A DNA stretch of 64,000 nucleotides from Patescibacteria group bacterium. Lineage in GTDB: Bacteria > Patescibacteriota > Patescibacteriia > JAHJFT01. Made by a program: the position numbers and the translations under genes. The number at the start of each line of letters is the position of its first letter. The stretch's first letter is position 1. This document shows positions 1 to 64,000 of this stretch, piece by piece. The notes beneath the pieces were generated by a model. It saw only the letters and a list, made by a program, of their open reading frames with translations. It did not search any database and was not told the origin of the DNA. The stretch spans positions 86,750 through 150,749 of the forward strand of contig JAQTTB010000002.1 of assembly GCA_028710985.1 (NCBI GenBank). The letters run 5' to 3'.

Positions 1-85
1 AAGCTAGGCTACCAATATCCGTACGATAAGCTTTTAACGGCCACTAATTCTTAATTTTCAGACCCATTGAGTACCATCCGACAAA

Positions 86-127
86 TTATGATTCATAATT
101 CATAATTCCTTATTCATGATTCCTCGT
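86..127. repeat. AT-rich GATTCATAATTC...TGATTCCTCG repeat unit abutting a minus-strand stop codon; a second copy is at 1812-1845
   Basis: The shared strings gattcataattc and taattc(t)tgattcctcg are seen directly at both loci. Confidence 0.5.
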
Positions 128-128
128 A

Positions 129-704
129 CTAATGCGGCACTAAATACAAAATTTTGGCAGTTTTAATTTCTTCCTGAAGATATTTTTCAAAATCATCCGC
201 GTTGCTGCCGTATATGGCTTCGGTCAATTTTTGCCCCAAAATAAACGGCTTAACCACGTTTTCTTTGTATTCCTCCGCCGTCCAGCCAAAAAGCTTTTTT
301 AAATTCATTTCAAGCTCGTCCTGATCCGTGTCACCGACCGCCCGCTGAAACTCCTTTTCAATTTCATAATCAAAGGCCTTGATCTTCCGTTCCGCGGCCA
401 TCTGCTCCAGCACTTGATTCGCGACCAGCCGCTCGGCCGCGCTTTTGCGTATTTGCCCTTCGGTCATTTCCGAGCCACCCTGTTCCCGGGCAATATTGCG
501 CAGGGTATTCACATTGTCCGCGTACTCGCGATAAAGCACGGGATGGTAATTCACGAACATGGCCGGATACGGCAAGGCACGGGTCATAAAACAATAAAAC
601 GCGTTTGTGCTCCTGAACCCATAAATTCCGATCGCGGTGAGAGCCTTTATCAGAATAATCGCCGCGATCGCGATAATAATAATTTTTTTTGTATCTTTTG
701 TCAT
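129..704 (-). CDS. Membrane-anchored periplasmic chaperone-like protein (SurA N-terminal-domain-like)
   Basis: N-terminal transmembrane helix followed by a helical domain resembling the SurA/PpiD N-terminal chaperone region; there is no PPIase domain. Confidence 0.4.
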   Translation of the reverse strand: MTKDTKKIIIIAIAAIILIKALTAIGIYGFRSTNAFYCFMTRALPYPAMFVNYHPVLYREYADNVNTLRNIAREQGGSEMTEGQIRKSAAERLVANQVLEQMAAERKIKAFDYEIEKEFQRAVGDTDQDELEMNLKKLFGWTAEEYKENVVKPFILGQKLTEAIYGSNADDFEKYLQEEIKTAKILYLVPH

Positions 705-705
705 T

Positions 706-1119
706 TTATGTCCCTAAAAAATATTCGAGCCAGCGCTGAGGGTTGCTTTTTTCTTTTACCGGCGCATCTCCGTTCGCCGAATCCTGCCCAACGGCGACCG
801 GGACCGCGGTTTCTGCCGACGGCTCGGGCATTACAGCCACCGATTCTCCGGGTTTCATTAGTCCGAGTTTAACCCTTGCCTCCTCCTCCAGATAATCGCT
901 TGTCTTTAATTGTTCGGCAAGCTGAAGAATATCCTGATTCCGCACTTCCAAAGCCGTGGCCTTGTCCTCCAGGCTCTTAATTTCTTTATCTATCTCGTAA
1001 TTGCGCACAAATTCGCGCCCGAAACTAAGCGCCACCAGAAAAAGAATGCAGAGGTTAATCGCAAAAAAAGTTTTTAGTCCCAGAATCTGCCTTAATTTTC
1101 CCTGCCGCGGCTCTCTCAT
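706..1119 (-). CDS. Septum formation initiator FtsB/DivIC-like protein
   Basis: Single N-terminal transmembrane helix plus a coiled-coil (EIKSLEDKATALEVRNQDILQLAEQL), in a cell-division context downstream of murE. Confidence 0.55.
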   Translation of the reverse strand: MREPRQGKLRQILGLKTFFAINLCILFLVALSFGREFVRNYEIDKEIKSLEDKATALEVRNQDILQLAEQLKTSDYLEEEARVKLGLMKPGESVAVMPEPSAETAVPVAVGQDSANGDAPVKEKSNPQRWLEYFLGT

Positions 1120-1757
1120 ATATTTTCCTCGTCGCTAAAAAAATCCTTAACCGCTTTTTCTTTTTCCTCGCTTTTAAGTTTCTGCACCAGCGCCTTGATT
1201 TCGCCGATTGTCAGCCGGTCAGTGAACTCTTTGAGCGCGTTTATCTTTTCGTCGCCCGGCGCCTGCGTCCGTGCCTCAAGCTTAAGCTCGTTGATGAGCT
1301 CCTGCAGCACGTGCGGATGGCGCACCTTGCGCACTTCCAAATTCGCGGTTGTGCTAGCCGTCTGTATCAGCACGTTGCCGTAACGTAAAACCGTCTGGCA
1401 GACGCCGTGGATCCGGTATGAAACATCCTGGATGTTTTGGTACGGCGCCACCGAAACCGTACGGTCAAAAAATCCGCGCTGGTCAATGTCAATTACGCGC
1501 TGATCGGTCACTACAAATACATTGTAATACCACTGCACCACCTGCCGCAGGGCGTAAAAGACGCCGAAAACAATCGCCAAGACAAAAATCCCAACGCCCC
1601 ACCAGCCCAGCTCAAAAAGAGGAAACATAAAAAAGAACGGCGCCACCAAAAGCGCGAACGCTATAACCACGCTCGGCCAGTAGGTCAGCGGAAACTGATG
1701 CGCCGCGTAAATTACTTTTTCATCGTCTTTTAAATTTAGTGCTTTTTCCAAACTCAT
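1116..1757 (-). CDS. Membrane protein with a bacterial PH (YdbS/YdbT, DUF304-like) domain
   Basis: Two transmembrane helices followed by a YdbT-like PH-domain pattern (VVTDQRVIDID...). Confidence 0.45.
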   Translation of the reverse strand: MSLEKALNLKDDEKVIYAAHQFPLTYWPSVVIAFALLVAPFFFMFPLFELGWWGVGIFVLAIVFGVFYALRQVVQWYYNVFVVTDQRVIDIDQRGFFDRTVSVAPYQNIQDVSYRIHGVCQTVLRYGNVLIQTASTTANLEVRKVRHPHVLQELINELKLEARTQAPGDEKINALKEFTDRLTIGEIKALVQKLKSEEKEKAVKDFFSDEENI

Positions 1758-1766
1758 AACGCGTGA

Positions 1767-1845
1767 ATAATGAATTATGAATCAGGAATCAGGAATCGCG
1801 ACTCAACGAGATCCTGATTCATAATTCCTAATTCTTGATTCCTCG
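1767..1845. repeat. Imperfect hairpin (aattatgaatcaggaatcagg / cctgattcataattcc) that carries the second copy of the 86-127 repeat and overlaps the 3' end of murE
   Basis: The two arms are reverse complements of each other; the element sits between murE and the PH-domain gene. Confidence 0.5.
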
Positions 1846-3147
1846 TTTTTTTAAAATCTGCCTCACGACTTCTCTATCGTCCCACTTTATCTTGCGTCCG
1901 CCTTGCACCACCATGGCCTGCTCGGCTCCCTTGCCGGTAATCAGCACAAAATCTCCGGGCCCGGCAAGACTGATCGCTTTTTCAATTGCCTCCTGGCGAT
2001 CCATGCGCTTGAACAAATTTTCATCCAGAACCTTGCCGCCGGCCATTGCCCCCTCAGTCACGCGGTTGATAATTTCCATGGGATCTTCGTCGTAGGGATC
2101 TTCGTTCGTGACAATTACATAATCCGCGGTTTCGGCGGCCATGCGCCCGAGAATTGGCCGCCGCGCCTTGTCACGGCCGCCGCCGGCCGAACCAAGAACA
2201 TGAATCAGTTTATTCTTTGGAATTGATTTTAAAAGATGATACAGTTCGGCGAGCGAATTCGGTTCGGGCGCGTAGTCAATCATTACCTTGAAATCCTGGC
2301 CCGCGTCAATGTATTCCAGCCGCCCGGGAATTGTTTTGGCCTGCGCGAGCGCGTCCCGCGCGGCCTCGAGCGGCACTCCGAGCCCGGCGGTCACGGCGAT
2401 TGCCGCGAGAGCGTTGTAAATATTGAATCTCGCCGGCAGAGGCATTTCAAAATCCATGCCCTTAAGGGTAAAACGCGAACCCGCCGGCTCAAGCACCGCG
2501 TCCTCGGCGCGGTAGTCGGAAAAATTTTCCATTGAGTAGGTAATCTTTTTATCCGCCAGAAAATCCAGAAAATAACCCGCGTTTTCGTCATCCGCGTTCA
2601 CCGCGATAATTTTCGGGATGACCGCGCCGCCGATTTTCTTGTTCTTGAATCTTGAAACATGCGCGAATAATTTGCCTTTGGCTTTTTTGTAATTTTCAAA
2701 TCCGTGGTGCGCCTCCAGATGCTCGGGCGCGAGATTGGTAAAAACCGCGGCATCGTATTCAACGCCCAGATGCCGGTGCTGGTCCAGCCCCTGGGAGGAG
2801 GTTTCAATCACTGCGTAGACGCAGCCGGCCTTCACCATGTCGCGCAGCATCTTCTGGAGCCGGAAGCGGCCCGGCATGGTCATCTTAGTGTCATTCAGCC
2901 ATTCCTTGTCCCCCACCTTGAAATTAATGGTGGTGGTAAACCCGGTTTTCGCGCCCGCCTGCTCCAGAATCCGGCTAATGAGATTCACGGTTGTTGATTT
3001 GCCGTTCGTGCCGGTCACGCCGATGACGATAAGCTCGCGCGAAGGATTGCGGTAAATCAAGGCCGCGATACGCGCCAAAATCAAATGGTAGACCCCCAGA
3101 ATTGGCCGCGGTATTAATTTTCTTAATGTATTTAACATCTGCTTCAT
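1828..3147 (-). CDS. murE: Mur ligase assigned as MurE (UDP-MurNAc-tripeptide synthetase) that lacks the canonical N-terminal domain
   Basis: P-loop GVTGTNGKSTT at residue about 43, the NLAPEHLEAHHGFENY motif, and a C-terminal ADYVIVTNEDPYDEDP...ITGKG segment typical of the MurE C-domain (at the DNPR position); only 439 aa. Confidence 0.65.
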   Translation of the reverse strand: MKQMLNTLRKLIPRPILGVYHLILARIAALIYRNPSRELIVIGVTGTNGKSTTVNLISRILEQAGAKTGFTTTINFKVGDKEWLNDTKMTMPGRFRLQKMLRDMVKAGCVYAVIETSSQGLDQHRHLGVEYDAAVFTNLAPEHLEAHHGFENYKKAKGKLFAHVSRFKNKKIGGAVIPKIIAVNADDENAGYFLDFLADKKITYSMENFSDYRAEDAVLEPAGSRFTLKGMDFEMPLPARFNIYNALAAIAVTAGLGVPLEAARDALAQAKTIPGRLEYIDAGQDFKVMIDYAPEPNSLAELYHLLKSIPKNKLIHVLGSAGGGRDKARRPILGRMAAETADYVIVTNEDPYDEDPMEIINRVTEGAMAGGKVLDENLFKRMDRQEAIEKAISLAGPGDFVLITGKGAEQAMVVQGGRKIKWDDREVVRQILKKRGIKN

Positions 3148-3169
3148 TTTACCATGATTTGGCCAATAT

Positions 3170-3197
3170 AAAAACCCCCTTTTTGAACGGGGGCTTT
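3170..3197. terminator. Bidirectional intrinsic terminator, hairpin cccccttttgaacggggg flanked by A and T runs
   Basis: GC stem with the ttgaac loop; belongs to the same hairpin family as the inverted repeats of the DUF559 element. Confidence 0.55.
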
Positions 3198-3207
3198 TAA
3201 ATATTTC

Positions 3208-3393
3208 TTACTTTTTGGCGCCCATGATCCGGAACATGGTTGTGCCGCATTTCGGGCACTTTCCCTTCATCGCGCGGCGTGTCTTTCCGCCCTTGCCCTT
3301 CATCTCAACTTCCTTCGCTTCCGACATATCCTGCTTGGCTTTGCACTTTACGCAATAGCCCTGGACTTTCTCGACTTTGTCTCCGTTTGCCAT
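3208..3393 (-). CDS. Small zinc-ribbon protein (61 aa; CVKC...CPKCG)
   Basis: Two CxxC pairs in a lysine-rich peptide between murE and murD. Confidence 0.45.
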   Translation of the reverse strand: MANGDKVEKVQGYCVKCKAKQDMSEAKEVEMKGKGGKTRRAMKGKCPKCGTTMFRIMGAKK

Positions 3394-3470
3394 AGATTTA
3401 GCTAAATTATTAATAATTTCTTAGGGTTAAATTAACTTATACACATTATAGCACAAATAAGCTCAACCGC

Positions 3471-4907
3471 CTATATTTTACGCACAGCCCGGATAAACTG
3501 CTCGCCACGGTCAAATTCATTGCGAAATAAACCAAAGCTCGCGGCCGACGGTGAAAGCAGGATAATCTCACCTTTTTTGGCAAGCTTTTTGGCGAGATTT
3601 ACGGCCGCGTTCATGGAGTCTACCGTGGACTCAATCTCAACCCGGTTTTTTTTGAGTTCGGCGGACATTTTTGGCGTGGCCGTGCCCTGAAGCAGGACGA
3701 CTTTTTTACAATATTTTTTAAGCGCCTTTGCCCATTCCCCGAAGATGAGCTCTTTGTCCGCCCCGCCGGCAATCAGGATGATATTCTTCTGCACCCCGAG
3801 GGTGCGCAGAGCCGCGATTCCGGCATCCGGCGTGGTGGCGGTAGTATCATTATAATATTTGACTCCCCTGATCTCGCGGATGAGCTCCTGCCGGTCCGCC
3901 AGGCCATTGAACGCGCGCAGGGTTTTCCGCACCGCGACGCACGGCACGCCCATTATTTTCGCTACCGCGAGCGCGGCCAGACTGTTATAAAGATTATGTT
4001 CTCCGCGCATTGCCGCGTCTTTTACTGACGCGACATTACGGACGCGCCCGTCCTCTCGGAAAATCATGCGTCCGTTTTTAACCATGGCGCCGTTTTCTTC
4101 AATGAACGGTTTAAGCGAAAACCAGAAACGCCGGCCAATCACCCGCGCGCCAAACTGCCGCGTATATTTATTATCGCGGTTCAGCACTGCGAAATCGCCG
4201 ACATTCTGATGCGCGAGAATCATTGCCTTGGCTTCGCCGTACTCTTTCATGCCGTTATATGTATTCAGATGATCGCGCATCACGTTGGTGATGACCGCGC
4301 CGTGCGGGCTCATCCGCCCTGCGTTGAGATCTTCAAGCATCCATGAAGAAAGTTCAACCACCGCGACATCCCCGGGCCGGAGTTTGTGCAAAAAATTCAA
4401 CGGAGAAATCTTGATATTGCCGCCCAAAAAAACGCGCCTGTATTTGCGCTTCAGCATCTCGTAGATGAGCGACGTGGTCGTGCTCTTGCCGCGCGTTCCG
4501 GTGACCCCGATAATCCGGCACGGGCAATGGCGGAAAAATATGGTCATGTCGGATTCAATGTGCGCGCCGGCTTTTCTCGCCGCCGCAAGGTATTCGGAAC
4601 TGCGCCGCATGCCCGGATTCTTAACCACAATGTCGGCTTCGCGGAAATCCGATATCCGGTGCTTTCCCAAAACAAACTTAATCTTGAGTCCCCGGAGCGA
4701 GCGCACGCTTTTTGCAAGAAGCGCGGCGGACTTCAAATCCGTCACCGTGACCCGCGCGCCGAGTTTGGCAAAAAACCGGGCCGCCGAAATCCCGCTCCCC
4801 TTCTCATACGACCCCAAACCGGCGATCAGGATTTTTTTATTTTTATATTCTGAAAATTGATTATGCATAATTTGTAATATTACCTGCTCATCTGCGCGGA
4901 CGAACAA
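3471..4907 (-). CDS. murD: UDP-N-acetylmuramoylalanine--D-glutamate ligase
   Basis: N-terminal Rossmann fold (KKILIAGLGSYEKGSG), central GVTGTRGKSTTTSLI P-loop, Mur ligase C-domain. Confidence 0.75.
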   Translation of the reverse strand: MFVRADEQVILQIMHNQFSEYKNKKILIAGLGSYEKGSGISAARFFAKLGARVTVTDLKSAALLAKSVRSLRGLKIKFVLGKHRISDFREADIVVKNPGMRRSSEYLAAARKAGAHIESDMTIFFRHCPCRIIGVTGTRGKSTTTSLIYEMLKRKYRRVFLGGNIKISPLNFLHKLRPGDVAVVELSSWMLEDLNAGRMSPHGAVITNVMRDHLNTYNGMKEYGEAKAMILAHQNVGDFAVLNRDNKYTRQFGARVIGRRFWFSLKPFIEENGAMVKNGRMIFREDGRVRNVASVKDAAMRGEHNLYNSLAALAVAKIMGVPCVAVRKTLRAFNGLADRQELIREIRGVKYYNDTTATTPDAGIAALRTLGVQKNIILIAGGADKELIFGEWAKALKKYCKKVVLLQGTATPKMSAELKKNRVEIESTVDSMNAAVNLAKKLAKKGEIILLSPSAASFGLFRNEFDRGEQFIRAVRKI

Positions 4908-4913
4908 TATCGT

Positions 4914-5364
4914 CCTCCCCCTTTGTTCAAAAGGGGGAGACAGGGGGGGGATTTTTTTCTCTAATCCCCTATCGCCTCGGCAATTTTGTTGACAACCTCA
5001 TCTGGGCTTTTTAATACATCGCCGTTTGAAAAACGCAGCACCCTAAGTTTCCAAACATACTCCAGATATTTATTTCTTTCTTCGTCACGTGTTCTCTGCA
5101 ATTTGTCATAATTATGATGACCGCCATCAACTTCAACCACCAACTTCTTAGACGGACAATAAAAATCAACTATATAATTGCCAATCCTTGTTTGACGAAA
5201 AAATTGCGCGCCATAAACTTGTTTGTGGCGCAATCGAATCCAAAGTGTCATTTCCGCTGGCGTCATCGCCTTACGAAGATTGCGCGCCGTGGTTTTTAGT
5301 TTTGAGTTGTAAGTAGGCATAAAATCCCTCCCTGACCCTCCCTTTTGAACAAAGGGAGGGAACG
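4914..5364. mobile_element. 451-bp unit bounded by 44-bp inverted repeats whose only cargo is a DUF559 endonuclease gene
   Basis: Left repeat 4914-4957 and the reverse complement of right repeat 5321-5364 align at about 80% identity (ccccctttgttcaaaagggggagacaggggggggatttt versus ccctccctttgttcaaaagggagggtcagggagggatttt); the repeats abut the stop and start codons exactly. Confidence 0.5.
4961..5320 (-). CDS. DUF559 / Vsr-like (very-short-patch-repair-like) endonuclease domain protein
   Basis: 119 aa with the YVDFYCPSKKLVVEVDGGHH core typical of DUF559 restriction-endonuclease-like proteins. Confidence 0.65.
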   Translation of the reverse strand: MPTYNSKLKTTARNLRKAMTPAEMTLWIRLRHKQVYGAQFFRQTRIGNYIVDFYCPSKKLVVEVDGGHHNYDKLQRTRDEERNKYLEYVWKLRVLRFSNGDVLKSPDEVVNKIAEAIGD

Positions 5365-5394
5365 TTATATGAATGTCTTAATCAGCTCACCGTC

Positions 5395-5414
5395 ATTCCC
5401 GCGAAAGCGGGAAT
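5395..5414. repeat. Perfect hairpin ATTCCCGCGAAAGCGGGAAT
   Basis: Seen directly; the form ATTCCC-N8-GGGAAT resembles small dispersed-repeat families. Confidence 0.3.
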
Positions 5415-5483
5415 CCAGCCGCTAAGATTAACCAAGACGCGCCGTATTCAAGCGGATTGATTAACGGATGATTTCAAATAATA

Positions 5484-6104
5484 TTAAATCAGATTAATAT
5501 CAATAAGCAAATCCCTCACTCTTTGAAAAATCTTCTCATGTCCGCGAGCGTTTGGATGCAAGCCATCCTCAAAATCCTCGTGATTCAATAAGCTCTTAAT
5601 CTCCGCATATTTTACCCCCTCTACGCTACAGATATCTTTCAAGGCATTATCATACTTAATAACATTATCATCATCATAAAACAATTCCGCATCCCAGGTC
5701 GTTGGCATGGTCTTTTTCTCATCAACTCCGGCCAACCCCACAATTATTGCCCTGCCCTCAATTTTCTTTGCCTGTTTTATCAATTTAAAAATATTCTTTT
5801 TAAATCTCCGTAGCGGGACTTTTGGATTTTTTTTCGCCACGCGATAATAAGAATCATTGATGCCGACGGCAAAAATAATTATGCCGGGGTCTCGCGTCCT
5901 AGCCTCTCCCTTGAATCTTTTTAAAAGTTTGTCCGTATTGTCTCCCGAAATACCAAGATTATAGACCGAAACATCTTCGTAATTTTTAGCACAAAAAATC
6001 TTCAGTCTCTCCGCCCAGCCGCCCTGTTCATAGTCGCACGCTCCCCAGACGATACTATCGCCAAAAACGCAAATATTTTTATCCATATTTTTAAAATTTA
6101 CCAA
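5484..6104 (-). CDS. SGNH/GDSL-family hydrolase
   Basis: Blocks ICVFGDSIVWG, GISGD, GINDS and the DGLHPN catalytic His block. Confidence 0.75.
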   Translation of the reverse strand: MVNFKNMDKNICVFGDSIVWGACDYEQGGWAERLKIFCAKNYEDVSVYNLGISGDNTDKLLKRFKGEARTRDPGIIIFAVGINDSYYRVAKKNPKVPLRRFKKNIFKLIKQAKKIEGRAIIVGLAGVDEKKTMPTTWDAELFYDDDNVIKYDNALKDICSVEGVKYAEIKSLLNHEDFEDGLHPNARGHEKIFQRVRDLLIDINLI

Positions 6105-6762
6105 CTAGATGCGCCCACCTCACAATTATCATTGCTTTAAAAATCTCATAATACATTCTAATGTATTCCCTCAGCCCATTCGTAAACCCGACCTTCTGCA
6201 TCTTGCGCCTGATGGTGAGCCCCGGGCACTCGGCCGAACCGTACTTGAGTTTCCTGGACCGGCAGTAATAATTCATGGCGATCTCGGCCATGAATCCGCG
6301 CCGGTACGCGTCCGGAATATCTTCAAAAACCTGGCGCCGCATCGCCCTCTCTCCGCCGATCAGCGGCAGGATTCCGGAAAGCTTCATCAAAAATTTTCCA
6401 CGGTCGCGCAATCCCACGCACATGGCAAGCCGGCCTTGGATAACGGGTTTTAAAATTGCTTCAATATGCGCGTGGCTGAATCCGTACAAATCCGCATCCG
6501 CGAAAAAAATAATCGGCGCATCGGTGTGCGCCACGCCGTGCGCCATTGCCGCGCCTTTTCCGCCCTTGATCGGCAGCTGATGCGAGATCGTAATTCCGGC
6601 GCGGTTGCCGATTTCATGCGTACGATCGGATGACGCGTCGGAAATCAAAATCACCTCGTCAACAAGCGGCGAGGTTTTCAATGTCTCCAGAATCGGTCCG
6701 ATTGTCTCTTCTTCATTAAACGCGGGCACGATTGCCGCGACCCTAGGCTTTTGACCATCCAT
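6091..6762 (-). CDS. Family 2 glycosyltransferase
   Basis: AAIVPAFNEEETIGPIL and the DAD motif (FFADADL) of the GT-A fold. Confidence 0.7.
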   Translation of the reverse strand: MDGQKPRVAAIVPAFNEEETIGPILETLKTSPLVDEVILISDASSDRTHEIGNRAGITISHQLPIKGGKGAAMAHGVAHTDAPIIFFADADLYGFSHAHIEAILKPVIQGRLAMCVGLRDRGKFLMKLSGILPLIGGERAMRRQVFEDIPDAYRRGFMAEIAMNYYCRSRKLKYGSAECPGLTIRRKMQKVGFTNGLREYIRMYYEIFKAMIIVRWAHLVGKF

Positions 6763-7324
6763 AAATCCTATTTCTTACCAATAAAATAAAGATTATTGAA
6801 ATCAAGGTGAACATTGAATATATAATGAAGACTGCATGAAAACCTAAGAATTGCGCCACATATCCGCCGACAAACGCGGTTATACCCATGGCAAGCGAGG
6901 TAAGCGATCCGTAAATCGCCCAAGTGCGCCCTTCGCTGTATCCGTCGACAAATCTTGTCCAAATCGTGTACCAGCCCGGATAATACAACGCTGCGCCGAT
7001 GCCGTCCACAATCTGCAAAAGAAAATAATGCTCTATACGGTGAATAAAAATATATCCGATCGGCACTAGGCTCATGATAAAAAGACCCAGGACCAGTGTG
7101 ATGAACTCGCGCCGATTGCCGCGTTCGCGGTCATTGAATATGCCGAGCGGAACAATCACCGCGGCCTTCACGAAACAAACAATCATGACGGCGAGTCCGG
7201 CCGCGAATATCGAACCTCCAACGATTTTATCGTTAATAAAAATTGCGATAACCGGCGACACCAGTGTAACGCCGGATAAAAATATCACGTCCGCAATGAT
7301 GAGATATTTTAGAACTTTATTCAT
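6743..7324 (-). CDS. Six-transmembrane protein resembling half of an MFS transporter
   Basis: Six predicted hydrophobic helices; half the size of a canonical MFS transporter. Confidence 0.35.
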   Translation of the reverse strand: MNKVLKYLIIADVIFLSGVTLVSPVIAIFINDKIVGGSIFAAGLAVMIVCFVKAAVIVPLGIFNDRERGNRREFITLVLGLFIMSLVPIGYIFIHRIEHYFLLQIVDGIGAALYYPGWYTIWTRFVDGYSEGRTWAIYGSLTSLAMGITAFVGGYVAQFLGFHAVFIIYSMFTLISIIFILLVRNRIYGWSKA

Positions 7325-7325
7325 A

Positions 7326-7856
7326 TCATTTTCTTAAAGAAACTTCGTACATTATTTCTTCGATCTTGCGAAGATTATTTTTGGCCTGATCATACTTGGT
7401 GCGCAGATATCCGGCCAGATCCAACTGTATAAGCTGGCTCATGATTTCCGTAATCGCATCCTTGATCTTCCGGACGTCCTCAAAATTCTTTTCCGTGGCC
7501 TCTCTGACCGCGCGCCTCACCAGCTCGCCAGTAAAATCCGAAAGCCCGCCGATATAAATTTCCGTATCAACCTGGCGGTCGCGAATTTCACAGACGCAAC
7601 CGCTGTGCAAAAATTCGCCAAATAATTTGGCCTCGCAGTATTCCTCAAGCGCGGCGCGCCACGAACCCTCGTGCCGGAGCGCGGGCATACCCTTTGCCTC
7701 GCGATCCAGACGCGCGAAAATTTTCTCCGCCTGTGCCAAATTCTCCTGCGCCGATTTTACGTCATCGCGGTGGTAGGAAAAAATCGCGCGCTTTGACAAA
7801 TTCAGCGCCTCATTTGAATTTCGCACGACAATCCTCCTCTTTGTTTCGTGCATCTC
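7326..7856 (-). CDS. Hypothetical helical protein, possibly translin-like
   Basis: The ORF-track start at 8012 overlaps the ATPase, so the start is placed at the internal Met (MHETKRRIVV); the family assignment is weak. Confidence 0.3.
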   Translation of the reverse strand, partial: EMHETKRRIVVRNSNEALNLSKRAIFSYHRDDVKSAQENLAQAEKIFARLDREAKGMPALRHEGSWRAALEEYCEAKLFGEFLHSGCVCEIRDRQVDTEIYIGGLSDFTGELVRRAVREATEKNFEDVRKIKDAITEIMSQLIQLDLAGYLRTKYDQAKNNLRKIEEIMYEVSLRK

Positions 7857-7932
7857 GTGCCCGTGCCTTATTTTAGCGAAAAAAGCTTTATTCATAAGAT
7901 GATTTAGAATTATAGCATTTAAATTAAATTTG

Positions 7933-10614
7933 TTAAATCGCGCAAGCCGGTTGTTTTCTCTTCCGGGCGGCAATAAAAAAGAGCTTGGTAATTTCAATGG
8001 CCAGGATTTCAATCACGCCGATTGCCAGCACCAACAGCCAGTCCTTGAAATAAAGTACCTGCAAACCAAACAAATTTTGAAAAAACGGAACATAAAGCGC
8101 AACAAGCTGCAGGGCCAACCCCCCAACCACCGCCGCCAGCAAAAAACGGTTGCTAAACGGATTAAATGTAAATATGGTGTGGCGCAGGCTTCGGCAGCTA
8201 AAAACATAAAAAAGCGAATCAACGCCCAGCGCGGCAAACACAATCGTTCGGGCATAATCCACCTCCTTGCCGATGTTCAGCATATATATAAAAAGCAGAA
8301 AAAGACCGATATCAGTAAGAATTCCGACGAGAAAAATTAAAAGCTTCATCTCCCGGTTCATAACCGGCTCGGTTCTTGGCCGCGGCGGAATCCGCATCAC
8401 GTCTTTTTCTCCAGGCTCAACCGTGAGCGCAAAACTCGGCAGGCCATCGGTAATGAGATTAATCCACAAAATCTGCGCCGGCAAAAGTGGCAGCGGCAGT
8501 CGGAAAATCAGGCTACCGACAATCAGAATCATTTCGCCAAAACTGTCCGCTAGATGATAAACAATTATTTTTCGGATATTGTCAAAAATTATCCTGCCGC
8601 GGTGAACCGCGTTCACGATTGTCCGGTAATTATCATCCAGGAGTACGAGGTCGGAATTTTCCTTAGCCACGTCCGTGCCGCTCCCGAGCGCCACGCCCAC
8701 ATCCGCGGATTTTAATGCCGGCGCGTCATTCACTCCGTCGCCGGTCATTGCCACCACCGCGCCGGCCGCCTGCCAGGCGTCAACAATGCGAACCTTGTGC
8801 TGCGGTTCAACCCGCGCGAAAATATCAACCCGTTTAATTACCTTGGCGAGTTCGCGGTCATTCATTCTGTCAATCTCTGCGCCGTTCATGGCGTTATCGT
8901 GTTTTATTTCAATGCCCACCTGCTCGGCCACCGCCGTAGCGGTCAAAATATGATCGCCGGTCACTATCACCGGCCGTATGCCCGCTTCGCGGCAGAGCCG
9001 GATTGTTTCGCGCGCCTCCGGACGCACCGGATCCTGCAACCCAACCAGGGCGGTAAAAACCATTTCCTTGAGATCGTTCTCCCCCAAATCCGGATCTTCA
9101 GGATCGTGCCGGCGGTATGCCGCGGCCAAAATCCGCAGTCCCTTGCCGGCCAGCCTCAAAACATCCTTATGAATTTTATCGCGTTCATCTTTTCCCAGAT
9201 GATGTATTTCTCCGTCCGCGAGATAATATGAACAGAATGAAAGAACTTGTTCCGGCGCTCCTTTTACGTAAATCACGTCCGCGTCTTTCTTGAACTCGTG
9301 TCGCGTCGCCATGTATCGCTTTCCGGCATCAAACGGCAGTTCAAATTTCCGGACATAACTTCGCGCGAGCTCGTGGATATCCAGCCCGGACTCACGCGCC
9401 GCCCGGAAAAGCGCCACCTCGGTCGGATCGCCGATAATCGTCGAAGTAACCGGCTGGTCCGGATTTTCGAAATGAGCGTCATTACACAATAAAACGATTT
9501 TTAGCGCGATCGCGTGATCGCTTTTGGCAAACATATTTCCCTCAATTTCGGACGGAAGTTCGAGTGCGCCCTTATATGTTTCAACTGTCGTCACTTGCAT
9601 TACGCCGAGTGTCAGGGTGCCGGTTTTATCCGAGCAGATTACCGAAACCGACCCCAATGTCTCGGCCGTAATCAGCCGACGCGTCAGCGCCTGTTTTTTT
9701 AGTATTGACTGCATGCCGATCGCGAGCACCACGGTCATTGCCACGAGCAGGCCCTCCGGAATCGCGGCCACCGAAAGAGCGACACTCGTGAGCAGCATCC
9801 CGAACCACGGTTGTCCCAATATCACGCCAAAAATAAAAATCAGCAAGCTGATTATTGAGACTATCCCGCCAAGTGATTTTCCCAAAAAACTAAGCTGGAC
9901 TTGAAGCGGCGTGGGTTCTTCCGGGATTTCGGAAATCATTTTCGCGATACGACCGAGTTCGGTTTCACGTCCGGTCGCCACGGCGACCGCAACCGCGCGG
10001 CCGCGCACCGCAACGGTTGAAAGATATGCCATATTGCGGCGTTCGGCGAGTAGTGTGCCGGCCGAGAGCGGAGTTATAATCTTGTTAATGGGCAGGGATT
10101 CGCCGGTAAGCGCGGCTTCATTGGTCGAAAAATCATAGGCCTCGATCAAACGGCAGTCGGCCGGAATGCGCGCCCCGGCTTCGAGAATCAGGATATCGCC
10201 GGCCACGACCTCGCGTGACGGAATTATAATCTCGCGCCCGTCGCGCCGGACCGTTGCCTGCGGTTCAATCATCTCTTTCAGCCTTTTCAGCGATTTATTA
10301 GCCTTATACTCCTGCACGAACCCGATAACCGTATTCAAAAAAACCGCGGCAATTATCACGCCAAAATCCACAAACTCCCGTATCACCAGGCTTATTCCCG
10401 CGGCAACGAGCAGAATGATAATCAGCGGCCCCTTGAACTGGGCGAGGAAAACCTTAAGGCCGGACAGCCCTTTTTCGCGGGGCAATTCATTAAACCCACA
10501 CCGCTCCAGCCGATGCGCCGCATCGTCTTTTGCGAGTCCGCTTTTCTGCGTCCGCAGCATATTCAATATTTCCTTGGCCGGACAGGCGTGCCAATTGTTG
10601 CGAATTTTAGCCAT
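7933..10614 (-). CDS. P-type cation-transporting ATPase of the calcium-pump (P2) type
   Basis: DKTGTLT phosphorylation motif, TGDGVNDAPALK hinge motif, 10 transmembrane helices, 893 aa. Confidence 0.9.
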   Translation of the reverse strand: MAKIRNNWHACPAKEILNMLRTQKSGLAKDDAAHRLERCGFNELPREKGLSGLKVFLAQFKGPLIIILLVAAGISLVIREFVDFGVIIAAVFLNTVIGFVQEYKANKSLKRLKEMIEPQATVRRDGREIIIPSREVVAGDILILEAGARIPADCRLIEAYDFSTNEAALTGESLPINKIITPLSAGTLLAERRNMAYLSTVAVRGRAVAVAVATGRETELGRIAKMISEIPEEPTPLQVQLSFLGKSLGGIVSIISLLIFIFGVILGQPWFGMLLTSVALSVAAIPEGLLVAMTVVLAIGMQSILKKQALTRRLITAETLGSVSVICSDKTGTLTLGVMQVTTVETYKGALELPSEIEGNMFAKSDHAIALKIVLLCNDAHFENPDQPVTSTIIGDPTEVALFRAARESGLDIHELARSYVRKFELPFDAGKRYMATRHEFKKDADVIYVKGAPEQVLSFCSYYLADGEIHHLGKDERDKIHKDVLRLAGKGLRILAAAYRRHDPEDPDLGENDLKEMVFTALVGLQDPVRPEARETIRLCREAGIRPVIVTGDHILTATAVAEQVGIEIKHDNAMNGAEIDRMNDRELAKVIKRVDIFARVEPQHKVRIVDAWQAAGAVVAMTGDGVNDAPALKSADVGVALGSGTDVAKENSDLVLLDDNYRTIVNAVHRGRIIFDNIRKIIVYHLADSFGEMILIVGSLIFRLPLPLLPAQILWINLITDGLPSFALTVEPGEKDVMRIPPRPRTEPVMNREMKLLIFLVGILTDIGLFLLFIYMLNIGKEVDYARTIVFAALGVDSLFYVFSCRSLRHTIFTFNPFSNRFLLAAVVGGLALQLVALYVPFFQNLFGLQVLYFKDWLLVLAIGVIEILAIEITKLFFIAARKRKQPACAI

Positions 10615-10664
10615 AAAACATTCTTATCATAGCATGAAATGAGATATTGAAATAATTGTCAAAC

Positions 10665-11801
10665 CTACCGGCGATACAGCCCCTCGATGCTCTCCACGAT
10701 CTTTTCCCAGTTGAAAAATTCTCCGATAAATTTCTTTGCTCGCGCGCCCTTATGCTTTACCATTGCCGGATTCGCGAGCAAATACTCCATCTTCTGCCGC
10801 AGGTCCGTGACATTGCCGGACCTAAAAGAAAATCCCGAGTGATCAATTGTTTCAAGATTTTCCGGGATGTCGGAAATCAAAACGCATTTGCCAAAACTCA
10901 TGGCCTCCAAAATAGTTATTGAAAGCCCTTCTGATTCGGACGGATGGACATACGTATAGCAATGGGCGAAAAGCTGGCGCAGGGTGTCACCGGTGCGGAA
11001 ACCGGCAAAGATAATATTGCGGTTGCCCTCGGCCAGGGCTTCAAGAAACTTTAAATACTGCGAAGAAAAACTCGGCGCACCGACAATCACCAGTTTCTTC
11101 TGGGTCTTCAGCCCCTGATACGCCTGGATTAAATAGTGAATACCCTTGTGCTGGACGAGGCGCGCGACCACCAGAAAATATCCATCCGGCCGGACCCCGA
11201 ACTGCTCGAGTTCGTCCGAGCGGCGCACGATGCCCGGCTCAACGCCGTTCGGAATATATACCGCTTCTCTCTTAAATCTCCGTGCGCAATAAATCGCAAT
11301 ATTCTGACTTACCGCGATTGTGTAATGTGGAAAATGGCAGGCCGTCCATTCTCCCCAGGCAAGATAAAACCGCGCCGCGAGCCCCCATTTTTTGTGGAAA
11401 CGATCCTGACTATGAAATGTCACCAAAACTTTTGCGCTTTTTTTAAACAGTCTTGGGATCCACGCCAGAGTGGACGGTCCGACACCGTGATAATGAATAA
11501 TATCCACGTCTCGTCCTAAAACATCAAGCGTGCAAATAAACGTATGAATAATCGCTTCAAGATTTTTGCTCTGAAAAGTCCACCGCCGCAAAAGCGTGAC
11601 ACCATTATACTTGCGCGTCCGCTCTTTTTGAAACCACGGCCGCACATACACAAAAACCCGGTGCCCGTGCGCCGCGAGCCGTGTCGCAACTGCCTCCACA
11701 TGAGTCTCAATGCCTCCGCCGAGTTCCCCTGATTTCGGGATACCCTTCTGGCCAATCATGTAGATTTTTAATTTTTTGTTTTGCGCCTTTGCCATAGACA
11801 C
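10665..11801 (-). CDS. Family 4 glycosyltransferase
   Basis: GT-B fold with GGIETHV and the EGLSITILEAMSFGKCV block. Confidence 0.7.
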   Translation of the reverse strand: MSMAKAQNKKLKIYMIGQKGIPKSGELGGGIETHVEAVATRLAAHGHRVFVYVRPWFQKERTRKYNGVTLLRRWTFQSKNLEAIIHTFICTLDVLGRDVDIIHYHGVGPSTLAWIPRLFKKSAKVLVTFHSQDRFHKKWGLAARFYLAWGEWTACHFPHYTIAVSQNIAIYCARRFKREAVYIPNGVEPGIVRRSDELEQFGVRPDGYFLVVARLVQHKGIHYLIQAYQGLKTQKKLVIVGAPSFSSQYLKFLEALAEGNRNIIFAGFRTGDTLRQLFAHCYTYVHPSESEGLSITILEAMSFGKCVLISDIPENLETIDHSGFSFRSGNVTDLRQKMEYLLANPAMVKHKGARAKKFIGEFFNWEKIVESIEGLYRR

Positions 11802-11883
11802 ATATATTTTAGCCTAATTTTAATCAAAAAACAACTGTATACCGGTTGAAACAATTTTATAAATTTGATAGAATAATAATATT

Positions 11884-12840
11884 ATGTTATTCAATCTCTT
11901 TGTATTAATCGCCGGGCTCGCGATTCTCATAAAAAGTGCCGACTGGCTCGTGGACGGATCGTCTTCAATTGCCAAAAAACTCGGCGTGCCATGCATCGTT
12001 ATTGGCCTCACCGTAGTTGCATTCGGCACATCTGTCCCCGAATTGGTCGTTAATATTCTTTCCAGTTTCAAGGGCGCCACGGATCTTGCCATCGGCAACA
12101 TCATCGGCAGTAATATCGCGAATATAATTTTAATTCTTGGGATTACTGCAATATTTTATCCCCTAGCGATAAATTCCGGCACCACCTGGAAAGAAATTCC
12201 GTTGAGCCTGCTCGCCGCTATCCTTGTTTTCATTCTCGCGAACGACACTCTGATCGATGGCACCGGAGAGAGCGTACTTTCCCACATTGACGGCCTGGTC
12301 CTTCTGTCTTTTTTCTTAATCTTTCTTTATTATACCTACAGCATCAGCCGAAGCCGCACCGATTCTAAGGACAATATAAAAACCTACAGAGGCTGGCTTT
12401 CCTTAATTATGATATGCGGCGGCATTGCCGGCCTTGCCCTTGGCGGAAAACTTGCAGTTGATTCAGCTATTAAGCTTGCGGAAATCGCCGGCCTTAGCCA
12501 GGCTTTTATCGGTCTCACAATCGTCGCGGTCGGCACCTCACTTCCCGAGCTCGCCGCTTCGGCGGTCGCGGCGTATAAAAAGAATCCCGACATCGCCGTG
12601 GGCAACATCGTCGGCTCCAATATATTTAATATATTTTGGATCCTTGGTGTAAGTTCGATAATCCGGCCGCTACCGCTTACTCCGGGTATGAACTCTTCCA
12701 TCATCGTCGCCGCTCTCGCCACAATCCTGCTTTTTTCCTTTATGTTTATCGGCAAACGGCACATTCTTGAACGCTGGCAGGGCGTCGGATTCCTAATCTG
12801 TTATGCCGGATATTTACTCTTTTTAATATCGCGGGGCTGA
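11884..12840 (+). CDS. Ca2+/Na+ antiporter (CaCA/YrbG family)
   Basis: Duplicated alpha-repeats GTSVPELVVN and GTSLPELAAS. Confidence 0.85.
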   Translation: MLFNLFVLIAGLAILIKSADWLVDGSSSIAKKLGVPCIVIGLTVVAFGTSVPELVVNILSSFKGATDLAIGNIIGSNIANIILILGITAIFYPLAINSGTTWKEIPLSLLAAILVFILANDTLIDGTGESVLSHIDGLVLLSFFLIFLYYTYSISRSRTDSKDNIKTYRGWLSLIMICGGIAGLALGGKLAVDSAIKLAEIAGLSQAFIGLTIVAVGTSLPELAASAVAAYKKNPDIAVGNIVGSNIFNIFWILGVSSIIRPLPLTPGMNSSIIVAALATILLFSFMFIGKRHILERWQGVGFLICYAGYLLFLISRG

Positions 12841-12886
12841 ACCCTTGATTTTATTAATCGAATTTGATAACATATTTTCATTATTT

Positions 12887-12969
12887 GGGCCGGTAGTCCC
12901 GATGTTCCGCCACGGGCGGAAATCGGGATCCCGACATCCCGACGCAGTCGGGATCGTCGGGGCTCAGTC
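12887..12969 (+). pseudogene. Copy of the tRNA-Lys 5' end (gggccggtag...ctcagtc) interrupted by a 66-nt insertion led by a conserved 32-nt hairpin
   Basis: Seventeen nucleotides identical to positions 1-17 of the intact tRNA at 13008; the hairpin tcccgatgttccgccacgggcggaaatcggga occupies 12897-12928. Confidence 0.5.
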
Positions 12970-13007
12970 AGAATATTCTTAAAATAAATATAAAAAAATG
13001 ATAATTT

Positions 13008-13084
13008 GGGCCGGTAGCTCAGTCTGGTAGAGCAACTGCCTTTTAAGCAGAAGGTCCTGGGTTCAAATCCCAGCCGGCCTACCA
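13008..13084 (+). tRNA. tRNA-Lys (anticodon UUU)
   Basis: Cloverleaf folded by hand: acceptor gggccgg/ccggcct, D-arm gctc/gagc, anticodon loop cuUUUaa, T-arm ctggg-ttcaaat-cccag, encoded CCA. Confidence 0.85.
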
Positions 13085-13140
13085 ATCGAGTAGTCAGTAA
13101 TCAGTATTCCGTAGTAGATTATTAAGTAAGTCGAAATATA

Positions 13141-13280
13141 TTTGCTGGGATTTGAATCGGGGATGGTAAGGGGGCGCAGCCCCCTTGCTTACCGAGGAAA
13201 GCCCACGAAAACCCGAAGGTTTTCGTGAGAGTCCCGAGCTTGTCGAGGGACGATGTGAGAATCCCAGCCGGCCTACCAAA
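13141..13280 (+). other. GC-rich structured element closed by gctgggatt / aatcccagc and ending in a duplicate of the last 20 nt of tRNA-Lys (aatcccagccggcctacca)
   Basis: Internal hairpins gggggcgcagccccc, cgaaaacccgaaggttttcg and tcccgagcttgtcgaggga; the 3' tRNA duplicate is seen directly at 13261-13280. Confidence 0.45.
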
Positions 13281-13287
13281 TTAGTTA

Positions 13288-14472
13288 ATGAAAATTAGTT
13301 TCTACGCGCTCGGCTGTAAAGCCAACCAGGCCGACAGCGATAAAATCCGCGACGCCGCGGCCGCCAACGGATGGACGATTGTCCCCTACGGCGAATCCTG
13401 CGACTATTCAGTAATCAGTGGCTGCGCCGTCACCTCCGGCGCCGAACAGCGCACGCGCCAGATGCTCCGCGCCGCGAAAAAATCCGGCAAGCAAGTAATT
13501 GCCGCCGGATGTTTTGTTAAAAAAATTTCAGAGATTGATTTATATTTTTCAAATCCCGACCGGGTTATTGAATATCTTAAATCTCGGCACTCCGCAAGAC
13601 CGCAGTCCGTGCCGCGCCCGTCAACGCGCGCCTTCATCCGCATCCAAGATGGCTGTAATTTTAACTGTTCATACTGCCTGATCCGCAAAATCCGCGGCAA
13701 ATCGGTTTCCCGGTCGTCCGCGGAGATAATCGCGGAAATCAATCAGGCCGGAGCCGCTGGTGCCAAAGAAATAATACTGACCGGCATCAATATCTGCCAG
13801 TACCGCGAAAACAAACTCCGGCTCGCGAACCTTGTCGGATTAGTGCTTTCTCAGACAACCATTCCGCGGATCCGGTTCGGATCAGTTGATCCCCGCCCCA
13901 TAACCGCCGAATTTATCGCGCTTTTCCGCGAACCCCGCCTCATGCCGCACCTGCATCTCTCTCTCCAAAGCGGCAGCAACCGCATTTTGAAACTCATGAA
14001 TCGCGCCTATTCGGCGGAAGATTATACGCGCATCGTCCGGGCCGCGCGCCGCGTCAATCCCCTGTTTTCATTTTCCACGGATATCATCGTCGGATTCCCG
14101 GGTGAAACCATGAATGATGTTAATCTGACAATTGAATTAATCCGCCGGATTAAATTTATAAATATTCACCTCTTCCCGTACTCCGAACGGCCGGATACCG
14201 CTGCCACCCGGCTGAAAAATAATATATCTCCCGCGGAAATAAAATCGCGCATGAATATCCTTTCCCGCGCATCGGAAAATACGCGCAACGAATGGTTGAA
14301 AAATTATTCCGGCCGAACACTAGAAGTGCTGTATGAAAATAATAGTAAAAAAAGTAGTAAAAATATCTGGTACGGATATTCTCCGTATTATTTCCGTATG
14401 CGCACACGTTCATCGAAAAATCTTCACAATTTAATTTTATCCACACCGGCAACTCTTGACACCATGCCTTGA
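13288..14472 (+). CDS. Radical-SAM methylthiotransferase of the MiaB/MtaB/RimO family
   Basis: N-terminal MTTase domain with three Cys (CKANQ, SGCAV, AAGCF) and the radical-SAM CNFNCSYC motif. Confidence 0.8.
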   Translation: MKISFYALGCKANQADSDKIRDAAAANGWTIVPYGESCDYSVISGCAVTSGAEQRTRQMLRAAKKSGKQVIAAGCFVKKISEIDLYFSNPDRVIEYLKSRHSARPQSVPRPSTRAFIRIQDGCNFNCSYCLIRKIRGKSVSRSSAEIIAEINQAGAAGAKEIILTGINICQYRENKLRLANLVGLVLSQTTIPRIRFGSVDPRPITAEFIALFREPRLMPHLHLSLQSGSNRILKLMNRAYSAEDYTRIVRAARRVNPLFSFSTDIIVGFPGETMNDVNLTIELIRRIKFINIHLFPYSERPDTAATRLKNNISPAEIKSRMNILSRASENTRNEWLKNYSGRTLEVLYENNSKKSSKNIWYGYSPYYFRMRTRSSKNLHNLILSTPATLDTMP

Positions 14473-14497
14473 CAAATGTCCAAATATATGGTATAGT
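14469..14497 (+). promoter_or_regulatory. Near-consensus sigma-70 promoter, TTGACA then 17 nt then TATAGT
   Basis: Seen directly; it overlaps the stop codon of the methylthiotransferase gene. Confidence 0.55.
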
Positions 14498-14525
14498 AAT
14501 TACACTAAATATTAAGAAAAAAACT

Positions 14526-14672
14526 ATGGCAGATTGCACATGCGGCAACGATCCGTGCACTTGCGAAGATGTTGCCGAGGGGACTCCGGTCGAGGAAACT
14601 CCCGAGGAGACTCCGGTAGAAGAAGGTTCCGCCGAGGAGCCGGCTTCGACTGAAGAAGAAGAAATAATCTAA
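14526..14672 (+). CDS. 48-aa cysteine-rich acidic peptide (MADCTCGNDPCTCED followed by a Glu/Pro/Thr-rich tail)
   Basis: A CxC-N4-CxC cluster resembling a metallothionein or metal-binding knuckle; driven by the consensus promoter and followed by a strong terminator. Confidence 0.4.
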   Translation: MADCTCGNDPCTCEDVAEGTPVEETPEETPVEEGSAEEPASTEEEEII

Positions 14673-14696
14673 TTGACTGTAAAACTTGTAACAAAA

Positions 14697-14735
14697 TAAA
14701 ATATCCTCCGAATATCATCGGAGGATATTTTATTG
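14697..14735. terminator. Bidirectional intrinsic terminator (atatcctccg / cggaggatat stem followed by a T run)
   Basis: 10-bp perfect stem, A run upstream and T run downstream; sits between the small ORF on the plus strand and murG on the minus strand. Confidence 0.7.
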
Positions 14736-14740
14736 ATTAA

Positions 14741-15841
14741 TTATTTTTTCAAAGCCAACCCAATAATCAAATCCGCCATTTTATCGCGTGCGCCGCGCGG
14801 CAGAATAATAGATTTTCGCTTTGCTTTTTCCCGCAGTTCGTCCAGATGTTCAAAACTGTGACGAATCGTCTCTACGAATCTTTCCGGCGTGAGAGTCTCT
14901 TGCGGCAGATACTGCGCCGCATTGGCGGATTCAAATATTTCAACGTTTTTTTCCTGATGCGAATCCGGCATTGGAATAATTATTGCCGGTTTAGCGAGAG
15001 CCGCAAGCTCGGTAAGCGTTCCCATGCCCGCGCGGCTGACGACCAGATCGGCGGCGTCATACGCGCGCGACATTCCTTCAGTCAAGAGCGGATACACGCG
15101 ATAACCGGACTTATCTTCACTGATATTGCCTTTGCGCGGACCCGCAATGTGCAGCACCTGACAAAATTTTAAAAGTTCGGAAAGCGTCTCTTTTACCAGC
15201 TCATTGATGCGCGCCGCGCCGGTTCCGCCTCCCAGCACCAGAAGAACTGGCTTTTCGTTGGTAAAATTAAAATATTCCAACGATTCCCGACGATTGCCGC
15301 GCAAGACATCTTCTCTTACCGGATTGCCAATCCACTTGCTTTTATTGCTCGAAAAATCTTTCAGTGACTTCTCAAACGAAACGGTAATTACTTTCGCGAA
15401 CGGCGCCATGAGGCGGTTTGCGAGACCGGGACGCACATCCTGCTGATGTATGAGTGACGGGATGCCCAGCGCCCACCCGGCGAACACAACCGGCACGCTC
15501 ACGAATCCACCGGCCGAAACTATGACATCCGGCCGGTTGCCTAAAAGATAAATAAACGACTGCATTAGGCCGACGAAAAAATAAAAAAAATCAACAAGAT
15601 TATACAAGCTAAAGTAACGCCTGAATTTGGCGGTCACGATTGCCTTGAACGGAATATTGTATTCGGCAATTAGCTCGCGCTCCGGACCGCTCATTGTTCC
15701 AATCCAAAAAACATCGGCCAGCGGGTCGCGCCGCCGTATCTCTTCAGAAACCGCGAGAAGGGGCGTAACCGGCCCCAGGGTGAATCCTCCGGTAAATAAT
15801 ACTTTCATATAATTGCGATCACGCACGCGCGTGACGATCAA
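14741..15841 (-). CDS. murG: Undecaprenyldiphospho-muramoylpentapeptide beta-N-acetylglucosaminyltransferase
   Basis: GT28 fold with an N-terminal GGTGGH-like motif (LFTGGFTLGPV) and the C-terminal LVLGGGTGAARINE block. Confidence 0.85.
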   Translation of the reverse strand: MIVTRVRDRNYMKVLFTGGFTLGPVTPLLAVSEEIRRRDPLADVFWIGTMSGPERELIAEYNIPFKAIVTAKFRRYFSLYNLVDFFYFFVGLMQSFIYLLGNRPDVIVSAGGFVSVPVVFAGWALGIPSLIHQQDVRPGLANRLMAPFAKVITVSFEKSLKDFSSNKSKWIGNPVREDVLRGNRRESLEYFNFTNEKPVLLVLGGGTGAARINELVKETLSELLKFCQVLHIAGPRKGNISEDKSGYRVYPLLTEGMSRAYDAADLVVSRAGMGTLTELAALAKPAIIIPMPDSHQEKNVEIFESANAAQYLPQETLTPERFVETIRHSFEHLDELREKAKRKSIILPRGARDKMADLIIGLALKK

Positions 15842-16928
15842 TATTTAACAATATTCCGACTGCGGCGAGTGAAACCATGAGCGCCGATCCGCCGTAAGAA
15901 ATAAACGGCAGCGGTACGCCGGTCATGGGCATGAGTCCAATCATCGAACCGATATTAATAAGCGCCTGAACCGCGAACCACGCCGAAATTCCGGTGGCCA
16001 AGAATCGGCCAAAAACGTCATCTGAACTCGCGGCAATCCGGAATCCCTTGATGAGGAGCGCCACAAAAGCCACGACCACCAAGAGTGAAAATATTAAACC
16101 CAGTTCTTCAGCCATCACTGCAAATATTGAATCACCCGCCACCTCGGGAAGGTATTGAAATTTTTGCCGCGAGTGTCCCAGGCCGAGTCCAAGAATTCCG
16201 CCAGAACCGATCGCAAGAAGCGCCTGATTAATATGATAACCGATTCCCTGCGGATCGAGCTCCGGATGTAAGAATGTCATAAAGCGCGCCGAACGATACG
16301 GAGCCATTTTTATGAGTATGAATAGAAGCGCCGCTCCGGCTCCGCCCAAAAGTCCGATATGGGCCCACGGCGCTCCGGCGGCAAAATAAACTATAAGAGA
16401 TGACACAACAATGATTGTCATGGTCCCAAGGTCAGGCTGAAGAACCATCGCCAGCATTACCACACCAAGGCTTATCAAAAAAGGCACCAAACCCGAATTG
16501 ATATCCTTTAATTTATTTTCTCCGCGCGCCTCAAGCCACGCGGCAAGATAAATTAAAAAAGTTAGTTTCAACAACTCGGAGGGTTGGAAAGAAAATCCCC
16601 CAATGCTCAGCCAGCTATGCGCGGTTCCATATTCCGCGCCAATGCCCGGAATAAAAACCGCGAGTAGAAGAATGAACGAAATAATAAACAATATCAACGC
16701 TTTTTTCTTCCAGAAAGTAAATGGTATTCTCGCGCAAATCAAGAGCATGGCTATTCCCGGCAAAAAGCCGTAAACAATTTGGTGCTTGAGATAATAATAG
16801 CTGTCGCCGAATTTCTGATAACCGAGCGGCCCCGAAGCCGACGAAAGCACAATCAACCCAAAAATCACAATCAATCCGACCAGCGCAAGGAAAGAATAGT
16901 CAATATTTTTTAAAAACTTCATCGTCAT
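15819..16928 (-). CDS. ftsW: SEDS-family peptidoglycan glycosyltransferase FtsW/RodA
   Basis: Ten transmembrane helices with the SEDS signatures (PSELLK, GLLPMTGVPLPFISYGGSA). Confidence 0.8.
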   Translation of the reverse strand: MTMKFLKNIDYSFLALVGLIVIFGLIVLSSASGPLGYQKFGDSYYYLKHQIVYGFLPGIAMLLICARIPFTFWKKKALILFIISFILLLAVFIPGIGAEYGTAHSWLSIGGFSFQPSELLKLTFLIYLAAWLEARGENKLKDINSGLVPFLISLGVVMLAMVLQPDLGTMTIIVVSSLIVYFAAGAPWAHIGLLGGAGAALLFILIKMAPYRSARFMTFLHPELDPQGIGYHINQALLAIGSGGILGLGLGHSRQKFQYLPEVAGDSIFAVMAEELGLIFSLLVVVAFVALLIKGFRIAASSDDVFGRFLATGISAWFAVQALINIGSMIGLMPMTGVPLPFISYGGSALMVSLAAVGILLNIDRHARA

Positions 16929-16931
16929 GAT

Positions 16932-17996
16932 TTATCGTATTACTGTCTTGTCCATGAGATAAATGATTACTCCGACGAATGCCATTACTACAGATATAAG
17001 CCAGAAGCGCATTACCACCTTCTGCTCCGGCCAGCCGCGCGCCTCAAAGTGATGGTGAATCGGCGAAGATAAAAATACTTTTTTACCGTGGCGCAATTTC
17101 TTGGAAATCATCTGAATGATTACCGAAAGCGATTCCGCAACGAACACCAGCCCGATAACCGGAAGCAGTGCGACGCTGTCGGTCAGCATGGCGACGATAC
17201 CGAGGGTTACGCCAAGCGACATCGCACCCGTATCCCCCATAAAGAACCTCGCCGGATTAATATTGAACCACAGAAACGCGAGCAGGGCACCGATAATCAC
17301 GGCGCAAAATGCGGCGAGCTCGTATTTCCCCTGCGTGAACGCGATGATTGAATACGCCCCGAAACAGGTTAGCAGGGTTCCGGCCGCGAGTCCGTCCAGT
17401 CCGTCAGTTTCGTTGACCGAAAATGAAGTCGCCACGATTATAAACGCGAAAATTGGCATTATCCACCAACCGACCGAGAAATCGCCAAAGAACGGCACGT
17501 GTAGCACATCCCAGTTGAGTTTGAAATAAAACCACCATGCACCAATAAGCGCGATGAGCGTGTATATAGCAAGTCGATGACGCATGCGCAAGCCGCCGCC
17601 GTGCGGACCGATGCGCCTCACGTTGTAATAATCGTCAATCAGCCCGACAATTGCCGACGCCACAAGCGCACCGAGCGGCAAAAGCGTCTGATTCCGGCTT
17701 AAAAAATCAAGCGCGGCAAGCCAATGGTTGTCAACAAAAAGCGCGATATTCGCAAAAATCAGGGCAAGTACGAGCGTCGTCACCCAGACAAGAATTCCAC
17801 CCATTGTCGGCGTGCCGGCCTTTTTCTCATGCAGTTTTGACATAATCGGAGCGGAACCGGCATCACGAATTCGCTTGCCCATCTTGTACTTATACAAAAA
17901 ATGGGTTAACCCCGGAGTCCAGAGCATGGCCAGCGCAAATGATATCGCGGTAAGCGCAAAAATTCTTATCACCTGGAAAGAATCCATCATAATCAA
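16932..17996 (-). CDS. mraY: Phospho-N-acetylmuramoyl-pentapeptide transferase
   Basis: MraY signatures DDYYNV and FMGDTGAMSLG with multiple transmembrane helices. Confidence 0.9.
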   Translation of the reverse strand: MIMMDSFQVIRIFALTAISFALAMLWTPGLTHFLYKYKMGKRIRDAGSAPIMSKLHEKKAGTPTMGGILVWVTTLVLALIFANIALFVDNHWLAALDFLSRNQTLLPLGALVASAIVGLIDDYYNVRRIGPHGGGLRMRHRLAIYTLIALIGAWWFYFKLNWDVLHVPFFGDFSVGWWIMPIFAFIIVATSFSVNETDGLDGLAAGTLLTCFGAYSIIAFTQGKYELAAFCAVIIGALLAFLWFNINPARFFMGDTGAMSLGVTLGIVAMLTDSVALLPVIGLVFVAESLSVIIQMISKKLRHGKKVFLSSPIHHHFEARGWPEQKVVMRFWLISVVMAFVGVIIYLMDKTVIR

Positions 17997-18397
17997 ATAT
18001 TTAACAGAATAATTAGTACCAGCGCCACGGCAAGTCCGATGCTCAAGATAAAATTCGCAGCGGCGGCAAAATAACTAAGTACCTTTTCCTTTTTATAAAA
18101 AATCGCGGCTAGAACGCAATTTACGATAAAGAAAACCGTTCCCGCACCCGGAATCGCAAAAATCTTATACCAGGCTCCGATTAAATCAATGCCAAAATAT
18201 ATATTGTAGTGAAGTGGCAAAAATGCGCCCTCTCCGGAGAGTGGCGCGATTTTTACGGTTGCCAGAATCCAAAGCGCGAACAGCAAAACCGCGCTGAAAA
18301 TAGTCACAATCCGGATAAACTGATCCCGCCAAAATATTAATATAATAAGCGATTTCATGTATTTTTTAGTTACCGGGACTTGACGCCCCCGCCGCAT
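17993..18397 (-). CDS. Small hypothetical membrane protein
   Basis: Three or four hydrophobic helices and no recognisable motif. Confidence 0.35.
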
Positions 18398-18408
18398 TCG
18401 TGTATAAT
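18380..18408 (+). promoter_or_regulatory. Sigma-70 promoter, TTGACG then 17 nt then TATAAT, upstream of rpmA
   Basis: Seen directly. Confidence 0.55.
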
Positions 18409-18444
18409 ATTCGCAAACTTAAATTATCATCCTATTACTTAAAT

Positions 18445-18729
18445 ATGGCACATAAAAAAGCGGGTGGTTCCACTCATTTGGGCCGCGATTCGCAGTCCAA
18501 ACGCCTCGGAGTTAAACTTTACGACGGAGAGTGGGCTAACGCCGGATCAATTCTTGTCCGCCAGCGCGGCACTACCGTGCACCCCGGTAAAAATGTAAAG
18601 CGCACCGGTGATGATACCCTCATCGCCCTTCGCGCCGGAAAAGTGAAATTTTCCGCCCGGAAAAAAAGCCGATTCAACGGCGCGCTCAAACTCACAAGAT
18701 TCATCAGCGTCATCCCAGAAAAAGCGTAA
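18445..18729 (+). CDS. rpmA: 50S ribosomal protein L27
   Basis: [24 protein letters not shown] is the hallmark L27 N-terminus; the start is placed at the internal Met of the ORF-track entry. Confidence 0.85.
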
Positions 18730-18736
18730 AATATCA

Positions 18737-18779
18737 GAAATTTCCGGTATGGCCACGGCCAACCGGAAATTTTTTTATT
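18737..18779. terminator. Bidirectional intrinsic terminator (gaaatttccgg...ccggaaattt followed by T7)
   Basis: Lies between the convergent genes rpmA (plus) and pyrG (minus). Confidence 0.6.
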
Positions 18780-20403
18780 TCTTACGAATTGCCGCGGCGA
18801 TAAATTCGCGGAAAAGCGGATGTGGCGTGAGCGGGCGCGATTTGAATTCCGGATGAAACTGGACGGCCACAAAAAACGGATGGTTTGGCACTTCGACAAT
18901 CTCCACAAGGCGACGGTCTGGCGACCGGCCGGCGAGCATCATTCCCTTCTCGGTCAATATATCGCGGTAGGCATTATTAAATTCGTAGCGGTGGCGGTGC
19001 CTTTCGGAGATATTCTTTAAACCATATGCCTTGCGGCTCAATGAATCGGGATGAAGCACGCACGGATACGCGCCGAGCCGCATCGTGCCGCCGTAATCGC
19101 CTTTTTCAAGTTTGGTCTTCTGTTCATCCATGATGTGAATTACCGGATGTTCGGTCTTGGGATTTATTTCTGTCGTATTCGCGCCGGCAAGTCCCGCGAC
19201 ATTGCGGGCGTACTCAATAACCGCGCACTGCATGCCGTAGCAAAGCCCAAAGTAAGGAATCTTATTCTCGCGCGCGTATTTGATTGCCGCGATTTTCCCC
19301 TCCACGCCGCGCGAACCAAATCCCCCCGGAATGATAATGCCGTCAAGATCGGAAAGGGTTTTGAGTTTAGACGGGTCCTGCTCAAACTCTTCGGAATTCA
19401 TCCAGACGATTTCCGGCTTGCGCGAATGATACCAGGCCGCATGCTTGATTGCTTCAAGAACCGAAATGTAAGCGTCGGTCAGGACAAAATTGCCGGTGCT
19501 GAAATATTTTCCAATCACCCCGACTCGCACCGGATTGTCCGCGGTCTTTATGATCTTCACTAGCTTTGTCCAATTTTTCGCCGGCTTCCTCCGCGCCTTA
19601 AGACCGAATTTTGAAAGAATGCGCCGCGCCAGGTTCTGCGACTCAAAAATCATGGGAACTTCGTAAACCGTATCCGCGTCCGGAGCGGAGATAATATCCT
19701 CTTTCTGGACATTGCAAAAAATTGATATTTTTCTCTTGCGCGGATCGTCAAGCGGCCGCGAACTGCGCGCGATGATAATATCCGGATTGATGCCCGCGGA
19801 ATTAAGAGTGCGCGCCGCGTACTGTGTTGGTTTCGTTTTCATTTCCCCGATCTTATCCGGAATCGGCAAATAACTCACGAGCACAAAAAGCACATCCTTG
19901 GGATTGGCAAGGTGCATCATGCGGGCCGCTTCCAAGAAGAGTATGTTCTGGTATTCTCCGACGGTTCCGCCGATTTCAATCATCGTTATATCCGCACTGG
20001 CGCGCCTGGCGGCGCGTTTTATCCGTTTGATAATCTCCTCTGGCACATGCGGTACAACCTCAACGCACCGCCCGCCGTACTCAAGATTCCGTTCTTTCTC
20101 AATCACAGTCTTGTAAACGCGGCCGGTGGTCATATAGTTATCCTTGTAGATATTCGTATCTAAAAATCTTTCGTAAGTCCCGATGTCCTGGTCGGTTTCG
20201 TCGCCGTCTTCGGTTACGAAAACTTCTCCATGTTCAACCGGATTCATTGTACCAGCATCAACATTTATATACGGATCGATTTTGATTGCCGTAACATTGA
20301 ATCCCTTGTCCAGGAGAATTTTGCCGATCGAAGCCGAGGCGGTCCCCTTTCCCACGCCCGACATTACGCCGCCGACCACAAAGATAAATTTTGACATATT
20401 CAA
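18775..20403 (-). CDS. pyrG: CTP synthase
   Basis: N-terminal synthetase P-loop [10 protein letters not shown] and a C-terminal glutamine amidotransferase domain (GLCYGMQ, HPEF). Confidence 0.9.
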
Positions 20404-20846
20404 TCTTTGATAATTTTTAATTTTATAATTTCTTTTATGCCGTGGCCGAAATCAACCGTGGCCGTATAATCGCCGGTTTCTTTAATCGGCGCGTCGGTTT
20501 CAACCTGCGCCTCTCCAATTTCTGCGCCCGCCTGCCTCAGCGCCTCTTCAATGTCCTTGGGTTTCACGGCCGCATAAAGCTTACTGCTATCGCCAGCGGT
20601 TTTTGCCCGGATAGAAATCGTCATACCCTTGATTTTGCGGCTTGCGGTGCCGGCGCGGTCGGACTCGGATTGTTCGTGCCGCTGAACATGCTTCTTTTTC
20701 GCTTCAAGAGATGCGAGCGCCGCCGTGGTCGCCTGTTCGGCCAGACCCTTCACGAAAAGAAAATTTCTGGCGTAACCGTCGGCCACGTTTTTCACATCAC
20801 CGGCCTGAGCCACGCCGGGCACGTTCTTCAAAAAAATTACGTTCAT
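20400..20846 (-). CDS. rplI: 50S ribosomal protein L9
   Basis: [30 protein letters not shown] is the L9 N-domain. Confidence 0.85.
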
Positions 20847-21271
20847 ATATTTTTCTGTTGATAAATTAGCTTCATCGCCCTCCGCATTATGGGTGTAAGA
20901 TTTTTATATGTTTTTATTCCGGCTAATTTTTCAATATCCACCCACTCGCACCCCTGTATTTCGTACTGCGGCGACGGTTCAGCGGTTTCGTCCAGGGACT
21001 GAATCAGAAAAAGATGCAAAGTTTTATGTATTTTTTCGCCGTCCTGCGTGAACCAGAATTTTGTCGTGCCTATTTTTTTAATTAATTTCAATTTTTCAAG
21101 ATTTACCTCTTCCGCGGTTTCACGCAGAGCCGCCTGCTCCACGGTCTCACCCCGCTCCACATGCCCTTTAGGAAAGGCGTAATTCCCGTACGAATCACTT
21201 ATCAATAAAACCTGGATCTTCCCGTCTTTATTCCGGAAAACAATCCCGCCGGCTGACACTTCGTTCCTCAT
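20843..21271 (-). CDS. NUDIX hydrolase
   Basis: Nudix box [23 protein letters not shown]. Confidence 0.75.
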
Positions 21272-21272
21272 A

Positions 21273-22532
21273 TTATTTTACGAGAACCTCTTTAATGATT
21301 TCCATGGCCTTATCCATCTGCGGATCCTCATCATTGTTGTAATTCTCATCCGTGAGTTCAACCTCATGGTCCGGGACAATGCCCTGCTCGTCGAATGATT
21401 CATGGTTTGGCGTCAACCACTCAGCAACAGTTATTTTTACTGCCGATCCGTCCTTCAGATTTTCCATCTCTTGAACCGAACCCTTGCCGAAACTCTGTTT
21501 TCCGACAAGCGTTGCCTTGCCATAATCCTTGAGCGCGCCGGCCAAAATTTCCGAACCCGAGGCGGTTCCTTGATTCATTAAAATCACGGTCGGAATATCC
21601 GCGAGTGCTCCCTGATTATTTCCATAGAACGGAGTTTCCACGCCCTTGCTGTCGCGTTCAATCGTAATAATTTGCGTTCCAATCCAATGGCTTGCCACAT
21701 CAACCGCACTCTCGAGGTAACCACCCGAATTCCCGCGTAAATCAAGGATAACGCCTTTTGCACCGGCTCCGGTTACATCGCCAACCGCCCGGTTGAAAAG
21801 ATCAACCGTATCTTCGGCAAAACTCATAAGCTCAATGTATGCGATGCCATCAGGAAGCATTTTCCACCGCACGCTCACCATATCAATTGCGCCGCGGGTA
21901 ATCCGCGTTTCAAACGGTTCTTCTGCGCCCTCTCGCCAGATCAAAAGAACCACATCGGTTCCAGCCGGCCCGCGAATTAAACTCACTGCTTTTTCCACCG
22001 ACATGCCGGTTGTATCCAGGGCGTCAATCGCCAAAATATTGTCGCCAATTTTGAGACCGGCGCGCTCCGCCGGGCTGTCGGGTAACGGCGATATGACTGT
22101 CAGCTGGTCGTGCCTTATGCCAATCTCGGCTCCGATTCCCTCAAACTTGCCCTCCAGGTCTTTTGTGAAATTTTCCGCATTTTCCGGAGTAAAAAATACG
22201 GTATACGGATTATCGAGTGCTGCCACCATTCCTTCAAGGGCGCCATAAAAAAGCCGGGTCTCGGAGACCGGCTGTTTATAATATTTATCTTTCACCATAT
22301 TCCAGACCTGCCAGAACATACGGAAATCCGCATTTTTTTCCAAATAAACCGGCTGTTCAACTTCCTTATTTATCACGTCACCGCTCCTCGATCCACCGGA
22401 AAAATGAGAGCCCAAAACAATTCCGCCGCTAAAAACAATGATCAGGGCTAATCCCGAAATAATTAACCTGATTTTTTTATTATCGGGTAACATACACTCC
22501 AATATTCTAGCAGTTTCTTTAATAAAAGTCAA
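21273..22532 (-). CDS. S41 carboxyl-terminal processing protease
   Basis: N-terminal membrane anchor, a PDZ domain, and the S41 catalytic region (LDLRGNSGGYL, GTASGSEILAGAL). Confidence 0.85.
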   Translation of the reverse strand: MTFIKETARILECMLPDNKKIRLIISGLALIIVFSGGIVLGSHFSGGSRSGDVINKEVEQPVYLEKNADFRMFWQVWNMVKDKYYKQPVSETRLFYGALEGMVAALDNPYTVFFTPENAENFTKDLEGKFEGIGAEIGIRHDQLTVISPLPDSPAERAGLKIGDNILAIDALDTTGMSVEKAVSLIRGPAGTDVVLLIWREGAEEPFETRITRGAIDMVSVRWKMLPDGIAYIELMSFAEDTVDLFNRAVGDVTGAGAKGVILDLRGNSGGYLESAVDVASHWIGTQIITIERDSKGVETPFYGNNQGALADIPTVILMNQGTASGSEILAGALKDYGKATLVGKQSFGKGSVQEMENLKDGSAVKITVAEWLTPNHESFDEQGIVPDHEVELTDENYNNDEDPQMDKAMEIIKEVLVK

Positions 22533-22614
22533 AATATCCGCTAAACTAATCGGATGCTCTTTTCAAGCCAATTCTTGGCTCAACCCAGCTAAAATAAAAT
22601 CTACGACTGAAATC

Positions 22615-22660
22615 AAAAAGCCACCGTATCCCGCTCGCATCGGTGGCATTTTTTATTTTT
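22615..22660. terminator. Intrinsic terminator downstream of murA (gccaccg...cggtggc followed by a T run)
   Basis: Seen directly; A and T runs on both sides. Confidence 0.55.
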
Positions 22661-22664
22661 GAAT

Positions 22665-23918
22665 CTATTCCCTTCGGATATCGGCGCCCAAACCGCGCAG
22701 CCGCTCGTCAATTGTCTCATAACCGCGATCAACTACTTCGGCCTCGTCGATAACTGTCTCGCCCTCGGCAATTAGTCCGGCAATAATAAGCGTCGCGCCG
22801 GCGCGTAAATCATAGCTTCGGATTTCGCGGCCATAGAGCGGCGTCGGCCCGGTGACGAGCACACGGTGCGGATCGCAGATCGTGGCGTTCGCGCCCATTT
22901 TTATAAGTTCATTGATATATCCCATGCGCCCTTCGTACAGCGGGTCATGAATCAATGTAGTGCCCGGGCACCGGGTTGCGAGTACTCCGAACGGCGCCTC
23001 GAGATCGGTCGGAAATCCGGGATATGGCAGACTCTGCAGTTTAAATGCCCGAAAATTTGTCGACGGCCTCACTTCAAGTACGTCCCCCTTAATCTCCGCC
23101 AAAACTCCCGCCTCTTTCAGCTTCAACATCACGATATCCAAATGCTCGGGAACAACCGGATGAATATTGATCTCTCCGGCCGTTACCGCGGCGGCAACCG
23201 CCCAAGTGCAAATTTCAATCTGATCCGGAATCAGCGCGTGCCGCGCTCCGCCAAGCTTCTTAACTCCTTCAATGACAAGGGTATGCGTTCCCCGTCCGGA
23301 AATTTTCGCGCCCATGGCGCAGAGAAAATCGATCAAATCCTGGACATGTGGCTCGGCCGCCGCAAGCTTTATCACGGTTTTTCCGTCGGCGAGCGACGCG
23401 GCCATTAGCGCATTCTCGGTCGCAGTAACTGAAAATTCGGGTAAAACAATTTCCGCACCGTGCAAGCCGCTGGCCCGAATCGTGAACTCGTCCCCGGCTG
23501 GTTCAACGCTCGCACCCAGCGCCGAGAGCGCATAAAAATGCGTATCCAACGGACGCTTGCCCAAAATACAGCCGCCCGGTTCAGAGATCGTTACTTCATT
23601 AAAACGCGCAAGCAGCGGTCCGAGTAATAGCACCGACGACCGCATACTTTTTACTTTTTTCTGATCAATCTTGCCGATACACGCATCTTTCCCGCAAATC
23701 GTAAGCTGGCGCCCGCTGGTCCACTCAGCGCGCGCACCCAGACTCTTCAAAATCTCAACCATCTTTATCACATCCGTAATCTGTGGTACATTGTCTATAA
23801 TGCATTCTTCGCTCGTAAGAAGCGTTGCTGCAAGTATTGGCGTCGCGGCATTTTTCATGCCATGCACCTCAATATCGCCGCGCAATCGCTCCCCCCCGCG
23901 AATTACAAATTTACTCAT
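22665..23918 (-). CDS. murA: UDP-N-acetylglucosamine 1-carboxyvinyltransferase
   Basis: EPSP-synthase fold with MurA N-terminal and C-terminal blocks; 417 aa. Confidence 0.9.
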   Translation of the reverse strand: MSKFVIRGGERLRGDIEVHGMKNAATPILAATLLTSEECIIDNVPQITDVIKMVEILKSLGARAEWTSGRQLTICGKDACIGKIDQKKVKSMRSSVLLLGPLLARFNEVTISEPGGCILGKRPLDTHFYALSALGASVEPAGDEFTIRASGLHGAEIVLPEFSVTATENALMAASLADGKTVIKLAAAEPHVQDLIDFLCAMGAKISGRGTHTLVIEGVKKLGGARHALIPDQIEICTWAVAAAVTAGEINIHPVVPEHLDIVMLKLKEAGVLAEIKGDVLEVRPSTNFRAFKLQSLPYPGFPTDLEAPFGVLATRCPGTTLIHDPLYEGRMGYINELIKMGANATICDPHRVLVTGPTPLYGREIRSYDLRAGATLIIAGLIAEGETVIDEAEVVDRGYETIDERLRGLGADIRRE

Positions 23919-23960
23919 ATTACATATACTTTATCTCAAATACCCAATTTTCGCAAGACT

Positions 23961-25319
23961 ATGAAGATATCCGCCAGATTATCAATTAAGATCATATTCG
24001 TACTTATTTTTTTGACTGTCGCCCCGCTGATTATCGCCTACACCATGGGCTATCGTTATAATTTCACCTCCGGTCAGATGCAGCATACCGGCGTACTCGT
24101 AATAAATTCTAACCCGACGGATGCGGAAATATTTATCAACGGCCAGCCCGAAAAACAGCGGACCCCGGCAATAATAAAAAAAATAAACCCCAACGAGTAT
24201 ACCGTTGAAATCAAAAAAACGAATTTTATTCCGTGGTCAAAAAAACTTACCGTAAACAGCGGCGAATCAACATTTGCCGACATGGTGACGCTTTTTATGG
24301 ATAGCGATCCGAGCCTGCTCATTGAAAGAAAAATTGCTAGTTCGTCGTTCTCGCCGGATCGTTCGAGCCTCATTTATGTAATTAAGGAATCGAGCTGGGC
24401 GGAAATCTGGATTTTTACGACAAAGCGGCGGGAATTCAGTCTGATTGAACGCCGCAATCTCGACGACTTCAATGACGCGTCAATTGTATGGGCCCCGGGG
24501 TCGTCGAAAATATTTTTTGAAATACAGAAGCCTGGCGGCAAAGAACAACTAATCTACGATGTTAGTGACGGCAGCATCGTCAACCTTTTACAATATCTTG
24601 AAAAACCGGCGGAAAGATTCTTCTGGTCCAAAACAAGCGATGACGTTTTTTACGTCGTGAATGACACGAATTTATCGGCTATAAATCTGCCCACCGGCCA
24701 GATAACCCCGCTCTTCTCCGGCTCGACTGAGTATTTTGTCCGCGGCGACAAAATATTTTCGATTATCAAAAATAACGGGAAAATAATTCTAAGCGTATCC
24801 GATATTAATAACCCGCTCGCCGGCAGTACCATCCTCTACGAACTGCCGCACGGAAACTACACGTTTGAGGACTCCGGTTTTCCCTACCTCATGCTCAAAA
24901 GAGACAACCGCGAACTTTTACTTTTCGACACCTCGGCTCCGTTTACCGAACCAATTTTGCAGGAGGAAGCCAGCGGTTATTCCTGGTACACCTCCAACCA
25001 GGGAGAGAAAAAACTTCTGTATTTTAAAGACTTTGAAATCTGGATTTTTTACCCCAAGAGTAAATATAATGAGTTGATAACGCGTTTTGCCAGTCAGATT
25101 AAAAACGCCAGCTGGCACCGCAATGGCGAATATATTTTCTTTGATTTCGGAGATGGGATAAAAGTTATTGAGCTGGATTCCCGCGAAAAAAGAAATATAT
25201 TTGATTTGGTTAACGAGGCAACCATTGCCGATTTTGCAGTTGATTACAATTCCGAAAATCTATATTTCATCGGAATCTGGCAAAATTCCCTGGGCCTACA
25301 CTACCTGCCTTTAATATAA
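23961..25319 (+). CDS. Membrane-anchored PEGA-domain protein with a beta-rich C-terminal region
   Basis: Transmembrane helix then a PEGA domain (NPTDAEIFINGQ...TP); the start is placed at the internal Met MKISARLS. Confidence 0.55.
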   Translation: MKISARLSIKIIFVLIFLTVAPLIIAYTMGYRYNFTSGQMQHTGVLVINSNPTDAEIFINGQPEKQRTPAIIKKINPNEYTVEIKKTNFIPWSKKLTVNSGESTFADMVTLFMDSDPSLLIERKIASSSFSPDRSSLIYVIKESSWAEIWIFTTKRREFSLIERRNLDDFNDASIVWAPGSSKIFFEIQKPGGKEQLIYDVSDGSIVNLLQYLEKPAERFFWSKTSDDVFYVVNDTNLSAINLPTGQITPLFSGSTEYFVRGDKIFSIIKNNGKIILSVSDINNPLAGSTILYELPHGNYTFEDSGFPYLMLKRDNRELLLFDTSAPFTEPILQEEASGYSWYTSNQGEKKLLYFKDFEIWIFYPKSKYNELITRFASQIKNASWHRNGEYIFFDFGDGIKVIELDSREKRNIFDLVNEATIADFAVDYNSENLYFIGIWQNSLGLHYLPLI

Positions 25320-25355
25320 AAAAATCGCCCTGAGTTTAGCAAAGGACGATTTTTT

Positions 25356-26084
25356 TTATTTTCCTGCACCGTTTTCTTTCTCTCGGAGAAAATTACCCGC
25401 GTCCAGTAGTGAATCAAATGTTCCGGCATCGAACCACTTACCCTCCACTCGCCGCACATCCAATTCACCAAGATCCAGATACCGCCGGTGAAGGTCCACT
25501 ATTTCAATTTCGCCGCGCGCCGACGGCTTTACTCCTTTGGCAAAATCGACTACTCGGTTATCGAAAATATACAAACCCGGAATCGCAAACCGGCTCTTGG
25601 GTACTTTTGGTTTTTCCTCGATGGAAATTACTTTATTATTCTCATCGAATTCAACCACGCCGAAACGTTCCGGATCCGGGACTTCAATAGCAAAGATTCT
25701 CCCACCCCTCTCAAATGTTCTGATATCCTCCGAAAAATCATGTTCAAAAATATTGTCGCCTAAAATCATGGCCACACTCTCATCGCCGATAAAATTCTCA
25801 CCCACGATAAACGCGTCCGCCAAACCGCGCGGCGAATCCTGAATTTCGTAGCTGAATTTCACGTCCGGACCGAATTCCCGGCCCGAGCCGAGCAGATGAA
25901 GAAAATGTCCGGCGTACTCCGGCGCGATGATGAGCAAAATTTCCTTAATGCCGGCGTTCAAAAGAGTCGTAAGCGGATAATAAATCATGGGCTTGTTATA
26001 AACCGGCAATAATTGCTTTGATGTCATTTTCGTGAGCGGCCGCAACCTGGTCGCGTGTCCGCCCGCCAAGATTATTCCCTTCAT
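25356..26084 (-). CDS. rfbA: Glucose-1-phosphate thymidylyltransferase (short-form RmlA)
   Basis: Sugar-nucleotidyltransferase signature MKGIILAGGHATRLRPLT; 242 aa. Confidence 0.8.
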   Translation of the reverse strand: MKGIILAGGHATRLRPLTKMTSKQLLPVYNKPMIYYPLTTLLNAGIKEILLIIAPEYAGHFLHLLGSGREFGPDVKFSYEIQDSPRGLADAFIVGENFIGDESVAMILGDNIFEHDFSEDIRTFERGGRIFAIEVPDPERFGVVEFDENNKVISIEEKPKVPKSRFAIPGLYIFDNRVVDFAKGVKPSARGEIEIVDLHRRYLDLGELDVRRVEGKWFDAGTFDSLLDAGNFLREKENGAGK

Positions 26085-26085
26085 A

Positions 26086-26159
26086 GCTTGTAGCTTTTAG
26101 CTTGTAGCTTGTGGGCGATAAAATAATTCCTACAAGCTACAAGCTAATTCCTAAAAGCT
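26086..26159. repeat. Long imperfect inverted repeat built from AGCTTGTAGCTTGT / ACAAGCTACAAGCT units between rfbD and rfbA
   Basis: The arms are reverse complements; the TTCCTACAAGCTACAAGCT motif recurs at 60467-60485. Confidence 0.5.
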
Positions 26160-26990
26160 CGCCAGATATTCCCACAATGCCTCCTGCCATGTCCGCGCTT
26201 CCGGCAGTTTGGTATTCAGGAGCACGGAAAACGCCGGACGCGCCGCCGGCCGGGGAAACTTTCCGGCGGGCACGGGATTTAATTTTATATCAATCCCTTT
26301 TGTTTTAAAAATCGCTTCCGCGAAACCATACCAGGTGCAACTGCCGCGGTTCGCGCCGTGATAAATGCCAAACCCTTTTTTTCCGTCAATGATTTCCCGG
26401 GTTCGCTTTGCCAAATCCGGCGCATAGGTCGGCGATGACACTTCTTCGTCAATCAAATCCAGTTCACTCTTAGTTTGCGCGAGTTCAAGCATTTTGTCAA
26501 CAAAACTTTTTTTGGCGCCTTCGCCCGCCGCCGCCCTGCCAAAAAGCCGCGAAAGGCGGATAAGATAAAATTTGGTGCAATATTTCGCGAGCTCCAGCTC
26601 GCCCAGATATTTGCTCGTCGCGTAGACCGACTGCGGATCCGGCCGATCGTCTTCGCCATACCCCTCTTTATTGTCGCCGCGGAAAACATAATCCGTGGAG
26701 TAATGAACCATGATCGCGCCCAGTGCCTCGGCCGCTTCAGCTAAATAACACGGCGCCCGTCCGTTGATTAAATCCGCGATTTCCTTATTCTTTTCCGCTC
26801 CGTCCACGTCATTATAAGCCGCGGCATTAATAATTACATCCGGTTTGGCGCCGCGTATCTTTGCCTGAATTTCATCTTTATTTGCAATATCGCAATCCTC
26901 CCGGTCCCAGGCGATTACTTCATGATCGCCAAAAATCTGAACCAATTCCTGCCCAAGCATGCCCTTGGCGCCGATAATTAATACTTTCAT
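26151..26990 (-). CDS. rfbD: dTDP-4-dehydrorhamnose reductase
   Basis: RmlD-type short Rossmann fold MKVLIIGAKGMLG and the YSTDYVFRG block. Confidence 0.8.
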   Translation of the reverse strand: MKVLIIGAKGMLGQELVQIFGDHEVIAWDREDCDIANKDEIQAKIRGAKPDVIINAAAYNDVDGAEKNKEIADLINGRAPCYLAEAAEALGAIMVHYSTDYVFRGDNKEGYGEDDRPDPQSVYATSKYLGELELAKYCTKFYLIRLSRLFGRAAAGEGAKKSFVDKMLELAQTKSELDLIDEEVSSPTYAPDLAKRTREIIDGKKGFGIYHGANRGSCTWYGFAEAIFKTKGIDIKLNPVPAGKFPRPAARPAFSVLLNTKLPEARTWQEALWEYLASF

Positions 26991-27072
26991 ATAACGAAAT
27001 TTTAATCGAATTTTGCTTAATTGTCAATAAAAAAAAAGACGGCGCGCTAGGTGCGTGCCGCCAGGGTCGCTC

Positions 27073-28374
27073 TCACGGGATGTGAGAGTAGCTTACGATC
27101 TCGTCGTCGCCGTCGGTCCCGTCATCCGGAGCAGTCCACGACTCGTGCGGCGAAAGAATATCATCGATATTTCCGATGCCCGGAAGCTCGAGATAATCGG
27201 GGAAGTGCATATCCAGCGCGCCCAGAGTCATTTCGGACCAGATCAGGTAGCGCTGCTCCATGCACCAGAAAGCGTTCAGCCACTTCCCTCGCGTCTGGCT
27301 GTCGAGCTCCATGAACCGCTTTCCGAGCAGTGCTGCCGCTTGCCGGCCGAGCTCGGTCGGCTCGATGTTGTGGCCAAGGAAGTCCGCGAATCTTCCGTAC
27401 GCCATTTCGTCCATGCAGTCATCGGCGCGAACGGCGGTTCTTGTGAACGTGCTCTCGATGATGTCATTGAGGTCGCGGGCCATGGCATCGCGCCGGCTCA
27501 CCATCGCGAGGTTTGTCTGTAAATCCGCGAACATCTTGAGATGCTCGAGCATGGTCCGCGCTCCGCCGGCCGCCTTGATCTCCTCGGCCGTACGGATAAT
27601 TGGCCGCATGTGGTCCGCGAAATTCACCCCGTAGAAACTCTTGCCGTCAAAGTCCTCGTGATCGTGGCTGAGCGTCAGGAAATGCCGGGCCGGAAAGCAC
27701 GGACCGCTGCAATCCAGCCGGTCGATCCAAATCGGAATCCAGACCGCGAGAATCGGCTTGCCGTTCTCGTAGAGATCCACGTATGGCTCGAGCACGCGCG
27801 GCCGGCCGTCCTGGCCCTTGACCTCGAACGGCTTGAGATAGTGGGTGTGCGCCGCTACGGCGTACTGGACCAGGATCTGCTCGGCGTCGTTGAGGTCAAC
27901 GCGGTTGTCCGCGAAAACCTCGTGCAGCAGAATGGCGATGGCTTCGGCGTGCCGGATGACGCGCTTGCTCTCGCTGTAGCGCGGAACCACGGCGCATCCC
28001 GCGTCGTGCAATACGCCGGCGATGAAGCCGATGAAGATGTCCCGGGGATCAGCTGCGAGATCCTTGAGCATGACCAGGCCGTTCGCGTAATCGCGCACGA
28101 TGTGGCCGATGCCGTGGCCCGGCTCAATCTGCCGTAGATCCAGTCCGGCGTCCGCGAGCGCCCACAGAATTGCCTTGACTACGTAGATGCCGCGCTCGAG
28201 CGCCAGGTCGCGGCTCTTTACCACCACGCTCCCAAAGAGAGCCGGAGAAAATTCCCGCCGCATTTCACGAATAATTTCCTCGGCCGCGATTTCATCATCC
28301 AAAAGCGCCCCTGTCCTGGAAAGATCCATCTTATCCTCCTTTACTGCCTCTTGGCAGTTAGAATAACCTACCAC
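27073..28374 (-). CDS. HD-domain protein, GC-rich relative to its neighbours
   Basis: H...HD signature (GHGIGHIVRD...GVLHDAG); the likely start is the Met at about 28329; no further assignment. Confidence 0.45.
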   Translation of the reverse strand: MVGYSNCQEAVKEDKMDLSRTGALLDDEIAAEEIIREMRREFSPALFGSVVVKSRDLALERGIYVVKAILWALADAGLDLRQIEPGHGIGHIVRDYANGLVMLKDLAADPRDIFIGFIAGVLHDAGCAVVPRYSESKRVIRHAEAIAILLHEVFADNRVDLNDAEQILVQYAVAAHTHYLKPFEVKGQDGRPRVLEPYVDLYENGKPILAVWIPIWIDRLDCSGPCFPARHFLTLSHDHEDFDGKSFYGVNFADHMRPIIRTAEEIKAAGGARTMLEHLKMFADLQTNLAMVSRRDAMARDLNDIIESTFTRTAVRADDCMDEMAYGRFADFLGHNIEPTELGRQAAALLGKRFMELDSQTRGKWLNAFWCMEQRYLIWSEMTLGALDMHFPDYLELPGIGNIDDILSPHESWTAPDDGTDGDDEIVSYSHIP

Positions 28375-28602
28375 CCTAAATTCCCGCTGTCAAGATGTTG
28401 GATTAACAAAAATCAGCCGGATGGCTGAAATCAGAAAAACTCTCCCTTGCCGCCCTTGCGGTATCCTCTACCTTCTGTCTGAGTATTGTTCTTCGTAATA
28501 CTTCTGATAATTTCCGCTCATCACATTGCGCCACCACGGCTCGTTCTCCAGATTCAAATCTACCGTACTTTTACAAAAATCCGACTTCTGTGGCGCAACC
28601 TC

Positions 28603-29019
28603 TTACCCTCGCTTGTAATACGGACTCTCTTTTTTAAATTCTTCGTAATCCTCAATATAATCGCTCCTGGATGGATTGTAATTAGTTGAACTTATTGCCA
28701 ACAAAATCGCGTCCGACGAAAAATCTTTAAAATGATGCCAAACATAATCGGGAACATAAAGACCGCTTGTCGGCGAAGTTAGGCGAATTTCTTCCAAACC
28801 CTGGCCCTTGTCAATGACCGCTGTGGCCGTGCCCTGCACCAAAATAAAAAATTCTTCTTCAACTTTGTGACAGTGCGCGCCGGTTGGAGATTGGGGCTTG
28901 GTGATAAAATAAACCCGTTTTACGTCAAAATCAATATAATCCTTGAGTTCCACCGGACTCATGACGAACTTTGGCGTATCAACTTTTTTTAATGTAAAAA
29001 TTTTAAATTCCTTTAGCAT
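28603..29019 (-). CDS. WxcM-like cupin, probable dTDP-sugar 3,4-ketoisomerase (FdtA/QdtA family)
   Basis: 138 aa cupin with the His-x-His-Lys motif (GAHCHK) and the ISSTNYNPSRSDYIEDYEEF tail typical of FdtA-like isomerases; too short for RmlC. Confidence 0.5.
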   Translation of the reverse strand: MLKEFKIFTLKKVDTPKFVMSPVELKDYIDFDVKRVYFITKPQSPTGAHCHKVEEEFFILVQGTATAVIDKGQGLEEIRLTSPTSGLYVPDYVWHHFKDFSSDAILLAISSTNYNPSRSDYIEDYEEFKKESPYYKRG

Positions 29020-29056
29020 ATCTCTTATTCAAAAAACGTACCACACGAATAGGCTT

Positions 29057-30088
29057 CTAGCTTGGTTTGATGTGCGAATTCAATTCTGTCTGTCGTTTTC
29101 TCAATTTTTCCACCCACTCCATATTTTGCCGATACCACTCTACTGTCAGGCTCAGACCTTGCTCAAATTTATCGACCGTGTACTCTGGTTTCCATTTCAG
29201 TTCACGCTGAATTTTTGTCGCGTCGACCGCGTAACGCCGATCATGGCCGGGCCGATCTTGAACGGTTACGGTTAAATCTTCCGGCTTATTCAACATCCGC
29301 AAAATCATTTTTACCACATCGACATTGTGCCGTTCATTATCTGCGCCGATATTATAAACTTCTCCCGGCACGCCTTCATGAAGCATCCAATCAATAGCTC
29401 TACAGTGGTCCATGACAAAAATCCAATCACGAACATAGAGTCCATCGCCGTATATCGGCACCGGCTCATTATTCATGGCTTTAAAAATAGCAAATGGAAT
29501 CAATTTTTCCGGAAATTGATAGGGACCGTAATTATTTGAACAATGACTAACAATTACCGGCACTTTAAAAGTTTTAAAATAAGCTCGGCACATTAAATCA
29601 CCACCGGCCTTGGCCGCAGCATATGGAACATTTGGTGTAAAGGCCGTGTCCTCAAAAAATTTTTTTCCATCACCTAAGTCAAGAGTTCCATAAACTTCGT
29701 CAGTGGAAATATTGACCATTTTTTGCAAATTGTGCCGGCGGGCCGCATCAAGTAAAGTTTGCACACCTATAACATTTGTCATGACGAAATCACGCGAGCC
29801 AATGTGAATTGAGCGATCAACGTGCGTCTCGGCAGCGAAATTTATCAGGGTATCAATACCGTGCTCGGAAATTACTTTATCAACACATTCAACATCGCAA
29901 ATGTCGCCTTGGACAAAGGTGTAATTCGAATTACTTTCGACATCACGCAGATTATCAAGATTGCCTGCATAAGTGAGCTTATCGTAATTGACCACTTTGT
30001 AGTCGGGATAATTTTCGAGGATGTGCCGAACAAAGTTCGAACCAATAAAACCGGCACCTCCAGCCACGAGAATTTTCATATTGTCCAA
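29057..30088 (-). CDS. rfbB: dTDP-glucose 4,6-dehydratase
   Basis: MKILVAGGAGFIGSNF Rossmann fold, catalytic YAAAKAG, RmlB-specific blocks; 343 aa. Confidence 0.9.
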   Translation of the reverse strand: MDNMKILVAGGAGFIGSNFVRHILENYPDYKVVNYDKLTYAGNLDNLRDVESNSNYTFVQGDICDVECVDKVISEHGIDTLINFAAETHVDRSIHIGSRDFVMTNVIGVQTLLDAARRHNLQKMVNISTDEVYGTLDLGDGKKFFEDTAFTPNVPYAAAKAGGDLMCRAYFKTFKVPVIVSHCSNNYGPYQFPEKLIPFAIFKAMNNEPVPIYGDGLYVRDWIFVMDHCRAIDWMLHEGVPGEVYNIGADNERHNVDVVKMILRMLNKPEDLTVTVQDRPGHDRRYAVDATKIQRELKWKPEYTVDKFEQGLSLTVEWYRQNMEWVEKLRKRQTELNSHIKPS

Positions 30089-30154
30089 TTATATAATAAA
30101 ACCCTGAATTTGTAAATAAAGAGGGCGACCCAAGGGAGCCGCCCGGAGATAGGG

Positions 30155-30529
30155 CTACTTCGCGACAAAAACCGCGGACTCGCTGAAGATGCGCGAGAAC
30201 ATAACCGTAGAAAAATGCCCGTCTTCCGTCACCCGTTCAATCTGGGCAAAACGGCTGTCTTTGGCCACCATGAGATCATAATGACACACCGGACAGAACA
30301 ATTTTGCCGCCTCCTGCGACTTCAAAAAACCCGCCGACATGACGACCCGGTAATCGGTTTCCTGCGGAATCAGGAGAATAAGTTCTTCCCGTTTGTTTGT
30401 ATTCTGGGCGATCAGAATAATCTTGGTGCCCGGATTTAGGACCACTTCACAGCCCGGACAGCAATACTTGTTTTTCGGCATCTGCTCCTCCTCAACGCCT
30501 TGATTAATTTCTGATTTTGATGCAGGCAT
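30155..30529 (-). CDS. Hypothetical protein with CxxC...CxxC zinc-ribbon cysteines
   Basis: CCPGCE and CPVCH; the start is uncertain (Met at 30529 or 30481) and the ORF-track N-terminal extension is probably not translated. Confidence 0.3.
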   Translation of the reverse strand: MPASKSEINQGVEEEQMPKNKYCCPGCEVVLNPGTKIILIAQNTNKREELILLIPQETDYRVVMSAGFLKSQEAAKLFCPVCHYDLMVAKDSRFAQIERVTEDGHFSTVMFSRIFSESAVFVAK

Positions 30530-30577
30530 AATATGCCCAAAAACAATCCTCGTCAAGCCAGCGGCCATAAAAAAAAC

Positions 30578-30602
30578 GCGACACTTTTGATGTCGCGCCA
30601 AG
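30578..30602 (-). terminator. Intrinsic terminator (cgcgacacttttgatgtcgcg followed by a T run on the minus strand)
   Basis: Seen directly downstream of the GC-rich gene at 30636-31556. Confidence 0.5.
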
Positions 30603-30635
30603 AATCCAATGACCAAAGGTCCGAGAACCAAGGCA

Positions 30636-31556
30636 CTACCCGAGGAGAAGGAGACCGGACGAGCAGAGGCCGTCCACACCATCCAGGTTCACCCTGGAGT
30701 CGAAGTTGAGGTCGTCGTCAGAGGCCTCGAAGTAGAGCGAGGAATCGACGAACTGCCACGACAGAGCGGCCATGTTCAAGCCAGGCGTCGTGTAATCCCG
30801 AGCTAACACATCCGGGTACAGGGCCATAATAACCGCAGTGTCGATGCCGCCGCCGAGGTGAAGCGAGCCGGGAAGAGTCGCCATCTGCTCACGATCGGCA
30901 TGGATGCTGAAACTCTGGAGCGGGTTGGGGAAGAAGAGCGCGACCCGGGGGCCAACCCTGAGCTCGGCAACGAGCCGCTCGTGGCTTGAGTGGACAATCT
31001 CCACCTTGCTGACAAGCTCGCCCTGACGATGATGCACGAACTCGCGGTCCGAGAACTCGCTCACGTAGGCCTTAGCCACGGCCGAAAGGAACCGCTTCTC
31101 CAGGAGCTCGCCGTAGTCAAAACTCTCGGGAAGCTGGGGCAGGATGACGGGAAGGTGAACTCCCTTCAAGAGATTGACGAGCGATTCGTCGGCCTTGAGC
31201 TTGGCCATGAGCGCCTCGCTCCGCGCATAGAACTCATCGGCGATCATGCCCGGGTCGCCGAAGAGCTCGAAGTAGCGACGGTGACGCTCGGCGTAGTCCA
31301 GCTTCGGCTGGATAAGATGGAATTTGCGGTTCGGGTTGCAAACCGCGGCGCTCATGTCGCGCGGTGGAATGCGCCGACCGTTCTTATCGAAGAGCTTCAG
31401 CGCCGCTTTCGCGAGCTCGGCCGTGGCGCCGTCTTCGCTCACCTTGAGCTTGAGCTCGCCGCGCAGGAGCCGAAGGGCGTTCTTCTCGCCCAGGAGCTTG
31501 ACCAGGGCGTTGAGTTGACCCGTAGTCCAGTCATGCGTCGTCCACTTGCTCTTCAT
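30636..31556 (-). CDS. Hypothetical protein, GC-rich (about 60%)
   Basis: Long ORF with coding-like composition and no recognised motif; the start is placed at MKSKWTTHDW. Confidence 0.4.
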   Translation of the reverse strand: MKSKWTTHDWTTGQLNALVKLLGEKNALRLLRGELKLKVSEDGATAELAKAALKLFDKNGRRIPPRDMSAAVCNPNRKFHLIQPKLDYAERHRRYFELFGDPGMIADEFYARSEALMAKLKADESLVNLLKGVHLPVILPQLPESFDYGELLEKRFLSAVAKAYVSEFSDREFVHHRQGELVSKVEIVHSSHERLVAELRVGPRVALFFPNPLQSFSIHADREQMATLPGSLHLGGGIDTAVIMALYPDVLARDYTTPGLNMAALSWQFVDSSLYFEASDDDLNFDSRVNLDGVDGLCSSGLLLLG

Positions 31557-31664
31557 GTCTTTCTCCTTCCAGGCTAACTTGCCCGAAATTTTTGGGTGCC
31601 CCTCACCCGGGGCCCGGGTGCCTCTCAGATGAGAGAACAATTCATTTTTACTTTATCTACAAAA

Positions 31665-31700
31665 AAAGTCAAGGAATCTAAATCCCTGACTTTATATTTT
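31665..31700. terminator. Hairpin agtcaagg...cctgact flanked by A and T runs, downstream of the HIT gene
   Basis: Seen directly. Confidence 0.45.
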
Positions 31701-31715
31701 TCCCCGATTTACTAA

Positions 31716-31753
31716 TTCACTGATTCACCGGTTCACTGATTCACCGGTTCCCT
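31716..31753. repeat. Tandem repeat of TTCACTGATTCACCGG, 2.3 copies
   Basis: Seen directly. Confidence 0.6.
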
Positions 31754-31756
31754 GCT

Positions 31757-32164
31757 CTAAAACGCGGCTTTAATCTTTTCCGCCACGATTACCGCCTCGC
31801 CTTGGGGATAGGAATTTCCCGGCCAGAGCTTGATTCCATCGTCCGGATAACGCGGCACGATGTGCCAGTGGAGATGCGACACTACCTGACCGGCGGTCCG
31901 GCCGTTGTTTTGCATCAGATTAAACGCGTCCGTGCCCATGCCGCGGCAAACCGCCTGTCCGATCTTCTTTAAAACCTTTCCCATATCGCACAAAACATCT
32001 TCATCCGTATCCAGGATATTTTCAAAATGTTTTTTCGGAACAACCAGCGTATGTCCCGGATTCACGGGGTTGATATCCAGAAACGCCAAAAATTTTTCAT
32101 CTTCATAAACTCTGACGCCCGGTATCTCACCGCTGATGATTTTGCAAAAAATACAATCTTGCAT
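31757..32164 (-). CDS. HIT-family hydrolase
   Basis: Histidine triad HLHWHIVP and an N-terminal CIFCKI zinc motif. Confidence 0.85.
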   Translation of the reverse strand: MQDCIFCKIISGEIPGVRVYEDEKFLAFLDINPVNPGHTLVVPKKHFENILDTDEDVLCDMGKVLKKIGQAVCRGMGTDAFNLMQNNGRTAGQVVSHLHWHIVPRYPDDGIKLWPGNSYPQGEAVIVAEKIKAAF

Positions 32165-32167
32165 AAT

Positions 32168-32371
32168 TTATTTATTATTCTTGAACAATGCATAGAACGT
32201 ACCGCTCGCCAGCACGACGGCAAGCAGCCACGTCATATTAAAATGGTAGCTGACAAATCCCCGCTTGGCAAGCTCCAGGGCCGCGAGCAGCAAAAAAGTA
32301 ATCAGGCTCGAATAAAATATGGTGCCCGAGAGCTTAGAGAGAAAAACATTTTCCTGATGAAATTCAATCAT
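32168..32371 (-). CDS. Small two-transmembrane-helix protein
   Basis: 67 aa with two hydrophobic helices, tightly packed between neighbouring genes. Confidence 0.3.
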   Translation of the reverse strand: MIEFHQENVFLSKLSGTIFYSSLITFLLLAALELAKRGFVSYHFNMTWLLAVVLASGTFYALFKNNK

Positions 32372-32372
32372 G

Positions 32373-33911
32373 CTAATCGCTAAAAATATTATTTTTCAAT
32401 TTTTCAAAATACATCCTGGCGGTGCTTGCCCAATTCTCCCAGGTGATGGGCTCGCGCTCAAGAATCAAATCGATTCCCCCAATTGCCGGCGCGGCCTGCG
32501 TTCTTGCCACCCCGGGCGCGGAGATTGAAAATTTGATGGTTCCGCCCGGCGACGGCACGCGCGACAAATCAAAAGTCTGTTCCGCAAAATACCAGTCGCC
32601 ATCGCGAACCGCATTTTTATAATTTGTCAGTACGAAATTGATGCCCTGCGCGTCCAAATCCGTATTGGCATCCAATTTGACGGGGAAAGGATTAAAAAAT
32701 AAATCCCGGTTCCAGGCGAAAAGCCCGTTGCCGGTTATTTTGATGTCCCCCTGCGGCGAATATACTCTCTTAAGCCCGGCTGAATTCCCCAGCTCCTTAT
32801 AGTACTCGCGGAAGCTCTCCGCCACCCGGAGCGTCTCATCTCCGGCGCCAAGCTCCTGCGTGCCGTCGGCATGCAGAGTCTGCGCCACGATATAGCTTGA
32901 ATTTGTCCAAAGCTCGGCCGGGAGTTCGGGTTCCGCGTATCCGACTTCGTCGCCCAGAAACGCGGTATTCACGATCACGCATTTCTGCTGGGGCGTGATA
33001 ATCTTGCGGATGAAAATATCGGACGGCGCCTTAAACTCAATTTTATAAACCCCTTCGCTAAGATTATCTTTTTTTAATTCCACGGTCCGCAGGGCCGAAC
33101 CCTGCTGCGCCGGCCGCCAGAGCTCGCCGTCCGGTATGACGAGCGAATCCGCCAGCGCGCCGTCTTTGTAAAGATTAACCACCACCGGATCCGCTCCCTC
33201 GCCGCGGTTCATGTCCTGGATCAAAAATGAAAAATCAAGTTTCTCCCCGTTCCCGATATAAGTCAGGAACTGGTGATAGCCGCGGAGATATATTTCATAC
33301 TCGCGCTCTGCGGCCCACGGCTCGTAATCCGGAATGCGGTAGCTTGTCGGCAGGCTGTAATTATAAACCGCGACCTCGTCCATGGACGGCGGATTGTCTA
33401 GAAACTCCTGAACTGATCTATATTTATCCTGGCGCTCATAAAGCCTCAGCCCGCCGGCTTCAAGGGTGATCCAGTTTATTTCCTCCAAAATCTTATTCCA
33501 GAGCGGCCGGAGGTCGTACTGCCACGCCGCCTCGGTAATCATGGGGCCGAATTCCAGAAACGGCTGGGTATCGGGCTTGAATTTTACGCCGACCGTCAGT
33601 TTATCAAACGCGGACGGCAGATGAACATGGAAATAAACCGGCTCGTCAAGAATCTGCTGGAAATTCACGCTGTCCTCGTTCATCACGCCGGTCACTCTTT
33701 GCGCCGGCACGAGAAAATCCGCGTACGGGCTCGCGTCGGAAAAATTAAAACTCCTCGCCAGCACGCCGCTCGGCACAAAATTAAGATTAAAAAGCCAGGC
33801 CACGAGCCCCAAGGGCGCGAGGATGATGATCGCCTGCAATATCCTAAGAATTGGTTTCATCGCTGAAAAGATAATCAAAAATATAAAGCGCCTCGTTATC
33901 AAAATATTCAA
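32373..33911 (-). CDS. Membrane-anchored extracytoplasmic hypothetical protein
   Basis: N-terminal transmembrane helix then about 470 aa with no catalytic motif; co-oriented with and overlapping the GT-C gene. Confidence 0.45.
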   Translation of the reverse strand: MNILITRRFIFLIIFSAMKPILRILQAIIILAPLGLVAWLFNLNFVPSGVLARSFNFSDASPYADFLVPAQRVTGVMNEDSVNFQQILDEPVYFHVHLPSAFDKLTVGVKFKPDTQPFLEFGPMITEAAWQYDLRPLWNKILEEINWITLEAGGLRLYERQDKYRSVQEFLDNPPSMDEVAVYNYSLPTSYRIPDYEPWAAEREYEIYLRGYHQFLTYIGNGEKLDFSFLIQDMNRGEGADPVVVNLYKDGALADSLVIPDGELWRPAQQGSALRTVELKKDNLSEGVYKIEFKAPSDIFIRKIITPQQKCVIVNTAFLGDEVGYAEPELPAELWTNSSYIVAQTLHADGTQELGAGDETLRVAESFREYYKELGNSAGLKRVYSPQGDIKITGNGLFAWNRDLFFNPFPVKLDANTDLDAQGINFVLTNYKNAVRDGDWYFAEQTFDLSRVPSPGGTIKFSISAPGVARTQAAPAIGGIDLILEREPITWENWASTARMYFEKLKNNIFSD

Positions 33912-35538
33912 GTTCGCGCAGGCGCAATTTCAGCGGCAGGAGCACGCGCGCGTTGATGTCGGCGAGTTCATCTTCGGAGAATGCCACGCCGTAATAATAC
34001 AACGGCACGGCAAAATACATTTTGGAAAAAATCTCGTAGCTGTCGCGGCCGCGAAAAGGATAAACGATTTTTCTTTCCGGAAAAAATATCTTGTCCGAAC
34101 GGTCGGTGACGATCAGGGCGTCATCCGGAGTAATCTGCATCACCCGCTCCGCAACCGCCTCATAGCGCCAAAGATTTTTTCGCACGTAAACCAGGCCCTC
34201 GTCCTCGCCCCACATTGCCGTCGACGCGCCCAGAACGACAAACGCAATCACAATCGCCACGAACGCGGTTGTTTTAATAACGCGGCTTTTTATCCTTCCG
34301 ATTGTCTCGCGCATGAACCAGACCGCGAGCGGAATGCCCAAAACAAAGCTCGGCAACCAATACCGGAGATACGAATTGCCGATTGTAGTTTTGAATGGAT
34401 TAATATTATCCGAAAACTCCCAACTGCCATATACCGCGATAAGACAAGTGGTCACAAGTCCAAAAATAATAATATATTGCCAAAAACCGCGATATAATTT
34501 TCGTCTGAAGCCGCGCACCACTGCAAGCGCTATACCGGCAAGACAGAAAGCCGAATAAGCCCAGGTGAATAACAGCATATAATCCACAAAATTATTCAGA
34601 ATATTCCGCGGCTCGAAACCGAACGGAAGAATCATGGATTTTAAAGCCGTAAATGCAACACCTTCCGAAGTTGTCTCCCTGACCGCCGCGTCAACGGCGC
34701 TTACGGACGCCTGAATGGCTGCAGCGTTATATCCGGTTCGCAACGCTCCGCCGTAAAGATAGTTATTAAGAATAAGCGTCGGACTGAATATCAAAAATGC
34801 AGCCGCGGCAAACGCCGCAACTCTGACCCATTTAATTTTTTTATAATTCATCACGATGAGCGCCGCACCGGCAAGCCATATCCAGGGCGCTTCGGCCGGC
34901 CGCACAAAGAGCGCGAGCCCCAGAAATAATCCCGCGCTAATCCAGTCAAGATTACCAATAATCAATCCGCCCGCGTCCAATCCCGCTCTGCGCCGGCGCT
35001 CGGCAAAAGGCAGAATAATTATAAAATAAACCGAAATAATCAAAAGGCTCAAAAAAAGCACGTTCGGCAACAATCCACGGCTCGTGTAATACCACCACGC
35101 CGGATGCACCAAGAGCAAAAGCCAGGCCAAGAGCCCATACCGTTCGCCTAGATATTTTTTTACCATCGCGAAAAATGCCCAACTCGCAATTACCGCAAAG
35201 AGCGGCGTCAGATAAACCGTCAGCGCCGGCGTAATCAGCTTTGCCGCGATTCCGTAAATAAAAATCATTCCCAGAAAACCCCCGGGAACCAAAAAATCAT
35301 TAATCACCTGAATACTCCGAGGATGAACAATGCCGTCCAATAAAAAATTCGTTGGTTCAAATGTCCAGATGCGGCTCTGCTCGCTGAACAGATTTATAAA
35401 AAAATAATTCGCCGTTTCATCCGGTGAATTAAATCTCAATGGCGCGAAAAAATTAAGATATGAATACAATATAAAAAATGCCAATCCCCCCATCCCGAGG
35501 ATTAGCACAATATGATGTGTTTTCATCCAATTCCACAT
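33844..35538 (-). CDS. GT-C fold glycosyltransferase (ArnT/PMT-like, GT39/GT83 type)
   Basis: First-loop DE motif (NSPDETANYF) and at least 11 transmembrane helices. Confidence 0.65.
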   Translation of the reverse strand: MWNWMKTHHIVLILGMGGLAFFILYSYLNFFAPLRFNSPDETANYFFINLFSEQSRIWTFEPTNFLLDGIVHPRSIQVINDFLVPGGFLGMIFIYGIAAKLITPALTVYLTPLFAVIASWAFFAMVKKYLGERYGLLAWLLLLVHPAWWYYTSRGLLPNVLFLSLLIISVYFIIILPFAERRRRAGLDAGGLIIGNLDWISAGLFLGLALFVRPAEAPWIWLAGAALIVMNYKKIKWVRVAAFAAAAFLIFSPTLILNNYLYGGALRTGYNAAAIQASVSAVDAAVRETTSEGVAFTALKSMILPFGFEPRNILNNFVDYMLLFTWAYSAFCLAGIALAVVRGFRRKLYRGFWQYIIIFGLVTTCLIAVYGSWEFSDNINPFKTTIGNSYLRYWLPSFVLGIPLAVWFMRETIGRIKSRVIKTTAFVAIVIAFVVLGASTAMWGEDEGLVYVRKNLWRYEAVAERVMQITPDDALIVTDRSDKIFFPERKIVYPFRGRDSYEIFSKMYFAVPLYYYGVAFSEDELADINARVLLPLKLRLRELEYFDNEALYIFDYLFSDETNS

Positions 35539-35588
35539 ATAAATATGCGGTAATTATAGATAAAATTGTTCTTTTTGTAAATAAGGTA

Positions 35589-36176
35589 CTACATATGCAA
35601 ATCCTTTTTATTATTTCTGTCGATTTCCCAATTTTTTGGGTTATTAATAATATATTCGGAAATGCCATGCAATGATTCTTCGCCCATGATAATACAATCG
35701 TAATATCGGGGCTGCCAGACGAAATTATTGCCAACGCACAATCGATGTATTTGTTTTGTCGTTGCCAATTTATAGGAACCGACTATAACCGGCAATGAAC
35801 CCGATTTTAACGGTCCCGGTAGAGACGCGGCATGCCGCGTCTCTACGTTCGCATGCCGCGTCTCTACCGGACACGTATTTTGCGTCTCTGCGCCACCGTC
35901 AACGCCACGAAAAATTATTCCATGAACATGATTCGGCATAATTATGAATTCGCCTAATTCAACAAACGGAAAATGCCGCGGAATAGCCAGCCAACAATCT
36001 CGTGCAATCTTACCCAGATCATTTAAAACCATCCGGCCTTTCTTAATGTCCCCAAAACAAATCTTTCGATCCTTTGTGCATATCGTAACAAAATAATACC
36101 CGGCGGATGAATAATCCCAGCCGGGCAATCTTGCAGACGGTATTCGATATTTATTTTGAAATAATATATCCGACAT
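35589..36176 (-). CDS. REP-associated tyrosine transposase (RAYT, IS200-like Y1 HUH transposase)
   Basis: HuH motif HVHGIIF, an N-terminal YYFVTICTKDRK block and the C-terminal catalytic-Tyr block VWQPRYYDCII. Confidence 0.8.
   Translation of the reverse strand: MSDILFQNKYRIPSARLPGWDYSSAGYYFVTICTKDRKICFGDIKKGRMVLNDLGKIARDCWLAIPRHFPFVELGEFIIMPNHVHGIIFRGVDGGAETQNTCPVETRHANVETRHAASLPGPLKSGSLPVIVGSYKLATTKQIHRLCVGNNFVWQPRYYDCIIMGEESLHGISEYIINNPKNWEIDRNNKKDLHM
35822..35876. repeat. GTAG-initiated perfect 28-bp palindrome (GTAGAGACGCGGCATGCCGCGTCTCTAC) plus a partial second copy, embedded in-frame within the RAYT ORF
   Basis: Seen directly; it is translated as the tandem peptide VETRHA-N-VETRHAA. 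Confidence 0.6.
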
Positions 36177-37271
36177 CTACTCCATCTCCCCCAATTGTTC
36201 AATTAATTTTTTTTGTTCGCGGGACAAATGCTTCGGGACCTTCACTAAAACCTCTACCAACTGATCCCCCCTTCCGCCGCCGTGCAGCGCCGGGATTCCT
36301 TTATCATTTAATTTAAAAATTTGGCCGCCTTGGGTTCCGGCCGGTATCTTTAAACTGACACGCCCTTCAATTGTCTCGATGTCAGTGCTCCCGCCCAGTG
36401 CGGCAAGCGTAAACGAAATATGCTCGTGCGAAATAATGTTCAGCCCGTCGCGCTTAAACCGCGCGTCCGGCCGCACGCGCACATGCACATACAGGTCGCC
36501 GGCACGTCCGCCCCAGGCGCCTCGTTCGCCCTGGCCGGAAAGCTTGATTACTTCGCCGTTATCAATGCCGGCCGGTATTTTTATTTTCAGCTGCCGGCTC
36601 TGTTTGGTCGCGCCGATTCCGCCGCATTCGCGACACGGTTTTTCCGGACGCTTGCCTTCGCCGTGGCATTCACGGCAGACCGCGGTGGATTGGAAGCTCC
36701 CGAACACCGTGCGTTGCACCGTCTGTACCTGGCCGCTCCCCCCGCACGTCGCGCAGGAAATAATCTTTGTGCCCGGCTCGGCGCCGTTGCCCTGGCAATG
36801 CCGGCAACTATCGCTCTTGTATAAATTCAAAATCTTCTCGGCTCCGAAAACCGTTTCCGAAAAATCAATGTCTGCATCAACTTCGATATCCGCGCCGCGC
36901 GCCCGGCCCGACCGGCGCCTTGTTCCGCCGCCCATGCCGCCGAACAAATCTCCCAGAATATCGCCGAGGTCGCCGACATTGCCGAAATCAAAACCCGCGC
37001 CGCCTCCGAACGGTCCGCCAAAACCCTGCCCGAATCCCGGACCGGCCTGGTCAAAAGTCGTGCCGAACTGATCATACTGGCGCCGTTTTTCCGGGTTGCC
37101 GAGCACCTGAAAGGCTTCGTTAAGCTCCTTGAATTTGGCTTCATCCCCGCCCGCCTTGTCCGGATGGAATTTATGCGCCAGTTTGCGGAAAGCCTTTTTA
37201 ATTTCTTCCGGCGACGCGCTTCTGTCCACGTCCAATATTTTGTAATAATCTTTTGCCATTGAATTATTCAA
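36177..37271 (-). CDS. dnaJ: Chaperone DnaJ
   Basis: J-domain with HPD, Gly/Phe-rich region, four CxxCxGxG zinc-finger repeats. Confidence 0.9.
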   Translation of the reverse strand: MNNSMAKDYYKILDVDRSASPEEIKKAFRKLAHKFHPDKAGGDEAKFKELNEAFQVLGNPEKRRQYDQFGTTFDQAGPGFGQGFGGPFGGGAGFDFGNVGDLGDILGDLFGGMGGGTRRRSGRARGADIEVDADIDFSETVFGAEKILNLYKSDSCRHCQGNGAEPGTKIISCATCGGSGQVQTVQRTVFGSFQSTAVCRECHGEGKRPEKPCRECGGIGATKQSRQLKIKIPAGIDNGEVIKLSGQGERGAWGGRAGDLYVHVRVRPDARFKRDGLNIISHEHISFTLAALGGSTDIETIEGRVSLKIPAGTQGGQIFKLNDKGIPALHGGGRGDQLVEVLVKVPKHLSREQKKLIEQLGEME

Positions 37272-37860
37272 TCATCATTTCTTTATATTTTTTTGAATCA
37301 ATCAGTTTTCTGATTTGATTCGCGATATACTCATCCGTGCTGTCCGCAAGCGTGAGATACATTTCCCGAACTTCGTGGTTCCAGCGCGGCAGTTTATATT
37401 TGTTCGGCGTCAGCGGCCATGAACGCACATTATCAAGCACGTCCGCGCACTTCACCATGCGCGTCCGGTAATCGGTCCCCATGGTCTTTCGGAACTTTTG
37501 CATTTTGGACTCGCGATCTTTGACGCGCGTCACGCCGGCGACCAACCTCTTCACCTCGCGGCCGTACCGCATGCCGATTTCCGCGATCTTAACCGGCGTG
37601 TCTTCCACCACGTCATGCAAAAGCGCGGCCTGTATCATTTCCGGGTCATAGATACCGCGCTCGCCCATCAGGATGTTTGCCGCGCGGACCGGATGGATAA
37701 TATACGGAATCTTTTCATCGCGCTCCTGGCCGCGGTGCATTTTTTTCGCGAATTCAAATGCCTCAATCACCCGTTTCCGGTCGCTGTCCGAAAATTTTTT
37801 AATCAATTTTTTGAATTTTTGATAATTCGCGTTCAGGCTGATGAATTGTGAGAGTATCAC
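37264..37860 (-). CDS. HD-domain (p)ppGpp-hydrolase-like small alarmone hydrolase
   Basis: RelA/SpoT-type HD motif (HRGQ...YIIHPVRAANIL...ALLHDVVED) with no synthetase domain. Confidence 0.55.
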   Translation of the reverse strand: MILSQFISLNANYQKFKKLIKKFSDSDRKRVIEAFEFAKKMHRGQERDEKIPYIIHPVRAANILMGERGIYDPEMIQAALLHDVVEDTPVKIAEIGMRYGREVKRLVAGVTRVKDRESKMQKFRKTMGTDYRTRMVKCADVLDNVRSWPLTPNKYKLPRWNHEVREMYLTLADSTDEYIANQIRKLIDSKKYKEMMIE

Positions 37861-37876
37861 ATTCCTCCTTTTTTAT

Positions 37877-39772
37877 TTATTTTTTATCGTTGTCGTCTTT
37901 TTTAACATCCTCAAATTCGCCTTCAATCGGGCCCTTTTTCTCTTCGGCCGGTCCGGCTTGCGGTGCGGCCTGCTGATTTTGGTACATTGCCGCTCCGACT
38001 TTCTGCGCCGCGGCTGAGAGCTCTTCGGCGGCTTTCTTGATTGCCTCAAGATCATCGCCGTCTTTTACTTTTTTCAAAGCCTCAATTTTTGCCTCAACAT
38101 CCTTGCGGTCTGCCTCGGAAACCTTGTCGCCCGCGTCTTTGAGCATCTTCTCGGCCGTGTACGCCATGGTATCGGCCATATTCTTGGTTTCAATAATGTC
38201 TTTTTTCTTTTTATCCTCATCGGCATGCGACTCGGCATCCTTTTTCATTTTCTCAACCTCGTCCTTGGATAATCCGGACGATGCCGTGATGGTAATTTTC
38301 TGCTCTTTTCCGGTCGCCTTATCCTTGGCCGAAACATTGAGAATGCCGTTCGCGTCAATATCAAATTTCACCTCAACCTGCGGCACGCCCCGGGGCGCCG
38401 GCGGAATGCCGGATAATATAAATCTTCCGAGCGTCTTACTGTCAGCCGCCATTTCGCGTTCGCCCTGGAGCACGTGTATTTCAACTGAAGTCTGGCTGTC
38501 CGCCGCGGTTGAAAAAATCTGCGACTTTGAAGTCGGAATAGTGGTATTGCGCTCAATGAGCCGCGTCATCACTCCGCCGAGCGTCTCAATGCCGAGCGAA
38601 AGCGGCGTCACGTCCAGGAGCAGAACATCCTTAACCTCGCCCTGGAGAACGCCGGCCTGCACCCCTGCGCCGACGGCCACAACCTCGTCCGGATTAACGC
38701 TGATGTTCGCCTTCTTGCCGAAAAATTCCTCTACCCTTTTAAGCACGAGCGGCATGCGCGTCATGCCCCCCACGAGCACCACTTCTTCAATCTCGCTGGT
38801 TTTAAGGCCCGCGTCCGCAAGCGCCCGTCGGCAGGGTTCAAGAGTTTTTTCCACCAGATCCCCGACCAGCTCCTCGAGCTTGGCGCGGTTCATTTTCATA
38901 ACCAGATGCTTGGGGCCGGATGCGTCGGAGGTAATAAACGGCTGGTTGATTTCCGTATCCTGCGCGGATGAAAGTTCAATCTTGGCTTTTTCCGCGGCTT
39001 CTTTGATGCGCTGAAGCGCGAGCGGATCCTTGCCCAGATCAATTCCGGATTCTTTTTTGAATTCCGCGAGTATCCACTCAATAATCACCTGGTCAAAATC
39101 ATCGCCGCCGAGATGCGTGTCGCCGTTGGTTGATTTTACCTCAACCGTGTCCTCGGCCACGTCCAGAACCGAAATATCAAAAGTACCGCCGCCCAGATCA
39201 TAAACCGCGATCTGCTGGCCCTTTTTCTGGTCAAATCCGTAAGCCAGGGCCGCGGCCGTCGGTTCGTTGATGATACGGCGGACTTTAAGCCCGGCGATTT
39301 CACCGGCATCCTTGGTCGCCTGGCGCTGGGAATCGTCAAAATAAGCCGGCACCGTAATAACCGCTTCTTCAATCTTTTCCCCGATCCTGGCTTCGGCGTC
39401 GGCTTTGAGTTTCTGCAAAATCATTGCCGAGACTTCCTGCGGCGTGTATTCCTTTCCGTTCATTTCCACCTTCACGCCCTCGCCGGATTTTACTATTTTA
39501 AACGGCATATGCTTCAGGTCGCGCTGGACTTCCGCGTCGTCAAAACGCCGGCCGATCAGCCGTTTCACCGAGTAGATCGTATTTTGCGGATTGGTCACCG
39601 CCTGCCGCTTCGCGAGCTGGCCGACAATGCGCTCGCCGCTTTTTGAAATCGCGACGACCGACGGCGTGGTGCGGTTGCCTTCCGCGTTTTCCAGCACTTT
39701 TGGTTTTCCCCCTTCAATGATTGACATGCACGAATTGGTCGTGCCAAGATCGATTCCTAAAATTTTTGGCAT
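37877..39772 (-). CDS. dnaK: Chaperone DnaK (Hsp70)
   Basis: [18 protein letters not shown] and the full Hsp70 architecture. Confidence 0.95.
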
Positions 39773-39787
39773 AATTTCTGTAAATTA

Positions 39788-40183
39788 TTATTTTTTTACT
39801 TGAATTTTAACGGCCTTGGATTTTACCTTGACGGTTTTCGGGACAGATATCATGAGCATGCCGTTTGCCATTTGCGCGCTCGCCTTCTCTCCGATCACCG
39901 CGGTGGGCAGAGGCAGTGAGCGGTAGAACGAACCGGTCCGAATTTCTTTGCGATAATAATCTTTTTCTTCTACCTCGGTTTTTTTATCCATTTTTCCCTG
40001 AACAGTGAGCACGTTCCCTTTTACCGAAATATCAACCTTTTGCGGACTGACCCCGGCCAGCGGAATCTTGATCTCAACCGTGGTATTTGTTTCATAAATA
40101 TCAGCCGGAGGAACAATCGGAGAGACGGCCATTTTTTCTACATCCTCCATCGGCCATAACGGCGACCATGGAATTAATGACAT
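39788..40183 (-). CDS. Hsp20/alpha-crystallin small heat-shock protein
   Basis: Alpha-crystallin domain (GVSPQKVDISVKGNVLTVQG...FYRSLPLP). Confidence 0.8.
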   Translation of the reverse strand: MSLIPWSPLWPMEDVEKMAVSPIVPPADIYETNTTVEIKIPLAGVSPQKVDISVKGNVLTVQGKMDKKTEVEEKDYYRKEIRTGSFYRSLPLPTAVIGEKASAQMANGMLMISVPKTVKVKSKAVKIQVKK

Positions 40184-40187
40184 ATTG

Positions 40188-40655
40188 TTACTTTTTATTA
40201 ATAATTACTTTTGCGGCGCGAATTAATACTCCGCGCAGTTTATAGGCGCAAACGATTGTCTCCAGCACCTCGTCCTCTTCCCGGCCGTCTTCGCTTCTCT
40301 GCCCGACCGCCTCCATAAACGCGGGATCGAACTTGCCGGTAATTTCAACCTTTTCGAGCCCGGCCTGGTAGAGCGCGTCCCGCATCTGGCGGTAAATGCC
40401 GTCAATCCCCTCAACCCATTTGCCGGCTTCGGAATCCGCCGCGGGCTGGTGTTCTTTGGCTTTTTCAAAATTATCCAGCACCGGCAGGAGCGACAGAATT
40501 ATTTCCTTATTCGCATATTTAAAAATCTCAATGCGCTCTTTGGCGGTTTCCTTCTGCAGATTGTCATAATCCGCGCGCGCCCGCTTCCAGCCGGCAAGAT
40601 ATTCTTCCGCCTGTTTCCGGAGCGCCTCGCAGTCGCATTTATTTTTTTCTTCCAT
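40188..40655 (-). CDS. grpE: Nucleotide exchange factor GrpE
   Basis: GrpE coiled-coil and C-terminal beta domain (LLPVLDNFE...). Confidence 0.85.
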   Translation of the reverse strand: MEEKNKCDCEALRKQAEEYLAGWKRARADYDNLQKETAKERIEIFKYANKEIILSLLPVLDNFEKAKEHQPAADSEAGKWVEGIDGIYRQMRDALYQAGLEKVEITGKFDPAFMEAVGQRSEDGREEDEVLETIVCAYKLRGVLIRAAKVIINKK

Positions 40656-40674
40656 ATATTATATCTAGATAAAT

Positions 40675-41013
40675 TTATCCTAATTTACTGCCATTGGGTA
40701 CACTTTTGTCCGGGACAGCCAGGACAACGGACCCATCTTCTCTATAAAATCCCGAGCAAAGAAATTCTGAATTAAACGGTCCGATCTGTTTTGCCGGAAA
40801 ATTAACCACGCCAATTATTTGTTTATTCATTAAATCTTCTTTGCGATACAGATCCGTAATTCTGGCGCTTGATTGCCTGATGCCGATTTCTGAACCAAAA
40901 TCAGCCGTTAATTTATAGGCCGGTTTTTTTGCTTCGGGAAAATCCTGCACATCAATTATCGTGCCCACCCGCAACTCCACTTTTTCGAATTCATTCCATG
41001 TTATTGGTTCCAT
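40675..41013 (-). CDS. tRNA-binding protein CsaA/Trbp111-like
   Basis: OB-fold tRNA-binding-domain pattern ([11 protein letters not shown]...AYKLTADFG). Confidence 0.6.
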
Positions 41014-41052
41014 AGTGTTCGCTATAATGTATTTTTTCTATATAATGCCCTT

Positions 41053-42084
41053 CTAAGCTAACTTCTCATTCCAACCAATTTTTCGACAATTGAAACATTC
41101 GTCTCCTAGAGAATTAAATATACTAGATGTAGATATTGGCGAATCGAGATAGTATGTTCCGCATGCACTACAGGGCTTAATCAAAGATTGACTAGCTGTC
41201 AAAGTATATTTATCAGTCGAACAGATATCGTCGAATATGCCTGATATAGACGGACAATGCAAGCGATTGTTGGAATATACTATTTCCCCAGATTCGTTAA
41301 TATGTATATGCGGGGCAAGGACTCCCCTAGCTACACCGACGCTTCTTTCTTCTTCGAGGGCCCGCTTCTTTACTACCCGCTTATTAGTAAAATTATTTAT
41401 GAATTTACCCAATGTAGTAAAAAATGTTAATTCCTTTTTGGTTTTTTCGCTCCATTCACGGATCAAAAACTCATTAATTTTTTCATTCTCAATCTCGCTC
41501 GCAAAATCTCTATCACCTGAAATAATTGTTAAATCTTGATCAGTGAGATATTCTAGGACGGTTTCCCATATTATTGCATCGCCAAAAGATTTATTATTTT
41601 TCCTAGGTGGATTTCCTTTTAAAGTTCTATAATATGCTCGTTCAGTGACTCTATTATTATCGAGTAATATCGTTGCTTTGGAAAAAATTTTTTTAATTTT
41701 ACGATTTATCAAGCTCCTTGGATTGGAAATCCTTGTGTTATATTCTTTTAAAATCTCCTCCTGTATTTTATGCAATTTTTTTAAAGTTTTTATCCAAACA
41801 TCAATTTTTTTATATGATTTCAGAAATTGAGGAGCTTTCGTATTTATACTAAATTTTTTTAATTTTTCAGAAAAATCTTTCGTAACGGCAATCTTATCGC
41901 GATAAAATTCATCTACGACCTGCGCGGGGATACAAAGTTCAATCTTTCTTGAAATTATAAGATCTAAGAGCTTTTCTAGGCCCACTAGAGATTGCTCAGA
42001 CATTCGATAATAATTTAAAAAAATGTTCGTGTCGATTAATACTCTTTTCATAAATATAAATTGAAGGTTTACAATTATGCACAA
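41053..42084 (-). CDS. PIN-domain nuclease fused to a C-terminal multi-cysteine zinc-ribbon region; AT-rich foreign gene
   Basis: N-terminal PIN core VLIDTNIFL plus downstream acidic residues; C-terminal cysteines CPSIS...C...CSACG...CFNCR; about 30% GC against about 50% in the flanks. Confidence 0.55.
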   Translation of the reverse strand: MCIIVNLQFIFMKRVLIDTNIFLNYYRMSEQSLVGLEKLLDLIISRKIELCIPAQVVDEFYRDKIAVTKDFSEKLKKFSINTKAPQFLKSYKKIDVWIKTLKKLHKIQEEILKEYNTRISNPRSLINRKIKKIFSKATILLDNNRVTERAYYRTLKGNPPRKNNKSFGDAIIWETVLEYLTDQDLTIISGDRDFASEIENEKINEFLIREWSEKTKKELTFFTTLGKFINNFTNKRVVKKRALEEERSVGVARGVLAPHIHINESGEIVYSNNRLHCPSISGIFDDICSTDKYTLTASQSLIKPCSACGTYYLDSPISTSSIFNSLGDECFNCRKIGWNEKLA

Positions 42085-42795
42085 CTATATGCTGTCAATC
42101 ACTTCTTTGGTCTGCCGGACCAAAGAATAGTTTTTATTATAATCCATGCGCAGCGGCCCGAGCAATGCCAGCACCCCGGGCTCGCGGTCCGCGTATTTGT
42201 ATTTGGCGATGACCAGGCTGGTCTGCGGACCGAACGGATTATTCGTCCCGACCAGAATCTGCGCCTCCTCGTTTACATTATCAAAAATCATGGAAAGCGT
42301 ATCATCCAGCCGGTCAAGCATGGCCGTCAGGTTGAACGCCTGCGAATATTCCTGAAATTCCGGGTGGCGGAAAAGGTTGGAAAGCCCGGTGTAATACGCG
42401 TGATTGAATTTGAAACCCACGATCATCGCTTCTCCGGAAATTTGGGCCAGGAGCTTGGCGACCTGCTTGATCGCCTGTTCGTAAATTGAGCTTTTGAGCA
42501 TCTCCTGAACCACATTCTGGAATTTGACGCTTTTTTCGTATTGTAAAAATTCCTTAACAAAAAAATCATACGCTTTTTCACTGGGCACGCGGCCGGCCGA
42601 GGTGTGCGGCTTGATGAGATAGCCGCTCTTCTCCAGCTCCGACATTTCGGCGCGCGCCGTGGCTGAACTCATTTTCAGCTTGTATTTATCAACCAGATTG
42701 CCCGAACCGACCGGTTCGGCGCTCTCAATGAAATCGCGTATAATTAAGCCCAATAATTGTTTTTGTCTTGCGGTGAGCATACCATTGGCAGTCAC
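42085..42795 (-). CDS. hrcA: Heat-inducible transcription repressor HrcA
   Basis: Winged-helix N-terminus (LTARQKQLLGLIIRDFIESAEPVGS) and the HrcA C-domain. Confidence 0.85.
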   Translation of the reverse strand: MTANGMLTARQKQLLGLIIRDFIESAEPVGSGNLVDKYKLKMSSATARAEMSELEKSGYLIKPHTSAGRVPSEKAYDFFVKEFLQYEKSVKFQNVVQEMLKSSIYEQAIKQVAKLLAQISGEAMIVGFKFNHAYYTGLSNLFRHPEFQEYSQAFNLTAMLDRLDDTLSMIFDNVNEEAQILVGTNNPFGPQTSLVIAKYKYADREPGVLALLGPLRMDYNKNYSLVRQTKEVIDSI

Positions 42796-42811
42796 ATTAA
42801 ACGACTGCTAA
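42785..42811 (-). promoter_or_regulatory. CIRCE-like operator TTAGCAGTC-N9-GACTGCCAA between the -10 element and the hrcA start
   Basis: One mismatch per arm relative to the CIRCE consensus TTAGCACTC-N9-GAGTGCTAA, with 9-nt spacing. Confidence 0.65.
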
Positions 42812-42815
42812 TGGC

Positions 42816-42844
42816 ATTATAATAAAAATAAAAATCATTGTCAA
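42816..42844 (-). promoter_or_regulatory. Consensus sigma-70 promoter on the minus strand (TTGACA, 17 nt, TATAAT) for the hrcA operon
   Basis: The reverse complement of 42816-42844 reads TTGACAatgatttttatttttatTATAAT. Confidence 0.6.
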
Positions 42845-42855
42845 CAGCCGGCGGC

Positions 42856-44106
42856 CTACTCAAACCGTAATGCCGCGATGGGCTCAAGACGGCTCGCGCG
42901 CCGGGCCGGATAAATGCCGAATATCAAACCAACGGCCGCGGAAAAACCCACGGCCAGCAGAATTCCGCCGGCTGACAGCTGAAAATCCCACCCGAATCCC
43001 TGGCTCGAGGCCGCAAGCGCGATTGCAAATGAAATAAGATTTCCCACGATTATGCCGACTGCCCCGGCGATCAGGCTGATAATCAGCGACTCCCACAAAA
43101 ATTGCGCCATTATATCCGAACCGCGCGCGCCCATTGCCTTGCGCAGGCCGATTTCACCGGTGCGCTCGGTTACCGACACGTACATAATATTCATAATTCC
43201 CACTCCGCCGACAATAAGAGAAATTGAAACCAGGGCAAGCAAAAGAATGGTTAAGCCGTTGAACACGACGTCCATCATCTCCGTCGCCTGCTCCATGCTC
43301 ATCACCGCAAAATCATCATCCATATCGTTTGTCGTGCCGTGGCGCTCGCGCATGACCGCCCGCATCTCCTCCACCGTGCGGTCGCCCTGCGAGGGGTCAT
43401 TCATCTGCGCGAAAATAAAAACTACGTGGTCGATGCCCATAATTTTTTTCTGCAGCGTGCGCACCGGGAGATAAACCATCTTATCCCAGTTAAAAAACAT
43501 AATCGAGCCCCGCGGCTTCATCACTCCGACCACCCGATAATTAGTCTTGCTGATTTTGATTGATTGCCCGATCGCGTCTCCCTGGCCGAACAGTTTATCC
43601 TTGACCTCGCTCCCCAGCACTACCACGCGCGCCAGTGATTTGTCTTCTTCATCGGTAAAGAACCGCCCCTCGGAAATTTCACCCTTGTCAATCGCGTCAA
43701 AAGAAGCCGATACTCCGAAAAGCATGGATTTGGTAATTTCCCCGCGATACGACAGCAGCTCCTGGGACATCAGGCCGGAATACGCATCCTTGATATTCGG
43801 CAATTTTAAAATCTCTTCCGCGTCTTCAAGCGTCAGCGTGGTAACGCTCACGCCGCCGACAAAACCCGAGGCGTTTTCCGCCGAGGTATGCCCGGTATTC
43901 GGAGTTTTTACCTCAATCTCAATGGTATTGCTGCCAAAAACCGCAACCTGATCCATCACATACTGTTTGAGCCCGTTGCCCGCGGAAATAACCACAATCA
44001 CTGCCGTAATTCCGATGACAACTCCAAGAAGCGTCAGGACGGTCCTTGACTTGTTTGACTTCAGATTGCGGATAGCGATGCCGATTGATGCGCCCCTTGA
44101 GAGCAT
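42856..44106 (-). CDS. ABC transporter permease of the MacB/FtsX family
   Basis: N-terminal transmembrane helix, large periplasmic MacB-core domain, C-terminal FtsX three-helix bundle. Confidence 0.8.
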   Translation of the reverse strand: MLSRGASIGIAIRNLKSNKSRTVLTLLGVVIGITAVIVVISAGNGLKQYVMDQVAVFGSNTIEIEVKTPNTGHTSAENASGFVGGVSVTTLTLEDAEEILKLPNIKDAYSGLMSQELLSYRGEITKSMLFGVSASFDAIDKGEISEGRFFTDEEDKSLARVVVLGSEVKDKLFGQGDAIGQSIKISKTNYRVVGVMKPRGSIMFFNWDKMVYLPVRTLQKKIMGIDHVVFIFAQMNDPSQGDRTVEEMRAVMRERHGTTNDMDDDFAVMSMEQATEMMDVVFNGLTILLLALVSISLIVGGVGIMNIMYVSVTERTGEIGLRKAMGARGSDIMAQFLWESLIISLIAGAVGIIVGNLISFAIALAASSQGFGWDFQLSAGGILLAVGFSAAVGLIFGIYPARRASRLEPIAALRFE

Positions 44107-44119
44107 AGGGAAATATTAT

Positions 44120-45361
44120 TTATTCGTAGCGCAGGGCGACGATGGGATCAAATTTAGCCGCCTTGCGCGCCGGATATATGCCGAAAACCAAACCGATTAC
44201 AATGGAAACGCCGCAGGCAACCGCGACGGATAACGGCGACACGAGCAAATCCCAGTCGTATCCGAGCGCCCGGACAATCACCGCGACAAGGACCGAGACT
44301 GCCGCTCCGGCCACGGTTCCGGCAAGCCCGCCGATCAGGGTAAAAAACACCGACTCAAGCAAAAACTGCATCATGATATCGTGATTCTTCGCGCCCATTG
44401 CCTTACGGATGCCAATTTCATGAATGCGCTCGCGCACCGCGACAAGCATGGTATTCATAATTCCGATTCCGCCGACCAATAGAGCGATTCCAGCAATCGC
44501 TGCCAAGAAAAATTTCAATGAATCAGTGACGCCGCTGAGCGCATCCAGCCCCTGCTTCAAGGAACTCACTGTAAAATCATCCTGTTTTGGATCCGTAATA
44601 TCGTGGCGTTCGCGCAGAATGGACTTAATATCCTCAACCGACTGGTCTAAATTCGCTTCGTCATCAACCTTGGCGCGCAAAAGTGAAATATGGTTAATGC
44701 CAAGCACGTTTTTCTGCACCGTGGTTACCGGAAGATAAACCCGGGTATCGTAGTTCGTAAATCCGCTTACCCCTCTTTTTTCCATCACGCCAATGACCCG
44801 GAATGTCTTTTTTTTGAACTTTATTTTTTCTCCGATGGGATCCGTGTCGCCAAAAAGCTGGGTTTTTACTTCGCTCCCGAGCACCGCGACCTGGGCCAGC
44901 GATTTCTCATCGCCCTCGGAGAACCATTGGCCTTCGGCTACTGAATAGTCCTCCACATCGAGATACTGGTATGAAACGCCCATAAAATTTCCGTCATACT
45001 TATCACCCTCCCAAGTAAATGTCGCGACTCCCTGAACGATCGGGGTTATGGCCGTAATATGCGGCGCCCGCACCGGATCAAGGAGGGCAAAAGCGTCATC
45101 GTACGTAAGCGTGGTAATCATAATACCCATAACCGCGACCGGTGGACCCTCTTCTTCCGTGCCGCCCGGCAAGATGCCGATGAGATTCGTACCCGCGCTT
45201 TTTATCTGGTTTAAAATCAGGCTCTGCGCACCGGCGCCGACCGAGATAACCAAGATTACCGCGGCAACGCCGATGATTATTCCAAGCATAGTCAAAAAAG
45301 CCCGCATCTTGCTTTGGCGGACTATGTTCAGCACAATTTTTACCGGTCCGGTAATGAACAT
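44120..45361 (-). CDS. ABC transporter permease of the MacB/FtsX family (paralogue)
   Basis: Same architecture as the gene at 42856-44106. Confidence 0.8.
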   Translation of the reverse strand: MFITGPVKIVLNIVRQSKMRAFLTMLGIIIGVAAVILVISVGAGAQSLILNQIKSAGTNLIGILPGGTEEEGPPVAVMGIMITTLTYDDAFALLDPVRAPHITAITPIVQGVATFTWEGDKYDGNFMGVSYQYLDVEDYSVAEGQWFSEGDEKSLAQVAVLGSEVKTQLFGDTDPIGEKIKFKKKTFRVIGVMEKRGVSGFTNYDTRVYLPVTTVQKNVLGINHISLLRAKVDDEANLDQSVEDIKSILRERHDITDPKQDDFTVSSLKQGLDALSGVTDSLKFFLAAIAGIALLVGGIGIMNTMLVAVRERIHEIGIRKAMGAKNHDIMMQFLLESVFFTLIGGLAGTVAGAAVSVLVAVIVRALGYDWDLLVSPLSVAVACGVSIVIGLVFGIYPARKAAKFDPIVALRYE

Positions 45362-45364
45362 ATC

Positions 45365-46099
45365 CTATTTTTGTAACTCACCGTCGTGCGCGCTGTGGCG
45401 GACTTCCACCCGAGTATCCGACGTCACCTGCCCGTCGCGCAAATAAATAATTCTTTCCGCGTGTTCGGCCGTGTATTTTTCGTGCGTCACCAGAATAATC
45501 GTCTTTCCCTGATTATTAAAATTTTCCAGAATCTCCATAATCTGCTGGCCGGATTTTGAATCAAGGTTGCCGGTCGGCTCATCGGCAAATACCACCGAGG
45601 GCTGATTGACAATCGCGCGCGCGATCGCCACCCTTTGCTTTTCGCCGCCGGAAAGCTGGCTCGAAAGATGATCGATGCGGTGCTCAAGGCCGACCGCTTT
45701 TATCGCTTCGCGCACCATGGTGTCTTTTTCTTTCGCCGAAAAACGCGTGTAAATCATGGGCAGCATCACGTTGTCATAAACGCTCGTACGCGGCAGAAGA
45801 AAAAATGCCTGAAAGATAAAACCTACTTCGTTGTTTCTCATTTCCGCAAGCTCGTCATTCGAAAGTTTGCTCACGTCACGCCCGTTGAACGTATAGGTAC
45901 CAACGGTCGGACGATCAAGAAATCCCAGTATATGCATTAGTGTGGATTTGCCCGAACCGGACGGCCCCATTATAGCAACAAATTCGCCTTTCTTAATATC
46001 AAAAGTGATCCCGTGCAAAACGCTGGTGATCACTTCTTCATTGACGTAATCTTTCGCAATTTTTTCTACGCGTATAAGCGGAAAATCTTCCATAGGCAA
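45365..46099 (-). CDS. ABC transporter ATP-binding protein (MacB/LolD type)
   Basis: Walker A GPSGSGKST, signature LSGGEKQR, Walker B VVFADEPTGNLD. Confidence 0.9.
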   Translation of the reverse strand: MPMEDFPLIRVEKIAKDYVNEEVITSVLHGITFDIKKGEFVAIMGPSGSGKSTLMHILGFLDRPTVGTYTFNGRDVSKLSNDELAEMRNNEVGFIFQAFFLLPRTSVYDNVMLPMIYTRFSAKEKDTMVREAIKAVGLEHRIDHLSSQLSGGEKQRVAIARAIVNQPSVVFADEPTGNLDSKSGQQIMEILENFNNQGKTIILVTHEKYTAEHAERIIYLRDGQVTSDTRVEVRHSAHDGELQK

Positions 46100-46105
46100 A
46101 TTTTT

Positions 46106-48112
46106 TTACTCCTTCACGGCTATAATGATCTCATCGCTCTCCGCGGCGCCGCTCAAGAGCTCCACGAGTCCACCGTCGCCGCGCAATCCGATTACCGGCT
46201 CGCGCTCTTCGAAGGAATCGCCTTTCTTGACGCGGATAATTTTACGACCGTCTTTTGTAATCACGCTTCTCTGGGGGATAATCAAAACTCCGGTCCTTTC
46301 GTCGGTCTTTATCACCACGTCCGCCGTCATTCCGTTCTTCACCGCCTGCTCGGCTGTAAAATGAATATTTATTTTCACGCGGTAATAAACCACGTCCTGA
46401 ATTACGGTTTCGGCCGGATCAATCTCCGAGACCTCGCCGCTGAACACGGTTTCGTCGCCGTAAGCATCAAGCGTGATCTCCGCCGAATCGTTGACATTAA
46501 TTTTGACGATATCGGTTTCCGAAATGTCTACATTGACTTCAAAAATATCGGTTGAAAGCATTTCAATAACCCCGCCCACCGCTGCGGCCGATACTTGTTC
46601 GCCGACTTCGAAATTTATTTTAGTGATGAGGCCCCTGGATGGCGCGACGATACGCGACTTTTCGAAACGATTAAGGCTTAGATTATAAGCCGCCTCGGCA
46701 TTCTTAACCTGCGCCTGAAGCGGGGCCAAATCAACCGCGCGCGGATCCGCTGTCTTGAGGGACAGTGCCGCTTTGGCCGCATCTAAGGCCGCCTTCTGGA
46801 TATCGCGCGACGCCGAAGCCGAGTCCACCGCGCTTTCGTAAGCGTCTATTGAGGTGCTAGCCGAATTCTGCGACGATTCCAGGTCCTTGACCGCCTGATC
46901 ATACGCGTCACGCGCTGCGGTCAAATAAAGCTCCGCGCTCTTTAGTGACGCCGTATTTGAAGTTTCAAGATTCTGAATCGTCTGTTTCTGCGTCAGTAAA
47001 CTGGTAAGCTGGGCGTTTACAGCCGATAGATCCGTATCTATGGTGGTTTTTTTAGTATTAAGCGCTGTTAATGTCAAATCCGATCCAGTGATCGTATTAT
47101 CCAGCACCAACCGCGTTGCCGAGAGCGCCTGATGCACCTCGTTAAGCGCGTCCTCGGTTACGCTAACCGCATCCCAGATCGCCGCCTGCTCCGAGGAGGT
47201 CGTAAGGGGGTTAACTGCGTTATACGCGGCTAGCTTCTCCACCTTCGCATCGCGGTAATCATTTTGCGCTGTGGTTAGTGCCTCGGAATTTAAAACCGAG
47301 AGATACCTCTTAAAAAGCTCATTCGCCGAAGTGTCATCTACGGCGAGGGTGTTGTCCATGTCCGAAAGCGATGTCGCCATGGACGAAAGCGCGTCCTTTA
47401 AAATAACGACCGTATCCTCATACGCGTCGTTCTCGTTTTCCACACTCTGCGCGAGTGTATTGTCATAAGTTGCCTGGCGTATGGCAAGAGTATTTTCCGC
47501 GGCCGCGAGAGTGAGCCCGGACGTATCAACCGAATCGCCGGTCGTTGTCTTTGCGTTAGTTAAATCCTGCCGAGCCTTGCTCAAAGCCACTTCCGCGCTC
47601 CGAAGCGATGCCTCGGCCTTTGCCACATCCGCGCTTGAAACCTGGACCGACTGTGAAGACTCGCCGACAATCTTGAGATTCAAATTTGCCTGCGCCAGAT
47701 CAAGCGTTGCCTTGGCCTGATCCAGCTGATACTGAAGCTCTTTGTTATCCAGCTCGGCTAGAACCTGTCCTTTTTCCACCGTATCACCAACCTCCACCGT
47801 GGTACTCGCAAGCGTGCCGCTGGATTCAAATGAAAGCTGCACCTCGGCAAGCGCCTTCACGGTTCCGGTCGCGTCCACGGTCTGTATCAAATTACCGCGA
47901 TAAACCCTCACGGTATCGTATTCCGCTGCCTTCTCACTAAACCAAAATACGCGCGCCAAACCGGCGGCCGCAATTAACAAAACAATGGCAATCCCAATAA
48001 TATATCGCTTTTTTATCTTTCCCGATGCCATATTATGATAATTGTACAGTAAATCTTTGCATATGTAAATCGTAATTGAACATAAATAAAAAATGACCCG
48101 CCGTCGGGTCAT
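46106..48112 (-). CDS. Periplasmic adaptor / membrane fusion protein (HlyD/MacA-like) with a very long coiled-coil
   Basis: N-terminal transmembrane helix, biotinyl-lipoyl-like and beta-barrel segments, and an extended Ala/Leu/Thr-rich coiled-coil. Confidence 0.7.
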   Translation of the reverse strand: MTRRRVIFYLCSITIYICKDLLYNYHNMASGKIKKRYIIGIAIVLLIAAAGLARVFWFSEKAAEYDTVRVYRGNLIQTVDATGTVKALAEVQLSFESSGTLASTTVEVGDTVEKGQVLAELDNKELQYQLDQAKATLDLAQANLNLKIVGESSQSVQVSSADVAKAEASLRSAEVALSKARQDLTNAKTTTGDSVDTSGLTLAAAENTLAIRQATYDNTLAQSVENENDAYEDTVVILKDALSSMATSLSDMDNTLAVDDTSANELFKRYLSVLNSEALTTAQNDYRDAKVEKLAAYNAVNPLTTSSEQAAIWDAVSVTEDALNEVHQALSATRLVLDNTITGSDLTLTALNTKKTTIDTDLSAVNAQLTSLLTQKQTIQNLETSNTASLKSAELYLTAARDAYDQAVKDLESSQNSASTSIDAYESAVDSASASRDIQKAALDAAKAALSLKTADPRAVDLAPLQAQVKNAEAAYNLSLNRFEKSRIVAPSRGLITKINFEVGEQVSAAAVGGVIEMLSTDIFEVNVDISETDIVKINVNDSAEITLDAYGDETVFSGEVSEIDPAETVIQDVVYYRVKINIHFTAEQAVKNGMTADVVIKTDERTGVLIIPQRSVITKDGRKIIRVKKGDSFEEREPVIGLRGDGGLVELLSGAAESDEIIIAVKE

Positions 48113-48124
48113 TTTAAATAAAAA

Positions 48125-48526
48125 TTAATAGGAAAGCAGGGGTATGAGCACTCCGTAGATAATGCCAAAAATCAAATTCAAACTAATTTTTTCAATTACC
48201 ATTCCTCTCTTGCGCGTCAGAACCGCGAGAAATGTAAAAAGCAGAACAAACGCGCCGGCCACGGCCATAAAATGAGTTTTAGCGTCCGCGCCGTACTGCG
48301 AAATCATATATCTAAAAACCAGCGCCGCGCCGAGTGCGAAAACAATATTCGCGCCTACCGCAAATATTACGCCCCAGATGCGCACGCGCTCCGACGTCGC
48401 GGCCTGCATACCTGCCACCTGGCCCCGGAAAAAATCCGATATCCGGACCGACCGAATCAAAACCAGCGCCACGCACAGAAGCGTGGCCACAAGAAACGCG
48501 ATCGCTGATGCGAAAAATGGATTCAT
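48125..48526 (-). CDS. Hypothetical four-transmembrane-helix membrane protein
   Basis: Hydrophobic helices only. Confidence 0.35.
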   Translation of the reverse strand: MNPFFASAIAFLVATLLCVALVLIRSVRISDFFRGQVAGMQAATSERVRIWGVIFAVGANIVFALGAALVFRYMISQYGADAKTHFMAVAGAFVLLFTFLAVLTRKRGMVIEKISLNLIFGIIYGVLIPLLSY

Positions 48527-48960
48527 AGCACGAATAATATATCAAATAATCGCATATTTGGCAACCGATCAGGAACGTCCGCACATTGACAAAAATTCGC
48601 AAATATGCTACCGTTGTCAATGACAGGGCGCTCCTCGTCGTGTCGCTCCGGTGGGGCACGGGAATGCTTCGCTTCCGCCCTTCACCAATCCCCCGAGGGC
48701 TCGGGCGGATGAAGTGAAACGGAACATTAATGTCTTCTTTCGCCTTCCCCTAACTAGCTCACCGTTTGAACGGTCGAGCAAAGCACAGGGATAGTGTTCG
48801 ACGAACCTACCCTAAAGAGGTGCGGGCGTCCGGACATGAAAAGCGAGAGCTGACGTTCAAGCGTTCCCGTGTTCCCACCGTGTTAAAATGATCTCTCCCT
48901 GGTCTCCCCAGAGACTGGAAAAACAGTGAATGACGATACCGGCTTGGGAGTGCCCGTACT

Positions 48961-49014
48961 CGCGCATGTGGCTTGCAGCCCAGTCGCGATCTCTCAGTCT
49001 CCTACTGAGTGCGC
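48961..49014 (+). repeat. Direct repeat R1 (54 nt) inside the ncRNA locus
   Basis: cgcgcatgtggcttgcagcccagtcgcgatctctcagtctcctactgagtgcgc. Confidence 0.7.
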
Positions 49015-49052
49015 GGGCGCTTAGTGTATCGGCTTAACCATCAGGCTTTCTT

Positions 49053-49104
49053 CGCGCATGTGGCTTGCAGCCCAGTCGCGATCTCTCAGTCCTACTGAGT
49101 GCGC
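49053..49104 (+). repeat. Direct repeat R2 (52 nt; differs from R1 by a 2-nt indel), enclosed by a stem formed from its flanking sequences
   Basis: The spacer (gcttagtgtatcgg...catcagg) is complementary to the 3' flank (cctgatccgatacgcctaa). Confidence 0.7.
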
Positions 49105-49150
49105 CTGATCCGATACGCCTAACTCATATCACTTCGTCTTTCGCTCTTAT

Positions 49151-49177
49151 GACCACCCCTTGGTGGTCCTTTTTTAT
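49151..49177 (+). terminator. Intrinsic terminator (gaccacc cctt ggtggtc followed by T6)
   Basis: Seen directly. Confidence 0.7.
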
Positions 49178-49189
49178 ATTAAAATATCA

Positions 49190-49222
49190 AAAATAAAACC
49201 GGCCTTTGAGCAAGGACCGGCG
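49190..49222 (-). terminator. Minus-strand intrinsic terminator (gccggtcc...ggccgg followed by a T run); a paralogous copy is at 49659-49691
   Basis: aaaataaaaccggcc-N9-11-gaccggc occurs twice. Confidence 0.5.
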
Positions 49223-49390
49223 AGAAATCTATCGCGACCGCCATTCAATGAGCTTAAAGACGACCAGGTGCGCCAAAGGAGCTGAAAGGACTACGATCAC
49301 CACCTGCTGCCATTCGGAAATCTGAAGATACGCCTCCATGCTACCTCCTTGCGTTACTTGCTGCAATGATAAGGCCGGTGAGAAAAAGCG

Positions 49391-49603
49391 CTATGTAGGT
49401 ATCTCGTCCGGCGGCTGGTATTTGAAGGCCGTACCTGCCTTTTCGCATCTCGCGGCCTCCTCCCAAATCGCGTCGAAGTTCATGGGAATATCCCTTAATT
49501 TCTCAGTTGTACCGACCGGACTCCCATCGTATTCGACGACGAGTCCATTCTCCTCGGCGAACTTCGCCAAATCAAGGTTGTTTCGTTTTATCTTATCTCC
49601 CAC
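49391..49603 (-). CDS. Hypothetical 70-aa protein with a GTG start preceded by a GGAG Shine-Dalgarno sequence
   Basis: AAAGGAGAT lies 7 nt upstream of the GTG; no recognised motif. Confidence 0.35.
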   Translation of the reverse strand: MGDKIKRNNLDLAKFAEENGLVVEYDGSPVGTTEKLRDIPMNFDAIWEEAARCEKAGTAFKYQPPDEIPT

Positions 49604-49723
49604 GTGGCATCTCCTTTTCTTGATTAAAAGACCTAAATTAATATTATCATAATGTATAAAAAAATAAAACCGGCCCCAAGATGAGACCGGCAGTCAACAT
49701 TAAATAATTAATATCAACTCTAT

Positions 49724-49753
49724 TTGACTCCCTGCCATATCGGAATGTATAAT
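49724..49753 (+). promoter_or_regulatory. Sigma-70 promoter TTGACT-18-TATAAT followed by a strong AGGAGG Shine-Dalgarno sequence at 49762-49767
   Basis: Seen directly; a strong Shine-Dalgarno sequence is atypical for this window. Confidence 0.55.
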
Positions 49754-49774
49754 TTTCACAAAGGAGGATGCGCA

Positions 49775-50113
49775 ATGACAGAAGAACTTTTAACAATCGC
49801 CGCTATTTATGTTTCCTTAATCTCGCTACTGCTGATGGCATGCAAAATATACCCTGGGAGAAAGCGGAAGAATTTTTATCGGCAGTTGTTTCAACCGCTT
49901 CATGCCGAATCGAGCGACCGTCAGCCGGAACCGGTTGATTACGAGGCAATTCGCCGAGAAAGGCTTGAAGCCGGCTGGCAAGAAATCGAACCTGGATATT
50001 TCATATATCCTCATATAATTGCGTTCTGTAATGATGGCACAACGATGGAGCTAGCTCTCAACCAATTACCACCAATTCGGAAATTATCCGAACGGGAGGA
50101 AAACTATGCCTAA
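49775..50113 (+). CDS. Small membrane-anchored hypothetical protein (about 112 aa)
   Basis: The start is placed at MTEELL, 8 nt after AGGAGG; there is one transmembrane helix; the stop overlaps the next start (ATGCCTAA). Confidence 0.4.
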   Translation: MTEELLTIAAIYVSLISLLLMACKIYPGRKRKNFYRQLFQPLHAESSDRQPEPVDYEAIRRERLEAGWQEIEPGYFIYPHIIAFCNDGTTMELALNQLPPIRKLSEREENYA

Positions 50114-50339
50114 CCGCAAACCGCTGTCCAGGGAGGAAGCTGATAACATGACTCAACGGGGCCGCTTTTCCTGCGATCCCTACGACTCACAGCCAACCCT
50201 GGAACAGCTGGCAAAGGCAAGGGCAACCGTCTCCCTGGCGCTTCAAGGCAAACTAACGCCGGGCAAGGGCTTCATCGGCAGTCCGATCGAAGAGACAGGG
50301 CTAGCACATCTACGAAAAATGCATCGCACTTCCCGCTGA
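50106..50339 (+). CDS. Small hypothetical protein (77 aa), translationally coupled to the upstream gene
   Basis: Start/stop overlap; followed by a terminator at 50344-50378. Confidence 0.4.
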   Translation: MPNRKPLSREEADNMTQRGRFSCDPYDSQPTLEQLAKARATVSLALQGKLTPGKGFIGSPIEETGLAHLRKMHRTSR

Positions 50340-50343
50340 CCGC

Positions 50344-50378
50344 GGCCCATCTCGCTTGAGGTGGGCCCATTTTTATTT
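50344..50378 (+). terminator. Intrinsic terminator (ggcccatctc...gaggtgggccc followed by a T run)
   Basis: Seen directly; a second hairpin at 50392-50420 serves the convergent minus-strand gene. Confidence 0.55.
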
Positions 50379-50435
50379 TACTCGCATTAAACAAAAAACG
50401 GGCATTACGCCCGTTTTTAAGATTGGCAATTTGAA

Positions 50436-50768
50436 TTAAAACTTGAACACATCGGCAAACTTGCCAACGATTGGCAATGGCTCTTGTTTCCCATTGACGG
50501 CATTAATAATACCGAGGATCAATAAAACCAAGGTGCCTAAGCTCAGAATCCAACTAACGGTAAACCAGAAATAAAACGGGATTATCCAGCCAATCACATT
50601 GATTAAAACTACAAGCAGAAACAATACCAAACCCTGTTTAACATGATACTTCACGAACGGATCTTTGCGAGCATCGCCGGTTAGGAGTGGAACAAAAAAT
50701 AAAATATACGCGATGGCAGCCATTGTAGTATTTTTATTTCCGCCACTCATTGGGGCATCCTGCGCCAT
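50436..50768 (-). CDS. Small membrane protein, DUF4870-like
   Basis: Two or three transmembrane helices with a YILFFVPLLTGD...FVKYHVKQG pattern. Confidence 0.4.
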   Translation of the reverse strand: MAQDAPMSGGNKNTTMAAIAYILFFVPLLTGDARKDPFVKYHVKQGLVLFLLVVLINVIGWIIPFYFWFTVSWILSLGTLVLLILGIINAVNGKQEPLPIVGKFADVFKF

Positions 50769-50792
50769 ATAGATGAAATTAAAAAATTAAAA

Positions 50793-51479
50793 CTATTGAG
50801 CAATCTTCGTGATATTGACACTCACATCCTGCCCATCAACCTCAAAGCCAACGGAATATGAATAAGTCTCCATATCGCCAGCCATTATCATGGCAGTTTT
50901 GTCATCAATACTGCTTTGAATAATCTCCAGACCCTTGTCTTTAATTACCTCATTGAGCGCACTCAAATCAGCCCCAGTCGCCAAGCGTGAGATTTTAAAT
51001 TCCATTATGGAAAAAACTGCGCCTTCGGAATCATACACGCTCGAAGAAACGGCAGTTAATTTAACATCCCCAAAAACTTTCTCCAAATCTTTTTTGGCTT
51101 CTTCAGCCGCAGATCGTGAATTATCATCGTAAATCTCGGCTTCCTCTGCCTCGTTATACCTGTCTTTCGGCGTTTTGGCTGCCTCTCGGGCCTCTTCGGC
51201 CGCTTGCTCCGCTTCACTCTCAGCCTCTTCTTTGGCAATTTCCTGCGCTATTTGTTCGGATAAATCGCCTCCGCCAGTAATTTTGCCCAGCAATCCGCCC
51301 ATGCCCGTATTCACCCCATATATCTCTTGTAGGATTTGATTTGCCATCCTCTGTTGGCGCCAGCGATTATAACCGTAATATAAACCGCCCGCTACCACCA
51401 GCACCGCCAATACAATAATAATAACTGTAATTGTTTTTTTATTGCTCGTAGTTGTTTTTGTAGTGGTTTTAGTATCCAT
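50793..51479 (-). CDS. Membrane-anchored hypothetical protein with an acidic low-complexity linker
   Basis: Transmembrane helix, Glu/Ala-rich stretch, C-terminal globular part. Confidence 0.35.
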   Translation of the reverse strand: MDTKTTTKTTTSNKKTITVIIIVLAVLVVAGGLYYGYNRWRQQRMANQILQEIYGVNTGMGGLLGKITGGGDLSEQIAQEIAKEEAESEAEQAAEEAREAAKTPKDRYNEAEEAEIYDDNSRSAAEEAKKDLEKVFGDVKLTAVSSSVYDSEGAVFSIMEFKISRLATGADLSALNEVIKDKGLEIIQSSIDDKTAMIMAGDMETYSYSVGFEVDGQDVSVNITKIAQ

Positions 51480-51545
51480 AGATTTAATATTTAGTAAAAT
51501 AATAAAATTCTTTTCTCCGACCTTTATTATTCCTTCGCCGAAAAT

Positions 51546-52052
51546 TTAATATAAGTTAATCCTATCAATTAAACCATTGATAATAATTTTTAAAAGGCTT
51601 TGAAAAAAAACGGGATTCATGATGTAAACCGCGGTTAAGGATCCGATACAGATGACTACCGATAGCCACTTGGTATAAACACCGGCCGTGCGAAAAAACA
51701 AAACCACTGATAAAATCGCGGTTAAAATCGGACCAAAGATTTTAATATCACCCAGGGGCAAATAATATCCACCAATATACTTACTCTCTTCACCGAAAAA
51801 ATTAGCCAAATCAAAATTTACCCTAAAAATTATTAAAATTGCCTCCAGGACTAAAATAATCAACAGGGCAATTGCAGAATATCTGGTAGTTGCGCCCTCT
51901 TGCGTACGATAAATTTCATAAATGACAACCGGCATGAGACCGATTATGATCCACAAAGGATTGAAGTAAAAGAAAGCCATAATTGCCATCACGACGGTAA
52001 CTATGGTTAGGATCGTGCAATATAGGGGAGCATTTTTTGTAGGTTTGGCCAT
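51546..52052 (-). CDS. Hypothetical five-transmembrane-helix membrane protein
   Basis: Hydrophobic helices only. Confidence 0.35.
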   Translation of the reverse strand: MAKPTKNAPLYCTILTIVTVVMAIMAFFYFNPLWIIIGLMPVVIYEIYRTQEGATTRYSAIALLIILVLEAILIIFRVNFDLANFFGEESKYIGGYYLPLGDIKIFGPILTAILSVVLFFRTAGVYTKWLSVVICIGSLTAVYIMNPVFFQSLLKIIINGLIDRINLY

Positions 52053-52158
52053 AAAATTATTATTAGTATTATAACATTTTACGCAAACCGATGCAAAATA
52101 CTAAAAGCGGCCTCTCTGGCCGCCTATTTATAAACTAAAAAATGAATTTCATATTTCT

Positions 52159-52233
52159 TGGTAGCCTCAAGGGGAATCGAACCCCTGTTCCATCCTTGAG
52201 AGGGATGTGTCCTAACCGTTAGACGATGAGGCC
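52159..52233 (-). tRNA. tRNA-Glu (anticodon CUC)
   Basis: Reverse complement folds as acceptor ggcctca, D-arm gtct/ggac, anticodon loop ctCTCaa, T-arm agggg-ttcgatt-cccct, encoded CCA; an intrinsic terminator follows at 52100-52128. Confidence 0.85.
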
Positions 52234-52291
52234 GTTGATAAACCATCCTACTGCAAAATACTATTTTTTTCAATACTGCCTGACTTCTATC

Positions 52292-53590
52292 TTATTTCAG
52301 CCAGGTTTCGTCCTGACGACAAAGCAGGTCCGCGGCCCGCAAGGGTTCGGCCATAAGCTCTTTCACCACATGCTCCATGCGCATGCCCTGCGAACCCTTC
52401 ATGAGCAGCAGGTCGTTTTCATGAATTTGGTCCTGCAAAAATCTTCCGGCCTCGGGCGATGAGTTGAAATAATAAATATGGTCTTCCGGAATGCCAGCCG
52501 CGATTGCGGCCTTGGCAATATCCCTGGCGCGCTCCCCGACTGTCACCAAAAAATCAATTCCCAGATCCCCAACACGTTTTCCCACATCCGCATGCCCTTT
52601 TTCCGTAAAATTGCCGAGTTCGAGCATATCCCCGAGTACGGCCCAACGCCGGCCGGATTCGAATATCTCCAGTTCGGCAAGAGTATTGACCGCCGAGAGC
52701 GTGGCAAGCGGGGATGCGTTATAGGTGTCATCGATTAACCATGTATTCTTGATGCCCTTAACCACCCTCATGCGTCCGCGCGGGGCCTGATAATTTCTGA
52801 GCGCTTGGGCGATATCAACCATATTCATACCGAAATGAACTCCGACCGCCGCGCCAACCAGCGCCGCATACGCGTGGGCTCGTCCGAGCACGGCCGGCAG
52901 GGTTACCGGCACCGCGTTGCCTCCGTGAATAATTTTGAAATTTACGCCGGAAATTTCCTCTTCCGGGCGCGACGGATCCGGAATAAATTTATTCATCATT
53001 TCAATTGCGCGAACATCGGCGCCTTCCTCAAAGCCATAACCCATTACTTTCGCCCGGGTTTCTTCGTGGATATTCCAGACATTAATGTCGTCTCTATTCA
53101 ATATCGCAAGTTTATCCGGCCCGAGATGCGAAACTACAATCTTTTTCTCCTGAAGAACGCCTTTTATATCTTGAAAAAATTCAACATGCACCGGCGCGAT
53201 TGATGTAACCACGCCGACATCACAGGGAGCGAGATTGGTCAAATATTTTATGTCACCCGGACGATCCGCGCCCATTTCCAAAACCAATATCTGCGGATAA
53301 TTTTCATCCCGGAAAATTAAAAGTTCAAATGCTTTCCAAAAAATTCCCAGCCAGCGCAAGACTGATTTTAGCCCCGATGATTCGCCGATAATCGTGAGTG
53401 GCAAACCAATTTCATTATTATAATTCTTGATATTGCGGCGAACATTGAATTTGCTGGAGAGGACGACGAAAATCGCCTCCTTTGACGAAGTCTTGCCCAT
53501 TGAACCCGTAATGCCGATTATCTTGGGCTTATATTTATATAAAATTTGCTTTGACAAAAAGTATAATACTTTCTGAATAATCATTTTCAT
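52292..53590 (-). CDS. murF: UDP-MurNAc-tripeptide--D-alanyl-D-alanine ligase
   Basis: Mur ligase P-loop GITGSMGKTSSKE with MurF-type N- and C-domains. Confidence 0.8.
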   Translation of the reverse strand: MKMIIQKVLYFLSKQILYKYKPKIIGITGSMGKTSSKEAIFVVLSSKFNVRRNIKNYNNEIGLPLTIIGESSGLKSVLRWLGIFWKAFELLIFRDENYPQILVLEMGADRPGDIKYLTNLAPCDVGVVTSIAPVHVEFFQDIKGVLQEKKIVVSHLGPDKLAILNRDDINVWNIHEETRAKVMGYGFEEGADVRAIEMMNKFIPDPSRPEEEISGVNFKIIHGGNAVPVTLPAVLGRAHAYAALVGAAVGVHFGMNMVDIAQALRNYQAPRGRMRVVKGIKNTWLIDDTYNASPLATLSAVNTLAELEIFESGRRWAVLGDMLELGNFTEKGHADVGKRVGDLGIDFLVTVGERARDIAKAAIAAGIPEDHIYYFNSSPEAGRFLQDQIHENDLLLMKGSQGMRMEHVVKELMAEPLRAADLLCRQDETWLK

Positions 53591-53613
53591 GAATTTGTCT
53601 CTAAATACTTAAA

Positions 53614-55401
53614 TTATCGTTCCGACGGTACCTCCAAGTAGTTTAACAGAAATTTGGCCATTTCGCCAAACAGAGGCGCGGCCGAACTCTCGGCCCACTG
53701 CACATCACGCGGATGATCGATTTTGACCAGCATGACAAAGGCCGGATTTTGCGCCGGCGCGAATCCGGCAAACGTACCAATCGTGATGTTTGGATCATAC
53801 CCCGGCTGACCGTCGCTTCGCGGCACCTGCGCCGTTCCGGTTTTACCGGCCACGTAATATCCGGACACGCCGGCGCGCTGGCCATGACCGTTCTCCACCA
53901 CCGATACCAGCATGCCGGAAAGCAAAGTCGCAGTTCTGGCTGAAATAACCTGCTCGACCACTTTTGGTTCGCTAATCGTCTCCGAACCGTCGGGAGACAC
54001 AATCTTATCAATTACGTAGGGTTTGACAAGCTTGCCGCCGTTCGCAATCGCGGCAAACGCGGTCGCGACCTGTAGAGGGGTCGCGGTAATCCCCTGCCCG
54101 AAAGAAGCCGTTGCCGCAAAAATATCGCCTCTCTTGTCCAGGCTGGAAATATCGCCCGCCTGTTCGGTCTCAAGTTCAATCTCCGTCATCTGTCCGAATC
54201 CAAAATTTTTCACGTACTCCTGAAATTTATCCTTGCCGATTTGCTCCATTGCATATATCGCTCCGGTATTGAGCGATAGCTCCAGGACCTGCGTCATTGT
54301 TTGAATACCGTGCGCCTGCTCATCGCTGTTTTTTATTACATGATCGCCGTATTTAATTTCTCCGGCGTCTTCATATGTTGATTTCGGCGTTACTTTATCT
54401 TGATCCAGCGCTGCCGCCATGGTAATGGCTTTAAAAACCGAGCCCGGCTCATACGAATTGAATATTGCCGAATTATTAAACGTTGTAATATCCTCTACTT
54501 CATTATATTTTCCGGAATCAAAATCCGGCGCCGAACACATGGCAAGAATTTTTCCGTCAGGCCGCATGACAATAATCGAACCGCCGTCGGCCCCGTGCTT
54601 TTCAACCGCCGCTTTAAGCCGGCTGCACGCCTGATACTGTATATTCCGGTCGATGGTAAGATAGATGTCATCACCGTCAACCGCGGGCTTGAAACTCCGA
54701 TCCGCGACCGTAATCCAGCTGCCGGTCGCATCAAGTACTGAATGTAAAAAACCCGGTTCGCCGGCCAATTCGCGATCAAAATATCCTTCAACGCCGTACT
54801 TTCCGCTTCTTTCTCCGCCCTCATCCGATCCGACGAATCCGATTAAATGCCCGCCCAATCCATTTTCCGGATAAAACCGCGTGCTTTCTTTAATAAACGC
54901 AATTCCTTGAAAATTTAAATCTTTGATTTTTTGCGCCACGTCATCAGTCAAGCCGTGCTGAATTGGCTCATACGGATCGCTCTTGTCGGAAAGGCGCGCC
55001 GCAAGCTTGGTTTTCTCCTCGTCACTAAACTGCAATATTCCCTGAAGCCCGTTCAGCACTTCTTCCGGATTATCGATATTCCGCGAATCCGCGTAAAGGA
55101 GATTCAGTTCTTCATTGGTTGCGATTATGTATTTATTTTCGCTTAATTCGTCGCCGGCATAAATCGTACCGCGTTCTGGAAAAAGATTTTTATAAATCTC
55201 ATGCTGGTCCGAAGCAAGCGCGGCATAGAATGAATGCTCGAGCGCCTGCAGAATAAAAAGCTTAGCGCCAATTACGACCGCGAGTATAATAAAAAGAATT
55301 TTCAATAATCTCAGCCGTGAGCTGAAAAGAGACGAGATATACCGCTTGTCCTGTTTTTTATAATTTGACCAACTCTGCTTGCTCATAAAATTAATAATCA
55401 A
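53614..55401 (-). CDS. ftsI: Peptidoglycan D,D-transpeptidase (class B PBP, FtsI/PBP2)
   Basis: Transmembrane helix, dimerisation domain, and the transpeptidase SxxK / SxN / KTG motifs (SVFK, SLN, KTGT). Confidence 0.85.
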   Translation of the reverse strand: MIINFMSKQSWSNYKKQDKRYISSLFSSRLRLLKILFIILAVVIGAKLFILQALEHSFYAALASDQHEIYKNLFPERGTIYAGDELSENKYIIATNEELNLLYADSRNIDNPEEVLNGLQGILQFSDEEKTKLAARLSDKSDPYEPIQHGLTDDVAQKIKDLNFQGIAFIKESTRFYPENGLGGHLIGFVGSDEGGERSGKYGVEGYFDRELAGEPGFLHSVLDATGSWITVADRSFKPAVDGDDIYLTIDRNIQYQACSRLKAAVEKHGADGGSIIVMRPDGKILAMCSAPDFDSGKYNEVEDITTFNNSAIFNSYEPGSVFKAITMAAALDQDKVTPKSTYEDAGEIKYGDHVIKNSDEQAHGIQTMTQVLELSLNTGAIYAMEQIGKDKFQEYVKNFGFGQMTEIELETEQAGDISSLDKRGDIFAATASFGQGITATPLQVATAFAAIANGGKLVKPYVIDKIVSPDGSETISEPKVVEQVISARTATLLSGMLVSVVENGHGQRAGVSGYYVAGKTGTAQVPRSDGQPGYDPNITIGTFAGFAPAQNPAFVMLVKIDHPRDVQWAESSAAPLFGEMAKFLLNYLEVPSER

Positions 55402-56626
55402 AAAGCATACCCTCGCCGGCCGGATTCCGTCCGTTCTTCACCTCTTCGCCGTCATCCATGCCGTCGCTGTCAGTATCCGGATTATTCGGATTCGTACCCA
55501 GGGAAAATTCAAAAGTATCATAAAGTCCGTCGCGGTCCGCGTCGCGAAAGCCCGACTCGTCAATCGCTCCTCCCCCGGCGCCGCCGCTCGTCTGAAGAAC
55601 CGTTGAGCCCTGCCCAAACGACTCTGTCCCGCCCTCGGGCAGCGACTCGGCTTCGCCGGCCTGCGGCAAGCCACCGGCGCCGCGCAGAATATCGCGCGCC
55701 GGTTTGGCATTCTCCGGAGCCTCAATTGATTGTTCGCCGTTAAAATCTGAAAGATTTAATACAATCGCGAAATTCACGTCGGTTCCGTTATCCTGCGCAT
55801 AATTCCCGCGCACAACGATCCGATAAATATTCTTATTGCTCCAGCCGATCCAGAATTCAATGTCCATGCCCCCAATTTTATTTATCCAATCTTCAATGCG
55901 CGGTAATTCGCTTGGCTTGAGACCGCGTCCGCGCGTAATTAAATTATAATTTTTTACAAACTCCAAAGCCGCGTCTTTGTCCAGTTCAACACTAAAACCG
56001 CGCACTAAATTAAATCCAAAAAAGTCATAACCTATTTTTTCTTTAAATTTAAAAAGCCGGCTGTCGATAATAAGCCGCCTTATATCTGTCACCTGCTGCG
56101 CCGCAAGATTATGATTAATCCATCCGCAGAACTGTTCAAAAAAATCCTGGTCCGTCTCAGCCGATTTGTCAAAAAACGGTTCAAGATTGATTTCCTCACT
56201 GGTCGGCGCTTTATCAATCTCAATAAACGAGCCGTCCGCGGTTACGGTTTGTGAAAAATCAATAACGTATTTATTTTTTTGGCCTTTATCATATGCCGTA
56301 ATTCTCGCGTCCGCGATATACGGCATGCCCGGCGTCGCCGTGTCAATCACTCCGAAAATATTGCCTTTAATCTTGCCCTCGGCCTGATGCACTTTTTTGG
56401 AATAACCCAGACCGCTTATCACGGTTCCGGGCTTTATCAAATTTCCAACCGCCTCAAACTGTAAATCATAATATGCGGTTTCAACCCGCGCGAACTTTTT
56501 AATCGCCACCGCGAGAAATGCCTCCGGCAAAGTAACAAAATACGCGTAAACGCCGACAATCAAAAAAACACCAATCACGAAAAATATAATCCAGAGAACG
56601 ATTTTGGTGTTTTCAAAAATTCTCAT
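55391..56626 (-). CDS. Membrane-anchored extracytoplasmic protein with C-terminal thrombospondin-type-3-like calcium-binding repeats
   Basis: DADRDGLYD...NPNNPDTDSDGMDDGEE repeats (DxDxDG). Confidence 0.45.
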   Translation of the reverse strand: MRIFENTKIVLWIIFFVIGVFLIVGVYAYFVTLPEAFLAVAIKKFARVETAYYDLQFEAVGNLIKPGTVISGLGYSKKVHQAEGKIKGNIFGVIDTATPGMPYIADARITAYDKGQKNKYVIDFSQTVTADGSFIEIDKAPTSEEINLEPFFDKSAETDQDFFEQFCGWINHNLAAQQVTDIRRLIIDSRLFKFKEKIGYDFFGFNLVRGFSVELDKDAALEFVKNYNLITRGRGLKPSELPRIEDWINKIGGMDIEFWIGWSNKNIYRIVVRGNYAQDNGTDVNFAIVLNLSDFNGEQSIEAPENAKPARDILRGAGGLPQAGEAESLPEGGTESFGQGSTVLQTSGGAGGGAIDESGFRDADRDGLYDTFEFSLGTNPNNPDTDSDGMDDGEEVKNGRNPAGEGMLFDY

Positions 56627-56946
56627 AGCCCCAAATTGGCGGCGTTTATTTCAACCCAGTCACTATCCTTCCAGATATAGGCTTTAAAGGTCTGGCTGTA
56701 TTCATCTTCGGAATAAATATAATCAACCGCCGCCGTATCGCCCATGCGCTTGGAATAAGTCATCTTTTTATCCAGCACAACCGGCTTGGTTGTGCGTTCT
56801 ATGCGGATGCGCCCCATCGGACCCTCAAAAACAAGCCATTCAACCCTTGAGCGCGGGATGTCCTCGAGCTCGCCGCTGTTTTCTTCCTCAACCTTAAAAC
56901 TGTCTTTCACTATGCCTTTTATTTTGTCCCATTTTTCATCATTCAT
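56623..56946 (-). CDS. Hypothetical protein
   Basis: Coding-like composition; tightly coupled to the neighbouring genes. Confidence 0.3.
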   Translation of the reverse strand: MNDEKWDKIKGIVKDSFKVEEENSGELEDIPRSRVEWLVFEGPMGRIRIERTTKPVVLDKKMTYSKRMGDTAAVDYIYSEDEYSQTFKAYIWKDSDWVEINAANLGL

Positions 56947-56947
56947 A

Positions 56948-57466
56948 TCAGCTTAAAAATTTTACCAATGCCCGGCCGAATTTTCCGGCTGCCGACGGCC
57001 CTCGTGCCGTGATAATTTTTCCGTCAACTTCCACCAGCTCTCCGGTCCATTTCGCGCCGGCTTCCTCAAGCTCGGTTTGCCCGCCGGACCACGAAGTCGC
57101 TGACTTGGCCGAAAGTATTCCGGCGTTCGCCAGAATCAGCGGCGCCACGCAGATTGCCGCCACGATCTTACCCAGATCGTAAAAATCACGCGCCAAATCC
57201 ACAAAACTCGGTTCTTTAACATGCTCGCCCATGCCCGGTCCGCCGACAAAAATCACGGCGTCAAAATCTTCGGCCCTCACTTCATCGGCCGCGAAATCCA
57301 CATCAAGGCTCTTGCCGTTTTCGCTCGTCGCGATGCCGGAATCCAAAGAAGCAACCTGCACCACGGCACCTTCTTTTTCAAGAATCTCCCTAGGAATAAA
57401 GCACTCATCGTCTTTAAAACCCTCGGGCGCGACAACCATCAATATTTTCTTACTTCGCAACGCCAT
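56948..57466 (-). CDS. DJ-1/PfpI-family protein
   Basis: Nucleophile-elbow Cys AICVAP in a class-I glutamine-amidotransferase-like fold. Confidence 0.8.
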   Translation of the reverse strand: MALRSKKILMVVAPEGFKDDECFIPREILEKEGAVVQVASLDSGIATSENGKSLDVDFAADEVRAEDFDAVIFVGGPGMGEHVKEPSFVDLARDFYDLGKIVAAICVAPLILANAGILSAKSATSWSGGQTELEEAGAKWTGELVEVDGKIITARGPSAAGKFGRALVKFLS

Positions 57467-57476
57467 ATTTTATTTA

Positions 57477-57581
57477 GTCAAAAGTTAAAAGTTAAAAGTC
57501 TAAAGTCAAGTCCAAAGTCTAAAAGTTATTGACTTAACGACTTTTAACTCAACTTTTAACTTTAGACTTTTGACTTTTAAC
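57477..57581. repeat. Long (about 105 bp) AT-rich imperfect palindrome built from AAAAGTT / AAAGTCT units, abutting the rarA stop codon
   Basis: The left arm gtcaaaagttaaaagttaaaagtctaaagtc is approximately the reverse complement of the right arm gactttagacttttgacttttaac. Confidence 0.55.
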
Positions 57582-58893
57582 TATTCAAATATTTCCGTCC
57601 CTTCAATTCTTCGGGCAGATAGTCCTGTTCCACCTTGCCCTCGTAATTTGGATTGTATTTATACCCCTTGCCATATCCCAGATCCTTCATTAAATCCGTA
57701 GGCGCGTTCCGGATATGCAAGGGCACGGGCAAATTCTCCAACTCTTTAATATCTTTCTGCACGCTGCAGTATGCCATGTAAAGTTTGTTTGATTTCGGAG
57801 CTTTGGAAAGATATGCCACGGCCTGCGCCAGAATTACGTTGCATTCCGGCATGCCGAGATAATGCGATGCCGTGAACGCCGAAACCGCTTGAACCAGCGC
57901 GTTTGGATCCGCAAGGCCGATATCCTCGCTTGCGAACCGGACCAGCCGCCGCGCCACATAAAGCGGGTCTTCACCACCCTCGAGCATGCGGCCGAGCCAA
58001 TAAAGCGCCGCATTCGCATCCGAACCGCGCATTGACTTATGCAGAGCGGAAATTATGTTGTAATGCTCTTCGCCGGTCTTGTCATACAAAAGATGTGTCC
58101 GCTGGAGCGCCTCGGCGAGGTCCTTCAGCTCCAATTTTACCATTTTTTGACCGTTTTTTGAAGTGGAGTTAACCGCAGTCTCCAGGGCGTTTAACGCGGT
58201 CCGCGCATCTCCGGCCGCCATGTTGGCAAGATAATCCAGGACTTTTGGCTCAACTTGAATATTCATTGCCCCGAGTCCCCTGACTTCATCTCGAAGGGCG
58301 AAGTCCAGAATACGCCGGGTTTCCGCGGGCTTGAGCAGGTTCAAAACAAAAACCCGGCACCGCGATAAAAGCGCGGAATTTACTTCAAAGCTCGGATTTT
58401 CGGTTGTCGCACCGATTAAAATTATGTTTCCCTGTTCAACGTGCGGCAAAAACGCGTCCTGCTGGGCTTTGTTGAAACGGTGTATTTCGTCAACAAAAAA
58501 TATTGTTTTTTTAAGATAGAGCCGGCGGTCTTCTTTGGCTTTTTCAATAATCTTTTTGACCTCGGCGATTCCCGTGGAAACGGCTGTAACCTCCACGAAA
58601 TTTGATTTGGTCTGATTGGCAATAATTTTCGCGAGCGTTGTCTTGCCGGTTCCGGGCGGACCCCAAAAAATCATTGAAGGCGGCTGATCGCTCTCCAGAA
58701 GATTGCGCAGCATTTTGCCTTCGCCGACCAAATGCTCCTGGCCGACGAACTCGCTCAAAGTCCTTGGCCTCATACGATCCGCGAGCGGCGAGGGTGTGCG
58801 CCTTAGGTTTTGACTAAATAAATCCATAATGATAAACTGTTGCCAATATTTCAAGGAGGAAGGGATGAATAAGGTAAGGGAGTTCTTTTCCAA
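57577..58893 (-). CDS. rarA: Replication-associated recombination protein A (RarA/MgsA AAA+ ATPase)
   Basis: Walker A GPPGTGKTT, Walker B FVDEIHRFNK, MgsA C-terminal domains. Confidence 0.85.
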   Translation of the reverse strand: MEKNSLTLFIPSSLKYWQQFIIMDLFSQNLRRTPSPLADRMRPRTLSEFVGQEHLVGEGKMLRNLLESDQPPSMIFWGPPGTGKTTLAKIIANQTKSNFVEVTAVSTGIAEVKKIIEKAKEDRRLYLKKTIFFVDEIHRFNKAQQDAFLPHVEQGNIILIGATTENPSFEVNSALLSRCRVFVLNLLKPAETRRILDFALRDEVRGLGAMNIQVEPKVLDYLANMAAGDARTALNALETAVNSTSKNGQKMVKLELKDLAEALQRTHLLYDKTGEEHYNIISALHKSMRGSDANAALYWLGRMLEGGEDPLYVARRLVRFASEDIGLADPNALVQAVSAFTASHYLGMPECNVILAQAVAYLSKAPKSNKLYMAYCSVQKDIKELENLPVPLHIRNAPTDLMKDLGYGKGYKYNPNYEGKVEQDYLPEELKGRKYLNS

Positions 58894-59083
58894 TCTCTGG
58901 GATGACGAACTGTGGCGAGACTTTCGCTGCCATTTCGGCTTTCATCAGCCGCCCCATCGGTCGCCTTCGGACATTGAACCCGGCAAAACCGACTTCTTCT
59001 GTCCACATTGCGGACTCGTCCTCAAGACCGTCTCTTATGAGCGGCCGGAAGATGCCCTGCACACCTGGGTACTGGATGGCTAA
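58865..59083 (+). CDS. Small hypothetical protein with a CPHCG half zinc-finger
   Basis: 72 aa starting at the internal Met; followed by a terminator at 59092-59119. Confidence 0.3.
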   Translation: MNKVREFFSNLWDDELWRDFRCHFGFHQPPHRSPSDIEPGKTDFFCPHCGLVLKTVSYERPEDALHTWVLDG

Positions 59084-59091
59084 CGCGTCTC

Positions 59092-59119
59092 GTCTCCCGC
59101 GGTGCGGGAGACTTTTTTA
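59092..59119 (+). terminator. Intrinsic terminator (gtctcccgc ggtg cgggagac followed by T6)
   Basis: Seen directly. Confidence 0.65.
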
Positions 59120-59138
59120 TTTAATATAAGCGAAATTC

Positions 59139-59167
59139 TTGACTTAATATTACAAACATGCTAGAAT
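59139..59167 (+). promoter_or_regulatory. Sigma-70 promoter TTGACT-17-TAGAAT, probably the original tRNA-Pro promoter and now 420 bp upstream of the tRNA
   Basis: Seen directly. Confidence 0.5.
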
Positions 59168-59190
59168 TTAGTCAAATTATTCTTCATCGG

Positions 59191-59211
59191 GCCTGCCTGC
59201 GGCAGGCAGGC
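59191..59211. repeat. REP-like perfect palindrome (GCCTGCCTGCGGCAGGCAGGC) inserted into a copy of the tRNA-Pro 5' end (catcgggc|REP|ctgtagc)
   Basis: Further copies are at 59753-59772, 59799-59814, 60442-60461 and nested at 63673-63712. Confidence 0.6.
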
Positions 59212-59230
59212 TGTAGCTTAATACTCAATT

Positions 59231-59284
59231 AATATTTCATCGGGCTGTAGCGTCCCGACATTCCGCCGCGGGCGGAAGTCGGGA
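59231..59284 (+). repeat. 22-nt direct repeat DR1 (aatatttcatcgggctgtagcg, identical to the tRNA-Pro leader plus 5' end at 59574-59595) followed by the conserved 32-nt hairpin tcccgacattccgccgcgggcggaagtcggga
   Basis: The hairpin has the same stems as the tRNA-Lys-linked copy at 12897-12928; differences fall only in unpaired positions. Confidence 0.6.
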
Positions 59285-59309
59285 CTCATACTTTAGAATA
59301 TTAAAAAAG

Positions 59310-59627
59310 ATGAGAAAAGGATTTGTATATATTTTACAAAGCACCTCTAATGGTAGATTTTATATCGGCTCTAGCACAGATGTAGCGCATCGACTAATTG
59401 ATCATAATTACGGCAGAGTGAAATCAACGAAAAACAAGGGGCCATGGGTATTAAAGCTTGTACAATCCTATGATACAATTACCGAGGCAAAACAAATTGA
59501 ATACAGACTAAAAAAATTAAAGCGTCGAGATTTTATTGAAAAAATCATCGAAGAGGGCCATATTAAGCTAAAGAATATTTCATCGGGCTGTAGCGCAGTT
59601 GGTAGCGCGCATCGTTCGGGACGATGA
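59310..59627 (+). CDS. GIY-YIG nuclease-domain protein (about 90-aa domain; the reading frame runs on into tRNA-Pro DNA)
   Basis: GFVYILQS...NGRFYIGSSTDVAHRLIDHN is the GIY-YIG core; the last 15 codons are encoded by DR2 and the tRNA. Confidence 0.65.
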   Translation: MRKGFVYILQSTSNGRFYIGSSTDVAHRLIDHNYGRVKSTKNKGPWVLKLVQSYDTITEAKQIEYRLKKLKRRDFIEKIIEEGHIKLKNISSGCSAVGSAHRSGR

Positions 59628-59659
59628 GGCCGCGGGTTCGAGTCCCGCCAGCCCGACCA
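59584..59659 (+). tRNA. tRNA-Pro (anticodon CGG)
   Basis: C1:G72 acceptor pair typical of bacterial tRNA-Pro, D-arm gcgc/gcgc, anticodon loop ttCGGga with G37, T-arm gcggg-ttcgagt-cccgc, encoded CCA. Confidence 0.85.
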
Positions 59660-59784
59660 TTATAAATACAAATCTATTTCGAAAAGGGACTCGAAGGGCG
59701 CGAGAAAATGCGACCCTGGGAGCATTTGGTGCGCAGCGCCCCGGACCGCGAGCCTGCCTGCCGGCAGGCAGGTCGGAGCGAGCG

Positions 59785-59823
59785 GGAGTCCCGCCAGCCT
59801 GCCTGCCGCAGGCAGACCCGACC
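59785..59823 (+). repeat. Duplicate of the tRNA-Pro 3' end (gagtcccgccagcc...cccgacca) interrupted by a REP palindrome
   Basis: Seen directly, 126 bp downstream of the intact tRNA. Confidence 0.55.
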
Positions 59824-59835
59824 AAAAAATAAATA

Positions 59836-59868
59836 AAACCGCCGCCGGATACCGGGGCGGTTTTTGAA
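59836..59868. terminator. Bidirectional intrinsic terminator (ccgccgccgg ata ccggggcgg followed by a T run)
   Basis: Seen directly between the tRNA-Pro region and cobA. Confidence 0.55.
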
Positions 59869-59877
59869 TTTAATTCG

Positions 59878-60408
59878 CTAATAATCAATTCCCGCTCTCG
59901 CCGCGACACCCTGATCCATATAATGCTTCACATTCCTCATGTCAGTCACCAGATCCGCGGCCTGCATTATTTCCGGCCGCGCGTTGCGTCCGGTAAGCAC
60001 CAATTCAATGCGCTCCGGCTTGGGCAAAATCAAATCCAGAACATCGGCGAGCGCGACAAGTTCCTGATGCAGAATATTATTAATCTCGTCAAGAATCAAA
60101 ACATCATGCTCGGCGCGTTCCAGGATCTCGCGCGCGATTTCCAATCCCCTTTTTGCTTCCCACCTGTCCTCATCGGTTACCGAAAAATCAAATTGATCCG
60201 TTGCTGGGTTAAACCTCGCGCGGCCGCATGCCCAAAAATCAATTTCGTCTGCAAAACGCTTTTCAAACATCTTTCTTTCCGAATAAAAATCCCCGCCCTT
60301 GTCAAAATACACAATCGCCACGCGCCGTCCTGACTGCACCGCCCTCATCGCAAGTCCGATTGCCGCCGTGGTCTTCCCTTTTCCATCACCAGTATAGACA
60401 TGTATCAT
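59878..60408 (-). CDS. cobA: Cob(I)alamin adenosyltransferase (CobA/BtuR/CobO type)
   Basis: P-loop MIHVYTGDGKGKTTAAIGLA and the LDEINN block; 176 aa. Confidence 0.8.
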   Translation of the reverse strand: MIHVYTGDGKGKTTAAIGLAMRAVQSGRRVAIVYFDKGGDFYSERKMFEKRFADEIDFWACGRARFNPATDQFDFSVTDEDRWEAKRGLEIAREILERAEHDVLILDEINNILHQELVALADVLDLILPKPERIELVLTGRNARPEIMQAADLVTDMRNVKHYMDQGVAARAGIDY

Positions 60409-60441
60409 CTCGTAGAGATTATTGTATTAAATTCCTACAAG

Positions 60442-60461
60442 CCTGCCTGCCGGCAGGCAGG
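60442..60461. repeat. REP-like palindrome CCTGCCTGCCGGCAGGCAGG between cobA and nrdJ, followed by TTCCTACAAGCTACAAGCT
   Basis: Seen directly. Confidence 0.6.
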
Positions 60462-60486
60462 CTACTTCCTACAAGCTACAAGCTCG

Positions 60487-63400
60487 TCAGGAGCAGCCGC
60501 TCGTTCCTCCGCAGTTCAAACATTTATAGCACGCGCCGTTTCTCACCATCATGCTGCCGCAGGTATCGCAAACCGGCGCGTCGGCTTGCATGTCAAAAGT
60601 CACTGTGTCATCCTGTCCGAGCTGGCGGCCGAGCGGTAATTTTTGTTTTTTCAAATCAATCTCTTCAACCTTTTCCGAGGGCGTCTGCGTCTCTATCTGC
60701 TGGGGCAGTTCCTGCGGCGCGTTGATGCCGATCATTGCCTGCTCTTCGGCCGGCAAAAATTTCATAGACAACCAGCGGAAAATATAATCAATAATTGATT
60801 TCGCGATACGGATATTCGGATTGTTAGTCACACCCGACGGCTCAAACCGCATGTGCGCGAATTTATTCACCAGCACGCGGAGCGGCACTCCGTACTGCAT
60901 GCCAATTGAAACTGACGTGGCAAATGCGTCCATGAGTCCGGAGATCACGCTGCCCGTCTTGCTCATGGTGATAAAAATCTCTCCTGGTTCGCCGTTGTCA
61001 AACATACCGACCGTAATATAACCCTCGTGATTGGCTACCGAGAATTTATGGGTGATAGAACGGCGCTCATCCGGCATACGGCGGCGGCGCGGCTTGTACT
61101 CTTCGGCTCTTGCCTCGGCCGCTTTTGCCGGTTTCACATCCTTGCCGTCTTTCGAAGTAGTGAGCGGCTGGGTGCGTTTTGAATTGTTGCGGTAGATCGC
61201 GATTGCCTTAAGACCAGAACGCCAGGCCAGCATATAAGTTTCCGCGATTTCATCTTCGGTCGCATCCTCCGGCATGTTTACGGTTTTGGAAATCGCACCC
61301 GAAAGAAACGGCTGGACCGCGGACATCATTTTCACGTGTCCGATGTAATGGATACTTCGCTTGCCGTTCTGCGGTTTAAAAGCGCAGTCAAAAACCTTGA
61401 GATGCTCTTCTTTGAGATTCGGCGCGCCCTCAATCGTATCGTTCGCGTCAATGTATTCCAGGATCAACTTTACCTGTTCGGCCGGATATCCCAGATCGGC
61501 AAGCGCTTCAGGCACGGTGTGATTAATCATTTTAATTAAGCCGCCGCCGACCAGCCATTTATATTTTACAAGCGCGATATCCGGCTCAATGCCCGTGGTA
61601 TCGCAATCCATCAAGAATCCGATCGTTCCGGTCGGCGCAAGAACCGTCACCTGCGCGTTCTTGTACCCGCTCTCTTGGCCGTGCGCCAAAGCCTCATCCC
61701 ACATGCGGTTTGCTGTTTCCAGAAGAAGCGGCGGCGCGCCCGCCGGTTCGATCCGCTGGCTCGCATCACGATGCATTTCAATCACACGCAAAAACGATTC
61801 TTCATTTTCCGGATAACAACGGAAGGTGCCCAGGCGTTCCGCCAGGCGGGCCGACTGGTCATAAGCCGTCGCGGTCATAAGAGATGTCACTCCGGCCGCG
61901 AAATTTCGTCCTTCATCACCGTCATAAGCCAGGCCGCGCGACATAAGAAGCGCGCCGAGATTGGCATACCCCAGCCCGAGCGGACGAAAATCCCGCGCGT
62001 TCTGCTCGATCGCCGGCGTAGGATAGGAAGAATTGTCAATCACAATCTCCTGCGCCGTGACCAAGGTCCGAGCGGTATGGATAAATTGTTGCGTATCAAA
62101 CTCACCGTCTTCACGACGGCATTTCATCAAATTGATTGAAGCGAGATTGCACGCCGAATCATCCAGAAACATATATTCCGAGCAGGGATTGGAGGCATTA
62201 ATGCGGCCCGACACCGGACAGGTGTGCCAGCGGTTCACGGTCGTGTCGAACTGCAGGCCCGGATCGCCGCAAATCCACGCCGCCTTGGAAATCTGCTTCA
62301 TCAAATCCTTGGCGCGAAATTTTTCAAGTGTCTCGCCGGTGGTCACTTTTTTTGTCGCCCACTCTTCATCCGCCTCAACCGCGTGCATGAAATCGTCGTT
62401 CACGCGCACGCTGTTATTTGCATTTTGAAAAAATATTGAATTATACGCCTCGCCGTCAAATGATCCGTCATACCCCGCGTCAATTAACGCCCATGCTTTT
62501 TTCTCTTCGCTGGATTTGCAGTTTATAAATTCAACAATATCCGGATGGTCAATATTTAAAATTACCATCTTGGCCGCGCGCCGCGTCTTGCCGCCGGACT
62601 TGATAACCCCGGCAAAAGCGTCAAAGCCCTTCATGAAAGAAACCGGCCCCGAAGACTTGCCCGACGAGGAACCCAGAAACTCTTTTGAAGAACGAAGTGA
62701 TGAAAGATTGCTGCCCGTTCCGGAACCGTATTTAAAAAGCATGCCCTCGGTCATCGCGAGGTTCAGAATCGAACGCATGTCATCCTGCACCGAATTAATA
62801 AAGCATGCCGATGTCTGCGGCCGCTCGCTGATACCCACATTAAACCAGACTGGGCTATTGAACGCCGCGTATTGATTCGCGAGAATATAACATAGCTCGT
62901 CTTCAAACGCCTGCGCGTCTTCCTGGGTTTCAAAATATCCACCGCAGCGCCCCCAGTCGGTAATCGTTTTTGTAACCCGGTCAATCATCTGCTTCAGGCT
63001 CAACTCCCGATCCGGTTTGCCAATCTGGCCGCGAAAATATTTGGAAACAACAATATTTGTCGCGGTTTGCGACCAGGCTTTGGGAACCTCAACATCCTTT
63101 TGCTCAAAAACCACCTCGCCCTTGTCGTTCGTGATGCGGGCGTCACGCCGCTCCCACTCAATCGCATCATATGGATGTACTCCCGGAACTGTAAAAAACC
63201 GCGTGAACCGGATGCCCGGACCGTAAACCGGAACCTTCTCCAGGCTCTGGCCTTTTTTCTGGCGGTAAGCAATAAAACACTTGGCCACGTGCGTCAGATT
63301 ATGGTCAATCAGCGTTACCTGAACAATTTCACGCACCTCATCGGACGTCGGGGTGGTGTGCCCGTTGAATTGATACGCCAGCCGGCTCAAGACCTGGCTC

Positions 63401-63630
63401 GCGACCTTGCGCGCCAGAGCCGCATCCTTCATCCCCGCGTCCGTAAAGCTGTACCAAATAGATTTGGTGAGCTTATCCGGGTTGAAATCCTGCACGTCCC
63501 CGTTTCTTTTCTTTATATTTTTTACCGTGGCCAAATACTGCCAAACCCGCTCCGGCACCTCCTTGGCCGCAAGTGAATCCGTGACGGAAAAAAATTGTTT
63601 TTCTTGGCCGCGCGAAATTGATTGGTCCAT
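60487..63630 (-). CDS. nrdJ: Class II (adenosylcobalamin-dependent) ribonucleoside-triphosphate/diphosphate reductase with an N-terminal ATP-cone and a C-terminal zinc ribbon
   Basis: ATP-cone (VKKRNGDVQDF), active-site blocks NPCSEY and CNLASINL, and the C-terminal CDTCG...CYKCLNCG; 1047 aa. Confidence 0.85.
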   Translation of the reverse strand: MDQSISRGQEKQFFSVTDSLAAKEVPERVWQYLATVKNIKKRNGDVQDFNPDKLTKSIWYSFTDAGMKDAALARKVASQVLSRLAYQFNGHTTPTSDEVREIVQVTLIDHNLTHVAKCFIAYRQKKGQSLEKVPVYGPGIRFTRFFTVPGVHPYDAIEWERRDARITNDKGEVVFEQKDVEVPKAWSQTATNIVVSKYFRGQIGKPDRELSLKQMIDRVTKTITDWGRCGGYFETQEDAQAFEDELCYILANQYAAFNSPVWFNVGISERPQTSACFINSVQDDMRSILNLAMTEGMLFKYGSGTGSNLSSLRSSKEFLGSSSGKSSGPVSFMKGFDAFAGVIKSGGKTRRAAKMVILNIDHPDIVEFINCKSSEEKKAWALIDAGYDGSFDGEAYNSIFFQNANNSVRVNDDFMHAVEADEEWATKKVTTGETLEKFRAKDLMKQISKAAWICGDPGLQFDTTVNRWHTCPVSGRINASNPCSEYMFLDDSACNLASINLMKCRREDGEFDTQQFIHTARTLVTAQEIVIDNSSYPTPAIEQNARDFRPLGLGYANLGALLMSRGLAYDGDEGRNFAAGVTSLMTATAYDQSARLAERLGTFRCYPENEESFLRVIEMHRDASQRIEPAGAPPLLLETANRMWDEALAHGQESGYKNAQVTVLAPTGTIGFLMDCDTTGIEPDIALVKYKWLVGGGLIKMINHTVPEALADLGYPAEQVKLILEYIDANDTIEGAPNLKEEHLKVFDCAFKPQNGKRSIHYIGHVKMMSAVQPFLSGAISKTVNMPEDATEDEIAETYMLAWRSGLKAIAIYRNNSKRTQPLTTSKDGKDVKPAKAAEARAEEYKPRRRRMPDERRSITHKFSVANHEGYITVGMFDNGEPGEIFITMSKTGSVISGLMDAFATSVSIGMQYGVPLRVLVNKFAHMRFEPSGVTNNPNIRIAKSIIDYIFRWLSMKFLPAEEQAMIGINAPQELPQQIETQTPSEKVEEIDLKKQKLPLGRQLGQDDTVTFDMQADAPVCDTCGSMMVRNGACYKCLNCGGTSGCS

Positions 63631-63672
63631 ATTGGCAATATTTAGCTGTATTTAAAGCGAGAATAAAAAATA

Positions 63673-63712
63673 CCTGCCTGCCGCCTGCCTGCCGGTAGGC
63701 AGGGCAGGCAGG
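63673..63712. repeat. Nested double REP-like palindrome upstream of nrdJ
   Basis: cctgcctgccgcctgcctgccggtaggcagggcaggcagg. Confidence 0.5.
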
Positions 63713-63748
63713 TGAGTCGTAAAACGGATAACTCATATTAATGTCCTG

Positions 63749-63797
63749 ACACAATATCTTGTGCCCGCAAAAACTATTATAACACAAGATATTGTGT
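63749..63797 (-). promoter_or_regulatory. Two NrdR-box-like 15-16-bp palindromes (ACACAATATCTTGTG and ACACAAGATATTGTGT) about 33 bp apart flanking a TATAAT, upstream of nrdJ
   Basis: Matches the NrdR box consensus acaCwAtATaTwGtgt; on the minus strand, box 2 is followed immediately by TATAAT. Confidence 0.55.
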
Positions 63798-64000
63798 TCC
63801 GCTTGTGGATAACTCACCCAATTTCTGGTTCTGCTATTGCCTAAAATTTATACAGATAAAAGCACCCCGCCCCAACCCGCTCTTTCCGGACCGCCGACCG
63901 CCTGAGAAGCGGAAAGGCGCAACAAACCACCCTCGCCCCAGGCTTAACCTCTTTTTCAATCTTTTCTTCGAGTCGAACCATGGCCTTGGGCATAAGGTAG

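Follow-up and report, generated by a model that had tools for sequence, protein, structure and literature searches.

A stretch of about 555 nt, at positions 48621-49175 on the plus strand, is most likely a stand-alone structured RNA gene, to judge from folding models and from the absence of coding signal. It comes from a metagenome-assembled genome of the Patescibacteria, in keeping with the original prediction that the genome was CPR-like, and what is called the window below is the whole 64,000-nt stretch of DNA that was analysed. The explanation that we consider best, and in which our confidence is about even, is that an accessory segment here carries a stand-alone gene for a structured non-coding RNA, specific to the lineage. 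That it is non-coding, structured to a different extent on its two strands and bounded by plus-strand transcription signals is supported.

Does the locus encode protein? Some 90% of the window is coding, and the gap between credible genes at 48527-49228, which holds the locus, is its largest genuine non-coding gap, the two that are nominally bigger being artefacts of overlapping ORFs. This agrees with the earlier view of it as the biggest non-coding stretch of the window, and equally the plus strand has, as had been claimed, no ORF of 60 aa or more, the longest being 47 aa. If every stop codon is respected, the longest open run of either strand has 83 codons; when TGA, TAG or TAA is read as coding the longest is only 93-122 codons, and none spans the locus. 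Matches to Pfam at E up to 1 were obtained with 0 of 10 ORF translations from the locus, and the NCBI annotation is empty between PHW53_04445 and PHW53_04450, where it lies. The description of the locus as GC-rich needs tempering, since its GC content is above the window average only modestly (55% versus 49%). A paralogue elsewhere in the window was not found. It could be supposed that such a stretch is a non-functional relic, DNA from an inserted element or a rearrangement at the tRNA-Glu gene that is decaying, and in which a recent 92-bp tandem duplication, with chance or leftover palindromes, mimics structure. We think this unlikely; about 700 bp of junk would be unusual in so densely coding a window.

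If the locus is a gene, its borders should repay attention. The features there, with the gene to the left, are the following.

48125-48526, minus strand: gene for a 133-aa membrane protein, the left neighbour and head of an operon.
48552-48640, unstranded: divergent control region between the operon of the 133-aa, HlyD and ABC genes (minus strand) and the RNA (plus strand).
48552-48560 with 48600-48608: interleaved palindrome of 9 bp, perfect, from an inverted-repeat search.
48566-48592 with 48614-48640: imperfect palindrome of 27 nt, 74% complementary, from the same kind of search.
48564-48536, minus strand: promoter-like site TTGCCA-17-TATATT, from a promoter scan.
48586-48614, plus strand: putative promoter, read from the sequence and plausible.
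49151-49175, plus strand: intrinsic terminator GACCACC-CCTT-GGTGGTC followed by C and T6, from a terminator scan and the sequence.

The putative plus-strand promoter consists of a -35 box TTGACA (48586-48591), a 17-nt spacer, a TG (48606-48607) and a -10 box TACCGT (48609-48614), and the TTGACA box is about 30 nt upstream of the structured portion. The TTGACA box, the spacer and the TG are all where the original prediction put them; its -10 box, on the other hand, is weak, agreeing with TATAAT at 3 of 6 positions, and the site is absent from the output of the promoter scan. From these boxes transcription of the RNA would start near 48621. A perfect 9-bp inverted repeat had also been reported over the TTGACA box, and it is present as the core of the 27-nt palindrome (arms 48583-48591 and 48614-48622), with its arms 22 nt apart rather than 25. 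That the control region might hold a repressor operator is a guess made from the palindromes. At the other end the terminator that had been described is found by the terminator scan, on the plus strand only, the minus strand having no U-run; its stem (49151-49168) has 7 bp, of which 5 are G-C pairs, with the loop CCUU, and C plus U6 follow. The agreement in orientation between the promoter-like box and the terminator is a further point against a decaying relic.

Can the sequence be expected to fold? The 558-nt plus strand has a minimum free energy of -232.8 kcal/mol and a z-score of -7.2 (0 of 100 shuffles were as stable), against -4.75 for the minus strand in the same test, values to be read with the result of a coarse z-score scan of the window, in which several other intergenic spots were comparable. 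G-U pairs make up 16 of the 184 predicted pairs. The earlier claim of a strongly structured plus-strand locus is thus upheld, and a z-score of -7.2 with strand bias is unusual for junk. Structure models divide the RNA as follows.

48649-48880, plus strand: 5′ domain of about 232 nt, multi-branched, minimum free energy -109.2 kcal/mol, z -5.65.
48899-48918, plus strand: central 8-bp hairpin between the domains, CUGGUCUC-CCCA-GAGACUGG, in both the minimum-free-energy and centroid structures.
48925-49145, plus strand: 3′ domain with both tandem modules, z -4.61 against -2.77 for the minus strand.
48948-49022, plus strand: module 1, comprising the hairpins of the first direct repeat and a 10-bp stem (48948-48957 with 49013-49022).
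49024-49118, plus strand: module 2, comprising the hairpins of the second direct repeat and a 7-bp plus a 9-bp enclosing stem.

Taken separately, the 5′ and 3′ domains are each significantly stable. In the model of the 5′ domain, about 21 bp between 48649-48669 and 48859-48880 make up the closing helix. The long-range inverted repeat of this domain, 13 nt and 92% complementary, was recovered independently by the repeat search; 0 of 200 shuffles fold as well as this domain, and its minus strand has a z-score of -4.89. Closure of the 3′ domain would be by pairing of 48925-48936 with 49134-49145. Within module 1 the predicted hairpins are UCGCG...CGCGA, capped by GGCU-UGC-AGCC, and CUCAGU-CUCCU-ACUGAG. 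Module 2 has the same hairpins, except that the second loop is CCU, and its enclosing stem would be formed by 49024-49032 and 49040-49046 of the sequence between the repeats pairing with the 3′ flank, 49103-49118.

The two modules are built on direct repeats, which had been foreseen as two near-identical copies and are present as such.

48960-49014, plus strand: direct repeat R1, 55 nt.
49052-49104, plus strand: direct repeat R2, 53 nt.

R1 and R2 share exact blocks of 40 nt and 15 nt and their sole difference is one 2-nt indel, so that the period is 92 nt in one part and 90 nt in the other. The spacer between them pairs with the 3′ flank of R2 and so encloses R2, as had been proposed, though its length is 37 nt and not 38. 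A 23-mer derived from the repeat occurs at two sites only in the window, those in R1 and R2, against 0 expected by chance. Near-identical repeats in short-read assemblies invite scepticism. Independent Logan assemblies of this organism, from three samples, agree with the window at 100% identity; their contigs end at 48989 and begin again at 49062. Those are exactly the break positions expected when a 31-mer assembly graph meets, as it must by branching, a true 40-nt repeat, and the repeat is therefore no assembly artefact; the count of two copies comes from short-read assembly graphs, with which more than two copies are also compatible. The same contigs span both outer borders of the locus unbroken, which makes the whole locus single-copy. 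A miniature transposable element present in many copies was considered and set aside on the same ground, the direct repeat with copies at 48535 and 49180, which is AT-rich and 12 nt long, being in any case weak.

The closing stems of the modules are unrelated in sequence, and MAFFT applied to the two modules did not bring those stems into register. Each pair of flanks is nonetheless self-complementary: for module 1 the complementarity amounts to -26.5 kcal/mol, a value that 26 of 2000 shuffles attain (p about 0.013), and for module 2 to -24.0 kcal/mol, which none of 2000 attains (p below 0.0005), while flanks cross-paired between the modules give weak values of -12.1 and -10.7. Flanks that are unrelated in sequence and that yet pair, each with its own partner, support the Y-shaped module as a real folding unit. 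Flank pairing of this kind amounts to covariation of two paralogous copies inside one molecule, and it is the sole comparative evidence. Identical cores together with fully diverged flanks point to constraint at the sequence level or to gene conversion. An advocate of decaying foreign DNA can answer that near-identical repeats suit recent duplication or gene conversion rather than selection; against this, a simple recent duplication does not predict flanks that are fully diverged and of which both pairs nevertheless form enclosing stems.

Direct repeats with palindromes are also typical of protein-binding sites in DNA, and the 55-bp repeats here, with the palindromes, could in principle be iterons, a partition site, or sites of recombination or operator function left by a plasmid or an integrated element; the locus does lie in a variable segment beside a tRNA gene. 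We judge this improbable. The repeats number only two and are unusually long, the fold is strand-biased and the terminator one-directional, the stems that enclose the repeats fit RNA and not duplex DNA, the contigs crossing both borders mark the locus as single-copy, and the neighbours include no replication, partition, integrase or transposase gene.

How might an RNA gene of this anatomy work? The RNA would be transcribed divergently from the efflux-type operon, out of the palindrome-bearing control region, with its transcript ending at its own intrinsic terminator. It would fold in three parts: the 232-nt 5′ domain, the central hairpin and the 3′ domain with its two Y-shaped modules. The two modules, being identical, may be equivalent binding sites, and the RNA may act in trans on a sequence-specific partner such as a dimeric protein, serving it as scaffold or as sponge, with the 5′ domain supplying a separate function or stability. 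Transcription, action in trans and binding by the modules are all what we infer, and we hold the scaffold or sponge model with lower confidence than the reading of the locus as an RNA gene.

Repeats in a single transcript bring several known systems to mind. CsrB and RsmZ RNAs have many short hairpins with GGA loops and are conserved together with CsrA. On the working model the present locus would resemble these sponges in having repeated hairpin modules, and so several equivalent sites, in one transcript; it differs from them in having two 55-nt modules only and no GGA loops, and no csrA-like gene is among the window ORFs scanned. In type III toxin-antitoxin systems (ToxIN, CptIN, TenpIN) the antitoxin repeats abut and are about 34-40 nt. 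The order of promoter, tandem RNA repeats and intrinsic terminator is shared with these, unlike the repeat lengths of 55 and 53 nt, the 92-nt period, the structured 37-nt spacer and the 350 nt of extra 5′ RNA. A gene of ToxN, CptN or TenpN type directly downstream on the same strand is absent, the next credible plus-strand gene starting at 49775 and having no Pfam or PADLOC match.

Could the locus instead be a minimal repeat-spacer guide array, CRISPR- or TIGR-like, or indeed an antitoxin RNA of type III with a protein partner that is encoded elsewhere or lost? Identical repeats on either side of a single unique spacer of 37 nt, the last repeat slightly degenerate, and a terminator after them have that look. 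Repeats of 53-55 nt are, however, longer than the approximately 23-50 nt of CRISPR, there are only two of them, and the single spacer is base-paired with the 3′ flank of R2, which makes it structural rather than acquired. None of the Rfam CRISPR repeat families matches the repeats. The one sub-threshold match, to CRISPR-DR58, is at 48887-48922, upstream of the repeats, and scores 13.7 bits against a gathering score of 38, with an E value of 7.5. The inter-repeat spacer, like the region as a whole, has no match in phage records. When 38 window ORFs were compared with Pfam (ORFs at 1-21 kb being outside the scan), no cas domain was found, and no ToxN-like, TnpB/IscB, integrase or replication protein. 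TIGR-Tas systems have arrays of 36-nt dual-spacer units beside a Tas protein with a Nop domain (PMC12045711). Here the period is 92 nt, the copies are two, and no Nop-domain match is among the ORFs scanned. Since the scan of the 38 ORFs yielded no cas, Nop-domain, ToxN-like or reverse-transcriptase protein, we regard a guide array or type III antitoxin as highly improbable. The non-coding RNAs of retrons, DGRs and DRTs were likewise rejected, the scanned ORFs to a distance of at least 25 kb in both directions having no reverse-transcriptase domain, and the neighbours being PADLOC-negative.

Is it a known RNA under an unfamiliar guise? A comparison with Rfam had been named in the original prediction as one way to check it, together with the view that neither RNase P, SRP RNA nor tmRNA fits. 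Among the 4227 Rfam families no significant match was obtained, either for the window at gathering scores or for the locus and each of its halves at E up to 10, and that view has held. The residue consists only of chance matches to microRNAs and snoRNAs with E of 0.3 or worse. Specifically, at E up to 10 there was no covariance-model match to RNase P, tmRNA, SRP or 6S RNA, nor to ROOL, GOLLD, OLE, HEARO or raiA, and riboswitches, introns and known self-cleaving ribozymes are excluded as far as Rfam models can see. For tmRNA, moreover, ARAGORN was negative, permuted forms included, and the RNA ends in an intrinsic terminator and not in an acceptor stem.

The closest known things in kind would seem, by analogy, to be the large ornate RNAs ROOL, GOLLD and OLE, to none of which the locus was found to belong. 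ROOL (RF03087) and GOLLD (RF01998) are large structured stand-alone bacterial RNAs whose function is unknown and for which no protein partner is known, and their genes are in accessory or mobile DNA, often beside tRNA genes (PMC12286853). The present locus may be compared with them in being about 555 nt long, 3 kb from a tRNA-Glu gene and in a variable segment of orphan genes. It is unlike them in carrying tandem identical modules, in its absence from those families, and in that its neighbours have no credible phage-family match. OLE RNA (RF01071), stand-alone, structured and about 600 nt, is thought to be the scaffold of a membrane ribonucleoprotein with dedicated partner proteins (PMC3413148, PMC12286853). 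Similar size, and the adjoining membrane-protein genes, are points of likeness; OLE, however, is conserved across many Firmicutes with a linked partner gene, and the locus is an orphan with no recognisable partner.

It is possible, if doubtful, that the locus is the first member, and as yet the only one known, of a new class of large ornate RNA, confined to a rarely sampled lineage of Patescibacteria and in accessory DNA beside a tRNA gene, with the modules being paired sites of recognition or assembly, whether for a protein dimer or for RNA-RNA self-assembly. If true, it would be a CPR counterpart of ROOL, GOLLD or OLE. The reading as a candidate new large structured RNA is reasonable; its novelty consists only in the failure of every known family tested, and for a single sequence. 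What had been put forward as a candidate new large structured RNA is accordingly non-coding, structured and outside the known families, as claimed, and is at the same time one sequence with no homologue in the collections searched. To our knowledge the non-coding RNA content of CPR/Patescibacteria is almost unexplored. Their genomes are small, roughly 1 Mb, and densely coding, and retention there of a 555-nt ornate RNA would imply that its function is worth about 0.05% of the genome. The RNA would also join the very few large RNAs known from bacteria, whose biology has repeatedly proved unexpected, as with ribozymes, RNA nanocages and membrane ribonucleoproteins. The tandem identical modules would be a convenient handle for pull-downs. 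The present value of the locus, with one sequence and no relatives found, is that of a lead.

To the right of the locus are genes on both strands.

49229-49339, minus strand: hydrophobic ORF of 36 aa, perfect ribosome-binding site AAGGAGG, convergent with the RNA.
49391-49603, minus strand: 70-aa ORF, convergent with the RNA.
49775-50339, plus strand: downstream genes with their own promoter at 49724-49753, which matches the consensus at 11 of 12 positions.

This arrangement raises the issue of regulation in cis or by antisense. The RNA could serve as a long leader. Conditional read-through of its terminator would then yield antisense to the 36-aa and 70-aa genes, and might extend into the genes at 49775-50339, in the manner of a type I toxin-antitoxin system or an excludon. 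The tandem modules, aptamer-like, directly precede the terminator, and the convergent 36-aa peptide gene with its AAGGAGG is a hydrophobic ORF of the kind to be looked for in a type I system, the predicted 3′ ends being about 14 nt apart. Those ends, however, do not overlap, and the transcripts as drawn have separate terminators; the plus-strand genes have a strong promoter of their own; and complementarity to the translation starts of neighbouring genes is unremarkable, these ranking 18th to 43rd of 69 for duplex energy with the RNA. Known type I antitoxin RNAs are, besides, far smaller than 555 nt. A regulatory role of this sort seems distinctly unlikely.

What of the proteins around the RNA? 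After the 133-aa gene the left-hand operon, which is of efflux type, continues with an HlyD-type adaptor, an ABC ATPase and two MacB/FtsX permeases. The eight neighbouring ORFs have no match in PADLOC, and against Pfam, PHROGs and NCBIfam they have sub-threshold matches only, the best being to DUF4870 at 22.5 bits (the cut-off is 25). Among these eight no partner protein for the RNA is evident. A phage origin of the segment was entertained and set aside, as relatives in viral contigs are lacking for three of its proteins and the matches in PHROGs are only marginal, with E of 0.00085 or weaker and all on a 228-aa protein.

The setting of the locus is a 3.6-kb segment of orphan genes between the tRNA-Glu gene and the efflux-type operon, and here comparison with relatives is informative. 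In the closer one, represented by contig ERZ841149 NODE_127993, the 133-aa protein is 88% identical; 48544-52150 is missing at this position, and with it both the RNA locus and seven ORFs that are orphans or nearly so. What stands there is a copy of the 3′ end of tRNA-Glu, 17 nt upstream of the gene for the 133-aa protein. A GTDB genome with an HlyD protein 58% identical shares with the source genome the order Mur ligase, tRNA-Glu, variable segment, HlyD/ABC/MacB operon, and its variable segment is a TetR gene. As the segment is missing here from the relatives, the locus is probably an accessory one, which may have been acquired, and not the gene of a core housekeeping RNA. Horizontal acquisition, which had been suggested from the neighbouring small genes, fits this absence from the same position in two relatives and is not proved by it. 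Sites beside tRNA genes in this lineage bear scars, in the form of duplicated tRNA 3′ ends. An integrated element bounded by tRNA ends was rejected: no integrase was found, and nothing at the left border significantly resembles the 3′ end of tRNA-Glu.

The notion of a decaying relic draws support from these comparisons. Absence from a close relative means that the locus is dispensable there and that it could be decaying foreign DNA; its neighbours are all orphans; scars adjacent to tRNA genes are a habit of the lineage; and searches of phages, plasmids, IMG/VR and JGI metagenomes yielded no homologue. Its border, on the other side of the argument, has no att-like tRNA duplicate, and mobile-element genes are absent.

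How much weight should the missing homologues bear? A search with the HlyD protein in GTDB species-representative genomes gave 5 loci, with the RNA in none. Among 5.8 billion proteins only one is related to the 133-aa neighbour, and on its contig the tRNA-Glu 3′ copy takes the place of the locus; none of the 5.8 billion is related to the 70-aa neighbour. A repeat 18-mer sought across JGI metagenomes gave 12 matches, all due to chance, the 23-mer and 18-mer gave nothing across IMG/VR, and blastn against GenBank phages and PLSDB plasmids gave nothing either. Spurious ORFs used as bait (a 43-aa edge ORF and a 54-aa ORF) brought one low-complexity match only. With flanking proteins that have at most one relative among 5.8 billion, the lineage is barely sampled, and for that reason missing homologues are weak evidence against function of the proposed RNA gene.

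The rest of the window is ordinary chromosome, with HrcA-GrpE-DnaK-DnaJ chaperone genes, cell-wall and nucleotide-sugar genes and a class II ribonucleotide reductase.

Which parts of the neighbourhood of the RNA locus are variable? Between the gene for a 133-aa membrane protein, which heads the HlyD/ABC/MacB operon, and the tRNA-Glu gene lies a segment that is absent at the equivalent position in a closer relative (the contig L010, whose 133-aa protein is 88% identical to that of the window), and in place of which L001, a GTDB genome locus with an HlyD 58% identical to the window's, has a TetR gene. The segment and two features at or near its left end are as follows.

48544-52150, the 3.6-kb segment, between the 133-aa gene and the tRNA-Glu gene (52159-52233, minus strand)
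48536-48564, TTGCCA-17-TATATT with an upstream TG, the top promoter-like candidate for the 133-aa/HlyD operon
49229-49339, minus strand, a hydrophobic ORF of 36 aa, MEAYLQISEWQQVVIVVLSAPLAHLVVFKLIEWRSR, whose ribosome-binding site is a perfect AAGGAGG

Searches of Pfam, PHROGs, PADLOC and NCBIfam with the ORFs of the segment (168, 228, 110, 112, 77, 70 and 36 aa) gave no above-threshold family match; the top sub-threshold one, to DUF4870, scored 22.5 bits where the cut-off is 25. The shortest ORF is apparently unannotated by NCBI, as the locus tags pass from 04445 to 04450; it is convergent with the RNA, running towards its 3′ end, and it may encode a small peptide that resides in the membrane or is toxin-like. 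The start implied by the promoter-like site is only ~3 nt ahead of the ATG (48526), and so the operon mRNA would be nearly leaderless.

Just 3′ of tRNA genes in the window, L010 and L001 there are partial duplicates of the 3′ end of the same tRNA, comprising the T-arm and the 3′ strand of the acceptor.

Window 59684-59828, copy region downstream of tRNA-Pro (59584-59659)
L010 62-166, copy region of tRNA-Glu
L001 1631-1700, copy region, its T-loop interrupted by two hairpins

In the first two the copy is preceded by a common GC-rich element of ~100 nt, AGGGAnTCGAAGGGCGCGAGA...GGTGCGCAGCGCCCCGGA...TCGGAGCGAG, with 75% identity across 68 nt; its hairpin differs between them and is at the same position. 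No Rfam family contains the element. Perhaps it is a scar left by integration, or else a small element associated with tRNAs.

Other repeats and sites of the window are the following.

59750-59772, 59797-59816 and 63672-63712, GC-rich palindromes of CCTGCC/GGCAGG units
63749-63797, minus strand, acacaatatcttgtgt and cacaagatattgtgt, a pair of palindromes resembling NrdR boxes, on the upstream side of the gene for the B12-dependent ribonucleotide reductase (60487-63630)
57470-57585, between the DJ-1/PfpI and MgsA genes, a long AT-rich inverted repeat of (AAAAGTT/AAAGTC)n units

The recurrent GC-rich palindromes resemble repetitive extragenic palindromes; one splits the duplicated tRNA-Pro 3′ end, and another, located in the class II ribonucleotide reductase leader, precedes a T-run and could act as an attenuator. 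The NrdR-box-like pair is an ordinary, expected regulator site for the reductase gene. The AT-rich repeat, with the window's most extreme folding z-scores in a coarse scan (−8.8 and −7.5 for the two strands), probably either terminates transcription in both directions or represents a repeat element.

What the first reader, a model, noticed from the sequence alone, without database searches (positions are those of the whole stretch)
59139..59823. The tRNA-Pro locus looks like a stack of insertions into duplicated tRNA ends: a REP palindrome, a conserved hairpin, a GIY-YIG nuclease cassette, and a 3'-end duplicate
Upstream of the intact tRNA-Pro(CGG) at 59584-59659, its leader plus 5' end occurs three times. 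Copy 1 (59185-59217) is split by an 18-bp REP-like palindrome (catcgggc|ctgcctgcggcaggcagg|ctgtagc). Copy 2 (59231-59252) is an exact 22-nt direct repeat of copy 3 (59574-59595), which is the real tRNA start. Copy 2 is followed at once by a 32-nt hairpin and then a complete GIY-YIG nuclease gene with no stop codon of its own; the frame reads into tRNA DNA. A promoter with a good match to consensus (TTGACT-17-TAGAAT) now sits 420 bp upstream of the tRNA. Downstream, the last 22 nt of the tRNA recur at 59785-59823, again split by a REP palindrome. The insert between DR1 and DR2 is 321 bp. This is the pattern expected from target-duplicating insertion of a small nuclease-carrying cassette at the 5' end or D-arm of a tRNA gene, followed by later REP insertions. 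GIY-YIG cassettes that target tRNA 5' ends by target duplication have not, to my knowledge, been described as a mobile class.
Basis: seen in the sequence. Interest (0 to 1): 0.7.

Follow-up and report, generated by a model that had tools for sequence, protein, structure and literature searches.

The report
Nuclease cassette that invades tRNA genes
A tiny selfish DNA cassette, made of an 88-residue GIY-YIG nuclease gene and a signature hairpin, has split this bacterium's tRNA-Pro gene and supplied an intact copy. The same design recurs next to tRNA genes in about 80 other genomes and I found no description of it in the literature searched.

Summary
The predicted test came out positive. Seven related genomes keep the same small ORF, terminator, TTGACT-17-TAGAAT promoter and leader, and run straight into tRNA-Pro(CGG) with no nuclease gene, hairpin or tRNA fragments. 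The window therefore carries an insertion of about 0.5-0.6 kb that splits the resident tRNA near position 11/12 and contains a complete tRNA-Pro.

The case is not isolated. Of 84 homologous GIY-YIG genes in 80 genomes (Patescibacteria, Omnitrophota), 77 have a same-strand tRNA within 400 nt downstream (63 within 45 nt) and 5 have one just upstream. A Pedobacter genome, examined separately, shows the same design. Cognate tRNA 5' fragments lie upstream in 43% of loci, against 1.4% in controls. GC-rich hairpins with a CCGAC/GTCGG stem are 50-100 times enriched at these loci. They sit precisely inside the broken tRNA copies or replace the anticodon arm. In 28 of 36 ORFs that lack their own stop codon, the stop is the tRNA's conserved T8-A9-G10.

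tRNA-Lys in the same window carries a remnant without the ORF. "Target duplication" is the wrong description: the cassette carries replacement tRNA sequence. The closest known relative is phage SegB. The mechanism is inferred, not shown.

The parts
59092..59112 (+). Terminator of the upstream small zinc-ribbon ORF. It marks the left edge of the ancestral tRNA-Pro transcription unit.
   Evidence: Terminator scan. An equivalent hairpin followed by a T-run sits at the same place in relatives L085-L091 and L213.
59139..59187 (+). Ancestral tRNA-Pro promoter (TTGACT-17-TAGAAT, 59139-59167) and leader (TTAGTCAAATTATTC...).
   Evidence: 10 of 12, TG extension. The same promoter and leader directly abut tRNA-Pro in seven related genomes.
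59188..59217 (+). Resident tRNA-Pro 5' piece (positions 1-11), now a pseudo-fragment. It is interrupted after position 4/5 by the 19-nt palindrome CCTGCCTGCGGCAGGCAGG (59192-59210).
   Evidence: Its identity as the original 5' end follows from the conserved leader in front of it.
59218..59240 (+). 23-nt segment resembling the last 13 nt of the GIY ORF plus the 10-nt pre-tRNA leader. It is probably what remains of an earlier or tandem cassette copy.
Evidence: family D1 (three 27-nt copies, 70-74% identical). Comparison by eye with 59551-59583.
59241..59252 (+). Second tRNA-Pro 5' fragment (positions 1-12). With the 10 nt before it, it forms the exact 22-nt direct repeat of 59574-59595.
   Evidence: (D3).
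59252..59285 (+). Signature hairpin H: GTCCCGAC ATTCCGCCGCGGGCGGAA GTCGGGAC, an 8-bp outer stem with a nested inner hairpin.
   Evidence: (I6). The same CCGAY/RTCGG-stem hairpins occur at 2.0 per kb in homologous loci and 0.04 per kb outside them.
59286..59309 (+). Cassette 5' UTR (CTCATACTTTAGAATATTAAAAAAG). CTCA fits a generic GTAG|CTCAG D-arm rather than the Pro D-arm.
   Evidence: It shares AGAATATT...AAAAAA.ATGA with the tRNA-Lys remnant and TATTAAAAAG with L001.
59310..59627 (+). GIY-YIG nuclease ORF of 105 codons. The domain and C-terminal helix occupy 59310-59573. The last 15 codons and the TGA stop are tRNA sequence.
   Evidence: -.
- GC is 35%, against about 50% in the flanks.
- AF2 model pLDDT 93.8.
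- Nearest structures are UPF0213 and Slx1.
59584..59659 (+). Intact tRNA-Pro(CGG), lying inside the inserted DNA.
   Evidence: It differs at 2 positions from the tRNA-Pro of the closest relative with an empty site, L213.
59660..59785 (+). Tail of the insert (about 59660-59721), then a possible decayed middle of the resident tRNA (positions 12-56). The palindrome CCTGCCTGCCGGCAGGCAGG lies at 59753-59772.
   Evidence: After removing the palindromes, a local alignment starts at tRNA position 12. Support is weak: 23 of 500 shuffles score as well.
59786..59824 (+). Resident tRNA-Pro 3' piece (positions 57-76), interrupted by a 19-nt palindromic insertion (core CTGCCTGCCGCAGGCAG, 59799-59815).
   Evidence: (D8, D5). 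It is followed by AAAAATAAATAAAA and a terminator, as in empty-site relatives L087 and L091.
59835..59864 (+). Ancestral terminator of the tRNA-Pro unit.
   Evidence: Perfect hairpin found. The equivalent element follows tRNA-Pro in the relatives.
12886..13007 (+). Second cassette in the same window, lacking the ORF. It reads: tRNA-Lys 5' fragment (12887-12896, positions 1-10); hairpins H1 (12897-12928) and nested H2 (12929-12962); the tRNA resuming as CTCAGTC (positions 11-17); then a UTR remnant ending in ATGATAATT.
   Evidence: H1 matches the tRNA-Pro hairpin at 28 of 32 positions by my manual count of the sequences.
13008..13084 (+). Intact tRNA-Lys(TTT) downstream of the ORF-less remnant.
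13260..13278 (+). tRNA-Lys 3' fragment (AATCCCAGCCGGCCTACCA), 176 nt after the intact gene and preceded by other GC-rich hairpins.

Best explanation
**What it is.** The locus is a filled site of a small selfish element, about 0.35-0.6 kb long, that lives in tRNA genes. The element has three parts:
- one or more GC-rich hairpins with a CCGAC/GTCGG stem (H);
- a short UTR and an 88-residue single-domain GIY-YIG nuclease gene of the UPF0213/Slx1 type;
- replacement tRNA sequence fused directly to the end of the ORF, either the 5' part or a whole tRNA. In most relatives the tRNA's conserved T8-A9-G10 serves as the stop codon.

**What is shown.**
- The insertion splits the resident tRNA. In the window the break is in the D-arm, near position 11/12.
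- The 5' piece stays by the promoter, and in many loci a 3' piece stays by the terminator.
- An intact tRNA is kept next to the nuclease gene.
- The only strong promoter found upstream is the resident tRNA promoter.

**What is inferred.**
- The ORF and the tRNA are transcribed together from the captured tRNA promoter.
- The nuclease breaks tRNA-gene DNA.
- The break is repaired by copying from a filled locus. The partial tRNA copies act as homology arms, as in homing, or as the segment for a single crossover.
- H marks and inactivates the leftover tRNA copy.

**The window's history (inferred).** The tRNA-Pro locus has seen at least two rounds or a tandem amplification (copies 1 and 2). The ORF then lost its in-frame stop. 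An unrelated CCTGCCTGC palindrome family later colonised the dead tRNA pieces. The tRNA-Lys locus is a later stage in which the ORF has been deleted.
For: **Insertion.** Seven related genomes (MgsA 82-86% identical) keep small ORF, terminator, the same promoter and leader, tRNA-Pro(CGG) and terminator. None has GIY, H or tRNA fragments. The cassette is 35% GC against about 50% in the flanks.

**Generality.**
- Of 84 GIY genes in 80 genomes, 63 have a same-strand tRNA starting within 45 nt, 77 have one within 400 nt, 5 have a tRNA just upstream, and none has an opposite-strand tRNA within 600 nt.
- A cognate 5' tRNA fragment (score 11 or more) lies upstream of the ORF in 33 of 77 loci, against 1.4% with non-cognate tRNAs.
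- H hairpins occur at 2.0 per kb inside these loci and 0.04 per kb outside. 77% of GC-rich hairpins inside have the CCGAY core, against 4% outside.
- H abuts tRNA sequence precisely. It is never found before position 10. It clusters after positions 10-20 and 26-29, or replaces the anticodon arm.
- 36 of 65 ORFs have no stop before the tRNA, and 28 of those stop at tRNA TAG 8-10, across eight isotypes.

**Transfer and turnover.**
- The nearest GIY relative sits at the same isoacceptor in 39 of 78 cases, against 3.2 expected.
- Intact and broken tRNA copies are different alleles, with compensatory stem changes, in L004, L029, L040, L052, L062 and L076.
- Tandem units occur in L007, L075 and Pedobacter.
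- An ORF-less remnant sits at tRNA-Lys.

**Nuclease.**
- Pfam GIY-YIG 5.7e-15.
- Y7, Y18, G20, R28 and H32 align with I-TevI Y6, Y17, G19, R27 and H31. Y18, G20 and R28 are invariant across 29 homologues, and Y7, H32 and E64 are at least 90% conserved.
- The nearest structures are UPF0213 and Slx1.

**Precedent.** Phage SegB, a GIY-YIG nuclease encoded among tRNA genes, cuts inside tRNA genes and drives co-conversion and amplification (PMC2330249; PMC13096335).
Against: - No cleavage activity or site has been shown for this family.
- An 88-residue protein has no DNA-binding domain, so how it would recognise tRNA genes is unknown.
- If the target lies inside the tRNA, the intact tRNA beside the gene should also be cut. 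No immunity mechanism is evident.
- The conserved CCGAC stem is not explained by simply disrupting the old copy. It suggests H has an active role.
- Loci where the same H flanks both sides (L078, L016, L026, L075) fit a single-crossover or circle model better than a simple insertion.
- In the window the middle of the resident tRNA is only weakly recognisable.
- The origin of copy 2 and the 23-nt segment is a guess.
- Half of the loci show no recognisable 5' fragment.
- Conserved synteny such as Arg(CCT)-GIY-Phe(GAA) in many Paceibacteria could reflect long vertical inheritance rather than repeated homing.
- No spanning contig other than the window itself covers the whole locus.
Confidence: 0.6

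Rival explanations
1. The hairpin H is the truly mobile unit: a miniature palindromic element without target duplication. The Slx1-like GIY-YIG would be its structure-specific nuclease. It would cut hairpin loops or cruciforms that tRNA genes can extrude, and insert or exchange H there. tRNA duplications would then be the survivors' way of compensating for hits on essential tRNA genes, and the nuclease gene would ride next to them.
For: - H is inserted precisely, with no nucleotides lost or duplicated.
- H occurs nested and in tandem.
- Several H can sit at different positions of one pseudo-tRNA, as in L009, L029 and L058.
- H replaces the anticodon arm exactly, 17 nt for 17 nt in L001.
- Insertion points lie in the D-loop or at the borders of the anticodon arm.
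- The closest structural relatives, Slx1 and HIGLE, act on branched or stem-loop substrates.
- The same H stem is found from Patescibacteria to Pedobacter.
- Weinberg et al. 2010 noted a different hairpin repeat (GUCCY) with possible enrichment near COG2827 genes.
Against: - H is essentially confined to GIY/tRNA loci (0.02-0.04 per kb elsewhere), unlike dispersed REP or MITE families.
- GIY-YIG nucleases are not known to catalyse strand transfer.
- Identical H pairs flanking a cassette are explained more simply by duplication.
- This reading does not by itself explain the in-frame fusion of the ORF to tRNA position 1.
Confidence: 0.2
2. The nuclease is a host-beneficial gene linked to tRNAs. 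It might serve tRNA-gene repair or amplification, or act as an RNA-processing enzyme co-transcribed with its tRNA. The fragments and hairpins would be by-products of nuclease-stimulated local recombination, as in SegB-driven segmental amplification, rather than traces of horizontal mobility.
For: - SegB amplifies the tRNA plus segB segment and benefits the phage (PMC13096335).
- Tandem units occur in L007, L075 and Pedobacter.
- Orientation is strictly shared and the ORF abuts the tRNA, which implies co-transcription.
- A prokaryotic Slx1-like domain fused to a TrmH-type tRNA methyltransferase has been taken as a hint of a role in RNA metabolism (PMC1564403).
- The family is very large: 2,461 clusters at E of 1e-10 or better.
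Against: - The gene is absent from all seven closest relatives at this locus.
- Its base composition looks foreign.
- The ORF is deleted at tRNA-Lys and has lost its stop codon at tRNA-Pro.
- Broken and intact tRNA copies have different origins in at least six loci.
- The gene is spread across 13 isotypes with frequent switches.
- There is no significant match to known defence families.
Confidence: 0.12
3. The tRNA fragments are ordinary att-site remnants of integrase-mediated islands or prophages that integrated at tRNA-Pro and were later deleted. The GIY-YIG gene would be unrelated cargo left behind.
For: Partial tRNA copies flanking inserted DNA are the classic signature of integrative elements (bioRxiv 10.1101/2022.07.05.498093). 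The window has a 3' tRNA fragment next to the terminator.
Against: - There is no integrase or other recombinase ORF in or near the insert.
- The insert is only about 0.6 kb.
- 5' fragments dominate.
- The same compact architecture, with the same hairpin, recurs at about 80 loci on 13 tRNA isotypes.
- The ORF is fused in frame to the tRNA.
Confidence: 0.04
4. The structure is an assembly artefact caused by collapse or mis-joining of tRNA-proximal repeats.
For: All four short Logan contigs end inside the intact tRNA, so the assembly graph branches there.
Against: - Independent contigs are 100% identical through copy 1, copy 2, H, the ORF and the start of the tRNA, and through the whole downstream part.
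- The same architecture is seen in about 80 unrelated assemblies.
Confidence: 0.02

Closest known systems
SegB of T-even phages, a free-standing GIY-YIG homing endonuclease in the tRNA gene cluster
   Same: - A GIY-YIG nuclease gene sits among tRNA genes.
- It cuts inside tRNA genes. The motif RAWTSGAAC, which I read as the complement of the T-loop sequence, enhances cleavage.
- It promotes co-inheritance and segmental amplification of nuclease plus tRNA.
- Its association with tRNAs holds across many phages and isotypes (PMC2330249; PMC13096335).
   Different: - SegB is a phage protein, larger than this one, and was compared with I-TevI-type homing endonucleases. From memory it is about 220 residues and has a C-terminal DNA-binding region.
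- The window protein has 88 residues and is of the UPF0213/Slx1 type. It scores 26.8 bits against a TIGR01453 cut-off of 56.
- It is encoded in cellular genomes. No relatives were found in IMG/VR.
- SegB loci have no split resident tRNA, no H hairpins and no in-frame use of tRNA T8-A9-G10 as a stop.
Integrative elements that target tRNA genes (tyrosine-integrase islands and prophages)
   Same: The element inserts inside a tRNA gene and carries the displaced part of the tRNA. One intact and one partial copy therefore flank the inserted DNA.
   Different: - Those elements are 10-100 kb long and encode an integrase. From general knowledge they mostly use the 3' half of the tRNA and have defined att cores.
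- Here the insert is 0.35-0.6 kb with no recombinase. It mostly uses the 5' half, has variable junctions and carries hairpins.
REP/RAYT and IS200/IS605-type hairpin elements
   Same: Short GC-rich palindromes are associated with a dedicated nuclease gene. Insertion is precise and without target duplication. Copies can be nested or tandem. The properties of those families are recalled from general knowledge, not tested here.
   Different: - Those systems use HUH (Y1) transposases, and their REPs are dispersed genome-wide.
- Here the enzyme is a GIY-YIG nuclease, and the hairpins are confined to tRNA/GIY loci.
UPF0213/YhbQ (COG2827) proteins and eukaryotic Slx1
   Same: This is the closest relationship by sequence and fold: 1ZG2 at 7e-12, 1YWL, Slx1, At-HIGLE. 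Slx1 is named a structure-specific endonuclease in these entries. One entry is titled for branched DNA substrates and one is a 5'-flap complex.
   Different: No link to tRNA genes or mobile behaviour turned up for these proteins in the literature searched. Slx1 carries additional domains and works with its partner Slx4.
Group I introns with homing endonuclease genes in tRNA genes, including those of Patescibacteria
   Same: These are selfish elements with nuclease genes that occupy tRNA genes in the same phylum (PMC13011429).
   Different: - There is no intron RNA here. Rfam finds only the tRNA.
- The non-coding part is about 60 nt.
- The tRNA is restored at the DNA level rather than by splicing.
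- The nuclease genes reported in those Patescibacteria introns are HNH-type, and the introns sit at position 35/36.

Membership tests
GIY-YIG nuclease superfamily | Match to the GIY-YIG catalytic domain above the curated threshold | tested here: met
   PF01541 at 55.8 bits against a cut-off of 22.6, E 5.7e-15.
GIY-YIG nuclease superfamily | Catalytic Tyr, Tyr, Arg, His and Glu residues present | tested here: met
   Y18, G20 and R28 are invariant, and Y7, H32 and E64 are at least 90% conserved, in 29 homologues. Assigning E64 to I-TevI E75 is an inference.
UPF0213/YhbQ-Slx1 clade of GIY-YIG | Closest sequence and fold relatives are UPF0213 and Slx1 rather than I-TevI or UvrC | tested here: met
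   Profile against PDB: 1ZG2 7e-12, 1YWL 1.6e-8, Slx1 3e-5, I-TevI 4e-3. Foldseek gives the same order.
Homing endonuclease gene (functional class) | Presence/absence polymorphism at a homologous site in related genomes | tested here: met
   The window site is filled. Seven relatives have empty sites with conserved flanks.
Homing endonuclease gene (functional class) | The encoded enzyme cleaves the empty allele at or near the insertion site | not testable with these tools
   This needs biochemistry. The insertion and hairpin positions (10-20, 26-29) only suggest where a cut might be.
Homing endonuclease gene (functional class) | Recurrent occupation of the same target in unrelated genomes | tested here: inconclusive
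   The nearest GIY relative shares the isoacceptor in 39 of 78 cases, against 3.2 expected. Vertical inheritance could contribute.
SegB / I-TevI-type free-standing endonucleases | I-TevI-like catalytic domain plus a linker and C-terminal DNA-binding domain (feature recalled from memory; about 200-250 residues) | tested here: not met
   The protein has 88 residues and a single domain. TIGR01453 scores 26.8 bits against a cut-off of 56. The PHROG homing-endonuclease match covers only the catalytic core.
Integrase-type tRNA-targeting island | A tyrosine or serine recombinase gene between the tRNA repeats | tested here: not met
   The only ORF with a domain match between the repeats is the GIY-YIG gene.
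Group I or group II intron in a tRNA | A ribozyme core interrupting the tRNA, with the tRNA restored by splicing | tested here: not met
   Rfam at E of 1 or better finds only the intact tRNA in 58500-60500. The tRNA gene is uninterrupted.
REP/RAYT system | An HUH Y1 transposase flanked by genome-wide REP hairpins | tested here: not met
   The nuclease is GIY-YIG. H hairpins occur at only two loci in 64 kb, both next to tRNAs. Whether a RAYT exists elsewhere in the genome was not tested.
MITE | Terminal inverted repeats plus a target-site duplication | tested here: not met
   H is a palindrome inserted with no duplicated or lost target nucleotides, for example in L053, L078 and the window tRNA-Lys locus.
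Known anti-phage defence systems (PADLOC) | A significant match to a defence-system protein model | tested here: not met
   The best E-values are about 8e-4, to a generic homing-endonuclease model and to PDC-S14, over the first 30 or so residues only.

The most novel reading that the evidence does not exclude
The CCGAC hairpin and the 88-residue Slx1-like GIY-YIG nuclease may together form a previously unrecognised kind of mobile system. In this reading the system is guided by DNA structure and recognises the cloverleaf or hairpin-forming DNA of tRNA genes. It would insert or swap hairpins at loops and arm borders and rebuild the hit gene with its own tRNA sequence. It would borrow both the tRNA's promoter and its T8-A9-G10 as a stop codon. 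It would spread across Patescibacteria, Omnitrophota and Bacteroidota and drive horizontal replacement of tRNA genes.
Probability: 0.3. Interest if true: 0.9.

Novelty: new variant of a known kind. Interest (0 to 1): 0.8.

Why it matters
- **Annotation.** If confirmed, this explains the many short "GIY-YIG nuclease family protein" genes in candidate-phyla-radiation genomes. It also explains stray tRNA fragments, and ORFs that run through hairpins or pseudo-tRNA or into tRNAs, all of which confuse annotation. It may explain why short-read contigs break at these tRNAs.
- **A minimal element.** It would be one of the smallest autonomous selfish elements known: one 88-residue nuclease, a hairpin and borrowed tRNA sequence.
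- **tRNA evolution.** It offers a route by which tRNA genes are replaced horizontally in bacteria with very small genomes.
- **A function for UPF0213/YhbQ.** It ties a family of unknown function to a concrete, testable substrate: tRNA-gene DNA or a specific hairpin.
- **Link to SegB.** It extends the SegB and tRNA story from phages to cellular genomes.
- **Possible tool.** The enzyme could be useful as a very small structure- or sequence-specific nuclease.

Tried and rejected
- **Exact look-up of the 105-residue ORF product.** Not on record.
- **Metagenome scan with the 17-mer TAGAATTTAGTCAAATT.** It returned 120 mostly chance hits.
- **IMG/VR scan with the family profile.** No relatives, so there is no evidence for a phage vehicle.
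- **Rfam on the locus and on the Pedobacter locus.** Only tRNAs reach a gathering score. I recalled the Pedo-repair motif from memory as a lead, but it does not match. By the authors' description it is a different structure.
- **The GUCCY hairpin of Weinberg et al. 2010.** It is noted near COG2827 genes but is a different hairpin with no tRNA link. I keep it as a lead only.
- **PADLOC.** Nothing significant.
- **Classical integrase island, group I intron and assembly artefact.** All rejected, as set out under the rival explanations.
- **A true staggered-cut target duplication.** Rejected. Repeat lengths vary from 10 to 60 nt between loci. The repeats always start at tRNA position 1 or in the ORF end. 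The window's outer fragments are the two halves of one resident gene.
- **Alignment of 59660-59785 to the middle of the tRNA.** Only weakly supported, so that part of the reconstruction is tentative.
- **The 19-nt inverted repeat 59314-59332 / 59662-59680.** This pairs the ORF start with the sequence just after the tRNA. I could not tell it from chance.
Full report
**1. The observation**

The intact tRNA-Pro(CGG) lies at 59584-59659. An exact 22-nt direct repeat, made of 10 nt of leader and tRNA positions 1-12, occurs at 59231-59252 and 59574-59595. A third 5' copy at 59188-59217 is interrupted by a perfect 19-nt palindrome. The hairpin GTCCCGAC...GTCGGGAC lies at 59252-59285.

The ORF at 59310-59627 matches GIY-YIG (Pfam 5.7e-15). 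It has no stop codon before the tRNA and ends at a TGA inside it. The promoter TTGACT-17-TAGAAT sits at 59139-59167. The last 20 nt of the tRNA recur at 59786-59824, split by another palindrome.

Short contigs assembled independently from three sequencing runs are identical to the window on both sides. All of them stop inside the tRNA.

**2. It is an insertion: empty sites exist**

The window comes from a Patescibacteria MAG. I fetched the loci of seven relatives whose MgsA protein is 82-86% identical: L085, L086, L087, L089, L091/L092, L213 and L214/L215.

- All keep the neighbouring small zinc-ribbon ORF, its terminator, the same promoter and the leader TTAGTCAAATT....
- The leader is followed directly by tRNA-Pro(CGG), an A-rich stretch and a terminator.
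- None has a nuclease gene, hairpin or tRNA fragment.

In the window the same promoter and leader precede copy 1. The same A-rich stretch and terminator follow the 3' fragment. These two pieces are therefore the ends of the resident gene. Everything between them, about 570 bp including a complete tRNA-Pro, is inserted DNA. The cassette has 35% GC against about 50% around it. After removing the palindromes, the region before the 3' fragment aligns weakly with the tRNA from position 12 onward. That places the break at 11/12 in the D-stem.

**3. The arrangement is general**

A profile of the nuclease family retrieved 80 loci from one-genome-per-species contigs. Most are Patescibacteria and several are labelled Omnitrophota.

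- Of the 84 GIY genes, 63 are followed within 45 nt by a tRNA on the same strand, and 77 within 400 nt.
- Five have the tRNA immediately upstream instead.
- No opposite-strand tRNA lies within 600 nt.
- Thirteen isotypes are involved.
- In 33 of 77 loci a fragment of the cognate tRNA, starting at its first nucleotide, lies 40-100 nt upstream of the ORF. The rate with non-cognate tRNAs is 1.4%.
- Many loci also have a 3' part of the tRNA downstream of the intact gene.
- The family is large: 2,461 clusters at 50% identity with E of 1e-10 or better.
- It also occurs in Bacteroidota. In Pedobacter fastidiosus, tRNA-Leu is followed by two tandem units of GIY, a tRNA-Leu D-arm piece, a hairpin in place of the anticodon arm, and the rest of tRNA-Leu with its terminator.

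**4. The hairpin is a hallmark**

Hairpins with a CCGAY/RTCGG stem of at least 7 bp occur at 2.0 per kb around these genes and at 0.04 per kb in the rest of the fetched DNA. Of all GC-rich perfect hairpins inside these loci, 77% have this core, against 4% outside.

- They sit inside the broken tRNA copies without loss or gain of tRNA nucleotides. The tRNA sequence resumes after them, for example GCCAGAATAGCTCAG|H H|TTGGTAGAGCA in L053.
- Alternatively they replace the anticodon arm exactly, as in L001, L019, L026, L034, L075, L018 and Pedobacter.
- Their positions cluster after tRNA nucleotides 10-20, with a peak at 15/16, and after 26-29. None lies before position 10.
- They are often tandem or nested.

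In the 64-kb window this hairpin type occurs at only two places: the tRNA-Pro locus and just upstream of tRNA-Lys. At tRNA-Lys a fragment (positions 1-10), two hairpins, the resumed D-arm, a UTR remnant with ATG and then the intact tRNA show the same design with the ORF deleted. A 3' fragment lies 176 nt downstream.

The CCTGCCTGC palindromes are a different family. They also occur in two nearby intergenic regions.

**5. The ORF is fused to the tRNA**

In 36 of 65 loci the ORF has no stop codon before the tRNA. In 28 of these it stops at the TAG formed by the conserved tRNA nucleotides 8-10. This holds for Ala, Arg, Val, Ile, Lys, Thr, Phe and Met tRNAs. The window copy is shifted out of that frame and runs 15 codons into the tRNA.

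The hairpin never interrupts the 5' fragment before position 10. This fits a unit ordered as ORF, then tRNA(1 to a, with a at least 10), then H, then UTR, which appears circularly permuted at a filled site. In the window that unit is 343 bp.

**6. Variants and what they imply**

- **Same hairpins on both sides.** Some loci carry the same hairpins, with a few tRNA nucleotides, on both sides of GIY plus tRNA. Examples are L078 (1-29, H H, 30-38, GIY, tRNA-Met, 18-29, H H, 30-75) and L016, L026, L030 and L075.
- **Mirror order.** Others have tRNA, then GIY, then a broken tRNA with H (L011, L018, L066, L069, Pedobacter).
- **Tandem units.** These occur in L007, L075 and Pedobacter.
- **Recombination.** All of this fits recombination between a resident tRNA and an H-interrupted partial tRNA copy linked to the nuclease gene. 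The recombination could be break repair or a single crossover. Only products that keep one intact tRNA would survive.
- **Different alleles.** In L004, L029, L040, L052, L062 and L076 the intact and broken copies are different alleles with compensatory stem changes. One of them therefore came from another genome.
- **Phylogeny.** Nuclease phylogeny tracks the tRNA isoacceptor in half of the cases (39 of 78, against 3.2 expected). Lineages stay with a tRNA but switch often.

**7. The protein**

It is a single GIY-YIG domain plus one helix. The model is confident (pLDDT 93.8) and the catalytic Tyr, Tyr, Arg and His residues are conserved. Its nearest solved relatives are the UPF0213 proteins 1ZG2 and 1YWL, then Slx1 and At-HIGLE. 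I-TevI is far behind. It has no DNA-binding domain. It does not reach the threshold of the group I intron endonuclease family and matches no defence family significantly.

**8. Literature**

Searches of the held library found no description of GIY-YIG cassettes at tRNA genes in Patescibacteria or elsewhere in cellular genomes. The recent survey of tRNA introns in Patescibacteria mentions neither GIY-YIG nor hairpins.

The closest precedent is phage SegB. It is a GIY-YIG nuclease encoded among tRNA genes and cuts within them. A motif that I read as the complement of the T-loop sequence enhances cleavage. SegB drives co-conversion and segmental amplification (PMC2330249; PMC13096335).

Weinberg et al. 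2010 noted a different hairpin repeat, possibly enriched near COG2827 genes.

**9. Most likely mechanism, and limits**

- **Shown:** the insertion relative to empty sites; the family-wide architecture; the hairpin association; the ORF-tRNA fusion; the mixed origin of the tRNA copies; the decay stages.
- **Inferred:**
  - that the nuclease cuts tRNA-gene DNA;
  - that repair or crossover through the partial tRNA copies installs the cassette;
  - that expression comes from the captured tRNA promoter;
  - that H inactivates the leftover copy.
- **Unexplained:**
  - how an 88-residue enzyme finds its target;
  - why the neighbouring intact tRNA is spared;
  - why the hairpin stem is conserved.

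  The last point keeps open the alternative that H is itself the mobile unit, handled by a structure-specific nuclease.
- **Tentative:** the history of copy 2 and the 23-nt segment in the window.

Noticed in passing
window 12886-13279: The tRNA-Lys(TTT) locus shows the same design without the nuclease ORF. It has a 5' fragment, two CCGAY hairpins (one nested) and a UTR remnant with ATG, then the intact tRNA. Downstream lie an inverted T-arm fragment (about 13145-13160) and a 3' fragment at 13260-13278.
   Followed up: partly
window 60440-60463 and 63673-63712: Further CCTGCCTGC palindromes lie in the CobA/RNR intergenic region and upstream of the RNR gene. The first is flanked by the direct repeat TTCCTACAAGC. 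All ten CCTGCCTGC matches in the 64 kb lie between 59.1 and 63.7 kb. Relative L086 has no gap between RNR and CobA.
   Followed up: partly
L045 1616-1740 and L057 837-1030: A more divergent GIY-YIG gene upstream of tRNA-Ser(GCT) is accompanied by a different hairpin family (TCCCGC...GCGGGA, GTCACCGC...GCGGTGAC) instead of CCGAC hairpins.
   Followed up: no
L007 2641-3260; L075 3001-3662; L216 1501-2230: Tandem or duplicated nuclease units occur. In L007 the two copies are 100% identical, with a 60-nt repeat made of the ORF end and tRNA-His positions 1-20. This resembles SegB-type segmental amplification.
   Followed up: partly
window 59314-59332 and 59662-59680: A 19-nt inverted repeat, 84% complementary, pairs the start of the GIY ORF with the sequence right after the intact tRNA. 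It could be a fragment of an inverted nuclease gene or chance in AT-rich DNA.
   Followed up: no
window 59536-59564: A weak promoter-like match (TTGAAA-17-CATATT, 9 of 12) lies inside the 3' end of the GIY ORF, about 20 nt upstream of the tRNA. It could give the tRNA its own transcription start.
   Followed up: no
L081-L084 (window 57546-59611, 59603-63408): All short-read contigs of this organism end within the intact tRNA-Pro. This suggests a branch in the assembly graph there, from another tRNA-Pro copy or a co-existing allele.
   Followed up: partly
window 58829-59083: A small ORF with a zinc-ribbon-like CxxC pair, divergent from MgsA, is conserved at the same place in all the relatives examined (76-87 residues). 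It has no Pfam family above threshold.
   Followed up: no
L003, L006, L008, L014 (labelled Omnitrophota or Planctomycetes): In these loci the tRNA-Ala gene lies 100-340 nt after the ORF. The interval is filled with several CCGAC hairpins and a tRNA 5' fragment, so hairpins flank the ORF on both sides.
   Followed up: no
proteins P0010, P0020, P0023, P0028, P0044, P0065: Database ORF calls for this family often carry N- or C-terminal extensions that are translated tRNA or hairpin DNA, for example RGVAQLASAPRLGRGGRRFESCHPDH, WRNWLARPDVTSGRP and the PTSD motif. This is a systematic annotation artefact that could serve as a search handle.
   Followed up: partly
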